Position numbers and translations under genes: made by a program. From positions 56,048-120,047 of the forward strand of contig JAILWG010000002.1 in the NCBI GenBank assembly GCA_025699075.1: 64,000 nucleotides of DNA. Reading direction: 5' to 3'. The stretch comes from Nitrosopumilus sp. Lineage in GTDB: Archaea > Thermoproteota > Nitrososphaeria > Nitrososphaerales > Nitrosopumilaceae. Position 1 is the first letter of the stretch; each line of letters starts with the position of its first letter. The notes beneath the pieces are model-generated. The model saw nothing but the letters and a program-made list of their open reading frames with translations, was not told where the DNA came from and ran no database searches. This document shows positions 1 to 64,000 of this stretch, piece after piece.

Positions 1-31
1 TCGAATTTTCATCTATTTCCTTTGTAATCAT
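1..31 (-). CDS. Possible 5' end of a gene running off the left edge (MITKEIDENS...)
   Basis: ATG at 31-29 on the minus strand, open to the window edge, with an AT-rich TATA-like tract upstream. Only 10 codons are visible. Confidence 0.3.
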   Translation of the reverse strand, partial: MITKEIDENS

Positions 32-63
32 GATATTATTCCAATTTACAAAAAGAAAAGAGT

Positions 64-480
64 TTAGCTAGTGGTTTCTTCATTTTTTGGTTCTTGAGAT
101 TTCTTTTTTAGATAATTCTCAACCCATTCCAAAGTTAGAACTCCTGATTCAGACAAATTTGTTAAAGAGTTTGCAGATGCTTCTCCTGTCACTTTGCCAT
201 TGTTTCTTCTAATTTGTCTCCATTTCAGAGAAGTGTTTCCACTCTTTGAATTATAGATAATTCCTAGAATGTCTTTAGCATTTACGAATGTAATATCTCT
301 GATTTTTTTCAAAGTTACTTTGTCAGCTGCTTCTACATAAATTGCTCCTAGACTGTCCTCTCTTTCTGCAAAAACCTCAAAATCTTCCAAATAAGCTCTT
401 GGTGCATAAGATTTGCAAGTACTAGAGATGACAAACCTTCTAAAGCTTTCCAATGAGGCAGGAGTATCTATTGTAACCAT
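64..480 (-). CDS. Conserved hypothetical protein (thaumarchaeal type)
   Basis: ORF track 64..564. Start moved to Met29 (MVTIDTP..., 480) because the longer start overlaps the predicted C/D sRNA and a TATA-like tract lies about 25-30 nt upstream of 480. Confidence 0.7.
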   Translation of the reverse strand: MVTIDTPASLESFRRFVISSTCKSYAPRAYLEDFEVFAEREDSLGAIYVEAADKVTLKKIRDITFVNAKDILGIIYNSKSGNTSLKWRQIRRNNGKVTGEASANSLTNLSESGVLTLEWVENYLKKKSQEPKNEETTS

Positions 481-555
481 TTTGAAAGAATGAACTATTG
501 GCCATTTATCAAGCTTCTTGAAAGACTCAATAGGAATCCGCTTGAAATATGCCTT

Positions 556-615
556 GCAGGCCATGATGTACCTATCCCTTTGATTGATGATGAGGATCTT
601 GAGTTCTGAGCCTGC
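556..615 (+). ncRNA. Box C/D guide sRNA (predicted Cm34 guide for tRNA-Leu(CAA))
   Basis: Terminal stem GCAGGC(556-561)/GCCTGC(610-615), C box ATGATGT(563-569), D' TTGA(580-583), C' ATGATGA(587-593), D guide GGATCTTGAGTT(594-605), D box CTGA(606-609). Confidence 0.85.
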
Positions 616-651
616 CTTAGGATTTTAATTGATGATAAAAATTAACAAAAC

Positions 652-1071
652 ATGAAATCTCTTACTGAGTATTTGACTTTTGAAGTTAAAACCAGAAGAG
701 CCTTTGTCAATATTACTTCTGATGTAAGAAAATTAGTAACTAAAAGCAAAGTTCAGGAGGGTCTTTGTCTGGTAAATGCAATGCATATCACCGCAAGTGT
801 TTTCATTAATGACAATGAAGGTGGATTACTCCATGATTATGAAAAATGGTTAGAAGGATTGGCTCCACATGCACCAACTTCACAATATGATCATAACAAA
901 ACAGGAGAAGACAATGCAGATGCACATCTAAAAAGACAAATTATGGGACGAGAAGTTGTTGTTGCCATAACTAATGGTGAGTTAGATTTTGGACCGTGGG
1001 AAGAAATTTTCTATGGGGAATTTGACGGAAAAAGACCAAAAAGAGTTTTAGTTAAAATTATTGGCGAATAA
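652..1071 (+). CDS. yjbQ: YjbQ/UPF0047 family protein
   Basis: Family motifs [18 protein letters not shown] and [20 protein letters not shown]; 139 aa. Confidence 0.9.
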
Positions 1072-1236
1072 TTATCCGAAATCTGCATCACGTTTTTGAC
1101 TTTGTGATTCGTTCTTTCTTGCAGCATCTCTGAATTCGTCATTATGATTTTGAGGACCATGCCCACATTTTACACATGCAATTTTGAATCCATCTTCATT
1201 TTTTTCATATGTTTCACATCCACAGAAACATGCCAT
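1072..1236 (-). CDS. Small Cys/His-rich putative zinc-finger protein (54 aa), absent from the ORF track
   Basis: Manual translation: MACFCGCETYEKNEDGFKIACVKCGHGPQNHNDEFRDAARKNESQSQKRDADFG*. It fills the gap downstream of the co-oriented DtxR gene, and its stop abuts the yjbQ stop. Confidence 0.7.
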   Translation of the reverse strand: MACFCGCETYEKNEDGFKIACVKCGHGPQNHNDEFRDAARKNESQSQKRDADFG

Positions 1237-1277
1237 GATTGAATATGATTTCTAAGATGATATATCTTTTGGGTTGT

Positions 1278-1733
1278 TCAAGCGGATTTGCAACATTCGC
1301 CCATTGGAATTTCATGATCATGCGGACATTTTCTTGGATGCTTTAGCATTACACAAAGGGCATCTGTAAATTGTTTGTTCATATGATGTTCAATTCCACA
1401 AACCATCTCCTCATCAATTTCTACTTTGAGTGCACTATCCATTAGAACTTCAAGCAGTCTGCTGTTTCGCATCATGCTTGCCCCTATTCTTTCACCGTCA
1501 TCTGTTAATTTTACACCTGCTTTATTGTAATTTACAAGATTTTTCAAATTTAATTTCTTAAGCATTTGAACAACACTTGGTTGTCTGACATTGAGCATTT
1601 TTGCAATTGTGCTAATTTTCACATCCTCGCCCCTTTCTTTAATATGCCAAATTGCTTTAAGATACATCTCTACATGCTCTGCTTCAGCAGTTCCTACAAA
1701 GAGAGTCTCTTCGTTATCATCTAATGCATCCAT
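1278..1733 (-). CDS. DtxR/MntR family metal-dependent transcriptional regulator
   Basis: EMYLKAIW, wHTH IAKMLNVRQPSVVQMLKKL, EH motif (CGIEHHM) and C-terminal P-x-x-CPH-x-x-x-IP. Confidence 0.9.
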   Translation of the reverse strand: MDALDDNEETLFVGTAEAEHVEMYLKAIWHIKERGEDVKISTIAKMLNVRQPSVVQMLKKLNLKNLVNYNKAGVKLTDDGERIGASMMRNSRLLEVLMDSALKVEIDEEMVCGIEHHMNKQFTDALCVMLKHPRKCPHDHEIPMGECCKSA

Positions 1734-1734
1734 G

Positions 1735-2502
1735 CTATACCTTCTTTGAATCTTTTAATAAATATTCAAAGTATTGACGTGCAAATCCTGCCAATCCTGC
1801 ATGATCTGCCCAGATTGCAACAACTTCTGAAGAATTCACACCTCCTATTTCGGGGCCTAACAGAATTACGACATATCTTTTATCTGAAATTATTCCTCCA
1901 CCAAAAAGCCCTTTCTTGATTGTTACAGTAGCAACTCGTTTAATTGCCTTGATTGATTCTTTATCCATTTTATCTGATGTTAAAATTGTAATATCTACTC
2001 CTTTATCATGGAGTGATCTTAATTTTGGTAATGCTTGTTTAACCAGTTCTACTCCAGCTTCTGGCAATGCAATCATTACTTCATTTCTACAAGTCTCGAC
2101 CATTTCTAAAATTTTAGCTGCAATGTTTACTGCACCTGATAATACCCAAATGTCTGGTCTTTCACTAGTTCCACTTTTTTCATATAATGGAACTAGCTCA
2201 TTTAGAATTACATTTTGATTCTGTGAAAAGTCTGTCTCCATTTTTTGTTTTGTAGTTTCTAGACCTGTAGATGGTGACTTTGCAAAGTATTTTGTTGGTC
2301 TTGAATCATCTGAACCAATCCACCCTTTTTCTTCTAATGTTCCCAACACTTCATAAATTTTTGAATATGGAACTCCTGATTTTTGGCTGAGATCCGATGC
2401 TGTTAATTCTCCTGATTTGAGCAATGCTGAAAATGTTCTGATTTCATAACTGGTGAGTCCAATTTTTTCTAATGCCTTTCGTGTTTTATCAGATATGCTC
2501 AT
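1735..2502 (-). CDS. TrmB family transcriptional regulator
   Basis: N-terminal GLTSYE...SGVPYSKIYEVLGTLEEKGWI...RPTKY wHTH plus a C-terminal effector domain. Confidence 0.9.
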   Translation of the reverse strand: MSISDKTRKALEKIGLTSYEIRTFSALLKSGELTASDLSQKSGVPYSKIYEVLGTLEEKGWIGSDDSRPTKYFAKSPSTGLETTKQKMETDFSQNQNVILNELVPLYEKSGTSERPDIWVLSGAVNIAAKILEMVETCRNEVMIALPEAGVELVKQALPKLRSLHDKGVDITILTSDKMDKESIKAIKRVATVTIKKGLFGGGIISDKRYVVILLGPEIGGVNSSEVVAIWADHAGLAGFARQYFEYLLKDSKKV

Positions 2503-2548
2503 ATGCGATCTAGTCGATCAGTTTTGATATTTAAATCAGGTATGCCTA

Positions 2549-2578
2549 CCTACTAAATTACCCACGGGGGCTAGTAGG
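2549..2578. promoter_or_regulatory. Inverted repeat between the divergent trmB-like and tes promoters (candidate operator)
   Basis: CCTACTA(2549-2555)-N16-TAGTAGG(2572-2578), flanked by TATA-like TTTAAAT (about 2530-2536) and TTATATAT (about 2587-2594). Confidence 0.4.
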
Positions 2579-2620
2579 AAATGGATTATATATCATCTCA
2601 GAAAAATCACCAATATAGGT

Positions 2621-4285
2621 ATGGCATTAATTCAGATATCCAATCAATCAACTAAAAATTTAGGAAAAAAGTCCACTATTAGATTCACTCAAAGTATCTG
2701 TCCAGACTGTAACATGATTCTGGATGCTGAAGTCTTTGAGAGAGACAATCAAGTTTTCATGTCAAAAGTCTGTCCAACTCACGGCGAATGTGAGGAATTG
2801 TATTTTGGTTCTTATGAAATGTACAAGAAATTCAGCACTTACTGGATGGATGGCAAGGGTGCTCATTCTCCAAACGTAATGATTGACAAATGTTCATGTC
2901 CAAACAACTGTGGATTGTGTTCAAATCACCTATCTCACAGTGGATTGGCAAACATGATTGTAACTAATAGATGTGATTTGACATGCTGGTACTGTTTCTT
3001 TTATGTAAAGAAAGGACTTGAAGGCGCTTACATGTACGAACCAGACCACACTCAAGTTAGAGGCATGATGAAGACTCTGAGATCTGAGAGACCAATTCCA
3101 GGAAACTCTATGCAAATTACTGGTGGTGAACCAATGCTTAGAGAAGATATTGCCGATGTTATCAAAATAATGAAAGAAGAAGGTGTTGACCATATTCAAA
3201 TGAACACCAATGGCATCAGACACGCAATGGATCCAGAGGCTGCAAGAGAAGTAAGACTTGCAGGATGTAACAACTTGTATCTTTCCTTTGACGGTGTAAC
3301 TGCAAGAACAAACCCTAAAAACCACTGGGAAATTCCATATGCACTTGACAGTTGCAGAAAAACAGGTACTACAGTAGTATTTGTCCCAACAGTAATCAAA
3401 TCAATTAATGACCATGAACTAGGTGGAATTATCAGATATGCACAAAAGAACATGGATGTAGTTCATGCAGTAAACTTCCAACCTGTGTCATTAACTGGAA
3501 GAATGGGTAAATCTGAACGTGAAAAATACAGAATCACCGTACCTGATTGTGTTCAAAGAATTGAAGAACAAACAAACGGTGAAGTAACTGTTGATGACTG
3601 GTTCCCAGTCCCAAGTTGTATGCCATTAACAAATGTAATTGAAGCATTTTCAAGCAAACCAAAGTATGAATTATCAATTCACTTTGCTTGTGGTGCAGGA
3701 ACATACATCTTTGAAGATGCAGATACAAAGAAGTTTGTACCATTAACAAAATTCTGTGATATTCAGGGAATGTTGGAACTATTTGAAGATAAAGCAGAAG
3801 AAATTCGCTCTGGTAAAAACAAGTACTTTACAATGCTTGAAGTTGTAAGAAAACTCAAAGGCTTTGTTGATACAAAGAAACAACCAGCAGGATTAGACTT
3901 GGCAAAAATGTTTGGTAACATACTCATGAAGAGATCATTTGATTCAGTTGGTTCATGGCACGTCAAAGGATTATTCCTTGGTATGATGCACTTTCAAGAC
4001 AAATACAATGAAGACTTAGAAAGATTACAAAGATGTGATATTCACTATGTAACTCCAGACCTTAGAATAGTTCCATTTTGTGCATTTAATGTAATTCCAG
4101 AATGGTATAGAGATAGAATTCAAAAGAAATATTCTATCACTGTAGAGGAATGGGAAGAACGAGAAGGTGTCAAACTCGAAGATGGTCTTTACAGAGGTCT
4201 TATGAGACGTGGAGCAGGTGATGAACTTGCTGCTGGCTGTGCAAAGAGTCAGATGTTCCATGACGCTGCTCAAGCTACAATGTAA
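2621..4285 (+). CDS. tes: Tetraether lipid synthase (GDGT-MAS, MJ0619-type radical SAM)
   Basis: N-terminal CPDC...CPTHG metal site, CPNNCGLC..H auxiliary cluster motif, CDLTCWYC radical SAM motif, GGEP, and C-terminal RCDIHY...IVPFCAFN; 554 aa. Confidence 0.9.
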   Translation: MALIQISNQSTKNLGKKSTIRFTQSICPDCNMILDAEVFERDNQVFMSKVCPTHGECEELYFGSYEMYKKFSTYWMDGKGAHSPNVMIDKCSCPNNCGLCSNHLSHSGLANMIVTNRCDLTCWYCFFYVKKGLEGAYMYEPDHTQVRGMMKTLRSERPIPGNSMQITGGEPMLREDIADVIKIMKEEGVDHIQMNTNGIRHAMDPEAAREVRLAGCNNLYLSFDGVTARTNPKNHWEIPYALDSCRKTGTTVVFVPTVIKSINDHELGGIIRYAQKNMDVVHAVNFQPVSLTGRMGKSEREKYRITVPDCVQRIEEQTNGEVTVDDWFPVPSCMPLTNVIEAFSSKPKYELSIHFACGAGTYIFEDADTKKFVPLTKFCDIQGMLELFEDKAEEIRSGKNKYFTMLEVVRKLKGFVDTKKQPAGLDLAKMFGNILMKRSFDSVGSWHVKGLFLGMMHFQDKYNEDLERLQRCDIHYVTPDLRIVPFCAFNVIPEWYRDRIQKKYSITVEEWEEREGVKLEDGLYRGLMRRGAGDELAAGCAKSQMFHDAAQATM

Positions 4286-4380
4286 TCAATTATTTTTTAA
4301 TTAGATTATTTTCAATATTTTACCTCTTTCCTATATCGTTTTTAAAAAAGTTTTTCAATTAAAGAAAAAATTATTTTTTA

Positions 4381-4803
4381 ATGAAAAACGAATTATCAAT
4401 TTCTCAAACATTGGTTTTTCTTGAAATATTACAGATTTTACGAAATGAAAAAAACATTCTTGCACGAAAAGCAATTTACGAATGTTACATAGATAAAAAA
4501 TCCACAAATCAAGAAAAAAGATCATTTATTGAAAAACTATATGGTGATTTTGACGAGATTGGCTATCTTGTAAAAGAATTCAATCTACAAGAAAAGTTAT
4601 TTCCATTATATTCAGATACTATTAGAAGAGTTTGGATTGTTATGGAAAAAGACATCAAAAAAGAACAAATTGAAAGGAAAAATCAAGATCCAAATAGCCT
4701 TGAATTTGGTTATTATTTTACACATCTAGCTATTCATGCAAAAAAATATCGCGATAAAAACAATCTAAAGGAACCTGGATTTTCTGATCTTAGAAATTTA
4801 TAA
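4381..4803 (+). CDS. Hypothetical protein
   Basis: 140-aa ATG ORF with no recognisable motif, at the left edge of the island. Confidence 0.55.
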   Translation: MKNELSISQTLVFLEILQILRNEKNILARKAIYECYIDKKSTNQEKRSFIEKLYGDFDEIGYLVKEFNLQEKLFPLYSDTIRRVWIVMEKDIKKEQIERKNQDPNSLEFGYYFTHLAIHAKKYRDKNNLKEPGFSDLRNL

Positions 4804-4916
4804 TTAAATATTAGAAATATGTGCTAACAGATAATTCATATCTTAAAATAACTTTTTTCAGATTTTTCAAATCATTTAATCCTAAAACCTATAATGGAAA
4901 AGATGTTTATCCTTAT

Positions 4917-5933
4917 ATGAGAATTTTGATGATCTCTCCCACAAGCTCTGGAATAGGAGGGATAGCTCAACATGTTCAAGGATTAAAAAATTTTTTAGAA
5001 AGTGAAGGAAATCATGTTGAAGTAATCTCATCAAATAATACATTTACAATTCCAATTAAAGGATTGAAAAATCCCAGCTTCATGATTTCATCTTATTTAA
5101 AATCAAAATTTAAAAATGATTTTGATATTGTTCATGCACAAAATCCAGTGTCTGCAATTGCCATGAAAAATGTAAAAGGCAAAAAAATACTTTCATTACA
5201 GGGAAATTTTTCAGAACAAATTTCACTATTACATGGAAATACGGCAGGTAGTATATCCTCCAAATTGGAAAAAAATGCGTTAAAATGGGCTGATGTAATT
5301 ACAGTGCCATCAAAAGAAATGTATGAAGAGTACACAAAAAATGGTTACAAAGTTACTCATATCCCTAACGCTATTGACATATCGTCATTTCCAGAAGGCG
5401 AAGATAGAAGATATGAAAAACAACTTATCTATGCAGGCAGGCTATCTGAAGAAAAAGGAATTTTAGATTTATTGGAAGTTTCAAAAAAATTATCCAAAGA
5501 CACAGATCTTATTATTGTAGGATCTGGTCCTGAAGAATCAAAAGTTAAAGAAATTGCAAAAAAATTACCAAATATTCATTTTGTAGGATATCAACCAAAA
5601 GAAAATACGATAAAATTAATTCGTGGCTCAGATATTCTTATTCAGCCTTCAATTATGGAAGGCGGTACAAGTTCAACACTCTTAGAAGCTATGGCATGCA
5701 AAACACCAATAATTGCAACATCTGTTGGTGGAAATAAAGAAACAATAATTCACATGAAAACTGCTTATGTTGTAACACCTAATCGGCCATCAGAAATTTT
5801 TGATGCAATTGATGACCTCTTGAAAAGTCCAGATAAACGAGAGATTTTATCTAAATCTGCATATGAACTTGTACAAAATTATGACTGGAAAAATATAGGC
5901 AAAAAATATCTGGATGTCTATAATAGTATCTAG
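4917..5933 (+). CDS. Glycosyltransferase family 4 (GT-B)
   Basis: MRILMISP...GGIAQHV, YAGRLSEEKG, EGGTSSTLLEAMACKTPIIATSVGG. Start moved to Met33 of the track ORF. Confidence 0.9.
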   Translation: MRILMISPTSSGIGGIAQHVQGLKNFLESEGNHVEVISSNNTFTIPIKGLKNPSFMISSYLKSKFKNDFDIVHAQNPVSAIAMKNVKGKKILSLQGNFSEQISLLHGNTAGSISSKLEKNALKWADVITVPSKEMYEEYTKNGYKVTHIPNAIDISSFPEGEDRRYEKQLIYAGRLSEEKGILDLLEVSKKLSKDTDLIIVGSGPEESKVKEIAKKLPNIHFVGYQPKENTIKLIRGSDILIQPSIMEGGTSSTLLEAMACKTPIIATSVGGNKETIIHMKTAYVVTPNRPSEIFDAIDDLLKSPDKREILSKSAYELVQNYDWKNIGKKYLDVYNSI

Positions 5934-5977
5934 TTTTTTAATTCATATGTTTTTATATTAAATTTGAACTTTAAACT

Positions 5978-7318
5978 GTGAAAAGATTGAAAGTAAGTTT
6001 TGTAAGAGCAAGATATCCTAGTGTTTGGGAACCCACCAATCTAATGTATGTTTCAGCGTTCATTAAAAATAGATATCAAGGTAATCTTGAGGTGCAAATT
6101 TTAGATGGTTTTTTTGATACTGATGAAGAAATTCTAAATAAAATTTCAGGTTCAGATTATGTGGGTTTTAGTGGAACAACACCACAAGTACCACATATCA
6201 AAAAATTAAGCAAATTGGTAAAAGAAGAATATCCTCACATGAAAACAGTTGCTGGAGGTTATGGGCCATCATTACAGCCATTTTTATTTTTAAATGATCC
6301 GACAATTGACTTTCTAATTGTTGGTGAAGGTGAACAATCTATGTTGGACGTTCTTAATGGTGATGCTACGCAGAAATTAGTAAGCAATCAACCTATAATG
6401 GATGTAGATTCAATTCCCAACCCTGATAGAGACTCAATTGATCTTAATCGATATATTTCAATTGCTGAAAAAGATGAAGGAAGAAGAGTCACGTCAATCA
6501 TGACTGAAAGAGGTTGTGCATTTGGTTGTACATTTTGTGCAGAAGGTCAATTTGGAACTATCTGGAGAAAAGCAGATCTTAGTAATAAAAAACTTGAATA
6601 TGATAGAGCTGTAAGATTACGACAAAGAAGTGCAAAATTTGTTGTGGAAGAAATGTTAGAAGTCAGAGATCGATTTAATATTACATTTTTTAAAATGAAC
6701 GATGCTGAAACAAATCCTTCAAAACCACATTTCATAAATCTGTGTAAAGAAATGATCAAACAGGAAGTAAATGTCCCATGGGGTTGTAATATGAGATGCG
6801 ATAAAGTAGATGATGAAATATGTGAATTAGCAGTAAAGGCAAATTGTGAAGAATTTTGGATGGGACTAGAATCAGGTTCTCCAGAAATTCATCGTGATAT
6901 CAATAAAGGGACCACTGTTGAAATGATCAAAAGAGCTTTTGATGTTTCCAAAAAATATGGAATCAAAAGAAGAACTTATGCTTTATTGGGAACTCCTCTA
7001 GAAACTTATGAGACAATTAAACAGACAGAAGAATTAATTGATTATGTTGATCCTGAAATAATTGGATTTTCAATTTTAGCTCCATATCCTGGAACCGCAT
7101 ATTGGAAACCCGAATATGAAAAATTAGATTGGTCTCAAATTGATGAATTTTCTAACACAACATGGAGTTCAAGTAAATTGACAAATAAAGAATTACGAAC
7201 TGAACAAGCACGATTAATTGAAAAGTATTCTGATAAACTTGCTCCAATAATTAGAAAAAAGCAAAAATTAGGAATTGGTGGCTCTCAAACACTTGATTCC
7301 ATAATGGGTGCAATGTAA
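5978..7318 (+). CDS. Cobalamin-binding radical SAM protein (class B methylase-like)
   Basis: N-terminal B12-binding domain (VAGGYGPS, VGEGE), RGCAFGCTFC CxxxCxxC motif, GLESGS, PYPGT. Confidence 0.85.
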   Translation: MKRLKVSFVRARYPSVWEPTNLMYVSAFIKNRYQGNLEVQILDGFFDTDEEILNKISGSDYVGFSGTTPQVPHIKKLSKLVKEEYPHMKTVAGGYGPSLQPFLFLNDPTIDFLIVGEGEQSMLDVLNGDATQKLVSNQPIMDVDSIPNPDRDSIDLNRYISIAEKDEGRRVTSIMTERGCAFGCTFCAEGQFGTIWRKADLSNKKLEYDRAVRLRQRSAKFVVEEMLEVRDRFNITFFKMNDAETNPSKPHFINLCKEMIKQEVNVPWGCNMRCDKVDDEICELAVKANCEEFWMGLESGSPEIHRDINKGTTVEMIKRAFDVSKKYGIKRRTYALLGTPLETYETIKQTEELIDYVDPEIIGFSILAPYPGTAYWKPEYEKLDWSQIDEFSNTTWSSSKLTNKELRTEQARLIEKYSDKLAPIIRKKQKLGIGGSQTLDSIMGAM

Positions 7319-7358
7319 AGGAAAAACGCTTAAGAAAAGGATTTTAAAAAATTATATC

Positions 7359-8513
7359 ATGATCAAAAGGTTTGGAAAAGAAGAAATTAATGCTGTCATA
7401 AAATCTATCAATAAAGCATCTTTACTTTCTGGATATACAAATAAATTTCTTGGAGGGGAAGTTCTACAAAAATTTGAAAAAGAATTTGCAAGACTTCATA
7501 ATTGTAAATATGGTGTTTCTGTAAATTCTGGAACTAGTGCATTATTTGTGGCTCAATTAGCTTCAGGTGTAAAAAATAAAACCAAAGTTTCTGTACCTCC
7601 AATTACATTTACTGCAACCATATCACAAGTAATTGCTTCTGGAGGCATACCTTCGTTTACAGATATAGATCCACAATCTTACTGTATGGATTATGATTTT
7701 AAAAATAAAACAAAATTTGCAATCCCTGTCCATTTGTTAGGACATCCATGTAATTTTGAAATGATCAAACAGATGAAAGAAAGTGATATGTTTGTAATTG
7801 AAGATTGTGCACAAGCTATGGGTGCTAAACACAAAAATAAAATTGTGGGCAGTATGGGCGATTGTGGAATTTTTAGCTTTCAGGAAACAAAGCACATTAC
7901 AACATTAGGTGAGGGTGGAATAATTATAACAAATAATGAAGAATTTGCAGAAAAATGTAGAAGAATTAGAAATCATGGAGAATATTATAAAGATGATAAC
8001 ATTGTGGGATTTAATTTTAGGTTAACTGAGATTCAAGCGGCTTTTGGATTAGCTCAAATAAAACGTCTACCAAAAATATTGAAAGATTTTAGAAAAAATG
8101 CAAATTATATAATGAAAAATCTTCCAGAAATAATTTCCCCACCTATAATTCCGAAAGATATTGAGCATTCATTTCTAATTTTGGGTTGTAAATACGATGC
8201 AAAAAAATCTGGTCTGTCTAGAGAAAAATTTTTAGAGAAACTAACAAAAAATAGAAAAAAATTTCTTGCAAATGAACAGACTTCAGATATCAAAGGATTG
8301 AATTTCAGACCTGGAAAAATTATTAGTTCTGGGTATAAAACTACACAATATAATGTTCCTCTTTATAGGAAATATCGTCCAAAGAACAAGTCTGCTAATG
8401 CTGAAGATTTTGTAAAAACTAGCTTTTTCTTAGATATTCACAGATGGAGAACACAAACTGAAATCGATGAAGAATTAAGAATTTTACATAAAACTAACCA
8501 AGAAATAAAGTAA
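7359..8513 (+). CDS. DegT/DnrJ/EryC1/StrS NDP-sugar aminotransferase
   Basis: NSGTSAL, IEDCAQAMG, and FSFQETKHITTLGEGG (PLP lysine). Start moved to Met18. Confidence 0.92.
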   Translation: MIKRFGKEEINAVIKSINKASLLSGYTNKFLGGEVLQKFEKEFARLHNCKYGVSVNSGTSALFVAQLASGVKNKTKVSVPPITFTATISQVIASGGIPSFTDIDPQSYCMDYDFKNKTKFAIPVHLLGHPCNFEMIKQMKESDMFVIEDCAQAMGAKHKNKIVGSMGDCGIFSFQETKHITTLGEGGIIITNNEEFAEKCRRIRNHGEYYKDDNIVGFNFRLTEIQAAFGLAQIKRLPKILKDFRKNANYIMKNLPEIISPPIIPKDIEHSFLILGCKYDAKKSGLSREKFLEKLTKNRKKFLANEQTSDIKGLNFRPGKIISSGYKTTQYNVPLYRKYRPKNKSANAEDFVKTSFFLDIHRWRTQTEIDEELRILHKTNQEIK

Positions 8514-8526
8514 TCAATTTATTAAA

Positions 8527-9543
8527 ATGATAAAACAGAGAACATTAGTGTCAATTTTAACTAAAAAATCTGTTCTTGTTACTGGAGGTACGGGATCTAT
8601 TGGAACTGCACTAGTCAAAAAAGCAATTTTAGATAAAGCAAAATTAATTCGAGTTTTTAGCAATGATGAAAATGGATTATATGAATTGGAATCAGAATTT
8701 ACTAATCATAAAAATATTGAATTTGTGATTGGTAATATACAAAATGAAGAAATAGTGAATAAAATTGTAAAAGGTATTGACATTGTTTTTCATGCAGCAG
8801 CCTTAAAACATGTGGATCGATGTGAAATGAATCCTTTAGAGACTATTAATGTAAATATTATTGGAACAAAAAATATTGCAAATGCTGCACGGAAAGAAAA
8901 TATTCAACGAATGATTTTCATTAGTACTGATAAAGCTGTAAATCCAATTGGTGTAATGGGAGCAACAAAATTGTTGGGTGAAAAATTAATTTCTTCTGAA
9001 GCATCCCATCAATCTAATACTATTTTTGCATCTGTAAGATTTGGAAATGTCTTTCATACTAGAGGCTCAATTTTGCCTAGGATTGAAAAACAAATTTCTA
9101 GTGGTGGACCTATCACTCTCACAAATCCTGACATGAAACGATTTTTCATGACCAAAGATGATGCTGTTAATCTCATCATATCTGCTGCAACATATGCTAA
9201 AGGTGGCGAAACATTTGTTCTAAAAATGCCTCTGATTCGCCTTGAAGAACTTTTTGATGCAATGAAAGATATTTTATCCAAAAAATATGGATATGACCCA
9301 TCTTCTATAAAAACAAAAATTATTGGAACAAGACCTGGAGAAAAATTAGTCGAATATTTGCTTACTAGCTTTGAAATGGAACATGTACTAGAAACAAAAG
9401 ATTTTTTCATCATTCCTCCACTTAATGTTTCAGTAAAATCATACCCAAATGCAAAAAAACCAAAAAACCCTCAATCCTATTTCAAAGAAATAAAGACATT
9501 ATCAAAAAGTGAAATAACTAAAATCTTAAAAAAAGTATATTGA
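8527..9543 (+). CDS. UDP-GlcNAc 4,6-dehydratase (PseB/CapD-like)
   Basis: VTGGTGSIG, FHAAALKHV, ISTDKAVNP..VMGATK, VRFGNV, RPGEKL. Confidence 0.9.
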   Translation: MIKQRTLVSILTKKSVLVTGGTGSIGTALVKKAILDKAKLIRVFSNDENGLYELESEFTNHKNIEFVIGNIQNEEIVNKIVKGIDIVFHAAALKHVDRCEMNPLETINVNIIGTKNIANAARKENIQRMIFISTDKAVNPIGVMGATKLLGEKLISSEASHQSNTIFASVRFGNVFHTRGSILPRIEKQISSGGPITLTNPDMKRFFMTKDDAVNLIISAATYAKGGETFVLKMPLIRLEELFDAMKDILSKKYGYDPSSIKTKIIGTRPGEKLVEYLLTSFEMEHVLETKDFFIIPPLNVSVKSYPNAKKPKNPQSYFKEIKTLSKSEITKILKKVY

Positions 9544-9558
9544 AAAAATTTAATGATG

Positions 9559-11166
9559 TTATTTTAAATTCAACGAATTAAATTCTTCAAAATTAATCTC
9601 AAAAATCTTTACTTGGTATAACAATTGATCTTCTTTAGAATCATAAATTTTTGTTAAATATGGAAACTGATCTTCATTTTTAAAAATTTCATTTACAAAT
9701 GATGGTCTCCTTTGTTCTTTGTTGTCTATAACTAAATGAGTGATACCTTTTTCTTCAGAATTTTGTAAAAATCCTACAATATCGTTTGATTTAACCGAAA
9801 TTATATTATTACAAGCATGAATATTGAAGCAATGTTTTAAACCATTATCCATTTTCACAAAATCCTTTCTTAAAATTGGAAATTCTTCTAATTCTTGCAT
9901 TCCTATAATTGGTAAGTAACCTGATTCTGTTGTGTATTGATTAATGATTTCCGTTTTTTCAGAAACTATCTTGGCAATTTTCAAAGATTCATTTTCATGA
10001 TTCACATCTATTTTTTTAATTTCTAGAAATACAATTGAACTAACTAAAATTAAACTAACTAAAATAACTAACCCGATATTTTTATTTGAAAATTTATTGA
10101 AATATTTTCTTACTGTAAAGAGTGATATGACCGATAAAATAGGATATAAAATTAACAAATATCTGGTATCGGGCAAAAATGATATTGCATATACTGCAGG
10201 AATAGACATACAAAATAAAATTGTCACAAGAGATTTTTCATCATCTTTATTATTTCTTATAATTTGATAAATTCCATATGGAATTAAAAATATAAAAAAT
10301 GGAATTGATGCCCATCCTATTAAAAATATTATATTTTTAATATTATCCATTTTTTGAGATCTTTGTGTATTTTCTGCTATCTCTACATTTTGGTCTTGTT
10401 CATTTATTTGATCAAAAATATTGGGAATTCTAGATAATAATGAATCGTCACCTGTTACCTCTACTCTATAAACTGAAATTGGTAGAATTATTAGAATAAA
10501 TACTAAAACCAAAATTGGAATCTCATAAAAGATTTTTTTAGAATTTCTAAATCTAATTCCATATAATATTGTAAATGGTATTAATAAAATAATGCCTTCT
10601 GATCTTACAATTGATGCAAATGAAATAAGGGCAAATGCAATAATAATAATTTTTTTTCTCTGATGTAAAAAACAAACTATTGATGATGTTATTAGTAAAA
10701 TGAACAATGGCTCAGTTATTCCTAACACTGAGTTTTGAATAATTCTTGGTTCAAATACAAACAACACACAACCTATCACAGATAATTTTTCTGAAAAATA
10801 TTTTCTACCTAGAAAATATATTGGAATTATAGTTAGTGTTGACAAGCTAATAGAAATTATTCTTTGTAATGCCATCAAATCCATAAAATTATTTGAATTG
10901 AGTATTTTGAAAAAAAATGCTAAAAATATTGGCCATCCGTTATTTGCTGGAGAATAATCTAATGGTAAGGTTCCTAATAGTGCTATATCATTTGCATACC
11001 AAAAAAATAATAGTCCATCCAAAGTAATTGGAATTTCAAATGGCGAATAATGCATTCTTAAAACAAAACCAGTAATTCCTATTGCACAAATTGAAATTAT
11101 AAGATGAAGTTTTGATTTTTCTTTTATATTATAATCAATTTTCACTTTGTTATTTTTATTAGACAA
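9559..11166 (-). CDS. Multi-pass membrane GT-C glycosyltransferase (PMT/ArnT-like)
   Basis: Many hydrophobic helices, an acidic first loop (PITLDG), TEPLF and a DTRYLL motif. Confidence 0.65.
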   Translation of the reverse strand: MSNKNNKVKIDYNIKEKSKLHLIISICAIGITGFVLRMHYSPFEIPITLDGLLFFWYANDIALLGTLPLDYSPANNGWPIFLAFFFKILNSNNFMDLMALQRIISISLSTLTIIPIYFLGRKYFSEKLSVIGCVLFVFEPRIIQNSVLGITEPLFILLITSSIVCFLHQRKKIIIIAFALISFASIVRSEGIILLIPFTILYGIRFRNSKKIFYEIPILVLVFILIILPISVYRVEVTGDDSLLSRIPNIFDQINEQDQNVEIAENTQRSQKMDNIKNIIFLIGWASIPFFIFLIPYGIYQIIRNNKDDEKSLVTILFCMSIPAVYAISFLPDTRYLLILYPILSVISLFTVRKYFNKFSNKNIGLVILVSLILVSSIVFLEIKKIDVNHENESLKIAKIVSEKTEIINQYTTESGYLPIIGMQELEEFPILRKDFVKMDNGLKHCFNIHACNNIISVKSNDIVGFLQNSEEKGITHLVIDNKEQRRPSFVNEIFKNEDQFPYLTKIYDSKEDQLLYQVKIFEINFEEFNSLNLK

Positions 11167-11244
11167 TTTTTCTTCCTATCATGCTATTGTGATTATCATA
11201 TTATCAATTTATTATAAGAATTGAGTTTTTAGAACGAAATATTC

Positions 11245-12126
11245 CTATTTTTGTTCTCTAATTAGACTTACCATAGAATACAAAATGATTGATGTTAATA
11301 AGAAAATTGTACCCAAAATAGTTGAACCAGCTGCAATTAATGCTATGTTGGTTATGATAGTTCTATGAATTGAAAATTCATGTAATGTCCAGACAATAAA
11401 AAATAATCCGATTATTAAAAATACCAATCCTGGAATTCCATAAAATTTCAAAGGATGATCTAATGCTGTAAATTTCATGGTACTTAGTACTACAGAAATT
11501 CCATGACTAGCAGGATTATGAGTTGATGTATTACCATCGTAATTAATTATAATTGGAATTTCAATAGTTTTCAAACCTTTTTTAGAAGCTTTCATTAAAA
11601 TTTCAGTAGAAATACCCATTCCATTTTCAGTTGGATTAATTTCATCTAAGGCTTTTTTGTTATATCCTCTGAAACCACTTTGTGTATCCTTGATATTCAA
11701 ATCTTGAGATAATGATGAAATTTTTGTAATTGCTTTGATTCCAAATTTTCTATATTTTGGAATTTTGTCTTCTCCTTCCCCTAAAAATCTTGATCCGATT
11801 ACAATATCTGCATTGTTTGTAATCAGCGGTTTTAAAATATCTTTAATATCTGAAATATTATGTTGGCCATCTGCATCAAATGTTATTAAAATATCATAAT
11901 TCATTTCTTTTGCTTTTTCAAATAGACTTTTTATTCCAGCCCCATATCCCATGTTTTTATGATGATTGATCACAATTGCTCCCATTTTTTCTGCAATTTT
12001 TCCAGTTTGATCAGATGAACCATCATTACACACTATTACAGAATAATCTAGCTCTTGCAACTCTGAAATTATCTTTCCTATGTTTTTCTCCTCATTGTAT
12101 GCAGGTAATCCTATAGCTATCTTCAA
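11245..12126 (-). CDS. GT2 polyprenol-phosphate glycosyltransferase (DPM1-like)
   Basis: PAYNEE, NDGSSD, DADGQH, GSRF, DTQSGFR, and two C-terminal TM helices. Confidence 0.9.
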   Translation of the reverse strand: MKIAIGLPAYNEEKNIGKIISELQELDYSVIVCNDGSSDQTGKIAEKMGAIVINHHKNMGYGAGIKSLFEKAKEMNYDILITFDADGQHNISDIKDILKPLITNNADIVIGSRFLGEGEDKIPKYRKFGIKAITKISSLSQDLNIKDTQSGFRGYNKKALDEINPTENGMGISTEILMKASKKGLKTIEIPIIINYDGNTSTHNPASHGISVVLSTMKFTALDHPLKFYGIPGLVFLIIGLFFIVWTLHEFSIHRTIITNIALIAAGSTILGTIFLLTSIILYSMVSLIREQK

Positions 12127-12164
12127 ATCTCACTTTTTGAATTTACTTTAACATTTAAATCAAT

Positions 12165-13328
12165 TTATTCTCTTTTCTTGTTTAGCCTTTGATTAATTAT
12201 TACAAAATAAAGTGCTTCTATTGATGAAGCGATAACAAAAGATATTGCAACTCCTTGGATTCCTAACTCTGTTCCTATTGAAAATATTCCTACTATGTGA
12301 CTGGTAAGATAAATTGCTTTTCCAACAATTACAATTTTACTTTTTTCATCGCCTAAAAATTTTGATGTGTATCTTAATGTTATAGTCATTGAAACTGCAG
12401 CAATACTCATAATTTGAATTAGATCTATTGCAGGAATGTATTTTGGCATTAATATTGGTAATACACTTGGTGCTAATGCTATTGTTAAAATTGATGATAC
12501 TAGAACAATTAAAATCGTAATTAACCAGAGCTTCTTATGTGATTTACCGGAAGCCTCTTGTGGTAATAGATAACTAAATACAATTCCAGAAATCATCGTC
12601 AAAATCATTAAAATTTGAAAAGATAATTGATAATTTCCTAAAAATGAATATCCAAATAATGGTGCAACAATTAATTTATCTGCATATGTTCCCAATACTG
12701 AGAGCATTGAATGTCCATAGCTGTCTCTCATGAAAGGAATTTTTTCCTTTAGTGATGAAAATTCTTTTTTTGAAATTCTATATGTTTTATATCTTTTAAG
12801 AATAAATGGCATGAATGAAAATGCGTAACCTAAAACAATTCCTATAGGTCCAATAATAAAAAATAAACCGAAAGCAAATACAATTAATAAAACTCTCTGA
12901 ATTACATAATACTTTGCATATAACGGATACATTTTTTTCCCAAGTGTTTCATATAACAAATGATTAAAAATAACATATCCAATAATGTACAAACTTATTG
13001 CAATATTAGAAAATAATGTGAAAACTATTAGTGATGCAATGATGCTTGTAATTGTTGTAACAATCAGTATAGGTGATTCAATTTTCTTTTCTTTTGCAGA
13101 AAAAACCATTAGTGCATTTCCTGCACCTAAAAATGAAATCGCACTTGCTACTGATCCAATTGCAATAAAATAGTTAATTTCTCCATATTGCTCAGAATTC
13201 ATTAGTGAGGCTAAAACCAACCAAAAAACTGACGAAATTGCATTTCCTACTAAATTTGCAATTCCTACTGCTGAAAGATCTTTAAAAGGTAAAATTTTCT
13301 CAGAAATTCTTCTTCTATACTCGTCCAA
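12165..13328 (-). CDS. Wzx-like oligosaccharide flippase
   Basis: Polytopic membrane protein with EQYGEINY and DKLIVAPLFG..FLGNY patterns typical of PST/MOP flippases. Confidence 0.8.
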   Translation of the reverse strand: MDEYRRRISEKILPFKDLSAVGIANLVGNAISSVFWLVLASLMNSEQYGEINYFIAIGSVASAISFLGAGNALMVFSAKEKKIESPILIVTTITSIIASLIVFTLFSNIAISLYIIGYVIFNHLLYETLGKKMYPLYAKYYVIQRVLLIVFAFGLFFIIGPIGIVLGYAFSFMPFILKRYKTYRISKKEFSSLKEKIPFMRDSYGHSMLSVLGTYADKLIVAPLFGYSFLGNYQLSFQILMILTMISGIVFSYLLPQEASGKSHKKLWLITILIVLVSSILTIALAPSVLPILMPKYIPAIDLIQIMSIAAVSMTITLRYTSKFLGDEKSKIVIVGKAIYLTSHIVGIFSIGTELGIQGVAISFVIASSIEALYFVIINQRLNKKRE

Positions 13329-13342
13329 GGTTTTCAGCTATT

Positions 13343-14458
13343 CTAATCTCGTTCTATCCAAGAAATAAGTTGTTCTTGTAATTTCTCTGTACCCTGAGGT
13401 TTGTTTTCGAAAATATTCCTTTTTTCAGCAGGATCTTCTTTTAGGTTATATAATTGCCATTCTCTTATAGTCTTATTAAAAATTAATTTGTACTCTGAAT
13501 TTTTTATACAAAAAATGTTTGGTTCTTTTGGAGATGGATATGGTCCTTGAAGTGCACCTGTCTCAGAAAATACTTTAGTTTTATTTTCTAAATGCTTATT
13601 TTCTAATAAGAAATCATACACACTTTCCCCAGGTAAACTATTTTTATCTATTCCAACAAAATCTAATATTGTAGGAAAAATATCAATAGTTTCTCTTAGA
13701 CTGCTGTTGATTCTATTTTCAATTATTCCTTTTCCAATAAATAAATAAAATGATCTAATTGTTTCTTCAAATGTAAACGATCCATAATTTCTTTCACCAA
13801 ATCTCTCCCCAACTCCTGTACCATGATCTGAAAAGAAAATAATTATTGTATCATTTTTCAAATCTAAACTATCGATTGAATTTTTTATTAATTTTGAATA
13901 GCTTCCAGCTTCTAGGAAAACTTTATCATAATTTTTCAAATTTTCTTCTTTTCTTTGATAAAATTTTTCATCATTCCATTCATATTTTTTTAATATCTCA
14001 GAAACCGTTATCGTATGAATTCTCGTAAAATGAAGAAAAACGAATAATGGTTTTCCATTAGATTTTTCTTTACACGCTTTCAAGAATTCTGGATGTCTTT
14101 GTCTTAGATCATCAGAATACTCATCATGAAATTGGTGTATATCAAATCCTCTTTTAGTGATTATTCTCTCTGAGAGTAAATCACATGCTGTAAAATATCC
14201 TGCTTCTTGTAGTATTTCTGGTAGAATTTTTACCGAATCTTTTAATCTAAACATCTTGTAGTAAGCATCGATTCCATTATCTTTACCATACAAACCTGAA
14301 AAAGTAGCATTTACAGAACCAATTGTGTATGGGATTGCTGTATTTACATTATTTAATGTTGTACCTATTTTCATCAAATCTGTAAATTCTGTTGATGTTT
14401 CAATCCTATCCCATCTTGCCCCATCTAATAATATCATTATGATATTTGGTGGATTCAT
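13343..14458 (-). CDS. Alkaline-phosphatase/sulfatase-superfamily protein with a Thr nucleophile (putative phospho-group transferase)
   Basis: PNIIMILLDGARWD, TIGSVNATFSG in place of CxPSRxxxxTG, FSDHG, LYNLKEDPAEKRN. Confidence 0.75.
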   Translation of the reverse strand: MNPPNIIMILLDGARWDRIETSTEFTDLMKIGTTLNNVNTAIPYTIGSVNATFSGLYGKDNGIDAYYKMFRLKDSVKILPEILQEAGYFTACDLLSERIITKRGFDIHQFHDEYSDDLRQRHPEFLKACKEKSNGKPLFVFLHFTRIHTITVSEILKKYEWNDEKFYQRKEENLKNYDKVFLEAGSYSKLIKNSIDSLDLKNDTIIIFFSDHGTGVGERFGERNYGSFTFEETIRSFYLFIGKGIIENRINSSLRETIDIFPTILDFVGIDKNSLPGESVYDFLLENKHLENKTKVFSETGALQGPYPSPKEPNIFCIKNSEYKLIFNKTIREWQLYNLKEDPAEKRNIFENKPQGTEKLQEQLISWIERD

Positions 14459-14459
14459 T

Positions 14460-15254
14460 TTAATTCTCCATCTGAATTAATTTTGATATAGTTTTTTCTT
14501 TAGTCATTTTTTCATATAGCTTATAATCTTTTATTGAATCTACTTCTAGCCATCCATTTTTAATGTAAATTGGTTTCAGTTTTTGTTGCTCTTTTATTAA
14601 TCCTTGAAGAAAATCTGTCATGAATGAATTTTCAAAACTTAATTTTTCATTTAAAGGATTTTTTCCAGTTTTAATTGATTCATTTTTGGATTTTTTATAA
14701 AAGGATTTGATAATCTCTAAACCTTTTCCTTGTACTTTAATTAATCCAATGTATTGCCCTTGAATGTCTTTAATGTTGTTTGTTTTTTGTCCAATTTCTA
14801 TAATATTGCCTTCATCATTAATTTTCAAACTTTCTGCGTCATCTAGAGGATTTTCAAATCTCATCTTCCAATAATTTTCCCAATTTTTGTCAATAATTAT
14901 TGCAAATTCATTTGGGTCATCCATTAATTTCTCTAAAACCTTTTTTTCATAAATTATATCTCCATAAGAAATTATTATCGGCTCATTAAATTCGTTTTCT
15001 GCACAAAATAAAGTTTCAATCATGTTTGTAGATTCAAATTTTTCGTTAAAATAATATTTGATTTCTGGAAATTTTATCTCATCTTTTTTATAACCTCTTA
15101 CAACTGATATATCATCAATTTTACATTTTCTAAATGTAATTAATTGCCATTCTAAAAGAGATTTTCCCAATACCTTTACCATACATTTAGGTTTATCATT
15201 TGTCAATGGACGAAGTCTTTTACCTTCACCTGCTGCTAAAATTATTGCTTTCAA
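14460..15254 (-). CDS. Phosphoglutamine/phosphocholine cytidylyltransferase (Cj1416/LicC-like)
   Basis: AIILAAGEGKRLRPLT.DKPKC, SYGDI, GQYIGL, WLEVDS. Adjacent to the Cj1417- and Cj1418-like genes. Confidence 0.8.
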   Translation of the reverse strand: MKAIILAAGEGKRLRPLTNDKPKCMVKVLGKSLLEWQLITFRKCKIDDISVVRGYKKDEIKFPEIKYYFNEKFESTNMIETLFCAENEFNEPIIISYGDIIYEKKVLEKLMDDPNEFAIIIDKNWENYWKMRFENPLDDAESLKINDEGNIIEIGQKTNNIKDIQGQYIGLIKVQGKGLEIIKSFYKKSKNESIKTGKNPLNEKLSFENSFMTDFLQGLIKEQQKLKPIYIKNGWLEVDSIKDYKLYEKMTKEKTISKLIQMEN

Positions 15255-15259
15255 TTTAT

Positions 15260-15895
15260 TCAGATATTTTTTAATAAAAATTTAATTACTATTTCACTAT
15301 TCTCATCTTGAGTTCTTTCTGGATGCCACATTACTCCCATTATTGGTAATGTTTCATGAAAAAATCCTTCAACAGTTTTATCATTATTATCTAATGCAAA
15401 TATTTTCAAAGATTTCCCTATGTCGTCTTGTTTAATTATATTTCTATGGTACGAATTCACTGAAATTTTATCATTTTTAATAAAATCGATTATTTTTTCA
15501 TTTAAAATTGTAACCTCGTGATTTTTCCCTACATGTGAATTATCTGAAATTGTTGTTATTTTGCCTTCAAAAAAATTATTTATTACTTGCATTCCTCTAC
15601 AAACTCCAAAGATTGGAATTTTTTTATTTATCCCAAATTCAATAATTTCCGTTTCAGTCTGATCTCTTTCTATATCATCTCCAATGTTGTCTCCGCCTGA
15701 TAAAATAATTCCTTGTATTTCATTAATTTCTAAAAATCTTGTCAGATCTGAAAGATTATTTGGAATTAATATTGGGATCATGTATTCATTATCTAATAAT
15801 TTAATCCAATCTTGCGATAATGCATCTCGTTTTTCTTCATATCCTTGTGCATTTACAATTCTAGTCGTAATTCCAATTTTTTTGAATTCTGTCAT
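15260..15895 (-). CDS. Gamma-glutamyl-CDP-amidate hydrolase (Cj1417-like class I amidotransferase/peptidase C26)
   Basis: EKRDALSQDW, ILSGG, GVCRGMQ (catalytic Cys), NSYH, WHPER (His-Glu). Confidence 0.8.
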   Translation of the reverse strand: MTEFKKIGITTRIVNAQGYEEKRDALSQDWIKLLDNEYMIPILIPNNLSDLTRFLEINEIQGIILSGGDNIGDDIERDQTETEIIEFGINKKIPIFGVCRGMQVINNFFEGKITTISDNSHVGKNHEVTILNEKIIDFIKNDKISVNSYHRNIIKQDDIGKSLKIFALDNNDKTVEGFFHETLPIMGVMWHPERTQDENSEIVIKFLLKNI

Positions 15896-15938
15896 ATTAC
15901 TTAGTTATATTGAAGTTTTAAGATTCTTTTGATAAAAA

Positions 15939-18347
15939 CTATTTAATGTAACCTAGTGATTTGAGCGCTTTTTTTTCTTCAATAAACTCATCAGGTTTTT
16001 CATGTTTTAGAATTATGATCTGTTGATTCTTACAATCTATCATTACTTTTGAGGCTAACATTAATTTTTCAAAGATTATTTCCCCACAACCTATAACTGC
16101 TGGAATTCTAGTTTCTGCACATCTAATGGCCATATGGGATGCAACTCCTCCATATTTTGTGATTAATCCCTTGATATTTTTTGTAAATAACCAATCATAT
16201 CCTGGATCAGCATTTTCTAATAAAATAATTTTATTTTGAAGATTATTAAAGCTTGATACTTTTTCAATATTTTTTATGTCTCCAATAATTTTTTCTCTTG
16301 ATATAAAATTGGGTTTTGAAGAATAATGAAAAATAAATTCAAAATCCCTACTTGATTTAATTAAAGGTGGCAAAACAAGATGTTGATTGACTTTCTTTTC
16401 TTGAATTTGTTTTTCAATATTTTTTTTCCATTTAGATTTAATTTGATTTTTAGTTAATTTTTTATAATCATTTAACATGACTTGAATGTCTAAATTTGCA
16501 ATTTCCTCTCGAGTAAATCCTAACTTTTTACTAGCTTCAGCAACCAATTCAAGTGCATCACTTAGGTTTCTTGTAAATTCAAATTTCAATTCTTCACGTT
16601 GAACTAAGGATTTTATTATAAATCCTTCAAAATCATCCCACTGAATATTTAATTCATGTTCTTTAAAACTTATTTTTCTATTTTTTTTAACACTTCTTTT
16701 TCTTCTAGTATTTTTTAAAAATTCAATATTTTCAAAGTACCTTTCATTTTTATCATATCTTGGTGCAGTAATATCATAAGTTCCAGGTCTTAAATGACCA
16801 AATTCTTTTAAAAATTCCTTCTTTGTAATTTTTCCCTCTGACAACGATTTGAATTCATTTTTTAATTTTGATAAAGGACTTTCAATTTTTTCCATTAGAT
16901 ATTCATAATATTCTAAGTTGATATAGGAACGATTAATCATACTTTTTAATAAAATTGTGCCTATGAAAGCAATTCTAGCCATTGTTGAAAACGGTAATGT
17001 TCCATTTTTCTTACAATCTAAAAGTAATTTCTCTGCAGCACAAAGATAATCTATGTATTCTTTTTTTGAATTTTTTAATTCTTTTTGAATTATTTTTCTA
17101 TTCTCACCTAATTCATAAATTGATTTAGAACAATTGTTAAAAATCTTAGGAAAATTTAAGAAAATATTCTTGGTAAATTCTATTAATAGTTTCTTAATTT
17201 TTTTTATTTCTTCATTTGAAAAATCATGATTTTTTAGTTCTTTTAGTCTTTTATTAATTGAAAAATCATAACATGAAAATAAAATTTCAAATTCTACTTT
17301 ATCATGTAAGTGGTGATTTTTATCTAATTTTCTAATATAATATTTCAATAATTTTTTCTTTAGTTTATTGTCAAAAGATGCAGGTATCATTGAACTAAAA
17401 CTGGCTATTATGTCGATATAGGGCTTATTTCCAAATTTGAACATAAGTGAATTTGGTGACACATCTGTGTATCCAATAATTTTTCTACCTTCTCTCCATT
17501 CTTTTTTTAATAAAAGAAAATCATATAGAGAATAATCCAATAGATTTGGATTATTCCCAATTATTTCTGATGGGTTCCAATCTGCCATATCTGAAAAAAT
17601 TATTTTTTTTAATGGTTGATGTAAAGATTCTGAAAGTTTCAAAAATTTATTTTTATTTTTCTTTAAGTTTTTTTCTATAGTTTTCTGTATATTCTCATCG
17701 TCATTTTTCAAAAATGTGATTGGTCTTACCTGAAAAATCACTATTGATGATTTTGTAAGCCCAAATTCAATGTCTAATGGAATACTTCCAAAATGCGATT
17801 CAACTTCTTTAATTGATTCTATGATGTTTGAAAATTTTTTTTCTATGCTGATAGAATAGTTTCTAAAAATTTTTACAACCTTGCTTCTTTCTCCCTTTGT
17901 TACTGAATCAGTAGAGATACCTTCATCATAATTTATTACATAAAACGGTGATCCTAAATCTTCAGTTCTAGTAAACACTACTCCACTCATTAGAACATTT
18001 AATGTTTGATTTTGAACTAAAATTTGATTTTCTTTATTGAAATTTCCCTTTCTTTGATATGACTTAATAATTTTGTTTATGGCATTTTTAACCTTAAATT
18101 TTGAATTTGGGGGAATATTTAAGATGCTTTCATAAATACCTGCCTGAGAATTTGTGATTGAATCTTCACCAATGGCAGAACTTCTAATGATGATCTTTGT
18201 TTGAAAATTATTACAAATTTTGTTAAGAATTTGACTTTCATCTTTTTCCCATTCTAAAACTGTGAAATAAAAAATCTTTTCAATTTTTGATTTTTTTAAC
18301 GATTTTTGTAAAAATCTAAGAATATCTGCTTTTGAAGAAAATTCCAT
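15939..18347 (-). CDS. L-glutamine kinase (Cj1418-like PEP-utilising/PPDK-related enzyme)
   Basis: IIRSSAIGEDS..QAG.YES ATP-grasp, DIEF..FQVRP, MADWNPSEIIG, HDKVEF, GHLRPGTYDI, ADPGYDW, GGVASHMAIRCAE phospho-His; 802 aa. Confidence 0.85.
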   Translation of the reverse strand: MEFSSKADILRFLQKSLKKSKIEKIFYFTVLEWEKDESQILNKICNNFQTKIIIRSSAIGEDSITNSQAGIYESILNIPPNSKFKVKNAINKIIKSYQRKGNFNKENQILVQNQTLNVLMSGVVFTRTEDLGSPFYVINYDEGISTDSVTKGERSKVVKIFRNYSISIEKKFSNIIESIKEVESHFGSIPLDIEFGLTKSSIVIFQVRPITFLKNDDENIQKTIEKNLKKNKNKFLKLSESLHQPLKKIIFSDMADWNPSEIIGNNPNLLDYSLYDFLLLKKEWREGRKIIGYTDVSPNSLMFKFGNKPYIDIIASFSSMIPASFDNKLKKKLLKYYIRKLDKNHHLHDKVEFEILFSCYDFSINKRLKELKNHDFSNEEIKKIKKLLIEFTKNIFLNFPKIFNNCSKSIYELGENRKIIQKELKNSKKEYIDYLCAAEKLLLDCKKNGTLPFSTMARIAFIGTILLKSMINRSYINLEYYEYLMEKIESPLSKLKNEFKSLSEGKITKKEFLKEFGHLRPGTYDITAPRYDKNERYFENIEFLKNTRRKRSVKKNRKISFKEHELNIQWDDFEGFIIKSLVQREELKFEFTRNLSDALELVAEASKKLGFTREEIANLDIQVMLNDYKKLTKNQIKSKWKKNIEKQIQEKKVNQHLVLPPLIKSSRDFEFIFHYSSKPNFISREKIIGDIKNIEKVSSFNNLQNKIILLENADPGYDWLFTKNIKGLITKYGGVASHMAIRCAETRIPAVIGCGEIIFEKLMLASKVMIDCKNQQIIILKHEKPDEFIEEKKALKSLGYIK

Positions 18348-18394
18348 GTTGTTTCTAAATCTTGTTACTTTGATATATCATTGTATTTGTATAA

Positions 18395-19729
18395 TCACAG
18401 ATATCCCATTTTTCTTAATTCTTCTTCAATCATTTTTTCTTCATCTGAAATTTTTTCTCCTGAAAAATCTTTTGAATTTTTTAAAATTTTCTCTAATATC
18501 TCTTCATATTTACTAATGATTTTTGGTTGGTCTAGGGAAATATTGTTTTGCTCCTTTGGATCCTTTTCTAAGTCAAATAGAAACACATCTTTATTTTTTT
18601 CAATTCTATTTCTAAAATATTTATATGAACTTGTTCTAATTCCTATCGTTTTACCAGGTGTTTTGGGTTTTATTGATCCAACTTCAATATATGCAGGTAT
18701 TTCATTTTCATTATTTTCTATACTTGAAAAAATATCTCTTCCATGAATTTTTTCATCAATTTCAATATTTGCTAATCGTGCAATTGTAGGATAGATATCT
18801 ATTTGTCTTACCAAATTTTTTATTTCCATCTGATTTGGTGTATTTAAACCTGTAATAATTAAAGGAATTTTTATTACATCATCAAATAAATATTTTGTAT
18901 ATCCTCGTGGAATGAATTTTTTTTCTTTTTCAATATCAATATTTCTTGTTTTAATTTTTTCATTTGTATTCAAAACAAATAGAAAAAATTTTTCACCAAG
19001 AAATGTTAACTGAGGAAACTTTTTTTTTAGTTTTCTCATTGCTTTATAAAAATTTGGCATATCTCTTAAATCAAAATCTGATTCAACATATTCACCATGA
19101 TCTGATGTAATTATTACTAAAGTATCTTCTAAAGAAATTTGTTCAAAGATTAATTTTAACCATGAATCTGTTGCAGATAATAGTTGATCGTATTTACTCT
19201 TACCCCATTCTTCACTGTTAAATTGTTCTGGAACTTTCACTAATGAACCAGTACCGTGAATATCTACTAAATGTAGATAATGGAACCATGGCTCAGTTTT
19301 AGTATTTTTTTTAAAGAATTCTAATGCCTTATTTCCTAATTGACCAAGGATTGTTTCTTCTTCTTTCCATTTGGTGTGATCAAACATAAAATAGTCATCA
19401 AAATCTTTAATAATTTTTTCAAACCATGTATATTTTGGTATTGTAGCAAATAATTTGTAGTTATTTTTTTTTAAATTTTTAAAAAATCCCATCTTTGAAG
19501 TTTCAATGTTTGTTTGTGTTATTCCTGTTTCAAATGGATATACACCGCTAAAAAGTGATCCTAGACAAGTTCCAGTAACATCAGATGTGCTAATTACTTG
19601 TGAAAACATAGTACCCTCTTTGATTAGTTTTCTAATGTTTGGAATTTTTGCATATTCCTGACTTGTTATTCTATCTGAACGAAGAGAGTCAATAACAACT
19701 AATAATATATTTGGATTTTTTTTGGTCAT
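18395..19729 (-). CDS. Second alkaline-phosphatase/sulfatase-superfamily protein with a Thr nucleophile
   Basis: PNILLVVIDSLRSD, TGTCLGSLFSG, HLVDIH, TSDHGE, RQIDIYPT, and C-terminal EELRKMGYL. Confidence 0.75.
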   Translation of the reverse strand: MTKKNPNILLVVIDSLRSDRITSQEYAKIPNIRKLIKEGTMFSQVISTSDVTGTCLGSLFSGVYPFETGITQTNIETSKMGFFKNLKKNNYKLFATIPKYTWFEKIIKDFDDYFMFDHTKWKEEETILGQLGNKALEFFKKNTKTEPWFHYLHLVDIHGTGSLVKVPEQFNSEEWGKSKYDQLLSATDSWLKLIFEQISLEDTLVIITSDHGEYVESDFDLRDMPNFYKAMRKLKKKFPQLTFLGEKFFLFVLNTNEKIKTRNIDIEKEKKFIPRGYTKYLFDDVIKIPLIITGLNTPNQMEIKNLVRQIDIYPTIARLANIEIDEKIHGRDIFSSIENNENEIPAYIEVGSIKPKTPGKTIGIRTSSYKYFRNRIEKNKDVFLFDLEKDPKEQNNISLDQPKIISKYEEILEKILKNSKDFSGEKISDEEKMIEEELRKMGYL

Positions 19730-19777
19730 TTTGATTTATTGGTATACACTTAATCAAAATATATAGATCTTTTATTC

Positions 19778-20818
19778 CTAGATGATCTTTTTTGCCATCT
19801 TACTCAAAAAAACAATAATTTTGTTAATTTTTTCTGAAGACTTTTCTAAATTAGTTGGAATTTCAAAATTTTCAACAAAATTCACTATAATTTCTTTATC
19901 TGATAGAATTCTAACTTTCTGAATTTCTTTTTTTAAGTCTTTAATTTGATCAATTAATTTTAGGATTGAATTGAATGCTTTGATTTTTTCTTTGCCATAC
20001 CCTTTAGACAGAAAATAAAAAAACATTCCAATTTCTAAAATAAATAAAATTGGAAAAATTTTGATAAATGTTTTTGTAGAGTATAAATAAAATAAACAAA
20101 TCCATCTATTTCTTTCTAAATAAAAAAACTTTTTAGATGACCATTTTAAAGTTGGACTTCCTAAATGAAATACAACAGCTTTAGGCTCATAGTATGATGG
20201 AATCATTTGTAGTCTTCCTCTCCAACCATAATCCAAATCATCATGATAACTAAACAAAATTTTGTTAATTTTTCCAATTTTTTTAATGATTTCTTTTGAA
20301 GTAAATGTACATGCTCCTGATGTATAACTAATTTCTTGAAATTTATTGTACTCTTCCGTATCTTTTTTACCCTTTCCTCTAGAAAAGCCTAAACCTAAAA
20401 TATTTATCAAATTTCCAGCACTGTTTATAAGATCAGGATTTTTTTTATCTAATAATTTTGGCTGATAGAGACCATCTCCATTTTCTTTAAAACTTTGAAT
20501 TAAATTTTCCAACCATCCATTTGTTACCACTGTATCTGAATCTAAAAATACTATGTAGTCTCCTTTCGCCTTATCGATTCCCAAATTTCTTGCTGCTAAT
20601 CCTATATTCTGTTCATTTTCAATCAAGTTTATTTTTGGAAATTTTTCTACACATTTCAAATAACTGTTGTCTGAAGAATTATTATCAATTAAAATAACTT
20701 CAAAATTTCCACTGGTTTCCTTAAAAATTGACTCTATGCATTCTTGCAAAACACTCCCTCCATTATAATTCACAACAATGATGCTTGTAAGAATATTTTT
20801 GGCTTCAATATGTTGCAT
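19778..20818 (-). CDS. GT2 glycosyltransferase (WbbL/rhamnosyltransferase-like)
   Basis: IIVVNYNG, IDNNSSD, ARNLG, FLDSD, SGAC, YHDDLDYGWR. Next to the rml genes. Confidence 0.85.
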   Translation of the reverse strand: MQHIEAKNILTSIIVVNYNGGSVLQECIESIFKETSGNFEVILIDNNSSDNSYLKCVEKFPKINLIENEQNIGLAARNLGIDKAKGDYIVFLDSDTVVTNGWLENLIQSFKENGDGLYQPKLLDKKNPDLINSAGNLINILGLGFSRGKGKKDTEEYNKFQEISYTSGACTFTSKEIIKKIGKINKILFSYHDDLDYGWRGRLQMIPSYYEPKAVVFHLGSPTLKWSSKKFFYLERNRWICLFYLYSTKTFIKIFPILFILEIGMFFYFLSKGYGKEKIKAFNSILKLIDQIKDLKKEIQKVRILSDKEIIVNFVENFEIPTNLEKSSEKINKIIVFLSKMAKKII

Positions 20819-20836
20819 AATTATTTTTTCAACAAG

Positions 20837-21892
20837 TTATAATTCTAGTTTGCTATCTTCACACAAAATTAGTGTTTTCTCTGTTTTTTTAGTAATTTTA
20901 GAATTATGTCCTATTATGCTATTTTCTAACTGTTCATTAATTTCAATCAATACATTATCCATTATTATTGAATTTTTTATACTACAGTTTTTTATTTTTG
21001 AATTTTTCCCAATGCTTACATTTGGACCTATTGTAGAATTTTCAATTTTTGTGTTTTCTCCAATAATCACAGGTCCATTTAAAGAAACATTATCATTTAA
21101 TTTAACATTTTTTTCAATAATTACATTACCCGTGATTTTACTTTTATTTTCAATTTTGCTATTACAGTACTTTTGTAAATTATTTAGAATTGTTTTGTTT
21201 GCATCTATGATGTCTTCTATCGTTCCCGTATCTTTCCAATATTTTGTAATTATATTATAAGATATTCTCTTTTTTGTTTCTAATAATACCTGTAATGCAT
21301 CAGTAATTTCTAATTCATTTCTCCATGAAGGTTCTAGATTTTTAATTATTTCAAAAATTTCGGATGTTAGAAAATAAATCCCTATCACTGCTAGATTTGT
21401 TGGGGGATTTTTTGGTTTTTCCATGATTTTTTTAATACTTCCATCTTCAAAAATATCTGCAATTCCAAATTGTTTTGGATTTGAAACCTCACACAACAAA
21501 ATTTTTGCAGAATCTGATGATTTCTCAAATTCTGAGGCATAATCTGACAATTTTCTTAATATTACATTGTCTCCCAAAAAAACTAAAAATTTTTCATTAT
21601 TAACAAATTTTTCACACAATCCTATAGCATGAGCTATTCCTCTAGGTTCGTCTTGTTCAATATATGTAATTTTTACTCCAAAATTGCTTCCATCACCATA
21701 AAATTCTCTTACCTTCTGAGAATTATTTCCACCAATTATAATTGCGATCTCATTTATTCCTGCCTCTTTGATGGATTCTAGCCCGTATTGAGACATTGGA
21801 ACATTTGCAATTGGAAGTAATTGTTTGGGTCTTGCATATGTTAATGGTCTTAGACGTGTTCCATGTCCTCCGTGCAAAATAATACCTTTCAA
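20837..21892 (-). CDS. rmlA: Glucose-1-phosphate thymidylyltransferase (long form)
   Basis: GGHGTRLRPLT..RPKQL, QDEPRGIAHA, MEKP, RNELEITDA, WKDTG, and a hexapeptide tail. Confidence 0.9.
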   Translation of the reverse strand: MKGIILHGGHGTRLRPLTYARPKQLLPIANVPMSQYGLESIKEAGINEIAIIIGGNNSQKVREFYGDGSNFGVKITYIEQDEPRGIAHAIGLCEKFVNNEKFLVFLGDNVILRKLSDYASEFEKSSDSAKILLCEVSNPKQFGIADIFEDGSIKKIMEKPKNPPTNLAVIGIYFLTSEIFEIIKNLEPSWRNELEITDALQVLLETKKRISYNIITKYWKDTGTIEDIIDANKTILNNLQKYCNSKIENKSKITGNVIIEKNVKLNDNVSLNGPVIIGENTKIENSTIGPNVSIGKNSKIKNCSIKNSIIMDNVLIEINEQLENSIIGHNSKITKKTEKTLILCEDSKLEL

Positions 21893-22899
21893 TTTTTACT
21901 CCTATATTTTTTCCAAGGAGTAGGATCTAACAATTCTTGAGCATCTTCTTCATTCCACCACTTGTCATTTTCAAGATACCATGAAATTGTTTTCTCTAAG
22001 TTTTCATCAATTGAAAACTTTGGTTTCCATCCCAACTCTTTTCTAATTTTTGATGAATCAACACCATATCTCATATCATGACCTGGTCTATCTTCAACAT
22101 GATAAATTAGATCTTTTGATTTGTTTAAATGTTCAAGAATCTTTTCAACCAATTCCATATTTGTTAATTCATTTGAATCTGAAATATTATATGATTCCCC
22201 GTTCTTTCCATTTAGAAATACCCTCATTACTGCATCACAATGATCTTCCACATATAGCCAATCTCTCACATTATTACCCAATCCATAAATTGGAATTTTC
22301 ATTTCTTTTTGAGCCCTAAAAATTGTTTTAGGGATGATTTTTTCAGGAGATTGTCTGGGTCCAAAATTATTTGTACATCTAGTTATTAAGACATTCAAGT
22401 TGTATGTTTTAAAATAAGAATACACAATTAATTCTGCAGATGCTTTAGAAGCTGAATATGGATTTGAAGGTCTAAACACATCTTCTTCTTTTGCAAATGA
22501 CGTTGGCAAACTTCCAAAAACTTCATCTGTAGAAATTTGTAGAAATTTTATTTCAGGTTTTTTCATCCTTATGGTATCTAATAATGAATAAACTCCCATA
22601 ATGTTGGATTCTAAAAATGGTTTTGAATCAAATATGCTTCTATCCACATGTGATTCTGCTGCAAAATTAATCACACCATCTACATCTACGATGATCTTTT
22701 CAATGCATGATTTATCGTTAATATTGCCTGAAACAAAATCGTAATTCTTAGATTTCTCAATTTCTTTAAGATTATTGATATTTGAACCTGTTAATCCTGC
22801 ATCCAAATTAATTATTTCGATATTGGGATAATTTTTTAAAACATAAAGAATAAAATTACTTCCAATAAACCCTAATCCTCCAGTTACAAGAATTTTCAT
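21889..22899 (-). CDS. rmlB: dTDP-glucose 4,6-dehydratase
   Basis: GGLGFIGSNF, FAAESHVDRSI, STDEVFG, PYSASKA, RDWLYVEDH, DRPGHD.RY. Confidence 0.95.
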   Translation of the reverse strand: MKILVTGGLGFIGSNFILYVLKNYPNIEIINLDAGLTGSNINNLKEIEKSKNYDFVSGNINDKSCIEKIIVDVDGVINFAAESHVDRSIFDSKPFLESNIMGVYSLLDTIRMKKPEIKFLQISTDEVFGSLPTSFAKEEDVFRPSNPYSASKASAELIVYSYFKTYNLNVLITRCTNNFGPRQSPEKIIPKTIFRAQKEMKIPIYGLGNNVRDWLYVEDHCDAVMRVFLNGKNGESYNISDSNELTNMELVEKILEHLNKSKDLIYHVEDRPGHDMRYGVDSSKIRKELGWKPKFSIDENLEKTISWYLENDKWWNEEDAQELLDPTPWKKYRSKN

Positions 22900-23033
22900 T
22901 TCTCAATCTCTCTGCCTACTTCCTTTATTTGTACTTGTTAGTTTTACATAATAATCATTTAATTCCAAATAAAATAAGAAATCACTTTGCATTTTACAAT
23001 ATTTTTATAATTCTCTTAATTCATGGTCAAATA

Positions 23034-23489
23034 ATGAAAAATGAGATTACTGAAAAAATGAATTTAGAGATTCATGAAACTAGGGACATTCATGATAATC
23101 ACGTAAATGGAAATTTAATGGTAATATGGAGAGACTGGGATAAATTTCTAAAAAATGATCCAAAAATGATATACATCACATCCGTAAATACTGGTGAAAA
23201 AAAAGGCCCACATGTCCATACAATAAGAGATAGTTACTTTGTTTGTATTAGAGGAAAGGTCGTTTTTATTATAAAAAATAAAGACGGAAATTATGATGAA
23301 ATAGAATCAAGTGAAGAAAATCCTGTAATGGTTCACATTCCAAAGAATATACCATCCGCTCACATCAATCTTTCAACTCAATCTTCATCAGTATTAGCAC
23401 TTGCTTCTCATTCTTGGAAACCCAATGACAATGAAATGCAAAATGTGAATTTTGATGACTATGATTGGGCAAAATGGAAATTAAATTAA
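23034..23489 (+). CDS. Cupin NDP-sugar epimerase/isomerase (RmlC/FdtA-like)
   Basis: KGPHVH...YFVCIRG...VHIPKNIPSAH cupin motifs. Start moved to Met36. Confidence 0.7.
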   Translation: MKNEITEKMNLEIHETRDIHDNHVNGNLMVIWRDWDKFLKNDPKMIYITSVNTGEKKGPHVHTIRDSYFVCIRGKVVFIIKNKDGNYDEIESSEENPVMVHIPKNIPSAHINLSTQSSSVLALASHSWKPNDNEMQNVNFDDYDWAKWKLN

Positions 23490-24395
23490 CATTTGTTGTT
23501 TTATTAATGCAAAAGATTCATCCAGTGTTAAGAACTTATAATTTGTGTTTATCAATTTTGTTGAATTGAGACATTTATTATTGGCAGTAGTTACACCTCG
23601 TCCTAATTTTTCAGTTGTTGTTGGAATTATTAATGAAGAATCTAAATTCAAATAATTTGCCAACTTAATACTAAAATCATATCTGTTGATACATAAAGAT
23701 GGGGCTGAATGAAAGATCCCTGATTTTTTATTTAATATTAAATGTAATATGGATTTTGCAAAATCATCAGCTATAATGGGCGAACTAAATTCTTCTGAGG
23801 TGATGTTCACTTTTTCTTTTAATTTTAATTTTGAAATTAACCATTGAGCAAAATTAATCTGTTTTAGTGAACTCGTTTTTTGAGAAGATAGTGATTTGGG
23901 TAACCATCCATACAACACACTTGCTCTGACGACTAGATTATTTTTAAATTCAAGAACTTCGTTTTCTCCAAGTAATTTTGATCTACCGTAATTATTAATT
24001 GGGTTTGGATGATCTAATTCATGGTATGCTTCTTTTTTAGTTCCGTCAAAAACTGAATCCGTAGAAAGATGAACTAATTTAATATTTAATAAATTGGATA
24101 TTTCACTTAATATTGAAACTGCTTTAACATTTACCTCATTTGCTTCGTTTTCATGTTCTTCGCAATAATCTACATTGTTTAGTGCTGTAGCATTTATTAT
24201 GATATCCGGCCTTGTTTCTTTAATTATGTGTTGTAGTTTCTCATGATTTGTTATATCTAATTGAAATGATTTTACATTGTTAAAATTGGGATCACGTAAA
24301 TTAAAACTCCCAAATGTTTCAAATTTATCTTTACATAATTCAACGAGTTTGCTACCTACTAATCCTCCTATTCCACAAATGAATATTTTTTCCAT
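23481..24395 (-). CDS. rmlD: dTDP-4-dehydrorhamnose reductase family
   Basis: GIGGLVG, NVDYCE, STDSVFDG, PINNYGRSKLLGE. Confidence 0.8.
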   Translation of the reverse strand: MEKIFICGIGGLVGSKLVELCKDKFETFGSFNLRDPNFNNVKSFQLDITNHEKLQHIIKETRPDIIINATALNNVDYCEEHENEANEVNVKAVSILSEISNLLNIKLVHLSTDSVFDGTKKEAYHELDHPNPINNYGRSKLLGENEVLEFKNNLVVRASVLYGWLPKSLSSQKTSSLKQINFAQWLISKLKLKEKVNITSEEFSSPIIADDFAKSILHLILNKKSGIFHSAPSLCINRYDFSIKLANYLNLDSSLIIPTTTEKLGRGVTTANNKCLNSTKLINTNYKFLTLDESFALIKQQMLI

Positions 24396-24536
24396 TTTTA
24401 CACCTGGATCTATTGCTGTTTGACCCTTCTTTTGTATTTTATTGAATACATGAGATTGGAAATTTCTAAAAACTATTTTTTGTTGAATTTTCTTTACATA
24501 GAAATTTAATACATGGATTCCTAGATAATCGAATAC

Positions 24537-26423
24537 GTGATGAATGAAATAATAATTTTAAAAAATTCTTTCAAAGTTACTGAGAAAGTTTCAAAAATTT
24601 TTGAAAATAAAGATAATTTGATTATATCTTTGGATTATAATTCTCATAAACAATTGAATAATTTAAAAATCAAGCATGTTCCCTTTGAAAATTATTTAGA
24701 TGTAAATGATTTTAAAATTATTGATAATACAACATTTAAAATAAATACATCTTGGCATACACATCAAGAAATCAAGGAATCACTAACAATTGACGGAATT
24801 AATTTTGGTTGGTTGCTAGAACAAGAATTATATTTTTTTCTTTTAACAACAATCACAAACTTTTTTTCTTTAATGAAAATTAAAGAAATTGAAAAAAACT
24901 TTCAGAAAATAATTGTATCAAGCGAATTAATGAAAATGGCCAAAATTATTTTCCCTAGCTGCGTTATTGAGGCATTAGAAGAAAATGATCAAAAACTTCA
25001 AAATTTTGGTTTTGATACTTATGCAATTAAATATAATATTGGACCTTTCCCACTATCAATTCGTATTCCAAGAAAATATTTTTTTCTTTTACAAAAATTT
25101 TATGAAAAGTCATTTATCCCAATTTTTCAGAAATGTTTTTCAAGAATAAAAAATGATTCATCATCTATATTGTTGATTGATTTTAATTCTGCTCGTGAAG
25201 ATGATTTTTTAAGATGTTTAAAAGAAAAAGATACTAATGTATTCTTGTTAAATCGCCGACGTAGTGCAATTTGGAATCTCAAGTCTTTTTTAGCGGTCAA
25301 AAATACCAATTCTATTCCTACCACTTATGAGAATTTTTTAGATAATTCTGATAGAAAACAAATTGAAACTGAAATAAAAAATATGAATATTAATCTCGAA
25401 TCTCTCTTTTCTAATTATACGTTATTTTCTGAAATATTCTCTATATCGAATGTTTCATTTTGGCCACATATTGAAAATTATTTTAAAAATTATTGTTTGG
25501 ATAGATTTTCTGAAGGAATTTGTGAATTAATTGGTTCAAGAAAACTGTTATCGAAAATTAAGCCTTCAGTTATTTTGCATTTTTTTGGTGTTGCTTTACA
25601 AGAAAAAATTATCATTCATGAAGCTAAAAAGATCAACATCCCTTCTATCATGTTACAACATGGAGCTCCTCATATTTTTTTACCCGGATGGGCAGAATTC
25701 AATCCCATGTCTGGAACTTTGCCTGTATATGATGAAAAAATGGCCGTTTGGGGCCAAATGATGAAAGAATATGCGTTAAAAAATGGAATGAGTCAAGATA
25801 ATCTAATTGTCTCTGGAAGCATCAGACATGATCCATATTTTAAAAAAAACAATCCCGTAAAAGATGGAATAATCCTTGTTGCATTATTACCATATTTTTT
25901 CAAACGAGCAGAGGATCAATCCATTTCATCATTTCAGAAGTATGAAGAATCACTAAAAATAATTTGTAATGTTTTAAAGAAAATTAAAGATAGAAAAAAA
26001 ATCGTTAAACTACATCCTACTGATATGAATTTTAATTCTATGTATATAGAACCTATTATTCATGAAATTGATCCTTCAATACAAATTATTGTTGAGGCTG
26101 ATTTAACTAAATTAATTCCTTCATCTGATATTGTTATCACTCATGGATTAACTACTTTTATTTTGGATTCAAATATCTTTCAAAAACCTACAGTCACTTT
26201 AATGTATAATCAAGAAGAATTTTCAAGTAAACTCAGTCATGGTTATTCAAAATTATTTGAGTACACTGATTCTGAAAAATTTGAAGCCTATGTTCATGAT
26301 CTTTTAAAAGATGAAAAAATTCGCAATGAAAACATATCTAATGGAATTGAATTTCTAAACTCTTATTTATCAAATCAAGGAAATGCATCTGAATATCTCT
26401 CAAATAAAATTTGCACATTTTAG
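24537..26423 (+). CDS. Large GT-B-like capsule/surface-carbohydrate transferase (possible ulosonate transferase)
   Basis: MLQHG, AVWG, VSGSIRHD, VKLHP, SDIVIT..TT..LD...FQKP. This pattern is shared by CDP-glycerol and CMP-sugar transferase-like proteins. Confidence 0.5.
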   Translation: MMNEIIILKNSFKVTEKVSKIFENKDNLIISLDYNSHKQLNNLKIKHVPFENYLDVNDFKIIDNTTFKINTSWHTHQEIKESLTIDGINFGWLLEQELYFFLLTTITNFFSLMKIKEIEKNFQKIIVSSELMKMAKIIFPSCVIEALEENDQKLQNFGFDTYAIKYNIGPFPLSIRIPRKYFFLLQKFYEKSFIPIFQKCFSRIKNDSSSILLIDFNSAREDDFLRCLKEKDTNVFLLNRRRSAIWNLKSFLAVKNTNSIPTTYENFLDNSDRKQIETEIKNMNINLESLFSNYTLFSEIFSISNVSFWPHIENYFKNYCLDRFSEGICELIGSRKLLSKIKPSVILHFFGVALQEKIIIHEAKKINIPSIMLQHGAPHIFLPGWAEFNPMSGTLPVYDEKMAVWGQMMKEYALKNGMSQDNLIVSGSIRHDPYFKKNNPVKDGIILVALLPYFFKRAEDQSISSFQKYEESLKIICNVLKKIKDRKKIVKLHPTDMNFNSMYIEPIIHEIDPSIQIIVEADLTKLIPSSDIVITHGLTTFILDSNIFQKPTVTLMYNQEEFSSKLSHGYSKLFEYTDSEKFEAYVHDLLKDEKIRNENISNGIEFLNSYLSNQGNASEYLSNKICTF

Positions 26424-26450
26424 TTTCTTTTTGTTTTTTGCTTAATTAAT

Positions 26451-27218
26451 TTATGACCATATTTTCCATTTTGGATTCTTAGAATTCCATATTTTCTCTA
26501 AAACTTTTTTCTCATAAATTGTATCCATTGGTTGATAGAACCCTTTATGTTTAAATGCAGAAACTTTGCCTTCTTTTGTTAATTTCTCTAATGGTTCTTG
26601 TTCCCAAACTGTAGTGTCATTTTCAATATAATCAAAAATATCTGGCTCTAATACAAAATATCCACCATTTACCCAATTTCCATCTCCTTTTGGTTTCTCC
26701 ATAAATCGAATAACCTTGTCATCTTTAATATCTAATATTCCAAATTTTCCTGGAGGTTGACAAGCTGTCACTGTAACTAGAGTTTTTAATTGATTATGAA
26801 AATCAATCACTTTGGAAATATCTACATCGTTTAATGTGTCTCCATATGTAAAACAAAATCTTTCATTTAAAACAAATTCTCTTATTCTTTTTAATCTCCC
26901 ACCTGTCATTGTTTCTAATCCTGTATCTACAATTGTTACAATCCATGGATGAGTATTGTCTTGTAGTATCTCTATTTTTATGAAATCTGTTTCTTCATTG
27001 ATAATTTTATGTTTAAATTTTGACAAAAAATACTCTTTAATTTTTTCTTGTTTATACCCACCACAAATAACAAAATCATTGATATTGTAAAAAGAATATT
27101 TTTTCATAATGTGCCAAAGAATAGGCATCCCTCCAATTTCTACTAGGGGTTTTGGTTTATCTTGTGTTTCTTCACTAAGACGAGTTCCAAATCCACCTGC
27201 TAAAATCACTGCTTTCAA
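26451..27218 (-). CDS. rfbF: Glucose-1-phosphate cytidylyltransferase
   Basis: LAGGFGTRLSEET..KPKPLVEIGG.PILWHIMK, DTGLETMTGGRLKR, TYGD, WEQEPLE, QPMDT. Confidence 0.9.
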   Translation of the reverse strand: MKAVILAGGFGTRLSEETQDKPKPLVEIGGMPILWHIMKKYSFYNINDFVICGGYKQEKIKEYFLSKFKHKIINEETDFIKIEILQDNTHPWIVTIVDTGLETMTGGRLKRIREFVLNERFCFTYGDTLNDVDISKVIDFHNQLKTLVTVTACQPPGKFGILDIKDDKVIRFMEKPKGDGNWVNGGYFVLEPDIFDYIENDTTVWEQEPLEKLTKEGKVSAFKHKGFYQPMDTIYEKKVLEKIWNSKNPKWKIWS

Positions 27219-27260
27219 TTCTAAACAATGTCATTAAAAGTGAATTAAACGTTCTTGTTT

Positions 27261-28094
27261 TTAGACTAGTATTTCTCTTAATTTTTTCATTGCAGGAAGT
27301 TCAGAATCCCAAATTCGTTTTTTTCCATCTCCTAAAATTTGATCTAATAAACGAATATCGCTTACTAATCTAAACAAACCTGGCGGTTCTAATGAAGCAG
27401 CTTGATCCGAGCCATACATGGTTCTATCCAAAGTTATGTGTCTTTCAATTGATGTTGCCCCCAATAATACTGCAGCAACTGAAACCAAATATCCTGCTGT
27501 TTCATGTCCGCTGTATCCTACATTACATTTGAATTTTTTCTTAAGAGTTTGAATCACTCTCAAATTTGCTTCATTTAATTTCATTGGATAAGAGCTATGT
27601 GAATGCATTAATTCAAATTCACATTTATGTTTTCTAAAAATTTTTACTGCTTTTTCAATTTCTTTCATTGTACTCATTCCAGTAGAAATAAAAGTATATT
27701 TTTTTTCTTCAGCAATTGTATTTAGTAATTTTTCATGAATCAACATTGCTGATGCAACTTTGTTATACTTTGTTTTGAATTTCCTCATTTGAATTTGACT
27801 ATCAATATCCCAACAAGACAGATACCATTGAATTTTCTTCTTCTTGCAATATCTGTCTATTATTTGATAATCTTTTATAGAAAATTCTAATCCTAATTTT
27901 TGTTCTCTTGTTGTTTTACCCCATGGACTTTCTCTTGGTGAATCTAATACCTCTTTTGAATATACTTTCTCAACAGTTCTTTTCTGAAATTTTACTGCAT
28001 CACATCCTGAAGAGACTGCAATATCAATTAATTTTTTTGCAATATCTAGACTACCATTATGATTAATTCCAATTTCTGCAACAATAAATGTCAA
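27261..28094 (-). CDS. neuB: NeuB-family PEP-dependent ulosonate synthase (short, no SAF domain)
   Basis: AEIGINHNGS, AVKFQKR, ISTGMS, SSYP, VGYSGHE, IERHITLDR.MYGSDQAASLE; 277 aa. Confidence 0.9.
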   Translation of the reverse strand: MTFIVAEIGINHNGSLDIAKKLIDIAVSSGCDAVKFQKRTVEKVYSKEVLDSPRESPWGKTTREQKLGLEFSIKDYQIIDRYCKKKKIQWYLSCWDIDSQIQMRKFKTKYNKVASAMLIHEKLLNTIAEEKKYTFISTGMSTMKEIEKAVKIFRKHKCEFELMHSHSSYPMKLNEANLRVIQTLKKKFKCNVGYSGHETAGYLVSVAAVLLGATSIERHITLDRTMYGSDQAASLEPPGLFRLVSDIRLLDQILGDGKKRIWDSELPAMKKLREILV

Positions 28095-28171
28095 TTAAGT
28101 AATACCTCCATTTTATCTAGTATAAAATATGTCTATTGAAATTAATTGTTCTTTAGTTAATTGAATTAATG

Positions 28172-28852
28172 TTACCATGTTGTCCAACCTCCGTCTAAAA
28201 CTACTGTGGAGCCTGTAACATAAGATGATTTATCACTACACAAAAATTCAATAATTCCATTTAACTCATCTTTTTTCATCATTCTTCCCAATGGTGTTAA
28301 TTTTGAATATTTTTTTTTAAACTCTTCATCTTGATTATGTTCTACTCCTCCAGGAGCAACACAATTCACTCTAAAGTTTGGTGCAAGATGTGTTGCAAGA
28401 AATTTTGTCAAATTAATTACTCCTGCCTTTGAAACAGAATATGCAGTATGCTTATGTGCTCCATCATACAAATCTGGCCTTGCTGAAACAATTCCTGTAC
28501 TTGCAGAAAAATTTATGATTGAACCTGAATCATTATTTCTTGCAAATTCTCTACATACTGAAAATAAAGACACTAAATTCACTTGCAGAATTTTAGAAAA
28601 TGATTCTAATGTAATATCAAACAAAGTGCCTCTTTTTTGATTTTTCTCAACATGATCATTCATTGCAAAACAATTTACAAGGCAATCTGCATGGTTATTT
28701 TTGAACCATTCTTTGACAAATGATTCATCAGTTAAATCATGACCCAATTCTAGATCTAATTTTAAGACGTCAAAATTTTTTGATAGATATTTGGATAATT
28801 CGCTTCCGATCAGCCCTTCTGAACCTGTAATGATAATTTTTTTTCCAGTCAA
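28172..28852 (-). CDS. Short-chain dehydrogenase/reductase
   Basis: TGSEGLIG, YSVSK, RVNCVAPGG, TPLGRM, DGGWT. Confidence 0.9.
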   Translation of the reverse strand: MTGKKIIITGSEGLIGSELSKYLSKNFDVLKLDLELGHDLTDESFVKEWFKNNHADCLVNCFAMNDHVEKNQKRGTLFDITLESFSKILQVNLVSLFSVCREFARNNDSGSIINFSASTGIVSARPDLYDGAHKHTAYSVSKAGVINLTKFLATHLAPNFRVNCVAPGGVEHNQDEEFKKKYSKLTPLGRMMKKDELNGIIEFLCSDKSSYVTGSTVVLDGGWTTW

Positions 28853-28905
28853 TATTGGTGGTAGTAAAATTTTGAATTTATTGTTTGTTATCCAAACATT
28901 CTAAA

Positions 28906-29751
28906 TTATAAATTAGAAAGATATTTTTTTACAAAAGTAAGATATTTTGAACATGTTTTTTCCGGATTAATTTTCTTTCCTTCTAAATCCTCTCTTGCTC
29001 CCTGTATTATCAAATCCCCTTCATAATTTATTTTTGCTAGAGATGCAAAAAATACATCAAAATCTACATCCCCTGTTCCCAAAGTAACAGTATTGCCATG
29101 AAAAATTCTATCTTTAATATGGACATTAAAAATATGATCTTTCAGTATCGATATTTCTAATTCAGGGTCAAATCCATTTGAAATGCTATTTCCGATATCA
29201 TAATTTGCTTTAATATATGGAGAATTAAATTTATTCAATAAATCATAAAATTGATCTGGAGGAAGATCTGTTTCGAGTGTAAGAATAATGTTATTTTCTT
29301 CTAATAGTGGTATAATCGGTTTAAGATTCTTCAAAATTTCATTTACTTTATTTTTTTTTAATAAAGAAGATGAATCTACAAAAGGTAATTCAATAATCTT
29401 TATTCCGAGTTTAGAACAATGATGAATTAATTTAATCAAAACTTTAAGGTTTTTTTCAATTTCATTCTTTGGTAAATCAAATAAGAGATTTTTCATAAAA
29501 TAATCTGCACAAACAGAGTGAATGTCTATCTTACTATTTTTAATATATTTTTTAATTTCTAAAGTTCCTTTATCTGAGATTATTGGGTTATCTAAAGAAT
29601 CAAAAACCCACTCTAGTAATTCATATCCTATTTTTTCAGCTTTAGCAAATTCGTCTCTCCATTCTTTAGTTGGAAAAGCTTGAATTTCATTATTTACAGG
29701 ATTTGACAACCTTCCTTGCATGATTCCAATTTTATTTCTCATATGATTCAA
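28906..29751 (-). CDS. Sugar-phosphate isomerase/epimerase (AP-endonuclease-2 TIM barrel)
   Basis: IGIMQGRLS, LET, NYDIGNS, VHIKDR, LGTGDVDF. Confidence 0.8.
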   Translation of the reverse strand: MNHMRNKIGIMQGRLSNPVNNEIQAFPTKEWRDEFAKAEKIGYELLEWVFDSLDNPIISDKGTLEIKKYIKNSKIDIHSVCADYFMKNLLFDLPKNEIEKNLKVLIKLIHHCSKLGIKIIELPFVDSSSLLKKNKVNEILKNLKPIIPLLEENNIILTLETDLPPDQFYDLLNKFNSPYIKANYDIGNSISNGFDPELEISILKDHIFNVHIKDRIFHGNTVTLGTGDVDFDVFFASLAKINYEGDLIIQGAREDLEGKKINPEKTCSKYLTFVKKYLSNL

Positions 29752-29792
29752 CTACCAAATATTGAAATATTATTGTATTTAGGTCAAAGTAC

Positions 29793-30287
29793 TTGAATGC
29801 TACAATACGAAAAAAATGTCAAAAAATTAACATTGTTTTGACTGATGTTGATTGTGTTTTAACAGATGGAGGAATGTATTATACTGAAAATGGTGACATA
29901 ATGAAAAAATTTCATACTAGAGATGGAATGGGTGTATCATTACTTAGAAAGAAAAAAATCTCTACTATAATAATTACCAAAGAAAAAACAAAATTTGTTA
30001 AACAATGGGCCAAAAAGATGAATGTGGAAAAGCTGTATGATGGTATTCAAAAAAAGGAAGATTTGGTAATTAATATTTGTAGTAAATATAATGTGACTCT
30101 TCAAGAACTTGCATATATTGGAGATGACGTTAATGATTTGGAATTGTTGAAAAAGGTTGGATTATCAGCTACGCCTGCCGACGGAATAGATGATGCAAAA
30201 AAAGTATGTCACTATATTTGCAAATCTAAAGGTGGAGAAGGTGCATTTCGAGAATTGGCAGATTTAATACTTGAAACTAGGAAATAA
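29793..30287 (+). CDS. kdsC: KdsC-family HAD phosphatase (ulosonate-phosphate phosphatase)
   Basis: DVDCVLTDG, K.F..RDGMG, YIGDDVND, GGEGAFRE. Confidence 0.85.
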   Translation: MNATIRKKCQKINIVLTDVDCVLTDGGMYYTENGDIMKKFHTRDGMGVSLLRKKKISTIIITKEKTKFVKQWAKKMNVEKLYDGIQKKEDLVINICSKYNVTLQELAYIGDDVNDLELLKKVGLSATPADGIDDAKKVCHYICKSKGGEGAFRELADLILETRK

Positions 30288-30291
30288 TAAA

Positions 30292-30879
30292 ATGGAAACA
30301 AATTTAGAAAAAATTAACAAATTATTTATAAAAAGTTCTAATGTTATTTTAGAATCTAAAATTCTTTCTCAGAAAATCAATGATTCAATAAAATTAATTA
30401 CATTATCCCTTGAAAATAAAAAGAAAATTCTGATTTTTGGTAATGGTGGAAGTGCTGCAGATGCACAACACATGGCTGCAGAATTCATTAGTAGATATTT
30501 ACTTGAAAGATTAAGTTTACCTGCAATTGCATTAACTACAGATACCTCCATTTTAACATCTATAGGAAATGATTATGATTTTGACAAAATATTCTCAAGA
30601 CAATGTGAATCTTTGGTTGATGATGGAGATATTGTTATTGCAATTTCTACAAGTGGAAAATCTCAAAATGTAATTTTGGGTATTGAAGAAGCTAAAAGAA
30701 AAGGGGCCAAAATTATTAGCTTGACTGGCAATAATGGTGGAATATTAAATGAAATGTCTGATGTTTGTCTTGAAATCCCTTCTGATGAAACTCCTAGGAT
30801 TCAAGAAGGACATAGGATCATAATTCATATCATCTGTGAGTTAGTAGAATCGCATTTCAAGAATATGCAATCATTATAA
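30292..30879 (+). CDS. gmhA: Phosphoheptose isomerase (SIS domain)
   Basis: GNGGSAADAQH, ND..FD.IFSRQ, ISTSGKS, TPRIQEGH. Start moved to Met8. Confidence 0.9.
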   Translation: METNLEKINKLFIKSSNVILESKILSQKINDSIKLITLSLENKKKILIFGNGGSAADAQHMAAEFISRYLLERLSLPAIALTTDTSILTSIGNDYDFDKIFSRQCESLVDDGDIVIAISTSGKSQNVILGIEEAKRKGAKIISLTGNNGGILNEMSDVCLEIPSDETPRIQEGHRIIIHIICELVESHFKNMQSL

Positions 30880-30967
30880 AATTAATTCGATTTTGTAATA
30901 AGATTTAGGCGTTACCTAATTTACTCATATCAAATAAGAAAATATACTATATCTCTATACCGTATTC

Positions 30968-31660
30968 ATGCAAAATATAGTTGCAATTATTCCTGCTAGA
31001 GGAGGTTCTAAAGGAATTCCAAAAAAGAATCTGATTGATTTTTGTGGAAAACCTCTTGTGTCTTGGACAATTAGTCAAGCTTTATCTGCAAAATCCATTT
31101 CCTCAGTTTGGGTTACTTCTGATTCCAAAGAAATTCTAAATGTTGCAAAACAATTGGGAGCTAATACTATCTCTAGACCTAAATCATTGAGTTCAGATAC
31201 TTCAACAACTGAATCTACTTGGAAACATGCACTAAAAATCATTGAAGAAAAAACTGGCTCTGTAGATATAATAATTGGCCTTCAACCAACATCACCAATT
31301 AGAGAATCTAAGGATATCGAAAAAGGCATTAAAATTTTTAAAAAATCTAAATCTGATTCTTTGTTTTCAGCTACTGAAATTGGAGATTTTTACATCTGGC
31401 AAAAAAAGAATCGAAAATTAATCAGTTTAAATTATGATTATGAAAATAGAAAACGAAGACAAGATTATTCGAAACAATATGTAGAAAATGGTTCATTTTA
31501 TATTTTCAAACCGGATATTCTAAAAAAATTCAATAACCGACTAGGTGGCAAAATTGAAATCTGTTTAATGGATTTTTGGAAATCATTTGAAATTGATTCT
31601 TTTAAGGATATAGAGCTATGTGAAACATTAATGAAGCATTACATTTTAAAGAGCAAATAA
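30968..31660 (+). CDS. neuA: Acylneuraminate cytidylyltransferase
   Basis: IIPARGGSKGIPKKN, LQPTSPIR, RRQD, ENGSFY, SFEIDS. Confidence 0.92.
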   Translation: MQNIVAIIPARGGSKGIPKKNLIDFCGKPLVSWTISQALSAKSISSVWVTSDSKEILNVAKQLGANTISRPKSLSSDTSTTESTWKHALKIIEEKTGSVDIIIGLQPTSPIRESKDIEKGIKIFKKSKSDSLFSATEIGDFYIWQKKNRKLISLNYDYENRKRRQDYSKQYVENGSFYIFKPDILKKFNNRLGGKIEICLMDFWKSFEIDSFKDIELCETLMKHYILKSK

Positions 31661-31663
31661 GAT

Positions 31664-32539
31664 TTGAGTGGAAAAAAATTAAATGTTGGACCGAGTCCAA
31701 TTTGGAGAAAAGATGGTTGGATTGCCATTGATCATAAACCAAGTAGAGTTGATCAACCGACAATTTTAGGGGATGCAAGCAATATTCCATTAGATGATAA
31801 AAGCTGTTCTATAATATTTTGTAGTCATGTTTTTGAACATATTCCCCATTACAAATTGGAGCAAATTTTACTTGAATTTAATAGAGTATTAGAAAAAAAT
31901 GGCACAGTAAGAATTCTAACTCCAGATTTGTATGTTATAGCAAAAGCCTATGTTGAAAAAGACAAAGAAATGTTTGATAAATTAATTTCAGAGGATGAAA
32001 ATGTTAGGACAGATTTAGGACTAGGTGGAACTTTCATGAATTTTATTGTTTCACCTGGTCAAGATACTGCTTTATTCAACAAATCCTTAACTGAATTCAT
32101 AGGTGGTTATGCACATGTTTATCTTTATGATTTTGAAATGCTGAAAACTCTTTTTGAAAAATATGGATTTAAAGCTGAACAAAAAAAATTCTGTGAATCA
32201 ACTATTCCAGATTTCTCTGAACCTTTACATGTAGAAAGTATGGATCCTATTTGGATTGATTTGAATAAAGAATTTTTTAACAAACATAATTTTGTTCATA
32301 GTTATAATGAGAAAGAGGGAAAATATGAAACAAACTTTGCTATAACTGGATTTGATAGAGATCCTGCTGCATCATTGATTATTGAAGCTACCAAAATTGA
32401 TGATGTAAATGAATTAAATATTTTGGATAAACGTGGATATTCCTATAGTAAATCTCTTTTAGATGATAAAGACTTCAGATTAAAAACCAAAATCATTACT
32501 TCAACTTCTAAAATATTAGAAGATGAATTGGAGGGCTAA
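31664..32539 (+). CDS. Class I SAM-dependent methyltransferase-like protein
   Basis: LNVG, GDASNIPL, CSHVFEHI, RVLEKNG.VRILTPD (Methyltransf_11-like). Confidence 0.7.
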   Translation: MSGKKLNVGPSPIWRKDGWIAIDHKPSRVDQPTILGDASNIPLDDKSCSIIFCSHVFEHIPHYKLEQILLEFNRVLEKNGTVRILTPDLYVIAKAYVEKDKEMFDKLISEDENVRTDLGLGGTFMNFIVSPGQDTALFNKSLTEFIGGYAHVYLYDFEMLKTLFEKYGFKAEQKKFCESTIPDFSEPLHVESMDPIWIDLNKEFFNKHNFVHSYNEKEGKYETNFAITGFDRDPAASLIIEATKIDDVNELNILDKRGYSYSKSLLDDKDFRLKTKIITSTSKILEDELEG

Positions 32540-32541
32540 AA

Positions 32542-33516
32542 TTGAGATATGTGTACATGAATGGAGATTTTGTTCCTGAAAAGGAAGCTAAAGTTTCCAT
32601 TTATGATTCATCATTAATGTTTGGTGATATGGTTTTTGAGATGACCCGTTCATTTAACAAAAAACAATTCAAACTTCGTGATCATTTGGAAAGACTATAT
32701 TCTTCTCTGAAATATGTTCACATCCCACTTAAAATGACAATAGATGAAATGGAAAAAGCATGTCTTGAAACAATTGAAAAAAATGAACTGTCATTTACAG
32801 ACACCGATGAGCACAGATTGATGATAAATGTGAGTAGAGGTCCGCTGTCAATTTATTCAGAAATTTTTGATGGAAAGTTAGAACCTTTGGTAATTATTTC
32901 TGATTTTCCATTAAAATGGACTGTCTCAGGAATGGGAAAGTTGTTTGATTCTGGAATAAATGCAGTTATTCCATCACAGAGAGCAATTCCGTCATATTTG
33001 CTAGATGCAAAAATCAAAAATCGAAGTAGAATTCATTATATGATGGCAAATATTGAAGTGTCGCAATTACCTGGTGATAATAATTGGCCTTTATTATTAG
33101 ATCCAGATGGATTCGTTGCTGAAGGTACAGGAGACAATTTCTTTTTGGTGAAAAATAATGTTCTATATACTCCTGAACCAAGAAATATTTTACGAGGAAT
33201 AAGTCGTCAATATATTTTTGATTTAGCAAAAGAGTTGGGAATAACTTATGTGGAAAAAAATTTAGAATTGTATGATGTTGTTATTGCTGATGAAGCATTT
33301 ATGACTGGTACGCCTTTTTGTTTACTTCCTGTAACAAAAATTAATGGAATGCAAATTGGAAAAGGAAAAAGAGGTGATATTACCAATTCATTACTGTCAA
33401 AATGGAGTGATAATGTTGGATTAAACATAGAAGATCAAATTAAAGAATTTAATCACGAGATGGAAAATTATGGTACTAACGGTTCAACTCCATACAGATT
33501 TAAAGATGATTCATAA
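32542..33516 (+). CDS. Class IV (fold-type IV) PLP aminotransferase
   Basis: VSIYD...FGD.VFE.TR, HLERL, KIKNRSR (PLP Lys), EGTGDNFF, LRGISR, ADEAFMTGT. Confidence 0.88.
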   Translation: MRYVYMNGDFVPEKEAKVSIYDSSLMFGDMVFEMTRSFNKKQFKLRDHLERLYSSLKYVHIPLKMTIDEMEKACLETIEKNELSFTDTDEHRLMINVSRGPLSIYSEIFDGKLEPLVIISDFPLKWTVSGMGKLFDSGINAVIPSQRAIPSYLLDAKIKNRSRIHYMMANIEVSQLPGDNNWPLLLDPDGFVAEGTGDNFFLVKNNVLYTPEPRNILRGISRQYIFDLAKELGITYVEKNLELYDVVIADEAFMTGTPFCLLPVTKINGMQIGKGKRGDITNSLLSKWSDNVGLNIEDQIKEFNHEMENYGTNGSTPYRFKDDS

Positions 33517-33519
33517 AAA

Positions 33520-34275
33520 ATGGAACTTGAATTAAAAAATAAAATTGCACTTGTCACTGGTTCAAGTAAAGGAATTGGTAAAGAGATTGCAAGTACATTA
33601 CTTGATGAGGGTTGTAAAGTAATTTTAAATGGAAGAGATAAAAAATCTCTTGAAAAAACTTCTAAATCATTTAATCCACCACCAAAATTTATCGTTACTG
33701 ATGTGACAAAACCATTAGAATGTAAAAAACTAATTAAAAAAATCATTCAACTTTATGGTCGTTTAGACATACTTGTTTGTAATGTTGGAGATGGAAAATC
33801 CGCGGCTCCCGGTAAAGAAACTATTTCTGAATGGAAAAGAATGTTTGAAGCAAATTTACAGAGTGCCACTAATATGATTGAAGCATCTAAAAATGAATTA
33901 TCCAAAACTAAAGGATCGATTCTATGTATTTCATCTATTGCAGGAATTACCTTCCTTGGAGGTGCACCTATTCCTTATTCTGTAAGTAAATCTGCTTTGA
34001 ATACATACGTAAAATGTTCATCAAGACCTTTAGGAGAAAAAAATATTAGAATAAATGCTATTGCTCCTGGAAATATCATGTTTGAAGGTTCTATATGGGA
34101 AAAAAAGCAAAAGAAAAACCCTTCATTAGTCAAAAAATTACTGAAAAATGAAGTATCCCTTCATAGATTTGGAACACCTAGAGATATTGCAAATCTTGCT
34201 GTATTCCTTTCATCTCCAAAGTCTTCTTTCATTACTGGTTCTATCTACGTTGTAGATGGTGGTCAAATTAGATAA
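33520..34275 (+). CDS. Short-chain dehydrogenase/reductase
   Basis: TGSSKGIG, YSVSK, IRINAIAPGNI, VDGG. Confidence 0.9.
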   Translation: MELELKNKIALVTGSSKGIGKEIASTLLDEGCKVILNGRDKKSLEKTSKSFNPPPKFIVTDVTKPLECKKLIKKIIQLYGRLDILVCNVGDGKSAAPGKETISEWKRMFEANLQSATNMIEASKNELSKTKGSILCISSIAGITFLGGAPIPYSVSKSALNTYVKCSSRPLGEKNIRINAIAPGNIMFEGSIWEKKQKKNPSLVKKLLKNEVSLHRFGTPRDIANLAVFLSSPKSSFITGSIYVVDGGQIR

Positions 34276-34360
34276 TTTTTCAATCTTTTGTTATTTTTAT
34301 ATTTAATTTTGATCTTAATTTTCAATGCTAAATCATATTTACTACTAACAAAATGATGAT

Positions 34361-35278
34361 GTGATGAATTCTAAGTCTTTATCTCGTGGAAAATTAACTA
34401 TTGGGTTGCCTGTTTACAACGGTGAAAAATTTCTTCATAAATGTCTTGATTCGTTACTTGAACAATCATTTGAAAATTTTGAGATAATTATTTCTGATAA
34501 TGCATCAACAGATAAAACTCAAAATATTTGCCAAGAATATTCTGAAAAAGATAAACGTATACGTTATATCAGACAAGAAAAAAATATTGGATTATTACCA
34601 AATTTTAATTTTGTTTTAGATCAATCAAATAATGAATTTTTTATGTGGATGGGAGTTGATGATTATATTCTACCTGATTATGTTAAAAAAAATATGGATG
34701 TTTTGGCATCAAATTCAAACGTGGTGGGAAGTGTAAGCAAGATAAAACCTTACAATTTTTCAGATTCACCCACCAATCAAATTGATTCAAAATTTATTGA
34801 TTTTACTAAAAAATTGAGAACTAGATTCAAAAAATTAGATGCATTTTCAATTTCTGGAAATTATGATCAAAAGGTTAGAAACTATCTCACTGGTTCAACT
34901 TGTCAAGTTATTTATGGGATTTTTAGAACTGATAAACTTCAAAAATCCATTATACCATCATTATTTGTAGGTCTTGATTGGGCTGAAATGCTTAATGTAC
35001 TAAAATTTGGAGATATTCACGTGATTAATGAAGTATTGATGTATGAATTTGAAGGTGGTAGGAGTTCGGGTGGAATTTTACATATTTCAAAAACTTACAA
35101 TCCAAATGTATTTTCTATTATATTTCCCTGGTTTCCTTTTACAAATACATGCCTGAAAATTCTGGGTGTTAAATTATTCTTAAAAAATTTAGATTATTTT
35201 ATTAAATTAAATTTTGAAGGTTTTGTTTCTCAAATTATTGATTTAACTAGACTATTGTTCCAAAAACTCAATAAATAA
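34361..35278 (+). CDS. GT2 glycosyltransferase
   Basis: GLPVYNGE, SDNASTD, NIG..NFN, WMGVDD. Confidence 0.88.
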   Translation: MMNSKSLSRGKLTIGLPVYNGEKFLHKCLDSLLEQSFENFEIIISDNASTDKTQNICQEYSEKDKRIRYIRQEKNIGLLPNFNFVLDQSNNEFFMWMGVDDYILPDYVKKNMDVLASNSNVVGSVSKIKPYNFSDSPTNQIDSKFIDFTKKLRTRFKKLDAFSISGNYDQKVRNYLTGSTCQVIYGIFRTDKLQKSIIPSLFVGLDWAEMLNVLKFGDIHVINEVLMYEFEGGRSSGGILHISKTYNPNVFSIIFPWFPFTNTCLKILGVKLFLKNLDYFIKLNFEGFVSQIIDLTRLLFQKLNK

Positions 35279-35326
35279 AACTGACCTATGTTTAACAATT
35301 AAATCATTCATTATTAACAAATTCTT

Positions 35327-36229
35327 ATGAAATATAGAATATTGGGAAAAACTGGTTTGGAAACGTCAGTTATTGGAATGGGAACTGATCAATTTTATGG
35401 TGAATGGGGACAAAATTTCTCTCAAACTATTATAGATAAAATTATTGATAGAGCTCATGAATTAGGAATCAATTTTATTGATACAGCTGAATGTTATGGC
35501 GATCATCTCTCTGAATCTTTTGTTGGAAATGCAATCAAAAAGAGAGAAGATTGGATAATTGCAACAAAATTTGGGCATAAATATCATGGATTTCAAAAAC
35601 AAAGAACTACACATTTTGATGTAAAAGGGATAGAAGAACAATTGGATAATTCATTAAAAGCATTAAAAACAGATTACATTGATTTTTATCAATTTCATAG
35701 TCCAACAAATGAAGAATTTTTTAATGAAGATGTTTGGGCTTTTTTGGAAAAAAAAGTTAGTGAGGGTAAAATCAGACATATTGGTATAGCGTTAATTGCA
35801 TCAGCAGTAAACGATGATGATATGTTTCAACTTAATCAAGCTGAAGCAGCTAAAGTAGAAATGTTTCAAATTGTATATAATAGAATTAACAAAAAAGCTG
35901 AAGAAAAAGTTCTTCCTTTTTGTCAAAAAAACAATTTTGGTGTACTAGCTAGAATTCCCTTGGCTAGAGGACACTTGACTGGAAAATATAATCCTGATGT
36001 AACTTTTCCATCTAATGATAGAAGATCATTTGAAAATAAAGAACAAACTATCAAACAGTTAGAATTTGTTCAAACCCTTAAAGAAAATGAAGTTCCCCCA
36101 AATGCAAATATGGCACAATGGGCATTATCGTGGTGTTTGCAAAATCCGATTATATCTGCAGTAATTCCTGGAATGAAAAATTTAGAACAAGTTGAACTTA
36201 ATGCAAAAGCAGCTGATTTAGATTTCTAG
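35327..36229 (+). CDS. Aldo/keto reductase
   Basis: GINFIDTAECYG, IATKFG, SLKALKTDYIDFYQFH, PLARGHLTGK, VIPG. Confidence 0.92.
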   Translation: MKYRILGKTGLETSVIGMGTDQFYGEWGQNFSQTIIDKIIDRAHELGINFIDTAECYGDHLSESFVGNAIKKREDWIIATKFGHKYHGFQKQRTTHFDVKGIEEQLDNSLKALKTDYIDFYQFHSPTNEEFFNEDVWAFLEKKVSEGKIRHIGIALIASAVNDDDMFQLNQAEAAKVEMFQIVYNRINKKAEEKVLPFCQKNNFGVLARIPLARGHLTGKYNPDVTFPSNDRRSFENKEQTIKQLEFVQTLKENEVPPNANMAQWALSWCLQNPIISAVIPGMKNLEQVELNAKAADLDF

Positions 36230-36309
36230 ATATGTTTAATTTTTTGTACTTGTATATCTCATCTACAACTCAGTAAACAATATATTCATTCTAATTTGGA
36301 TTAAACGCA

Positions 36310-37050
36310 TTGGATGATGGAAATATAGTTACAAAATTTTATGAAACTGATAAAATTTATCTAGAAGAACGTGAAAAATTATCCCAAAAGTATGGTAAGC
36401 AAGATTTATGGGACGTAATTGATCCTTGGGGTCTTGCAGTAGGAATTTCAAATTTATCCATAAAATTATCTATTGCAGATCTTTTGCGTTCTACTCTGGA
36501 TGTTCCAGGACATATTGCCGAATTTGGTACATGGAGAGGTGACAATCTATTATTCATGGCAAAAATCTTAAAAATTTATGATCCATATGGTAGCAAATTA
36601 CTTCATGCTTTTGATAGTTTTGAGGGATTAACAGAATTTACTGAAGAAGACAAAGTTTCACCTGAATCTGTAAAAGGATTATACAAAGGATCTTATGAAA
36701 AACTTATGGATTTTATTTCATTGTATAAAATGAATAATGACATCGTTATTCATAAAGGTCTGATTGAGGATACACTCCCAAAAGCAGTAGAAGAAAATAA
36801 GGCATTATCATTTTCTTTTGTATATTGTGATACTGATCTCTATAGTTCAACTAAAGTAATTTTAGATAATTTACATGATAGATTGTCAAAAGGTGGATTG
36901 TTTGTTTTTGATGAATGGAATCATGAAGTTTTTCATGGTGAGGGTTTAGCTGTAAGAGAGTTCTTAAAAGAACATGGCCAAAAATACAAAATGCACCATG
37001 TTAAAAATACAAGACAACCAAATATGGTCTTAGAAAAAATCGATTTTTAA
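36310..37050 (+). CDS. TylF/MycF/NovP-like sugar O-methyltransferase
   Basis: VPGHIAEFGTWRG, FDSFEGL, DTDLYSST, GG..VFDEW. Confidence 0.85.
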   Translation: MDDGNIVTKFYETDKIYLEEREKLSQKYGKQDLWDVIDPWGLAVGISNLSIKLSIADLLRSTLDVPGHIAEFGTWRGDNLLFMAKILKIYDPYGSKLLHAFDSFEGLTEFTEEDKVSPESVKGLYKGSYEKLMDFISLYKMNNDIVIHKGLIEDTLPKAVEENKALSFSFVYCDTDLYSSTKVILDNLHDRLSKGGLFVFDEWNHEVFHGEGLAVREFLKEHGQKYKMHHVKNTRQPNMVLEKIDF

Positions 37051-37105
37051 ATCTAATCCAAACAAAATACTACATTTTTAAATTGCATCATCTATTTTAT
37101 TGTAA

Positions 37106-37537
37106 TTGGAAAATATTCGACATTTAGGATTAGTAGTTTCAAATATGGAAAAAGCATTAAAATTTTATCAGGATTTGTTAGGATTACATGTTCAAGGCAA
37201 AACTGATGAAAATGGGGAATTTATCTCTACAGTATTGTCTTCTCAAAATATTAAAGTTAAAACTGTAAAACTATCGGCAGATGATAATTCTACCAGACTT
37301 GAATTGTTACAATTTGAAAATCCTAAAATTAACCAAACAAAAAAAATTAGTCTATTTGAACCAGGCTTTACTCATATTGCCTTAACTGTAAAAAATCTTG
37401 ATGAAATATATCTACGTCTAAAAAATTCAAAAACAGAGTTTAATTCTATTCCAACAATTTCTTCAAATGGAACATTAAAAGTAGTTTTTTGTAAAGATTT
37501 TGAAGGGAATTATTTAGAGTTAATTGAAGAGATTTGA
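37106..37537 (+). CDS. VOC/glyoxalase family protein
   Basis: HLGLVVSN.EKALKFY...LELLQF...THIAL.V...DFEGN.LELIE. Confidence 0.85.
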   Translation: MENIRHLGLVVSNMEKALKFYQDLLGLHVQGKTDENGEFISTVLSSQNIKVKTVKLSADDNSTRLELLQFENPKINQTKKISLFEPGFTHIALTVKNLDEIYLRLKNSKTEFNSIPTISSNGTLKVVFCKDFEGNYLELIEEI

Positions 37538-37596
37538 TATTTCATTTTCTTGCTAAACCTTGATATTTAACTACTTTTTAAAAAATTCAAAAGGTT

Positions 37597-38487
37597 TTGT
37601 CTTCTAAAAAAATAGTAATTACTGGGTCTGAAAGTTTTATTGGAAAAACACTCATCTCTCAATTGCAATCTTCTGATTATGAAATTATTGGATTTGATTC
37701 TTTAAAGCCAACAAATCCTGCCTATGAATTTCATCAAATTGACATTCGAAATTCTGAAATTAATAAATTAATTCCTCTTGATACTGATGGCTTAATTCAT
37801 TTAGCTGCTTTATCTCGTGATCCTGACTGTAAAAATAGAGCCATTGAATGTTTTGATGTAAATGTCATGGGGACTTTGAATTTAATTAAAGCTGCACATC
37901 TCCAAAACGTTAAACAGTTTATTTTTGCATCAAGTGAATGGGTTTATGATAAATTTGTTGATTCTGAAGAAAAAAATGAAGATTCAGAAATTAATATAGC
38001 AAATCATAATTCTGAATATGCTCTTTCTAAATTAGTTACTGAATCAAATCTTCGTCAACAACACAATAATGGATTTTGTGATGTAACAATCCTACGATTT
38101 GGTATTATTTACGGTCCAAGAAAATCAAATTGGTCTGCTGTTGAATCCATATTACATCAAGTTAAAAATCAAGATAAAGTTTCAGTTGGATCGTTGAAAA
38201 CAGGTAGGAGATTTGTACATGTTTCAGATATTGCTAGAGGAATAATCCATTCATTTGGATTAGAAGGTTTCAACATAATTAATTTGACTGGAAATCAAAT
38301 TAATACATTAAAAGATATTATTGAGACATCTCAGGAAGTACTTGGTAAAAAAATACAAATTTTTGAAAGCAATCCTGAACAAATTAGTATTAGAAATCCT
38401 TCAAATAGTAAAGCTAAAAAAATCATTAATTGGGAACCAAAAATTGACTTAAAAACAGGTTTGGAATCCTTATTACCATATGTGTGA
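37597..38487 (+). CDS. NAD-dependent NDP-sugar epimerase/dehydratase
   Basis: TGSESFIG, HLAALS, ASSEWVY, YALSK, LRFGIIYGP. Confidence 0.88.
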   Translation: MSSKKIVITGSESFIGKTLISQLQSSDYEIIGFDSLKPTNPAYEFHQIDIRNSEINKLIPLDTDGLIHLAALSRDPDCKNRAIECFDVNVMGTLNLIKAAHLQNVKQFIFASSEWVYDKFVDSEEKNEDSEINIANHNSEYALSKLVTESNLRQQHNNGFCDVTILRFGIIYGPRKSNWSAVESILHQVKNQDKVSVGSLKTGRRFVHVSDIARGIIHSFGLEGFNIINLTGNQINTLKDIIETSQEVLGKKIQIFESNPEQISIRNPSNSKAKKIINWEPKIDLKTGLESLLPYV

Positions 38488-39415
38488 TGTTATGACTGAT
38501 CTAAATTCCATCACAGAAAAAATTCTTCAAATTCGAATTGCACAAATGATGGTTAATGAAAATTACAAAGATGGGCAATTTAAGATTCCAATTCATTTAG
38601 CTTTTGGACATGAGACAATTGCAGTAGCAATCAATGAAATAATGGATGATGAAGACAAATTAATTCTAACTCATAGAAATATTGCATATAATTTGTCACG
38701 TCTTGGAAAACTAAGACCTATCATGGATGAATATTTTCTTAAATCTACAGGATTAGATAGTGCAAAATCTGGTTCCATGAATTTAATTAATCCTAGTAAG
38801 GGAATAATTTACACATCAAGTATACTAGGAAATAATTTTTCTGTTGCAGTGGGAATCGCAATGTCTTTAAAAATTAAACAAAAAGATGGAATTACAATTG
38901 TTTTGGGTGGTGATGGCTCTCTTGAAGAAGGAAGTTTTCATGAAAGTATTCTTATGTTTAAAAGTTTGAATCTAAGTGGTTTACTAATTATTGAAAACAA
39001 TGAATGGTCAATGGCTACTAAAATATCTGAAAGACGAATTCATATTGACTTAGAAACATTTGCTAAATCTTATAATGTAAAATATGTAAAACTTTCTGGA
39101 AATAATCCTCTTGATTACATTCAAAAACTAAAAAAATTAAAAGATCTCTCCAAAAAAAGTAATGAATTAATCTGTATCGAAGTAATGGTGAATACATTAG
39201 GGGATTGGATAATGACTAATGATCAAAACCCTGATGGGAAATTCATTAACTATCATGCAGGTCCTGCACCTACAGTTGACGTTAAAACATGTCCTGCATT
39301 AATTAAAGAAAATAACTCTGATCCTATTTTTGTATTGATTAATTTACTTGGAATTGATGAACTTAACAAAATATCAGATAGAATTAGACATGACTTAGAA
39401 GAGGAAATGAAATGA
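38480..39415 (+). CDS. TPP-dependent E1-alpha-like subunit
   Basis: HLAFGHE, THRN, GSM, GDGSLEEG...IIENN TPP-binding motif. Confidence 0.85.
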   Translation: MCDVMTDLNSITEKILQIRIAQMMVNENYKDGQFKIPIHLAFGHETIAVAINEIMDDEDKLILTHRNIAYNLSRLGKLRPIMDEYFLKSTGLDSAKSGSMNLINPSKGIIYTSSILGNNFSVAVGIAMSLKIKQKDGITIVLGGDGSLEEGSFHESILMFKSLNLSGLLIIENNEWSMATKISERRIHIDLETFAKSYNVKYVKLSGNNPLDYIQKLKKLKDLSKKSNELICIEVMVNTLGDWIMTNDQNPDGKFINYHAGPAPTVDVKTCPALIKENNSDPIFVLINLLGIDELNKISDRIRHDLEEEMK

Positions 39416-40350
39416 ACTACATTGAACTAATAAATAATCTGCTTAAAGAACAAGTCTCAAAACATGAACAATTAGTAATATTTGGACAAAATGTTTCAGC
39501 CGGATCTTGTATTGGAGGCATGACTAGAGATTTATCAATACCCAAAAGTGGACGAATTATTAATTCAACAAATTCTGAAAATTCACTATGTGGATTTGGT
39601 TTTGGTATGATGATTAACGATGTTTCTTCAATATTCTTTATGAAACAACTAGATTTTCTATTATTGGGAATTGATCATTTAGTTAATACCTATAATCTAA
39701 TACGAAATCATGAAAATAATGCATCATTTACTATTTTTCCTATAGTTATGGATAATGGTTTTCAAGGTTCACAATCAAGCAGTAATAATTTTGCTGATTT
39801 CTGCTCAATTGCAAGAATAAAAGGATACACAATTACAAATAAAATTGATGCTGAAAAAATTATTTCATCTAAATTAATTTCTCCAGGATTTAGAATAATT
39901 GCAATTAGTCAAAGGATGTTTAAAGATGAAGTAATTACTCCAGATGAACTAATTTATGTTAATGATGAAAACGATGTTTTTCAATATAATTCAGGTGATG
40001 ATGTCACTGTTGTTTGCTTCAATTTTTCATTTCCGTATGGTAAAAAAATTGTAGATATTTTGAAGGATAATAATTTAAAATGTTCTTTCTTTAATGTTAA
40101 TTCTCCAACGCCGACAAATTGGACAAAAATTGTTGACGATGTTTCAAAAACAAAAAAAATAATTATTATTGATGATAGTAAAAGTGAAAATTTGAGTTGT
40201 CATTCATTACTAACAGATATCTCTGATAAAGTTGTTTTAGATAAAAAAATTATTTTAAAAAGAAATTTTGATAACACAGATTGGTTAAATCCTATTGATG
40301 ATCAGATGGATATTAATTTTCAACAAGTTGTAAATGATTTAGTTGACTAA
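39412..40350 (+). CDS. TPP-dependent E1-beta/transketolase-like subunit (divergent)
   Basis: VIFGQNV, NSENSLCGFGFG, DFLLLGIDHLVN, G.DVTVV. ATGA overlap with the alpha subunit. Confidence 0.75.
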   Translation: MNYIELINNLLKEQVSKHEQLVIFGQNVSAGSCIGGMTRDLSIPKSGRIINSTNSENSLCGFGFGMMINDVSSIFFMKQLDFLLLGIDHLVNTYNLIRNHENNASFTIFPIVMDNGFQGSQSSSNNFADFCSIARIKGYTITNKIDAEKIISSKLISPGFRIIAISQRMFKDEVITPDELIYVNDENDVFQYNSGDDVTVVCFNFSFPYGKKIVDILKDNNLKCSFFNVNSPTPTNWTKIVDDVSKTKKIIIIDDSKSENLSCHSLLTDISDKVVLDKKIILKRNFDNTDWLNPIDDQMDINFQQVVNDLVD

Positions 40351-40365
40351 AGGAACGTATACAAT

Positions 40366-41106
40366 ATGATAGATAAAGCTTTTGAGAAAAAAAACAAAAC
40401 AAATATTCTTAAAATGTCAAAAGATAAAAATTTTCAAAAGTTAACTAAATCTTGGTTTAAATCCAGTGAAAAATTTCAATACTCATATCATTTTTCATGG
40501 ATGGGCAGACCTATCATTCAATATCCTCAAGATATGATCGCATTACAAGAACTAATCTGGAAAATCAAACCTGATTTAATTATAGAAACAGGAATAGCAC
40601 GGGGAGGATCTTTAATTTTCTCTGCTTCTATACTTCAATTAATTGGTAAAGGAAGAGTTGTTGGAATTGATGTTGATATTAGAAAACACAATAGAATTGA
40701 GATTGAAAAACATTCTATGTTTAAACGAATCAAGATGATTGAAGGCTCATCAATTGATTCAAAAGTAGTCAAAAAAGTATATCAACTTGCTAAAAATAAA
40801 AAACAAATTTTAGTTATTTTGGATTCAAATCATTCTCACGAACATGTACTTAAAGAATTGGAATTGTATTCTCCTTTAGTTACTAAAAACAGCTATCTGA
40901 TAGTCTTTGATACTGTGATTGAAGATATTTCTACATCTCAAACTAAATCTCATCAAAAACGACCTTGGGGCAAAGGCAATAATCCAAAAACAGCAGTTAA
41001 TTCTTTCCTTGCTTCAAACAAAAGATTTATCATTGATAAAGAAATTGAGAATAAACTCATGATCACTGTAGCACCTAGTGGATTTTTAAAATGTATTAAA
41101 AAATAA
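40366..41106 (+). CDS. CmcI/cephalosporin hydroxylase family (rhamnosyl O-methyltransferase-like)
   Basis: WMGRPIIQYPQD, KPDLIIETGIARGGS, LDSNHSHEHVLKEL, VFDT, NNPKTAV. Confidence 0.9.
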   Translation: MIDKAFEKKNKTNILKMSKDKNFQKLTKSWFKSSEKFQYSYHFSWMGRPIIQYPQDMIALQELIWKIKPDLIIETGIARGGSLIFSASILQLIGKGRVVGIDVDIRKHNRIEIEKHSMFKRIKMIEGSSIDSKVVKKVYQLAKNKKQILVILDSNHSHEHVLKELELYSPLVTKNSYLIVFDTVIEDISTSQTKSHQKRPWGKGNNPKTAVNSFLASNKRFIIDKEIENKLMITVAPSGFLKCIKK

Positions 41107-41133
41107 ATTATTTTTATTTAGTCCAATGTGTAA

Positions 41134-42150
41134 TTATAAAATCTGATCATTAATTTGAAGTTTATTAAACAAAGTTTGATCAGACATTATGTGTTTATAC
41201 CATTCTAATGTGATTGTTTTATTACTACTATCTAGTTTACCTGAACATAATTCATTGTATATTTCATTTGCACCATCATTAATTGAAAAAGATGGCCTAA
41301 ATCCTAATTCATCTTTTATTTTTTTAAATGATGTTATGTATGATCTATGATCATTTGTATCACCTAACTCTAAATCACATTTTTGCCCTGTTGCCTTAAT
41401 GATATTCTCAGCTATATCCCCCATCTTAAAATTTTGTTCATCTGAACCAACATTGAAAATTTGACCTGAAATGATCTCTTTTGGTGCAACAATTACTTTT
41501 TGATATGCATTTACTGCATCTTTAATATGAATAAAGGGTCTACTGTTGTTTTTTCCACGTACAACAATTTTGTGATTTCTAAACATTTCTAATACCATAC
41601 TATTTACAGAAATATCAAATCTCATTCGTGGAGATGAACCATACACACTTGAGAATCTTAATACTGTAACACAAAAATTTTCATCATTTAATTTCAATAC
41701 ATCTTCTTCAGCTTTTCTATTGGCTTTTGAATAATCTGTAATGGGATTAACAACAGACTTTTCATCTACAGTATGTTTTTGTTGACCATACACACTTGCA
41801 CTTGATGCTAAAATGTATTGTTTAACTCCCATGTCTTTACATAATTTTGCTACTCTGGCTCTTCCTAAATGATTAATTTGATATGTCTTTTCTGGATCTA
41901 GTGCTCCTACAGGATCATTAGAAAGAGCTGCCAAGTCCATTACAAAATCAATATCTTTGAGAATATTTGGTTTAAACCATCTGATATCGTCTTTAATTAA
42001 TTCAATTTTTCCGTCAAATTGCTTTTGTGATAAAAATTCATCTCCAAAAAAGAATCTATCAAGACATTTTATGGAATGTTCATCTTTTACCAATTCAGGT
42101 AATAGTACAGATCCTACATACCCTGCACCCCCTGTAACTAGAATATTCAT
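41134..42150 (-). CDS. NAD-dependent NDP-sugar epimerase/dehydratase
   Basis: TGGAGYVGS, LAALSNDP, ASSASVYG, SPRMRFD, RPFIHIKD. The catalytic segment reads YSKANR rather than the canonical YxxxK. Confidence 0.85.
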   Translation of the reverse strand: MNILVTGGAGYVGSVLLPELVKDEHSIKCLDRFFFGDEFLSQKQFDGKIELIKDDIRWFKPNILKDIDFVMDLAALSNDPVGALDPEKTYQINHLGRARVAKLCKDMGVKQYILASSASVYGQQKHTVDEKSVVNPITDYSKANRKAEEDVLKLNDENFCVTVLRFSSVYGSSPRMRFDISVNSMVLEMFRNHKIVVRGKNNSRPFIHIKDAVNAYQKVIVAPKEIISGQIFNVGSDEQNFKMGDIAENIIKATGQKCDLELGDTNDHRSYITSFKKIKDELGFRPSFSINDGANEIYNELCSGKLDSSNKTITLEWYKHIMSDQTLFNKLQINDQIL

Positions 42151-42174
42151 GCTCTTTTGAAATAGATCTATATA

Positions 42175-42699
42175 CTATTTTGAGGTTTGCCCTTGCTTTT
42201 CCTGTGATTCAATAATTTTTAAAATTTTTATTAAAGAATCATTCTTTTTTAAAAATATAGTTTTACATCCTGCTTTTTTTCCAGCTTGAATATCTGTAAT
42301 AGAATCTCCAATCATCCAACTTTTTGATGCATCGATTGAAAATTCATTAATAGCTTCTAAAATTAATCCAGGTTTGGGTTTTCTACAATCACAGTTTTCA
42401 TTAGGACGGTGAGGACAAAAATAAAATTTATCAATTTTCGTTTTTTCTTCTTCTAAATATTTTTGAATAGTTAAATGAATTTTTTCTAATTCTTTTATTG
42501 TAATAATACCTCTATTAATTACTGATTGATTTGTGATTACAATAATTAAAAATCCCCTTTTTTTTAATTCTAAGATTACTTTTTGTATGTTTGGAAAAAT
42601 TTCTAATTCTTTAATTGATTTGACATAGTCTTCTCTTTTTTTATTTAACACTCCGTCTCTATCTAAAAAAATTGCTTTATTTTTTTTAATCATATTCAA
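42175..42699 (-). CDS. gmhB: Heptose-1,7-bisphosphate phosphatase (HAD IIIA)
   Basis: FLDRDGVLN, ITNQS, CPH....CDCRKPKPG, MIGDSITD. Confidence 0.9.
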   Translation of the reverse strand: MNMIKKNKAIFLDRDGVLNKKREDYVKSIKELEIFPNIQKVILELKKRGFLIIVITNQSVINRGIITIKELEKIHLTIQKYLEEEKTKIDKFYFCPHRPNENCDCRKPKPGLILEAINEFSIDASKSWMIGDSITDIQAGKKAGCKTIFLKKNDSLIKILKIIESQEKQGQTSK

Positions 42700-43291
42700 A
42701 CATGGGTTTACCTAGATTTCTAATTGTTGATGCAATACAATGACAAATTGTTATGTGCTGTGATTCAATTGTCAACATATCATCACTAGGAACCTTTAAA
42801 GTAATATCACAAATCGTATTGAAATCTCCCCCATTTTTACCTGTAAATCCAATACATTTAGCTCCAATTTTTTTTGCAATTTTTAGGCCATTAACTACAT
42901 TTTTTGATTTACCACTACCACTAAATGCAATCACTATGTCATTTTTCTCTACTTGATTTTTTATTTGCTCTTCAAAAATTCGGTCAAATGATGTGTCATT
43001 AGACCAAGCCAAAATTACTGGAATGTTATCTACCAGTGATATGGATTTGATCCTATTTTCATCTTTTACAATAACCGTTTTTTGTAAATCTGAAACAAAA
43101 TGTGATGCTGTTGAACCAGATCCTCCATTGCCCATAGTGAATATGGTTTTTTTATTATTTCTAGCAGAAATTATCATTTTGATTATTTTATCTATTTCAT
43201 GTGTGTTTTGCTGAATTTCATTAATACATTCATTTTGTATTTGCAAAAATTTTTTTACGTGTAAATCTATTTCATTCCTAATCTTTTTCAT
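42686..43291 (-). CDS. Second SIS-domain phosphoheptose isomerase-like protein
   Basis: GNGGSGSTASH, AWSND..F..IF..Q, FSGSGKS, IESQH...CH. Confidence 0.85.
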   Translation of the reverse strand: MKKIRNEIDLHVKKFLQIQNECINEIQQNTHEIDKIIKMIISARNNKKTIFTMGNGGSGSTASHFVSDLQKTVIVKDENRIKSISLVDNIPVILAWSNDTSFDRIFEEQIKNQVEKNDIVIAFSGSGKSKNVVNGLKIAKKIGAKCIGFTGKNGGDFNTICDITLKVPSDDMLTIESQHITICHCIASTIRNLGKPMFEYD

Positions 43292-43351
43292 TTAATACTG
43301 ATCAAAATTTTTTAGAAATAAAGGTTACTTGTTAAAGGTAGTTCAGAACTA

Positions 43352-43876
43352 TTATAACAAATCAAAAGATTCATCTTTTTTAGATATTGTGCTACAGTCC
43401 AATGGCCATTTGATCTGTATTTTAGGATCATTCCATCTTATTCCTCCTGATTTTTCTGGATGATAATATTCACTCATTTGATAATACAATTCTGTATTTT
43501 CTGAAAGTGTTTGAAAACCTAATGCAAATCCTTCTGGAACATAAAGAATTTCATATTTATCTTCACAAAGTTCAACAGAAATCCATTTGTGAAAAGTAGG
43601 AGAATTAATTCTAATGTCTATCATAACTTCAAAAACTCTTCCTTTGGTGCATCTGATTATTTTTGCCTCTTCGTATGGCTTTTTTTGAAAATGCATTCCA
43701 CGAACTGTTCCTTTATTTTTATTAAATGAAATATTACATTGGGATAAATTTGAATTCAATCCTTTATTTTCAAAAATTTTTTTATCCCAAGATCTAGAAA
43801 AAAATCCTCTTTCATCTTCAATTTTTTCTAATTCAATTAAATATACTCCCTTTAATGATAATTCTTTGAATTTCAA
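43352..43876 (-). CDS. rmlC: NDP-4-keto-6-deoxyhexose 3,5-epimerase
   Basis: DERGFFSR, GTVRGMHFQ, YVPEGFALGFQTL, GIRWNDP. A TTG start at 43876 overlaps the upstream TGA. Confidence 0.88.
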   Translation of the reverse strand: MKFKELSLKGVYLIELEKIEDERGFFSRSWDKKIFENKGLNSNLSQCNISFNKNKGTVRGMHFQKKPYEEAKIIRCTKGRVFEVMIDIRINSPTFHKWISVELCEDKYEILYVPEGFALGFQTLSENTELYYQMSEYYHPEKSGGIRWNDPKIQIKWPLDCSTISKKDESFDLL

Positions 43877-45096
43877 AATATTTTCACCTTTGGAGTCAAT
43901 ACAACAAATTTTCCTCCCCATTTTCTAATGATTTTCATTTCTTCACAAATTTCCTCTTTTAGATTCCAGGGTAAAATAACCAAATAATCTGGTTTGTATT
44001 TGTAAATTTTCTTGGGATTGAAAATAGGAATATGTGTACCTGGTAATAATTTACCTTGTTTAGCCGGATTTTTATCAACTGTAAAGTTTATGAAATCTTT
44101 TCCTATTTGACAATAATTTAACATTGTATTTCCTTTAGCTGGTGCGCCATAACATGCAATTTTTTTACTTTCTTTTTTTGCTTCACTAAAAAATTTCCAA
44201 ATATTTATTTTCTTTTCTAGAATTTGATTTTGGAATTTTTCATATTTTTCTTTTTTAGTGATTCCAAATTCTTTTTCCTTTTTTAATAACTTTGTTAGAT
44301 TTTTACTTTCTTTTTTTGTTTTCCCCCTTTTTTTAATATATAATCTAAGAGAACCTCCATGCACATTGATTTCTTCTACATCAACAATTTCCAGTTTAAA
44401 TTTTTCTAATATTTGTTTTATTGTTGTAAGTGAAAAATATGAAAAATGTTCATGATAAATATGATCAAATTGACCATTTTTAATTAATGGCACTAAATAT
44501 GCAGAAAATTGAATTATTATTATTCCATTTGCATTGATTAATAATTCTAAACCTTTGATAAAATCTACCAATTCTGGTGTATGTGGTAATACATTATTTG
44601 CAATAATAACATCAACTTTTTTCCCTGATTTTTTTAATTCTTTTGCAAGTTTACTTCCAAAAAATTTTGTTATTGTTGGAATTCCTTTTTTGATTGCATT
44701 TTTTGCCACATTTTTAGCTGGTTCAATTCCCAATACGGGGATATTTTTTTTCTTAAAAAATTGTAGTAAATAGCCATCATTGCTGGCTATTTCAATTACA
44801 AGATTTTTTTCATTTAAATCGAATTTTTTAACTAATGTATTGACATATTCCTCTGCATGATTTATCCAAGATGGAGAAAACGATGAAAAATATGCATAAT
44901 CCTTAAAAATCTCTTTTGGACTCTGAACTTCTCCAAGTTGAACCAAAAAACACTTTTTACAAACAAATGTTTTCAAAGGGAAAAAGACTTCGCCTCTTTC
45001 AGATTCGGTATTATTTACATATGAATTTGCCAAAGGTGACATTCCCAAATCTGCAAAAATTAATTTTAGTTTATTTTGACAAAATCTACATTTCAT
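43873..45096 (-). CDS. NDP-sugar C-methyltransferase (TylC3/NovU-like)
   Basis: CRFC...DLGMSPLAN...CKKCFLVQL Zn site, EIASNDGYLL, IYHEHFSYFS, HGGSLR, YGAPAKGNT, LPWNL. Confidence 0.9.
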   Translation of the reverse strand: MKCRFCQNKLKLIFADLGMSPLANSYVNNTESERGEVFFPLKTFVCKKCFLVQLGEVQSPKEIFKDYAYFSSFSPSWINHAEEYVNTLVKKFDLNEKNLVIEIASNDGYLLQFFKKKNIPVLGIEPAKNVAKNAIKKGIPTITKFFGSKLAKELKKSGKKVDVIIANNVLPHTPELVDFIKGLELLINANGIIIIQFSAYLVPLIKNGQFDHIYHEHFSYFSLTTIKQILEKFKLEIVDVEEINVHGGSLRLYIKKRGKTKKESKNLTKLLKKEKEFGITKKEKYEKFQNQILEKKINIWKFFSEAKKESKKIACYGAPAKGNTMLNYCQIGKDFINFTVDKNPAKQGKLLPGTHIPIFNPKKIYKYKPDYLVILPWNLKEEICEEMKIIRKWGGKFVVLTPKVKIF

Positions 45097-45245
45097 TAAA
45101 ATAGTCTTTAATTATATACAAATAAACTTATTTTATTTTTAGCGCTAATTTTTTGTAATTAATTTCAAAATTTGTTTATTGTTAAGTAAAATATTTTCCA
45201 ATAGAACCCATACGTTTAACAATCAATTAAAATAATTTCTTTTGA

Positions 45246-46136
45246 TTGAAAAAGAAAATTCTCATATTTGGTGGTTCAGGTTTAGTTGGTAGCACTTTCA
45301 TAGATTATGGAAAAGATACTTTTGATATCTCTTATACGTATAATACAAATGACTTAAAAATTGATTATGTAAAGTCATTTAAAATTAATTTTTTATCTGA
45401 TGGTAAAAAAATTTCTAATATAATTAAAGAATACAACCCTGATGTTATAATACATATGGTTGCTTTTCCAAGCGTTGACTTTTGTGAAGAAAATCATCAA
45501 TTAGCTACTGAATTACATGTTAATGCAACAAAAAAAATTGTAGAACAAGCATCAATAAATAAATCAAAATTAATTTTTCTATCTACTGATGCAGTATTTG
45601 GAGGAAAATTAAATAAAAAATATACTGAAGATGATTTAACAAACCCCGTAAATTACTATGGTGTCACCAAACTAAATGCAGAAAAAATCGTCTTAGAAAA
45701 TCCTACCAACATTGTTGTTAGGACATCTGTAATTTATGGATGGCATGATAAATCTAGATTTACTAATTGGATTTTAGATTCTTTGAAACAAAATAAAATA
45801 GTAGATCCTTTCATTGATCAATTTAATTGTCCAACTCTAGTTGATGATCTTGCTAAATCGTTAATTAAAATGATAGATCTGGATATTTCTGGACTATTTC
45901 ATGCATCAGGAAAAACATGTATAAATCGATATGATTTTGCGGTTAAATTATCTAAAAAATTTGAATATGATGAAAACTTAATTATTCCTGTCACTTCAAA
46001 AGAAAAAAAACAAGAGGCACCAAGACCAAATAGTACGTGCCTAGATTCATCAAAGTTAGAAGAAACTATAGATTTTGAATTTTCTACCCTTGATGAGGGA
46101 ATATCATTTATTTTAGATAAATCTAGAGGTTTTTGA
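45246..46136 (+). CDS. Second RmlD-like NDP-4-ketosugar reductase
   Basis: GGSGLVG, VDFCE, STDAVF, PVNYYGVTK, PTLVDDLA, APRP. Confidence 0.85.
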   Translation: MKKKILIFGGSGLVGSTFIDYGKDTFDISYTYNTNDLKIDYVKSFKINFLSDGKKISNIIKEYNPDVIIHMVAFPSVDFCEENHQLATELHVNATKKIVEQASINKSKLIFLSTDAVFGGKLNKKYTEDDLTNPVNYYGVTKLNAEKIVLENPTNIVVRTSVIYGWHDKSRFTNWILDSLKQNKIVDPFIDQFNCPTLVDDLAKSLIKMIDLDISGLFHASGKTCINRYDFAVKLSKKFEYDENLIIPVTSKEKKQEAPRPNSTCLDSSKLEETIDFEFSTLDEGISFILDKSRGF

Positions 46137-47164
46137 AGAATTTGATAATTGGATTATCGCCTGTTAGACTAAGTTTTGCTGGCGGAGGAACAGATATGCC
46201 TGAATTTTATGAGAATCATGGTGGCAGTGTAATTGCAACTACAATTAATCATTTTACATATACAATTATCCATCCAAGATTTGATAACTTATTTCAAGCA
46301 TTTTCTCCGGATTTTCAAAAATATTACACTGCATCAAAATATGATAAAATTCAAATTCAGGATGGAACTGAAATAGCATCATCTGTTATCAAATATTTTA
46401 AATTCAAAAAAGGTGTAAATGTTATTTTATCTAGCGATGTTCCTGCTGGATCTGGACTTGGTGCTTCAAGTTCACTGGCTGTAAATTTAGTAAATGTTAT
46501 CTCTTATTTGAAAGGAGAACATCTATCAAAAACAGAGATTGCAGAAAAAGCATTTCATATAGGAAGAAAAATTTTACACTGGCCTATTGGTAAACAGGAT
46601 GAATATGTTTCGTCATTTGGAGGATTTAATGCTGTTAAATTTAGCAAAGAAAGGGTATCTGTGCAGCCTATCAATTTATCTAAATCTCTTTTATCTGAAT
46701 TACAAACTAATTTGTTATTATTTAGAGAAGGAAATACAAGAAATAGTTCTACCATTTTAACAACACAAATTAACATGATTAAAAAGAAAAATCCTGATAC
46801 TCTTAGTTCTCTAATTGCTGTAAAGAATTTAGCATTTGATATGCATAAATCATTAAAACAGTCTGATATTACAAAATTCGGTGAATTATTACATCAAGGT
46901 TGGTTGGCTAAGAAAAAATTTGCTAAAAATGTAAGCAATTCTCGAATCGATAAGATTTATGATGTTGCGTTAAAAAATGGTGCACTTGGAGGAAAAATTA
47001 CGGGTGCTGGTGGTGGAGGACACATGTTATTTTATTGTGAAAAACCTGATCAAAAGAAATTAGAAAAAAAATTAAAAACATTGGGGCTTAATCGTGTAAA
47101 ATTCTCATTTTACAAAAACTCCCCTAAAATTCTTGAAACCTCAGACATGATGAATTTAAAATAA
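46133..47164 (+). CDS. hddA: D-glycero-D-manno-heptose-7-phosphate kinase (GHMP)
   Basis: PVRLSFAGGGTD, DVPAGSGLGASSS, GKQDEY..SFGGFN, GGKITGAGGGG. Confidence 0.85.
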   Translation: MKNLIIGLSPVRLSFAGGGTDMPEFYENHGGSVIATTINHFTYTIIHPRFDNLFQAFSPDFQKYYTASKYDKIQIQDGTEIASSVIKYFKFKKGVNVILSSDVPAGSGLGASSSLAVNLVNVISYLKGEHLSKTEIAEKAFHIGRKILHWPIGKQDEYVSSFGGFNAVKFSKERVSVQPINLSKSLLSELQTNLLLFREGNTRNSSTILTTQINMIKKKNPDTLSSLIAVKNLAFDMHKSLKQSDITKFGELLHQGWLAKKKFAKNVSNSRIDKIYDVALKNGALGGKITGAGGGGHMLFYCEKPDQKKLEKKLKTLGLNRVKFSFYKNSPKILETSDMMNLK

Positions 47165-47168
47165 TTAA

Positions 47169-48200
47169 TTATGACCTTAATTTAATAAAATCAATTGATT
47201 TTACTGGGCTAGGATCGATTTTTGATAAAACTGCTTTATAGATTGAAGTATAATCAAAAAAATAAATTAAATTAATCAATTTTGATAGAATTGCCCCTTC
47301 TACTGAGTAAACTTCATGGTATTCAATTGAATTCAAATTAAAATACTCTTTAATGATTTTCCATCTCTCTTTTGTTTTTTCATTATCATCCATACCTTGA
47401 ATTAGAATTGGTATTATATTCGAAGAATTTTCCCATGCAACTATACCATTATGACATGCTTCAATCACATCTTCAGATATTGCATGAATTTTTGAATTTT
47501 CTTGAAGGGAATTTTTGAATCTTACTGCAGCTGCTTGTAATCCAAATGGATAATAGATTAATGGCACTCCAGAAATCCATTGTGCCAAATTTATCGCTGG
47601 GTTTTCATCATTGAATTTTTCTGATGAAATACAGTCCCGTAAAATGATCATTTGATTAATAGATGCATGAATATCCTCTTCTTTGATTGGTAATAATGGT
47701 TTCAAAATCAACATTATTGAATAAAGAAAATTTACTAATGAAGCACGAGGAGAATGATTTTTTTCAATTTTTCTAAATTCAATATTATTTTTATTACAAA
47801 TTTTTTCCATTTCACCCCCTGATGAAAACGCTATTTTTTTACAATCTATATCCATTGATGATTCTAAAATCGTCAAAGTTTCTTTAGTATTTCCTGAGAC
47901 ACTTGTTGTAATTAGTAATGTCTTAGCATCCACTGTTTTTGGAAGTCGATAACCTTTAACAATTGTCACGTGAATGTTTGTTTTAGATAATATTGCAGCA
48001 AAGATATCCCCAATAGTTCCAGATCCTCCCATTCCAGCAAAAACAATATGATTGATATTGTAAAACTCTATCTGTTTATGTTTACTATTGTAAGCATTTT
48101 TTGCAATTTCTGGCCATCTGTCATAAACTAGATACATTTTTTTTGTATCATATTTTTCTAATTGTTCTTTTTCTAACACTGGCATGATTAAATAAATCAT
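47169..48200 (-). CDS. Bifunctional phosphoglucose/phosphomannose isomerase (SIS)
   Basis: GMGGSG, SVSGNTKET, SSGG, PRAS, RFKNSLQENSK, EACHN. Confidence 0.88.
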   Translation of the reverse strand: MIYLIMPVLEKEQLEKYDTKKMYLVYDRWPEIAKNAYNSKHKQIEFYNINHIVFAGMGGSGTIGDIFAAILSKTNIHVTIVKGYRLPKTVDAKTLLITTSVSGNTKETLTILESSMDIDCKKIAFSSGGEMEKICNKNNIEFRKIEKNHSPRASLVNFLYSIMLILKPLLPIKEEDIHASINQMIILRDCISSEKFNDENPAINLAQWISGVPLIYYPFGLQAAAVRFKNSLQENSKIHAISEDVIEACHNGIVAWENSSNIIPILIQGMDDNEKTKERWKIIKEYFNLNSIEYHEVYSVEGAILSKLINLIYFFDYTSIYKAVLSKIDPSPVKSIDFIKLRS

Positions 48201-48212
48201 CTATATGTTATT

Positions 48213-49136
48213 TTACAATAAAAGTAGTTTTTTGATTCCTACTTCTAATGAAATTTTAGGATTAAAATTTAATTCTTTTTTAGCTTTATCTATTGCCGCT
48301 ATACTGTGAACTATCTCACCTTCTCTCTTTTCTTTAAAAATAATTTTATTTTTTGAAGGTGAAATTTTAATCATTAAGTTTGCAAGATCAATTATTTTAC
48401 AAGGTTTACCATTTCCAATATTATATACTTCAAATTTTTTTTTGAAATTTTGATTAATTATATTTGTAATCAGTTCTACGAGATCATCGATGTAAATAAA
48501 ATCTCTTGTTTGATTCCCTTCTCCAAAAATTATTAATGATTCATTATTTTTTATTTTATCTATAAATTTTGAAATTACTCCTGCATATTCATCAGTTTGT
48601 CCTTTCCCGTAAACATTAAACAATCTTAATACAATTGAATTATTTTTGTCTGTTTTTGAACTTTTTTGAATGGATTCTTCCATTTTTATTTTACTTATTC
48701 CATAAGGGGAAATTGGTATAGTTTTGTCATTTTCTCTAAATTTGTGATTTGGATTGTCATTATTACCATAAACTGCAGCTGAAGATAAAGCAATAATTTT
48801 TTTAATACTGTTTTTTTTACAAGCTTTTAAAATATTTTCTGTCCCCTTTACATTTACTTCATATGTTTCATTAGGATTTTTTAAAGATTCAGTAACACTA
48901 ATTTTTGCTGCCAAATGAATTACTAAATCATGCCCAATTATAGATTTTGACAATTCTTCAAAATTTCTAATGTCTCCTTCAATTATTTGTAAATTCTTCT
49001 TTTGTTTTTTAATATTTTCAGTTTTAGATGAATTTGAAAAATTATCAAAAATTGTTACACTATGCCCAACTTGATTTAATTTTTTTATAAGATGGGTTCC
49101 AATAAAACCGCATCCACCACTTACAAAAATATTCAT
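48213..49136 (-). CDS. UDP-glucose 4-epimerase-like NAD-dependent epimerase
   Basis: GGCGFIG, HLAAKISV.ES, SSAAVYG, PYGISK, FNVYG, QTRDFIY. Confidence 0.9.
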   Translation of the reverse strand: MNIFVSGGCGFIGTHLIKKLNQVGHSVTIFDNFSNSSKTENIKKQKKNLQIIEGDIRNFEELSKSIIGHDLVIHLAAKISVTESLKNPNETYEVNVKGTENILKACKKNSIKKIIALSSAAVYGNNDNPNHKFRENDKTIPISPYGISKIKMEESIQKSSKTDKNNSIVLRLFNVYGKGQTDEYAGVISKFIDKIKNNESLIIFGEGNQTRDFIYIDDLVELITNIINQNFKKKFEVYNIGNGKPCKIIDLANLMIKISPSKNKIIFKEKREGEIVHSIAAIDKAKKELNFNPKISLEVGIKKLLLL

Positions 49137-49237
49137 TTTTAATTATTTTGGATTAATCTTATTTTAATTACTGTATTTTTAAATTACAAATATTCTATAA
49201 AATTATTATAAATATGGGTCATTTCTTCTTAGAATAA

Positions 49238-50296
49238 TTGACTAGTCCAGAAAATTCTTCTAATCTAAGAACCGTAGAATGGAAAGATAACAAAGTTGTA
49301 ATGATTGACCAAACCAAATTACCAAATGAACTAGTTTTTGTGGAATATGATGATTTTAACCAAATTGCAAATGCCATCAAAACTTTGATAGTTAGGGGTG
49401 CACCTGCAATTGGAGTATCTGGAGCATTTGGATTAGCATTAGCATCTTTACAAAGTAACGCCACAACAAAAGAAGAATTGCTCTCAGATTTAGAAGAAGC
49501 AAGAAAAATTTTATTTGCAACTAGACCAACTGCAGTAAATCTGGGTTGGGGATTAGAAAAAATTATGAATGTTGCAAAGACTGGAGAAACAGTCGAGCAA
49601 ATTAAAGAACTAGTAATTTCTACTGCTAAAAAAATGGCAGATGAAGATATTGAAATAAACAAAGCCATGGGAAAGAACGGTTCTGTTCTTTTTGATAATA
49701 ATGATACCATAATGACTCACTGTAATGCAGGCGCATTAGCAACTGTTGCATACGGAACAGCACTTGGTGTAATTAGAGCAACAAGAGAGAGTGGAAAAAA
49801 TGTCAAAGTTATAGCAACTGAAACTAGACCCATTCAACAAGGTTCAAGATTGACCGCATTTGAGTTAAAACACGATGGATTTGATGTTAGTTTGGTTCCT
49901 GATACTGCAGTAGGTTATTCCATGGCAAATGGTTTAGTGAATAAAGTTGTAGTAGGTGCTGATAGAATTGTAAAAACAGGCCATGTCTTTAACAAAATTG
50001 GAACATATCAAGTAGCAACAATGGCTAAACAACATGGAATCCCGTTTTATGTTGCAGCCCCATTATCCACAATTGATCTAAACACAAAGGCTGAAGATGT
50101 AATAATTGAAATGCGTAAAGGAACAGAAGTCACAGGAATTGGTGATAAAAAAACAGCACCTGACGATATCGGAGTGATAAATCCTGCATTTGATATGACT
50201 CCACCAGAACTAATTTCAGGAATTATTACCGAAAAAGGTGTGGCTACTGCACCCTATGAGGAATCTATTCCAAAATTATTTGAAGCTAATAATTAG
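49238..50296 (+). CDS. mtnA: S-methyl-5-thioribose-1-phosphate isomerase (eIF-2B alpha family)
   Basis: DQTKLP, VRGAPAIG, RPTAVNL, THCNAGALAT, ETRP..QG.RLT, NKIGTY, NPAFDMTP. Confidence 0.92.
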   Translation: MTSPENSSNLRTVEWKDNKVVMIDQTKLPNELVFVEYDDFNQIANAIKTLIVRGAPAIGVSGAFGLALASLQSNATTKEELLSDLEEARKILFATRPTAVNLGWGLEKIMNVAKTGETVEQIKELVISTAKKMADEDIEINKAMGKNGSVLFDNNDTIMTHCNAGALATVAYGTALGVIRATRESGKNVKVIATETRPIQQGSRLTAFELKHDGFDVSLVPDTAVGYSMANGLVNKVVVGADRIVKTGHVFNKIGTYQVATMAKQHGIPFYVAAPLSTIDLNTKAEDVIIEMRKGTEVTGIGDKKTAPDDIGVINPAFDMTPPELISGIITEKGVATAPYEESIPKLFEANN

Positions 50297-50332
50297 AAAG
50301 TTTTTATTGTTTTTCAAGCTGCCGTATACAAT

Positions 50333-50971
50333 ATGAGTACTGTTTCTCCACAGGCAATTGAGGAATCATTAAAGCAATGCATGGATCCTGAAGTTCCACT
50401 AAACATTGTAGAAATGGGATTAATCTATGGAATTGACGTTACTGAAAACAATGATGTAAACATCAAAATGACAATGACCACCCAAGGTTGTCCATTGCAT
50501 GAAACTCTAGTTGAAGATGCAACAAGATTTGCCAAAAAAGTACCGGGAGTAAACAACGTCAAGATTGACATTGTATGGGAGCCTGCATGGTCAATGGATA
50601 AAATGACTGAAGAAGGAAAATTAAAAATCAAAAACATGGGAGCTGCCATGAATACTCCTGCCCCAATAAATTATGAAACTGCATTACCTCAAGGAGTTGG
50701 AAAACTAGTACAACAAGAAGACGGTTCAATGGTTCTAGCAAATGAGCATGAACAAGGCTTTATGGTGAACCAAGCAATTGTTGACTTTTGGAAATCTTGT
50801 AATGGTCAACGCAAAGTCACAGATCTAGTTGAAGTGTTTGCCCAACAAACAGGACTACAAAGAAAACAAGTAGAAAAAGAAGTAATGCAGTTATTACAAC
50901 AATTGCGTGAAGGTGGATTGATTGCAATTGCAGGTCAGCAAGACACACCAAATGTTGAATTTAAAAAATAA
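50333..50971 (+). CDS. DUF59/SufT (FeS assembly) domain fused to a PqqD-like domain
   Basis: DPEVPLNIVEMGLIY, MTTQGCP, WEPAW. C-terminal VNQAIVDFWKSCNGQRKV...LQQLREGGLI winged helix. Confidence 0.8.
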   Translation: MSTVSPQAIEESLKQCMDPEVPLNIVEMGLIYGIDVTENNDVNIKMTMTTQGCPLHETLVEDATRFAKKVPGVNNVKIDIVWEPAWSMDKMTEEGKLKIKNMGAAMNTPAPINYETALPQGVGKLVQQEDGSMVLANEHEQGFMVNQAIVDFWKSCNGQRKVTDLVEVFAQQTGLQRKQVEKEVMQLLQQLREGGLIAIAGQQDTPNVEFKK

Positions 50972-50973
50972 CT

Positions 50974-51621
50974 CTAGAAAATATAGTTTGAATTTGCACC
51001 ATCAAAGTTTATTGTAACTCCTGATAGATATTTTATTTTATTTTGAATTATTGATTTTACAAAATTCCCAATCTCTTCAGGTTCCCCTAGTCTCTTCATA
51101 GGTAATGTCTTTTCAAATTCTTTAATATTTTCTATTAATTCTTGAGTTCTGTCTGTGTTTATTGGTCCTGGTGCAATATTGATACAACTGATGTTTTTTT
51201 CTGCATATTCTTTACTTAACACTTTGAAAATCTCTGCAAATGCAGCACGATATGCTGAAGAAATTATCAATTTTGAATTTGGTTCTTTGATTACACTAGA
51301 ACTGATCAAAAAGATGTATCCTCCATCATTAATTTTGATATTTTGCAAAATAGTCACAAATCCCAAAAATAATTGATTGTGATATAGTTTCCAGTCTTCT
51401 TCAGTAATTGTTGAAAATGGTTTAGGAGCAGGTCCTCCTGTGTTTAAAACAAGAATATCTGTTTGAATGTTTTTCTCTAAAAATTTTCTTACACTATCCA
51501 AATTTGATGTGTCGATATCATTTTTTGATGCAGCAAGAACATCAATATCTATTGATTTTAGAGAATCAGAAATTGCTTTGCCAATTCCACGTGATCCTCC
51601 AAGAACAATTGCACTAGTCAT
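50974..51621 (-). CDS. Short-chain dehydrogenase/reductase
   Basis: GGSRGIG, NTGGP, APGPINTDR, PMKRLGEPEE. Confidence 0.88.
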   Translation of the reverse strand: MTSAIVLGGSRGIGKAISDSLKSIDIDVLAASKNDIDTSNLDSVRKFLEKNIQTDILVLNTGGPAPKPFSTITEEDWKLYHNQLFLGFVTILQNIKINDGGYIFLISSSVIKEPNSKLIISSAYRAAFAEIFKVLSKEYAEKNISCINIAPGPINTDRTQELIENIKEFEKTLPMKRLGEPEEIGNFVKSIIQNKIKYLSGVTINFDGANSNYIF

Positions 51622-51667
51622 ATTATGTCTAAAAATTTGATAATTAAATTTCTTTAGAGCAAAAATT

Positions 51668-51682
51668 GATCCTCTGAGGATC
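51668..51682. promoter_or_regulatory. Perfect palindrome between divergent genes (candidate operator)
   Basis: GATCCTC-T-GAGGATC in an otherwise AT-rich intergenic region. Confidence 0.35.
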
Positions 51683-51761
51683 TTTTCTTATAACCATTAC
51701 TTTGCCTTGCTACTGATCTTTTCTGCCTGTTGGTTATATGTAATTTTGAGATTTTTCAATC

Positions 51762-53021
51762 ATGCAAAAACTCTCAGGACTATTCTTGTTTGCAGTACTA
51801 ATTTCAGGAATATTCTCTTCCAGTTCTGCATTTGCACAGATACCAACAGCTGTAGATGACTCTTACTCTGTAGATGAGGATTCTCTCCTAACTGTTTTTC
51901 CTGATGGAATCTTGTTTAATGATTCTGATGTAGGTAATGATTTCTTTTCAATAATTCTTACTAACACTGGGTTTGGAATACTTGCTTTGAACCAAAATGG
52001 AACTTTTACTTATCAACCAAATGAAAATTTCTCTTCAACTGATTCATTCACTTATGCCCTAAACAATGGAACTCATAACAGTAACAATGCTACAGTTACC
52101 ATTACTGTTAATCCCATTAACGATGCACCTGTTGCACTAGATGATCTAGCTGAAACTCAACAAAACGTCCCAATTCGTATTCATGTTCTTGAAAATGACT
52201 CTGATGTAGAAGATGATTCATTGAACATAATTCTAGAAGTTGATCCTTCCATAACAATGGGCAATGCTACATTGGATGGCTCTGACGTATTATTTACTCC
52301 ACAAGCAAACTTTGTAGGGAAAACAAGTTTTTCCTATAGGGCATCTGATGGTGATAAAACAAGCAATCTAGCCAACGTAACTATTACAATAAATCCAATT
52401 AATGATACACCTAATGCTATAGATGACACTGCAACAACACCAGAAAATACTCCAGTCATAATTCTAGTGTTAGATAATGATATTGATGATGATTCACTTA
52501 CCATTGATTCCATAACACAAGGAACTAACGGAACCGTTACAACAAACGGAACTATCATAACTTATACTCCGGATACAAACTTTAACGGAACTGATTCTTT
52601 TACCTATACAATATCTGATGGAGTAATTTCCAGTAATTTTGCAACAGTTACAGTAAATGTTACTGCAGTAAATGATGACACTGATGACGAAACAGACGAT
52701 GAAACCGATGATGATACTGATTCAACTGACAAGAAGGAACTCAAAAAACAGCTAAAGACACTAAAAGATGAATACAAAGCAAAAGAGAAGGAACTCAAAA
52801 AACAGCTAAAGACACTAAAAGATGAATACAAAGCAAAAGAGAAGGAACTCAAAAAACAGCTAAAGGAATTCAAGAAAGATAAGAAATCACACGATGACGA
52901 TGATGACAAAGAACATGATCATAAAGACAAAAAAGGAAAAGGACATGACAAACATGAAGACAAACAAAAAAGCAAAGGTCATGAAAAATATGACGATCAT
53001 GACGACAAAGATGACGATTAG
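51762..53021 (+). CDS. Secreted protein with three cadherin/Big_9 Ig-like repeats and a charged tail
   Basis: Signal peptide (..SSSAFA), three repeats P.A.DD...ND.D...YxP..NF.G.DSFTY...VTITV.P.ND, an acidic linker, a coiled repeat and a D/K/H-rich tail. Confidence 0.85.
   Translation: MQKLSGLFLFAVLISGIFSSSSAFAQIPTAVDDSYSVDEDSLLTVFPDGILFNDSDVGNDFFSIILTNTGFGILALNQNGTFTYQPNENFSSTDSFTYALNNGTHNSNNATVTITVNPINDAPVALDDLAETQQNVPIRIHVLENDSDVEDDSLNIILEVDPSITMGNATLDGSDVLFTPQANFVGKTSFSYRASDGDKTSNLANVTITINPINDTPNAIDDTATTPENTPVIILVLDNDIDDDSLTIDSITQGTNGTVTTNGTIITYTPDTNFNGTDSFTYTISDGVISSNFATVTVNVTAVNDDTDDETDDETDDDTDSTDKKELKKQLKTLKDEYKAKEKELKKQLKTLKDEYKAKEKELKKQLKEFKKDKKSHDDDDDKEHDHKDKKGKGHDKHEDKQKSKGHEKYDDHDDKDDD
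52732..52865 (+). repeat. Exact 54-bp tandem repeat (about 2.5 copies) encoding KELKKQLKTLKDEYKAKE
   Basis: Identical units start at 52732, 52786 and 52840 (partial). Confidence 0.95.
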
Positions 53022-53067
53022 TCTAACTCACGCCTAAATTTTGATTTAATTAGAATATTTTTACTAC

Positions 53068-53328
53068 TTAGATTTCTTTAATTTCAGTAATGGTTGCTAA
53101 TACAGAATCCATCTGAACAATCGCCTTTTTCTCATCCCATCCCAATGCAACATACCAATCACCCGCATCATCATGATATTTTGTCTCAAGTACCTTGATG
53201 TCTTCAGGCTTTACATCATATTTTTTTGCAATTCCTGAAATTCCTAATGCAATAGCATCCTTTTCTTTTTCTAGGCGTCTCTTCATTAATCCTATACCTG
53301 GACTCATGTTTTTCATATGATGTTTCAT
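53068..53328 (-). CDS. Hypothetical protein
   Basis: 86-aa ORF with core-like codon usage. Confidence 0.6.
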   Translation of the reverse strand: MKHHMKNMSPGIGLMKRRLEKEKDAIALGISGIAKKYDVKPEDIKVLETKYHDDAGDWYVALGWDEKKAIVQMDSVLATITEIKEI

Positions 53329-53426
53329 CTAATATAGTTAATTCAAAAAATTACTCATCATGTTTAATCTTCCCAATTGATAACATTGCAATATTTCAAA
53401 TACTCTAATAATACCAGAGAAACAAA

Positions 53427-54020
53427 ATGAAACTAATTCAAAGACTATCAAATTCAACTCTTGCAAAATCTAGTACACTTGTTTCGTTAGTCTCGATTTT
53501 GGCAGTCATTGGGCCTATCATTATAGTTTCAGCAGGATTTTGGGATGCTATATCTCACCTTCAAAAAGAGCCAGAGTTTTTCTGGAGTCCATCTCACATT
53601 GTAGTATACTTTGGAGTATCTATAACCACATGTGCTGCAATTATGGGAAGCATCTTAATTATTAGAAAATCAGTTAGAGGTTCTCTTAAAACTGGAATTA
53701 AGCTAGTCATTTTAGGTTCTGTATTACAAATTATCTCCGGTTTTGGTGATTCACTATCACATGACGTTTTTGGAATTGATGGATTAATCTCTTGGTCTCA
53801 TCAGCCCCTTGAATTAGGACTAGTACTTGCATCTCTAGGTGCCGTTATAATATTAAAAAACAGGGAACACACAAAACTCAAAACATTTCTTCCATTCTCT
53901 ATAGTTGCATTTTTATTTTTTACAACTTGGCTGATTTTTAATTTGGTTTTATTTTTTGGACATACTATCCAATGTATCCAAATCTATGAGATATTTTCTT
54001 CGGGTTGTTCTATACTGTAG
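53427..54020 (+). CDS. Membrane protein with His-containing helices
   Basis: About five TM segments with repeated motifs WDAISH...SPSH and DSLSH...SWSH. Confidence 0.7.
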   Translation: MKLIQRLSNSTLAKSSTLVSLVSILAVIGPIIIVSAGFWDAISHLQKEPEFFWSPSHIVVYFGVSITTCAAIMGSILIIRKSVRGSLKTGIKLVILGSVLQIISGFGDSLSHDVFGIDGLISWSHQPLELGLVLASLGAVIILKNREHTKLKTFLPFSIVAFLFFTTWLIFNLVLFFGHTIQCIQIYEIFSSGCSIL

Positions 54021-54475
54021 TTTTTTATTTTTATAAATGACATTACCATAATTGCAAGAGATCCTGCCAGAATCATTATTCCTGATGGCAACATTTTATG
54101 AGAATTTGTATTTCCAAATTCTATCTGCACATCAATTGAATTTTTTGCAATATTTGTAATTTTTATTGTATGTTTACCGTTTTCATCAAAATCAAAATAT
54201 CCTACTGACATCTTTGTTTGAACCATTTCTTCTGCAATTACATTTTCTTTGGGATCTAATATCTGAACAAATACCTCTTCTCCTGCAAATTCAGGCATGT
54301 ATAATTTGAAATATCCAATGTCTACACCAGAAAATTCTGATTCTGTTTGAAAAGAACTAGATTGTTCTAAAGAAACAGAGTCGTATTTTTTTTCAGTCTC
54401 ATCAAAAATAAATGCTGTCCAAATTATCCCTGTTATTACCAACACCAATCCAATTTTGAGCGCTGATATCTTCAA
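53984..54475 (-). CDS. Hypothetical membrane-anchored protein
   Basis: N- and C-terminal TM helices around a beta-rich domain. Confidence 0.65.
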   Translation of the reverse strand: MKISALKIGLVLVITGIIWTAFIFDETEKKYDSVSLEQSSSFQTESEFSGVDIGYFKLYMPEFAGEEVFVQILDPKENVIAEEMVQTKMSVGYFDFDENGKHTIKITNIAKNSIDVQIEFGNTNSHKMLPSGIMILAGSLAIMVMSFIKIKNYSIEQPEENIS

Positions 54476-54517
54476 TTCATCATGCTGAGAAATTATTTCG
54501 TTTATAAGATAATCTAA

Positions 54518-54592
54518 AGGGCTCGGAGGGCTTCGATCCCTCGACCTAGCGGTTCGAAGCCGCTCGCACTATCCAGACTGTGCAACGAGTCC
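54518..54592 (-). tRNA. tRNA-Arg (anticodon UCG)
   Basis: GGACTCG-TT-GCAC[AGTCTGGATA]GTGC-G-AGCGG[CTTCGAA]CCGCT-AGGTC-GAGGG[ATCGAAG]CCCTC-CGAGCCC-T cloverleaf. No encoded CCA. Confidence 0.88.
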
Positions 54593-54636
54593 AAACAAGT
54601 AAGATTTTAACAGGTGTAAATATCTGTCTAGATACT

Positions 54637-55821
54637 TTGAAGGTATCAAAAAAAGTGGTTGGAGTAGAATATGCAATTAGAGATATTGTTCTAGCTGCTA
54701 GAAAAGTAGAACAAAAAGGAATGCAAGTTGACTATCTCAATATTGGCGATCCTGTACAATTTGGCTTTCAACCTCCAAATAATGTAAAACAAGCTTTGAT
54801 TGATGCAATTAACAGAGGCGATAATTTCTATTCTACATCTGAAGGTCTTTTGGAATTAAGAGAGGAGATTGCAAAAAAAGAAAATGCCAAAGGGCTCTCT
54901 ATTGGAGCTGATGATATTCTAATCACTAATGGTGTTTCAGAAGGACTTGATATGGTAATCTCTTCAATTGTTGAAGAAGGCGATGAGGTGCTATTACCTG
55001 GTCCATACTATCCTCCATATGCCTCATACGTTAGATTGCACGGCGGAGTTCCTGTAGAGTTTGCAGTTGATTTGAACAACTCAACTCCTGATATTGATGA
55101 TATCAAATCAAAAATTACCTCAAAGACTGTGGCCATATGTCTGATAAGCCCTAATAATCCTACAGGTGTTGTATTTAATGAAAAAGCTCTCAAGGAACTA
55201 GTTGATCTAGCAAACCAACATAATCTCTACATAATTTGTGATGAGATTTATGATCAAATAGTCTTTGATGAAAAATTTATTGGGATTGGTAAAGTCGCAG
55301 GCGATTCACCTGTTATTGTTCTTAATGGATTCTCCAAAGTTCATCTAATGTCTGGCTGGAGAATTGGATACATTGCATTTAATCAATCACCTCAACTAGC
55401 TGAGTTACGCGAACATCTCCCAAAATTAGCTAGAGTACGAATTGCTACCAGTCTTCCAGTACAGTATGCAGCTTTGGAATCTTTGCGAGGACCACAAGAT
55501 TACATTAACACATTTGTCTCACAAATGAAAAAACATAGAGACTTTGTTATCAAAAGACTAAATGAAATGCCAGGATTGTCGTGTTCTACTCCAAAAGGTG
55601 CATTTTATGCATTTCCAAAAATTGAAGACAATAGATTTGGAACAGATAAGGAATTTGTTACAAAGTTATTAGAAGAAAAAGGAGTACTGACTGTTCACGG
55701 TTCTGGATTTGGAGAACAATATGGCAGTGGACACTTTCGACTTGTGTATCTTCCGGATCTCAAAATATTAGATTCAGCAATGAATAAAATCGAAGAATTT
55801 GTTAGTAATTCCAGACTGTAA
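54637..55821 (+). CDS. Class I/II PLP aminotransferase (alanine/aspartate aminotransferase-like)
   Basis: YAIR, LNIGDP, SPNNPTG, CDEIYD, GFSKVHLMSGWRIG. TTG start at 54637, since the longer track start overlaps the tRNA. Confidence 0.9.
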   Translation: MKVSKKVVGVEYAIRDIVLAARKVEQKGMQVDYLNIGDPVQFGFQPPNNVKQALIDAINRGDNFYSTSEGLLELREEIAKKENAKGLSIGADDILITNGVSEGLDMVISSIVEEGDEVLLPGPYYPPYASYVRLHGGVPVEFAVDLNNSTPDIDDIKSKITSKTVAICLISPNNPTGVVFNEKALKELVDLANQHNLYIICDEIYDQIVFDEKFIGIGKVAGDSPVIVLNGFSKVHLMSGWRIGYIAFNQSPQLAELREHLPKLARVRIATSLPVQYAALESLRGPQDYINTFVSQMKKHRDFVIKRLNEMPGLSCSTPKGAFYAFPKIEDNRFGTDKEFVTKLLEEKGVLTVHGSGFGEQYGSGHFRLVYLPDLKILDSAMNKIEEFVSNSRL

Positions 55822-56203
55822 CTTTATCAGGGATTATCTCAATAATGCAATCTGTATCATCTAGTAATTGTTTTGCGGATTTATTTTCTAATGTTTTAAA
55901 ATATCGCAAGAGAATTTTTTTTGCAATTAATTTTACTTTGGAATTTTCTAAAATTAGATTGGCATTGCCTTGCCCCATTACTCCGTAAATATTTGGAGCA
56001 TTAATTCCCACATCTACACAAAATGAGACTCTGTTGTTTCTTTTTAGATTTTTTATCTTTTGCCGGTTAGTGTTTGTTCCAATGTAAAATTTCTTAGAAC
56101 TGTAGATATACCATACAGGTGAAATATGTGGAGTCTTATTTTTCCCAACTGTTGCTAATCGTAAAATTTTTTGCTCCTTTAGAAATTCATCTCTTTTGTT
56201 CAT
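55802..56203 (-). CDS. Pyridoxamine 5'-phosphate oxidase-like (FMN/F420 split barrel) protein
   Basis: RLATV....PHISPVWY, K.KNL.RN.RVSFCVD. Confidence 0.8.
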   Translation of the reverse strand: MNKRDEFLKEQKILRLATVGKNKTPHISPVWYIYSSKKFYIGTNTNRQKIKNLKRNNRVSFCVDVGINAPNIYGVMGQGNANLILENSKVKLIAKKILLRYFKTLENKSAKQLLDDTDCIIEIIPDKVTVWNY

Positions 56204-56420
56204 GTTTTCTAAATCCCAATGCTACCATAAAAAGCCCAAAGCATATCATTGCTACAGAAACTTTTTCATTTGTAAATTCACCATTGAACAAAAAATCTTG
56301 AACAAAATCTATTCCCCATATCAATAATTGCTGAATGAGAACTATTCCACCCATTATACAAAAAAGCACACCTATGGCTGTAAACCAATTCCTGCCCCGT
56401 CTATAATACTCGTAACTCAT
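56187..56420 (-). CDS. Small two-helix membrane protein
   Basis: 77 aa with two hydrophobic segments, in an operon-like arrangement. Confidence 0.65.
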   Translation of the reverse strand: MSYEYYRRGRNWFTAIGVLFCIMGGIVLIQQLLIWGIDFVQDFLFNGEFTNEKVSVAMICFGLFMVALGFRKHEQKR

Positions 56421-56439
56421 GATAAATGAAAGAGTGTAT

Positions 56440-57111
56440 TTAGATAATTTTGATGCCTGGATTTTTTATCTTGTTTCTTATCATTGCATTAAGTAACAAT
56501 GGTGTAGACATTTCTGCAAGATATGATAATTCAATTGGTCCCAAGTAGATTGATCTTAGTCCTTTGATTTCATCAATTAATCTATTTACTACTGCAACTG
56601 ATTCCATATCATCTCCGCAAACAAAGATGTCGTAATCTAGTTCTAGAGTTGGATTGATTAGTTTTTTTTCAGAAATTACATGAAATGCTGAAACTAATTT
56701 TGATTTGTCTTTCATGTGTTCTAAAACTAGTTTGTATGAGAATGGTTTATTTTCTTTAATTGAAACACACTCAAACCCAACATCTGTTTTTGTCATTGGA
56801 ACAATTGGTGATACTACAACACAACTATCTTTGACTTGTGATAAAATTCCTGAACATACAGAATCAATATTCTCATATGGTATTGATAAAATCAAAACAT
56901 CACTTTCTTTTGCAACTGAGACATTATCGTTTCCAGTAATTGATCCTTTAATTTCTCCAAATGCTTCTTTTGCCAAGTTTGTATATTCTACAGCTGATTC
57001 AGATGCTCTTGCAGCATCTCTTGATCCAACAATTACGTCATTGTTTTGAGACCATCTTAAAGCAAATCCTTTGCCCATTCCACCAGTTCCGCCAATAATT
57101 CCCACTTTCAT
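56440..57111 (-). CDS. npdG: NADPH-dependent F420 reductase (F420H2:NADP+ oxidoreductase)
   Basis: IIGGTGGMGKGFALRW, VGSRD, VSAFH, DIFVCGD, G.RSI.LGP, TPLLLN. Confidence 0.85.
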   Translation of the reverse strand: MKVGIIGGTGGMGKGFALRWSQNNDVIVGSRDAARASESAVEYTNLAKEAFGEIKGSITGNDNVSVAKESDVLILSIPYENIDSVCSGILSQVKDSCVVVSPIVPMTKTDVGFECVSIKENKPFSYKLVLEHMKDKSKLVSAFHVISEKKLINPTLELDYDIFVCGDDMESVAVVNRLIDEIKGLRSIYLGPIELSYLAEMSTPLLLNAMIRNKIKNPGIKII

Positions 57112-57162
57112 GGTTATCTATCTGACAATGTTATTATTATCTCTATTTGAAAATCGATCAAA

Positions 57163-57786
57163 TTGGGACAGATTATCTTCCTCAGACATGGTCAGGCAAA
57201 AAATAACACTGAAAGAATTTTAGCTGGACGAACAGAAGGTGTTCCCTTAACTGAAACTGGAATTAAACAAGCAGAACATACTGCTGAATTACTTGAACAC
57301 ATGAATGTCTCAGCAATTTACTCTAGTCCTATTGAGCGAGCAAAACATACTGCAGAAATTGTTGGAAAACATAATTCAATTGATGTTTCAATTGATGAGA
57401 GATTAATTGAACTTGATATGGGCAAATTTACTGGAATGCCTTATGATCAGATTTTTACCAGCCATGGTAATGTCTTTATGAAATTCTATAATGGTGAATT
57501 GGAAATTGCCCACAATGGTGTAGAGACTTTTGATCAAGTCAAAAAACGAGTTTTGGGGATTGTCAATCATGTAATTGAAAAGCATCCTGATGAAAATGTC
57601 GTTCTAGTAACTCACATGGATCCAATAAAGGCAATGCTCTCAACAATAGTAGATCTATCTCCTACAAACCTCTTTGAGTTAATCATTGCAAATGCTTCTC
57701 TTAACATCTTTAGAGAAAAAGAACAAAAATTCTCCCTTTCAGGACTTAACGTAATGCATCCTTCTCGGTTCGATCAGGGTTGGTAG
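57163..57786 (+). CDS. Histidine phosphatase/phosphoglycerate mutase family
   Basis: LRHGQ, SSPIERAKHTA, ELDMG, LVTH, NAS. Confidence 0.9.
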   Translation: MGQIIFLRHGQAKNNTERILAGRTEGVPLTETGIKQAEHTAELLEHMNVSAIYSSPIERAKHTAEIVGKHNSIDVSIDERLIELDMGKFTGMPYDQIFTSHGNVFMKFYNGELEIAHNGVETFDQVKKRVLGIVNHVIEKHPDENVVLVTHMDPIKAMLSTIVDLSPTNLFELIIANASLNIFREKEQKFSLSGLNVMHPSRFDQGW

Positions 57787-57796
57787 CTAATAATCT

Positions 57797-57812
57797 TGAA
57801 AACCCTTAAATA
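57797..57812 (+). promoter_or_regulatory. Predicted BRE/TATA promoter of the cox operon
   Basis: GAAAAC followed by TTAAATA (57806-57812), about 30 nt upstream of the ATG at 57842. Confidence 0.5.
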
Positions 57813-57841
57813 GAAATTGTAGGCCACGTCATTCAATCACT

Positions 57842-58102
57842 ATGAAGAAATTCGTTGGGTTATTCTTGGTATTGGGCGGTTTAATGTTAATTCCAGCTAT
57901 TGACTTGGCATTTGCAGCAGGTGATGAACCAGGTGAATATCTAGATCGTAGAGTGGTTATTTGGAATTTATTTTATAGATTAATGACTGTCGGATTTACT
58001 GTAGGTGCAGTAGTATCTGGAACAATTATTTGGCAATGTTGGAGATTCAGAGAATCTCATCCAAACGCAAAACCAACTCCATATGAGGGCACGGACTGGT
58101 AA
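57842..58102 (+). CDS. Heme-copper oxidase subunit II, N-terminal membrane part (split gene)
   Basis: Signal or TM helix, then a TM helix ending WRFRE...P, resembling the CoxII first helix. First gene of the cox operon. Confidence 0.65.
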   Translation: MKKFVGLFLVLGGLMLIPAIDLAFAAGDEPGEYLDRRVVIWNLFYRLMTVGFTVGAVVSGTIIWQCWRFRESHPNAKPTPYEGTDW

Positions 58103-58104
58103 TC

Positions 58105-58536
58105 ATGGGCGGACACTCTAACTGGCCTGAATGGATTTACATTGGTGTAGTTGTAGCTTTGATGTGTTGGGTTGGTGCTGAAGCTTGGGAAGCAGAAAGA
58201 CTAGTCGAACATGTTCCAGAAGGCGCTGAAACAATTATTGTAACTGGTCAGCAATGGTTCTGGACTTTTGAACATGAAGATGGAACCAAAGAAATTGGTG
58301 AGTTGCATGTTGAAGTAGGAAAGGCTTACAAATTTGAAATTCATTCTAAAGACGTTAATCATTCATTTAACATTCACGATTATGTTGTTTTGATGGATGC
58401 AATTCCTGGTAGAGTAAACACTGTATGGTTTGCTCCAACTGATGCAGGAGAGCATGATATTCAATGCAGAGAATATTGTGGATTGATTCACTATAACATG
58501 AGAGGAAAACTAATTGTGGAGGATCCAACAGCTTGA
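58105..58536 (+). CDS. coxB: Heme-copper oxidase subunit II (CuA domain)
   Basis: GQQWFWTF, SKDVNHSF, DAIPG, CREYCGLIHYNM CuA ligands. Confidence 0.93.
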   Translation: MGGHSNWPEWIYIGVVVALMCWVGAEAWEAERLVEHVPEGAETIIVTGQQWFWTFEHEDGTKEIGELHVEVGKAYKFEIHSKDVNHSFNIHDYVVLMDAIPGRVNTVWFAPTDAGEHDIQCREYCGLIHYNMRGKLIVEDPTA

Positions 58537-58585
58537 CAACGCTTTTATCACAACTTTCATTAATTTACACTGAGGAGATTATCTA

Positions 58586-60112
58586 ATGGTCCTAGAACTA
58601 CAAAAGCCACGTCCAATCTGGCAAATAATGTTCTCAACACATCACACTGATGTCGGTTTACTATATCTGATTACATCACTAGGATTCTTGTTCTTAGGTG
58701 GCGCATTGGCTCTTGCAATTAGAGCAGAATTATTCTTGCCTGGTGCACAAATCATTGGTGATGCAATGACCTTTAACAGAATCTTTACAGTTCACGGTAC
58801 CACGCTTATCTTCTTGTTTATCATACCATTTGCATCTGCAGTTGGTAACTACTATGTTCCAATTATGGTCAGATACAAAGACATGGCATATCCAAAACTC
58901 AACGCAATCGCATTTTGGATGATTCCACCAGGTGGCGCCCTCATTTGGTTAGGATTTGCAGACTTTACTTGGTATGCAACACCTCCATACTCTATCATTA
59001 GCGCTCCAGGTCCAGCAGCAGACATGTGGATATTTGGATTAAAGATTCTAGGTATCTCATCAGTATTAGGTGCAATCAACTTTATTGTTACAATTCTCAA
59101 ATGTAAACATCCGGACATGTCAATTGGACAAGTTCCATTACTGGCATGGTCTTTCTTATCTTCATCATTGATTATTCTTGTTGCAATTCCAACATTTGCA
59201 GCAGCTCTCTTAATGTTACTAACTGACAGACTTGGTGTAAGTGGATTCTTCAATCCAGCTATGGGCGGAGATCCAATAGCATATGCACACTTGTTCTGGT
59301 TTACATTCCATCCTGAAGTCTATGTATTGGTAATTCCTGCAATCGGTATGATGTATGAAATTATTCCAAGATTCTCAAGAAAGCCAATTTACAGTTATAA
59401 CTCTGGTGTCTTTGCATTTGTTTTACTATCTATTGTTGGCTTCTCATCATGGGCACACCACATGTATGCAACAGGAATGTCATTTACTGAAAAGACCGTA
59501 TTCATGGTAGGAACTCTTGCAGCAGTTCCAGCATCTGCCATGCACGTCTTCAACTTTGTCGCAACAATGTGGAATGGTAGAATTAAATTCTTAACCCCAA
59601 TGATGTGGTCCGTTGGCGGAATCGCATTATTCTTCTCTGCAGGTGCTGGTGGTGTTGCAAATGCCGCTATGCCATTAGACTTTACTACACACGATACTTA
59701 CTGGGTTGTAGGTCACTTCCATCTCTTTGTGATGGGTACAATCGCATTTGGTTCAATTGGATTCTTCTACTACATGTTCCCATATGTAACAGGAAGAATG
59801 TACAACGAAACAATGGGTAAGATCCACTTTATCATGTCCTTTGTTGGTACAGTACTAGTATTCTTTACACAACACGTACTTGGCTTGTATGGAATGCCAA
59901 GAAGAATTTTCGATTATCCGCCAATCCCAGAATGGATTGCTATGAACCAAATTGCAACCGTAGGCGCAATGGTCATTGGTGTCAGTATGGCTATCTTCTT
60001 AGCAAACATGATTTACAGTTCTGCAAGAGGACAACCTGCAAATACCGAGGATCCATTTGGAGTCGGTGGCAAATACTATTATCCATTTGAGGCAAAGAAC
60101 CCATCACATTAG
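58586..60112 (+). CDS. coxA: Heme-copper oxidase subunit I (A-type)
   Basis: TVHG, DMAYPKLN, WFTFHPEVY, WAHHM, HDTYWVVGHFH, GMPRR. Confidence 0.97.
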   Translation: MVLELQKPRPIWQIMFSTHHTDVGLLYLITSLGFLFLGGALALAIRAELFLPGAQIIGDAMTFNRIFTVHGTTLIFLFIIPFASAVGNYYVPIMVRYKDMAYPKLNAIAFWMIPPGGALIWLGFADFTWYATPPYSIISAPGPAADMWIFGLKILGISSVLGAINFIVTILKCKHPDMSIGQVPLLAWSFLSSSLIILVAIPTFAAALLMLLTDRLGVSGFFNPAMGGDPIAYAHLFWFTFHPEVYVLVIPAIGMMYEIIPRFSRKPIYSYNSGVFAFVLLSIVGFSSWAHHMYATGMSFTEKTVFMVGTLAAVPASAMHVFNFVATMWNGRIKFLTPMMWSVGGIALFFSAGAGGVANAAMPLDFTTHDTYWVVGHFHLFVMGTIAFGSIGFFYYMFPYVTGRMYNETMGKIHFIMSFVGTVLVFFTQHVLGLYGMPRRIFDYPPIPEWIAMNQIATVGAMVIGVSMAIFLANMIYSSARGQPANTEDPFGVGGKYYYPFEAKNPSH

Positions 60113-60124
60113 GAGATATATGAA

Positions 60125-61081
60125 ATGAGTCACGATAATTCCCAAATTTACAGAACAACTCCAGCTAGAACTGGAAAAATGATGATTATCATGTTGGGTA
60201 TCTGCATTGTAGGTGGAGCAATCTTCTTTGGAATGTGGGACTATTGGATTTCAGAACCAGCACCAGTTGTTGCAATGATGGCTGGTGATTCAGCTGCAGC
60301 AGGTCCAGCAACACATACTGGTGCAACTATAATGTCTTCTCTTTCATTTATCGAATCATCAGACTTTAGGACTTTGGCATTTAATGCATTACCTGGAGAG
60401 CCTGATAACAATCCGACAATTAACATGCAAGTTGGAGACAAAGTTGTCTTTGATGTAGTTAATGATGGAATGTCATTTCATGCCTTTGGTGTAACACAAG
60501 ATGAAGAAGGTTTTGGAGGAATCATTCCTGGAAGTGAAGTTGCAACTGCATCAAACCCATTAAAGGCAGGTGAAAGTGGCACTTCTGAGTTTGTTGCAGG
60601 TGAAGAAGGAATTTACTATTACATCTGTACAGTTCCAGGTCATAGAGAACAAGGCATGGTTGGTAAAATCATTGTAGGCGATGTATCTGTTGAAGAAGTA
60701 ATGAAAGCAGCACCAGAACCAGAGGTGATGAAAGCAGCACCAGAACCAAAGGTGATGAAAGCAGCACCAGAACCAGTAGCATATGAAGGAGTAATATCCC
60801 TCCCAGAAGGCTCTGGAGTTCCTGGATGTGATGAAACAAACGAATGTTATATTCCATACCATGTTACAGTTTCAGCAGGTGAAGAAATTACTTGGTCAAA
60901 TGATGACTCTGCAGCTCATACAGTTACAAGTGGAACACCATCAGGTGGTGCTGATGGAGTATTTGATAGTAGTTTGTTTATGGCAGGTGGTACATTTTCA
61001 GTAACATTGGATGAATCAGGTGAATACCCATACTATTGTATGGTTCATCCTTGGATGACAGGTATAATAACAGTAAACTAG
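60125..61081 (+). CDS. Membrane-anchored blue-copper protein with two cupredoxin domains
   Basis: N-terminal TM helix. Site 1: FHAF...CTVPGHREQGM. Site 2: AHTV...CMVHPWM. Pro/Ala repeat linker. Confidence 0.9.
   Translation: MSHDNSQIYRTTPARTGKMMIIMLGICIVGGAIFFGMWDYWISEPAPVVAMMAGDSAAAGPATHTGATIMSSLSFIESSDFRTLAFNALPGEPDNNPTINMQVGDKVVFDVVNDGMSFHAFGVTQDEEGFGGIIPGSEVATASNPLKAGESGTSEFVAGEEGIYYYICTVPGHREQGMVGKIIVGDVSVEEVMKAAPEPEVMKAAPEPKVMKAAPEPVAYEGVISLPEGSGVPGCDETNECYIPYHVTVSAGEEITWSNDDSAAHTVTSGTPSGGADGVFDSSLFMAGGTFSVTLDESGEYPYYCMVHPWMTGIITVN
60698..60775 (+). repeat. 27-bp tandem repeat x3 encoding VMKAAPEP(E/K)
   Basis: ATGAAAGCAGCACCAGAACCA at 60701, 60728 and 60755. Confidence 0.95.
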
Positions 61082-61092
61082 TATAGAGAATA

Positions 61093-61536
61093 TTGGCCAT
61101 TCAATATCTTGCATTAACAACAATGATTGTTTTGTATTCGCTGATGTTTATTGGTGGGTATATTTCAGCTGCAGGACTCGGATTAACTTGTCCTGAGTGG
61201 CCTTTATGTCCAAATGGAATAATGCCTTCTGAAGAATATCTTATCGAATGGATTCACAGAACTATTGCAGCAACAACAGGAGTACTAGTAGTTTCAACAA
61301 TGGTTGCAAGTCTAATCAACAAAAATTCTGACATGAAAATAAAAATTACAAGTTCACTTGCAACAGGCTTGGTAATTACACAAATTACACTTGGTGCTTT
61401 GGTAATTGATACAAAACTCCATGCAGTCCTAGTTGCAATTCACTTGGGAATTGGAATTTGGTTATTTGCTATGGTGTTACTGACTACAATATTTGCATTT
61501 AGAATCGCAAAATCTTCTAAGCCAATTACAGTTTAG
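61093..61536 (+). CDS. ctaA: Heme A synthase, short (COX15/CtaA) form
   Basis: GLTCPEWPLCPNG, EWIHR, Q.TLGA, AIHLG. Confidence 0.85.
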   Translation: MAIQYLALTTMIVLYSLMFIGGYISAAGLGLTCPEWPLCPNGIMPSEEYLIEWIHRTIAATTGVLVVSTMVASLINKNSDMKIKITSSLATGLVITQITLGALVIDTKLHAVLVAIHLGIGIWLFAMVLLTTIFAFRIAKSSKPITV

Positions 61537-62050
61537 ATTTTTTTAACATCTTTGGCAGATAAATATACAACATCACTCCCACAAATACAAAAGCACCTGT
61601 CGTAATTGCACCTATGAATACAATTCCAAACGGACTCTGGGTTCCCATGTTGAATGTATAAGTCAAAATACCTTCGGTTCCTTCCATATCATACAAGTCT
61701 ACTTTAACAATATGATTTCCTATATTTCTCCAGACATAATCAAAATCCCAATGAGAACCAACTACTGATGTTGGAGGAATTGCATCTACCTGTTGATCAT
61801 TATAGTATACTCTAATTCCCATTGTAAAATCATCAACTTCTTCATACTCTAATCCTTTAGTGACTTTGATGAGAAACTGGGATGGCTCATCAATTTGTGG
61901 AAATTCTGGTGCTGTGGCTACTTGAACCCTGTAATTTCCGTATGACTGCTCAGCAGAATTGAACATGGAATGAGCATATACTAAATCCAATCCCCCATAT
62001 GATGAAAATATCAAAATAGAGATCAAGAAAACTGATCGCTTCTTAGCCAT
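61526..62050 (-). CDS. Hypothetical secreted, membrane-anchored protein
   Basis: Signal peptide ending VYA|H, a beta-rich domain and a C-terminal TM helix plus a Lys tail. Confidence 0.7.
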   Translation of the reverse strand: MAKKRSVFLISILIFSSYGGLDLVYAHSMFNSAEQSYGNYRVQVATAPEFPQIDEPSQFLIKVTKGLEYEEVDDFTMGIRVYYNDQQVDAIPPTSVVGSHWDFDYVWRNIGNHIVKVDLYDMEGTEGILTYTFNMGTQSPFGIVFIGAITTGAFVFVGVMLYIYLPKMLKKSKL

Positions 62051-62147
62051 TCAATCTATCTTGGGAATCAGGTGAATATATTGTAAATCAATTTTGGTAG
62101 GAAAATCTTCAAAACCTTTAAATCCTTATTGGGAAGAAACTCAATCG

Positions 62148-62750
62148 TTGACCCTCGTAACAAAATCAATCGATATCAAAACACCTGTAGAGAATGTTTT
62201 CACCTACTTTGCAAGACCAGAACATGTTTCTGATCAAATCAAAAATGACACTGTAGGTATGACAGTCGTTCCTATGGATATCAAAGAAGGAATGGGTGTT
62301 GGTACAACCTTTAGAATTATCGGTGACTTTAGCGGTAAACGTTTAGAGTGGGATTGTGAGACAACTGAATTCATTAGAAATGAAAAGATCACTGCCAAAC
62401 AAATTGAAGGTCCATTCAAGAATTGGCAAATTACCAATGAATTCAAAGCATTAGGTAATAATCTTACAAGAGTAACCATGTCAGTAGACTATGAGATGCC
62501 ATTTGGTCCACTAGGTGCAATTTTGGATAAAGCAAAATTTGCAAAATCTGCTGAGAAAGGAATGGAAACTGCTCTATACAACGTTAGAGGATTACTAGAA
62601 GGAAACGGTTCAATTCCAGTTTACATCACACTAGATGCATACCAAAAACTTCTAGCCGAAAAGAAAAAGATGAACGATGTTCCAGTTTCAACTGCACTTA
62701 CAGCAATTATTGAAAAGTACAATGAAATTGAAGCTAAAGCCCAAAACTAA
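62148..62750 (+). CDS. SRPBCC/START-like (polyketide cyclase) protein with a C-terminal extension
   Basis: SIDIKTPVENVF.Y, GPFK.W, VDYEMPFGPLG. TTG start preceded by TTTAAAT. Confidence 0.85.
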   Translation: MTLVTKSIDIKTPVENVFTYFARPEHVSDQIKNDTVGMTVVPMDIKEGMGVGTTFRIIGDFSGKRLEWDCETTEFIRNEKITAKQIEGPFKNWQITNEFKALGNNLTRVTMSVDYEMPFGPLGAILDKAKFAKSAEKGMETALYNVRGLLEGNGSIPVYITLDAYQKLLAEKKKMNDVPVSTALTAIIEKYNEIEAKAQN

Positions 62751-62809
62751 ATTTTCATTTATTTTAAAATCTTAAGATTAATAACAACTCTAGGCTTATC
62801 AATTTCGGT

Positions 62810-62883
62810 GGGTCTATGGCGCAGCCAGGTAGCGCACCGGACTCTTAATCCGGTTGTCAAGGGTCCGAATCCCTTTAGACCCG
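62810..62883 (+). tRNA. tRNA-Lys (anticodon CUU)
   Basis: GGGTCTA-TG-GCGC[AGCCAGGTA]GCGC-A-CCGGA[CTCTTAA]TCCGG-TTGTC-AAGGG[TCCGAAT]CCCTT-TAGACCC-G cloverleaf. Confidence 0.93.
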
Positions 62884-62913
62884 CTTTAAATTTTAAAATA
62901 AAATTTTGTTAAA

Positions 62914-63285
62914 TTAGATTCTAATTTCGGTATATTTTTTTGCCAGTTCAAGTAATTCATCTACTCCTAATGGCTTTGAAATAACTTTGATCAATCCTTC
63001 TTTGATTGCCTCTTGACTTTTTGGTTCAAACTCTGAGAACCCTGTAACAATTACGACATTTGCATTGGCATCAATTTCCTTGATTTGTTTGAATGCTTCA
63101 TATCCATCTAAAACTGGCATGTCTCCATCCATAATTACAAGAGATGGTTTAATGTCTATGAATTTTTGAACTCCTTCCTTTCCATCTAATGCAGTTTCTA
63201 CATGAAATTCATGTAATTCTAAAATCTCTTTGTAAATCCCAATTAAATCAACATCATCCTCTACAACTAGTACTGTTCTACCCAT
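62914..63285 (-). CDS. Stand-alone response regulator receiver (CheY-like)
   Basis: VLVVEDD, IMDGDMPVLDG (phospho-Asp), IVTG, KP. Start moved to Met21. Confidence 0.9.
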   Translation of the reverse strand: MGRTVLVVEDDVDLIGIYKEILELHEFHVETALDGKEGVQKFIDIKPSLVIMDGDMPVLDGYEAFKQIKEIDANANVVIVTGFSEFEPKSQEAIKEGLIKVISKPLGVDELLELAKKYTEIRI

Positions 63286-63462
63286 GCCCAAAGTAGTACA
63301 CTCATACTTTACTATTAAATACTGCGTAAGTTCAAATTGTGACACATGATAGATTAATTATTAATTTTGTCAATGGATTTTAGGGAAAAATGCAACTGAA
63401 ATTACTTGAAAACGTATATTCTATGGAATTTGAAAATTATATGATGTTAAGAGGATAATGAA

Positions 63463-64000
63463 ATGAGTCAAAAAGATACAATATCTAAAATTGCATTTGA
63501 AGATAATAAAAAAATCTTAACTGGTCTAATTGCAGTTATGATTGCCATTACTGCGATATATCAATTGAGACCTTTTCTTGATGATGCCCAATTTTCTTAC
63601 ATTGCAATTCCTGCTTATGCCATTTTGCCTGCACTAGTAACTGCCTATTCTGCAGCTTTAGCAATCAAACTATATCGACAAAAGCATTATCAAGCTAAAG
63701 GCTTTGTCTTATTTGCGATAGCTGCAGCATTTTGGTTTGTTGCAGAACAAATTTGGCAATTATATGATCATGTGTGGGAGGGTGAACCATTTCCATCTGA
63801 AGCTGATATTTTTTATTTAGCCGCTTATCCTCTTATGACTGCATTTCTTTTCATATCATTGAAACCTGTTATCAGAAAAACTGGTAGAAATGTTTGGCTG
63901 TTTGCAATTGGACTATCTATTTCATTTTTGGTTCCCTCTGTTTTAGCTGCATATGATGATATGTTTGAAGAAGAAGCATTTGCAACTGCAATTGCTTTAG
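63463..64000 (+). CDS. Membrane sensor protein (probably the N-terminus of a histidine kinase), truncated by the window end
   Basis: Manual translation MSQKDTISK...WFVAEQIW...PFPSEADIFYLAAYP..., multi-TM and open to the window end. Divergent from the response regulator. Confidence 0.7.
   Translation, partial: MSQKDTISKIAFEDNKKILTGLIAVMIAITAIYQLRPFLDDAQFSYIAIPAYAILPALVTAYSAALAIKLYRQKHYQAKGFVLFAIAAAFWFVAEQIWQLYDHVWEGEPFPSEADIFYLAAYPLMTAFLFISLKPVIRKTGRNVWLFAIGLSISFLVPSVLAAYDDMFEEEAFATAIAL

Follow-up and report, generated by a model that had tools for sequence, protein, structure and literature searches.

In a Nitrosopumilus genome, three enzymes that are predicted from their sequences to make CDP-amidate out of glutamine, ATP and CTP are flanked by two soluble proteins of the alkaline-phosphatase (AP) superfamily. 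Our favoured reading, to which we give an even chance, is that one of these proteins (AP-371), probably with the other (AP-444), transfers the donor's P(O)(O-)NH2 moiety to a cytoplasmic precursor of the surface glycan. Donor synthesis by the trio is established chemistry found in a new host; the interest lies in the downstream part.

The window analysed here is a 64,000-nucleotide stretch of contig JAILWG010000002.1 (positions 56,048 to 120,047), and the features described lie on its minus strand. As originally predicted, the trio is contiguous and co-oriented, with intergenic gaps of 43 and 5 bp: an 802-aa L-glutamine kinase orthologue (Cj1418-like, 15939..18347), a 211-aa Cj1417-like gamma-glutamyl-CDP-amidate hydrolase of class I glutamine-amidotransferase fold (15260..15895), and a 264-aa Cj1416-like CTP:phosphoglutamine cytidylyltransferase (a nucleotidyltransferase) with a TTG start (14460..15254). 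Two members of the same gene run were not named in that prediction: AP-371 (371 aa, 13343..14458), whose gene starts 1 bp downstream of the cytidylyltransferase gene, and AP-444 (444 aa, 18395..19729), whose gene lies 47 bp upstream of the kinase gene. The trio had been placed in a glycan island next to a flippase. The island is there, with a GC content of 25–29% compared with 33–35% for the contigs, but the flippase-like gene (12165..13328) is not adjacent, as AP-371 intervenes. Its multi-pass product has seven hydrophobic segments and no Pfam match at 1e-6, such that the label rests on hydropathy and on homologues, one of them 40% identical and carrying PF01943. Further along are genes for a GT2 glycosyltransferase (11245..12126; PF00535, with two C-terminal hydrophobic segments by hydropathy) and a PMT_2-like membrane glycosyltransferase (9559..11166; PF13231 at 33.5 bits, cut-off 26.1). 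An archaeal amoA in the genome (E 3e-115) bears out the ammonia-oxidising host. The assembly is 85% complete, which bounds every absence called in this genome.

Orthology of the trio to Cj1418, Cj1417 and Cj1416 holds over full length. With the C. jejuni locus L116 as reference, the kinase is 36% identical over 799 columns, the hydrolase 33% over 208 and the cytidylyltransferase 40% over 254; each is the best match to its L116 counterpart in the whole genome, and the catalytic motifs are kept. The kinase (ATP-grasp, central and swivel-His domains) matches PRK05849, which we take to represent the Cj1418 family, with 813 bits (cut-off 501) over positions 10–788 of 789. It carries MADWNPSEIIG at 254–264, as claimed, and shares its central-domain motifs with the C. 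jejuni protein; His738, within SHMAIRC, aligns with His737 of that protein and is presumably the catalytic phospho-histidine of the swivel domain. Grouping with PEP synthase or rifampicin phosphotransferase, which the original prediction had named as the outcome that would speak against it, did not occur (TIGR01418, 63 bits against a cut-off of 740; NF041857, 36 bits against 999). No close solved structure was found for the kinase. For the hydrolase, NF045546 is the best of all models and matches over full length, with 126 bits, below the curated cut-off of 250; the claimed CRG and HPE motifs supply Cys99, His191 and Glu193, which align with the C. jejuni protein, and the gene lies between those of the kinase and the cytidylyltransferase, the order seen in L116. 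The best PDB match of the cytidylyltransferase is the CTP:phosphocholine cytidylyltransferase 1JYK, and the protein is closer to the Cj1416 type (184 bits to L116, 149 bits to a phosphonate-cluster paralogue at 31% identity and 58 bits to 1JYK, scores that come from different programs).

The original prediction implied that such a trio is rare; it is far commoner than that. A collection scan with a kinase alignment gave at least 761 matching stretches, where a single-sequence query gave no match, and across 79 loci the kinase is present in 77, the hydrolase in 69 and the cytidylyltransferase in 71. The kinases most closely related to this one belong to Planctomycetota, Omnitrophota, Woesearchaeota and Methanosarcinales rather than to Campylobacter. 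By itself the trio is nothing unusual: the kinase occurs in hundreds of genomes, and archaeal Borg elements have already been reported to carry all three genes. In the preprint's account, genes 308–311 of the Cobalt Borg were assigned to the trio by predicted structure and lie beside phosphonate genes, as part of an extrachromosomal element of methane oxidisers; its main text mentions neither a sulfatase or alkaline phosphatase nor a thaumarchaeon (bioRxiv 10.1101/2024.11.05.622173). Our literature search found no paper linking phosphoramidate with Nitrosopumilus.

The archaeal locus resembles that of the C. jejuni MeOPN pathway in its three full-length orthologues, their order and the surface-glycan setting, and differs in what surrounds them: the trio lies between two AP-superfamily genes, the kinase carries a C-terminal tail missing from the C. 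jejuni protein, and relatives of Cj1415, Cj1419/20 and Cj1421/22 were not detected. The lack of Cj1415 and Cj1421/22 relatives, originally noted for the window, extends to the 85%-complete assembly. Searches for Cj1415 gave only fragments with PF01583 (42–50 of 152 positions; the score of one, 21.7 bits, just passed the cut-off of 21.1), no match in the genome with the L116 protein and only short stretches with a profile of 32 homologues. Queries for the Cj1419/20 methyltransferases and the Cj1421/22 transferase gave only partial, weak matches outside the island; the absence of Cj1421/22 is the weaker call because its query, labelled from its position in L116, was an incomplete ORF of 410 aa. 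Nothing in the assembly matched queries for TagF-like proteins, MpnS, sulfate adenylyltransferase or sulfotransferase, and no PEP mutase was found in the genome at E 1e-50 (a TIGR02320 match at 128 bits falls far below the 274–311 bits of the cluster PEP mutases). In Campylobacter itself, four of 13 trio-bearing strains gave no MeOPN signal (PMC3907429). The original prediction suggested a variant downstream route, and the flanking AP-fold pair is our candidate for it.

These flanking ‘sulfatases’ are mis-named, having a threonine rather than formylglycine at the nucleophile position. AP-371 lacks the (C/S)xPxR motif of S1 formylglycine sulfatases; T45, H148, D211 and H212 are invariant in all 67 aligned sequences, and D12 nearly so. 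AP-444 (PF00884, 99 bits) likewise lacks (C/S)xPxR, with Thr at position 52 in 36 and Ser in two of 38 aligned relatives, and D14, D210 and H211 invariant. Neither has a membrane segment by hydropathy (highest 19-residue value for AP-371, 1.28). The closest solved folds to AP-371 are S1 sulfatases and phosphonate monoester hydrolases, the best being an S1 sulfatase with Z 37.2 (rmsd 2.6, 357 aligned residues, 18% identity). Within the same superfamily, LtaS, EptA/MCR-1 and BcsG (Z 21–28; LtaS 28, EptA 24) have a Thr nucleophile with Asp/Asp/His ligands, and AP-371 shares this nucleophile and metal ligands. Those enzymes are membrane-anchored, act outside the cytoplasm and use lipid donors, whereas AP-371 has no anchor and would use a CMP donor; it may work as they do but is not a member of that group. 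We found no paper on sulfatase-like threonine-nucleophile proteins with phosphonate or cytidylyltransferase genes in archaea.

The distribution of these proteins follows that of the donor pathways. Among 301 genomes of the archaeon's family, 10 have the kinase, 23 PEP mutase and 34 the AP-371 family; three have both donor pathways, such that the P-N and P-C clusters are not mutually exclusive. AP-371-family genes occur in 29 of the 30 genomes with kinase or PEP mutase (10/10 and 22/23, respectively) versus five of the 271 others, and AP-444-family genes in 26 of 30 versus five of 271, counts that are not independent because the genomes are kin. One of the five genomes with an AP-371 relative and neither entry enzyme has it beside a sulfate adenylyltransferase. 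All eight genomes with AP-371 copies of at least 54% identity have the kinase, and in six of seven untruncated relatives’ loci (two more end at a contig edge) AP-371 directly follows the cytidylyltransferase; the seventh has it a few genes away. Strict pairing of the close clade with the trio is thus seen in genomes (8 of 8) but breaks down in metagenome loci: 56 of 75 close ones have a trio gene and 19 do not (eight of these at least 6 kb long, three beside phosphonate genes). Outside the thaumarchaea, only two of 78 kinase loci carry the AP-371 family within the stretch examined per locus, so the trio does not need it. In the tree, one 19-member clade (support 0.999) holds 16 phosphonate-cluster members and no trio member, and a separate clade (support 1.0) holds all trio-linked copies. 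Fusion partners within the AP-371 family include nucleotidyltransferases (P0245, P0247), an APS-kinase/Cj1415-like domain (P0262) and methyltransferases.

The methylphosphonate cluster of marine ammonia oxidisers (PEP mutase, decarboxylase, MpnS and a PntC-like cytidylyltransferase) makes a P-C rather than a P-N group, and contains paralogues of the cytidylyltransferase (31% identity), AP-371 (34–41%) and AP-444. The AP-371 paralogue lies between MpnS (E 8e-203 to PDB 6B9S) and the cytidylyltransferase and decarboxylase genes. Activation of phosphonates with CMP by PntC has been described (PMC6697681). CMP-methylphosphonate has its nitrogen analogue in CMP-P(O)(O-)NH2, and this would account for one enzyme family serving both clusters. 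Our search, which did not extend to a 2012 paper, found none that identifies which enzyme attaches methylphosphonate to glycan as an ester in these archaea.

A second link between the clusters is a C-terminal LxxLGY tail, which ends the kinase (residues 788–802, 15942..15986) as well as PEP mutase. It is present in 117 of the 120 closest kinase homologues, with Tyr and Gly invariant in 30 aligned kinases, yet in only one of 77 kinases of the genome collection, the thaumarchaeal one; it also occurs in 22 of 23 PEP mutases, 36 of 45 AP-444-family proteins and one of 159 AP-371-family proteins. Complex prediction places the kinase tail beside the AP-371 active site, with a score of 0.80 (best of three controls, 0.01), 100% of contacts agreeing between runs and a partner pLDDT of at least 66; 116 of 157 solved complexes attain the mark used for this score, as do two of 215 mismatched pairs. 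The predicted interface on AP-371, which has no tail of its own, includes the invariant Y66 and H148. Since 37 of 64 distant AP relatives carry the tail in cis, the docking may reflect general fit rather than this particular partner. AP-444’s own tail (residues 429–444, 18398..18445) could take the same site; its AlphaFold2 monomer model has a helix at 429–440 tethered by a low-confidence linker (pLDDT below 50 at 422–426), and does not fix where the tail sits. The 33-residue tail had no PDB match at E 10, the best stretches of AP-444’s PDB matches stop before the tail, and we found no paper on an LGY C-terminal motif in sulfatase/alkaline phosphatase superfamily proteins.

We thus propose that the kinase would N-phosphorylate the glutamine amide via His738, as its orthology suggests, after which the cytidylyltransferase would add CMP and the hydrolase would remove glutamate. 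There would be no 3'-phosphorylation, because no Cj1415 relative was found in the 85%-complete assembly. Thr45 of AP-371 would then attack the distal phosphorus, releasing CMP, and pass the group to a sugar hydroxyl, a step we infer from context, fold and fusions; we know of no enzyme that does exactly this. The tail at the mouth of the AP-371 site is predicted to couple the first and last enzymes, and the decorated sugar would, judging from the neighbouring genes, be flipped and added to the surface glycan. S-layer glycan, EPS and lipid are the candidate acceptors.

Other readings share much of this evidence. It is unlikely, in our view, that the trio makes CDP-amidate while the AP proteins act as hydrolases, liberating phosphoramidate, recycling excess donor or editing the decoration, with transfer left to another enzyme, e.g. 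the unassigned 628-aa protein encoded at 24537..26423 or one whose gene is missing from the incomplete assembly. Thr-nucleophile nucleotide pyrophosphatases, which cleave nucleotide anhydrides, offer a precedent, the nearest folds to AP-371 are themselves hydrolases (Z up to 37), and a TagF-like phosphotransferase gene (PF04464) adjoins the cassette in G132. The Nitrosopumilus genome studied here has no TagF-like match, however, a relative of the 628-aa protein sits beside nonulosonic-acid genes in a kinase-free genome (L235), and the nucleotidyltransferase fusions and donor-type tree clades fit a biosynthetic role better. We think it improbable that AP-444 decorates the glycan while AP-371 is a relay or adaptor, taking the group first or only organising the complex via the tail. 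Although AP-444 follows the two donor pathways nearly as closely, keeps its Thr/Ser and metal ligands and, as could be expected of an acceptor-specific enzyme, varies far more (28–39% identity) and has a large insertion, the G132 trio has AP-371 and no AP-444 within about 9 kb, and it is the AP-371 gene that is tied to the cytidylyltransferase.

A shade less probable again is that a different amide or amine is the kinase's substrate, or that the cassette serves a small molecule or lipid head group, with no glycan phosphoramidate. Gene order as in C. jejuni, the neighbouring of trio genes in most of the 79 loci, the shared central-domain motifs and the glycan island all argue for the trio’s expected role, set against identities of only 33–40% to characterised enzymes, the sub-cut-off NF045546 score and TalE, a member of the kinase’s fold family that phosphorylates a dipeptide amine (PMC6482885). 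Finally, the tail itself could be an acceptor or carrier, its Tyr or Ser receiving phosphoramidate or phosphonate from AP-371 for feedback control or as a relay arm. Its invariant Tyr and Gly and predicted position next to H148 would suit this, yet the predicted interface does not include Thr45 and the glycan-island setting would stay unexplained, and we regard it as very improbable.

Extending the preferred reading, in which AP-371 is the phosphoramidate transferase, to the P-C clusters, we tentatively suggest, while holding it doubtful on balance, that one undescribed family of cytoplasmic Thr-nucleophile transferases in ammonia-oxidising archaea loads nucleotide-activated phosphoramidate or its isostere methylphosphonate, perhaps also sulfate, onto surface glycans, and that each entry enzyme (glutamine kinase, PEP mutase, CysD) independently acquired an LxxLGY tail by which it plugs into the tail-less transferase. 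If this is true, it would name the enzyme that forms the methylphosphonate esters from which aerobic marine methane derives, and P-N and P-C coats would become exchangeable modules of one machine. The narrower reading, if true, would mean that the surface of abundant marine nitrifiers bears an acid-labile P-N group, with a bearing on virus receptors and on dissolved organic P and N, and would identify the methylphosphonate transferase by paralogy. For either, the cassette offers two soluble candidate enzymes, a donor that adjacent genes should be able to make in vitro, particular residues for mutation (Thr45, His148, Thr52) and a predicted docking peptide. Five loci carry two AP-371-family copies, and in these it is the distant copy, not the close one, that follows the cytidylyltransferase.

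Three co-oriented genes on the minus strand (15939-18347, 15260-15895 and 14460-15254) carry the motifs of a Campylobacter-type glutamine kinase (802 aa), hydrolase (211 aa) and cytidylyltransferase (264 aa), as the original prediction had it. The glutamine-kinase reading holds, with 813 bits against NCBIfam PRK05849 (cut-off 501); PEP synthase (only 63 bits) and rifamycin phosphotransferase (only 36 bits) were rejected as its identity. A C. jejuni locus from our genome scan served as a direct reference, to which the kinase is 36% identical over 799 columns, the hydrolase 33% over 208 and the cytidylyltransferase 40% over 254, each being the best match in this genome to its counterpart. Kinase His738 aligns with C. 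jejuni His737, which we take to be the catalytic histidine of glutamine kinase. The hydrolase retains Cys99, His191 and Glu193, and scores 126 bits against NF045546, below the cut-off of 250. Judged from these sequences, the trio is a further member of the known phosphoramidate pathway and had been read correctly; the CDP-amidate reaction scheme is that given in the available portions of PMC6429109, PMC12096443 and the Borg preprint (bioRxiv 10.1101/2024.11.05.622173).

The trio lies within a gene run in the order AP-444, trio, AP-371, flippase-like gene, GT2 and PMT-like membrane glycosyltransferase, where AP-371 (13343..14458, minus strand) and AP-444 (18395..19729, minus strand) are alkaline-phosphatase-superfamily paralogues of 371 and 444 aa; the successive intergenic gaps are 47, 43, 5, 1, 14, 38 and 78 bp. 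The island around this run is low in GC and holds sugar-nucleotide, nonulosonic-acid, heptose and methyltransferase genes; the genome has archaeal amoA and an STT3/AglB gene on the same contig ~36 kb before the window. In full, the surface-glycan island covers ~45 kb (4400-49200), flanked by a radical-SAM gene (2621) on one side and an eIF-2B-like gene (49238) on the other; near the same two genes, relatives have the trio, the methylphosphonate cluster or sulfate genes. One 628-aa island protein (24537-26423), which matches nothing in Pfam (1e-6) or NCBIfam, has relatives (~27%) adjoining nonulosonic-acid genes, including in one kinase-free genome, and is possibly a nonulosonate transferase. 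Just outside the island, a 419-aa protein with three Big_9/cadherin-like domains (51762-53021) is a possible surface glycoprotein acceptor.

The cassette is not a member of the full C. jejuni O-methyl phosphoramidate (MeOPN) system. The absence of a Cj1415-like kinase and a Cj1421/22-like transferase, noted originally for the window, extends to the assembly as a whole (85% complete), in which no Cj1419/20 relative was found either; other O-methyltransferases, which may or may not methylate the group, occur in the island. Only 32 of the 79 kinase loci among the matches listed show a Cj1415-like gene within the DNA stretches compared, so a trio without Cj1415 is usual. The trio core is common: the scan returned at least 761 kinase-related stretches, and the 79 listed loci come from many bacterial and archaeal phyla. 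Within the family Nitrosopumilaceae the kinase occurs in 10 of 301 genomes, and these 10 thaumarchaeal kinases form one clade (support 1.0; FastTree, 83 sequences, midpoint root) nested with proteins of Planctomycetota, Omnitrophota, Woesearchaeota and Methanosarcinales. Many non-thaumarchaeal kinases (L054-L071 and many other listed loci) are extended at the N terminus, their ORFs reaching 950-1050 aa; the window's kinase has no such extension. In one relative (L007/L016, genome G224) the kinase ORF is 802 aa, and the family match crosses one TAA stop near its end, where the next gene starts. The trio has already been published for the Cobalt Borg, an archaeal element (bioRxiv 10.1101/2024.11.05.622173, available portion). 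Literature searches, with most subscription papers beyond their scope, found no paper on phosphoramidate in Nitrosopumilus, nor this pathway in ammonia oxidisers.

What is new in the cassette is the downstream pair, AP-371 and AP-444; no third protein of this type was found in the genome. Both have an alkaline-phosphatase fold of the S1-sulfatase type and no membrane segment. A formylglycine sulfatase was rejected for both, the motif being replaced by Thr in 67 of 67 aligned AP-371 proteins, and by Thr in 36 and Ser in 2 of 38 aligned AP-444 proteins. Of the seven relatives' loci that are not truncated, six have AP-371 immediately after the cytidylyltransferase and one has it a few genes further off. 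Across the same 301 genomes, its family is found in 10/10 with the kinase, in 22/23 with PEP mutase (the exception is 62% complete) and in 5/271 with neither, and AP-444 in 26 of 30 genomes with either donor pathway and 5 of 271 others; these counts carry no probability, because the genomes are kin. More distant AP-371 copies (34-41%) are flanked by methylphosphonate synthase (E 8e-203 to 6B9S) on one side and a cytidylyltransferase plus decarboxylase on the other. In a tree of 114 family and three outgroup rows (duplicates and rows <330 aa dropped), a phosphonate clade (support 0.999) has 16 of 19 members adjoining phosphonate genes and none adjoining the trio, and a separate clade (1.0) holds all trio-linked copies, including one from Woesearchaeota and one from Methanosarcinales. 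Fusion proteins account for six family representatives: the partner is a nucleotidyltransferase in two, an APS-kinase/Cj1415-like domain in one and a methyltransferase in three. CDP-amidate and CMP-methylphosphonate differ only in NH2 for CH3, which would explain an AP family common to both clusters. In the literature searched we found neither a candidate delivery pair common to this cassette and the methylphosphonate cluster nor its coupling by a tail. According to a 2012 methylphosphonate paper, that cluster reportedly includes a nucleotidyltransferase as well as putative sulfatases. In their available portions, PMC8942020 has sulfatases, function not given, in one phosphonolipid cluster group, and PMC6697681 has LicD-like and glycosyl transferases as PntC neighbours.

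At its C terminus the kinase is extended by 20 residues bearing the motif LxxLGY; the C. jejuni protein has no such extension. This tail is found on 117 of the 120 closest kinase homologues, on one of 77 genome-scan kinases (the thaumarchaeal one, among the matches listed) and at the end of 22/23 phosphonate-cluster PEP mutases; among the 3585 stop-to-stop frames of this genome, it is confined to the kinase and AP-444. It also occurs on 36/45 AP-444 proteins and 37/64 distant AP relatives, and on only 1/159 of the AP-371 family. Of the 78 non-thaumarchaeal loci listed, two have ORFs bearing the tail, and these are the two with AP-371. The kinase tail is predicted to dock on AP-371: a complex with kinase residues 773-802 scored 0.80 (best control, 0.01). 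Of 157 solved complexes 116 attain the scoring mark, as do 2 of 215 mismatched pairs, counts that hold only roughly for our custom-made alignments. Runs agree in 100% of contacts, partner pLDDT is at least 66, and modelled residues 788-801 touch Y66, H148, L156 and P310 among others, not Thr45. A PDB sequence search, which alone could miss one, found no similar complex. Many AP relatives carry the tail in cis, so the model shows that the tail fits the site, not that the kinase rather than AP-444 occupies it in the cell. Small proteins (~70-110 aa) with the same tail lie beside AP-371/AP-444 genes elsewhere (L008:1230-1436, L046:2653-2856, L066:6085-6306 and 14100-14426, L160:7470-7700, L176:454-657), and none was found in this genome; they look like ribbon-helix-helix proteins.

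Gene content, orthology, residues, co-occurrence, fusions and tail distribution form the observed basis of the mechanism that we propose. The trio very probably synthesizes CDP-amidate. AP-371 would then transfer the group through a Thr45 intermediate onto a glycan precursor, which would be flipped once decorated, a scheme to which we give about an even chance overall; candidate acceptors are an N-glycan, EPS or a lipid head group.

Several observations keep this picture from being neat. In the 75 closest metagenome loci, a biased set (best 75 of 439 confirmed), a trio gene is present in 56 and absent from 19, of which eight are at least 6 kb and three adjoin phosphonate genes. Where two AP-371 family copies occur (five loci), the distant copy adjoins the cytidylyltransferase. 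The family also turns up in five genomes that lack both kinase and PEP mutase, in one of them next to a sulfate adenylyltransferase. Of the 78 non-thaumarchaeal kinase loci among the matches listed, just 2 have it. A TagF-like gene also stands beside the cassette in one relative (G132), and none was found in this genome. The nearest solved folds of AP-371 are hydrolases, and, in the available portion of PMC3907429, the MeOPN signal is absent in 4 of 13 Campylobacter strains with the trio.

Other genes recur near such loci. A formyltransferase-like gene (PF00551) and a 192-aa protein without Pfam or NCBIfam match, both absent from this genome, usually lie tail to tail with the cassette in relatives (L015:7465-8726, L018:4804-6080, 48 of the 75 loci L132-L206, also L054 and L066), possibly for further tailoring such as N-formylation. 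A 190-aa protein, likewise without match, recurs beside sulfate adenylyltransferase, sulfotransferase or the glutamine kinase (L006:561-1130, L030:877-1446, L019:13811-14374, L239:6444-7022). In some phosphonate clusters the AP-371 paralogue adjoins a dioxygenase that resembles methylphosphonate hydroxylase or TmpA at scores below cut-off (L043:2596-3420, L047:503-1441, L050:3045-3971), hinting at other phosphonate coats.
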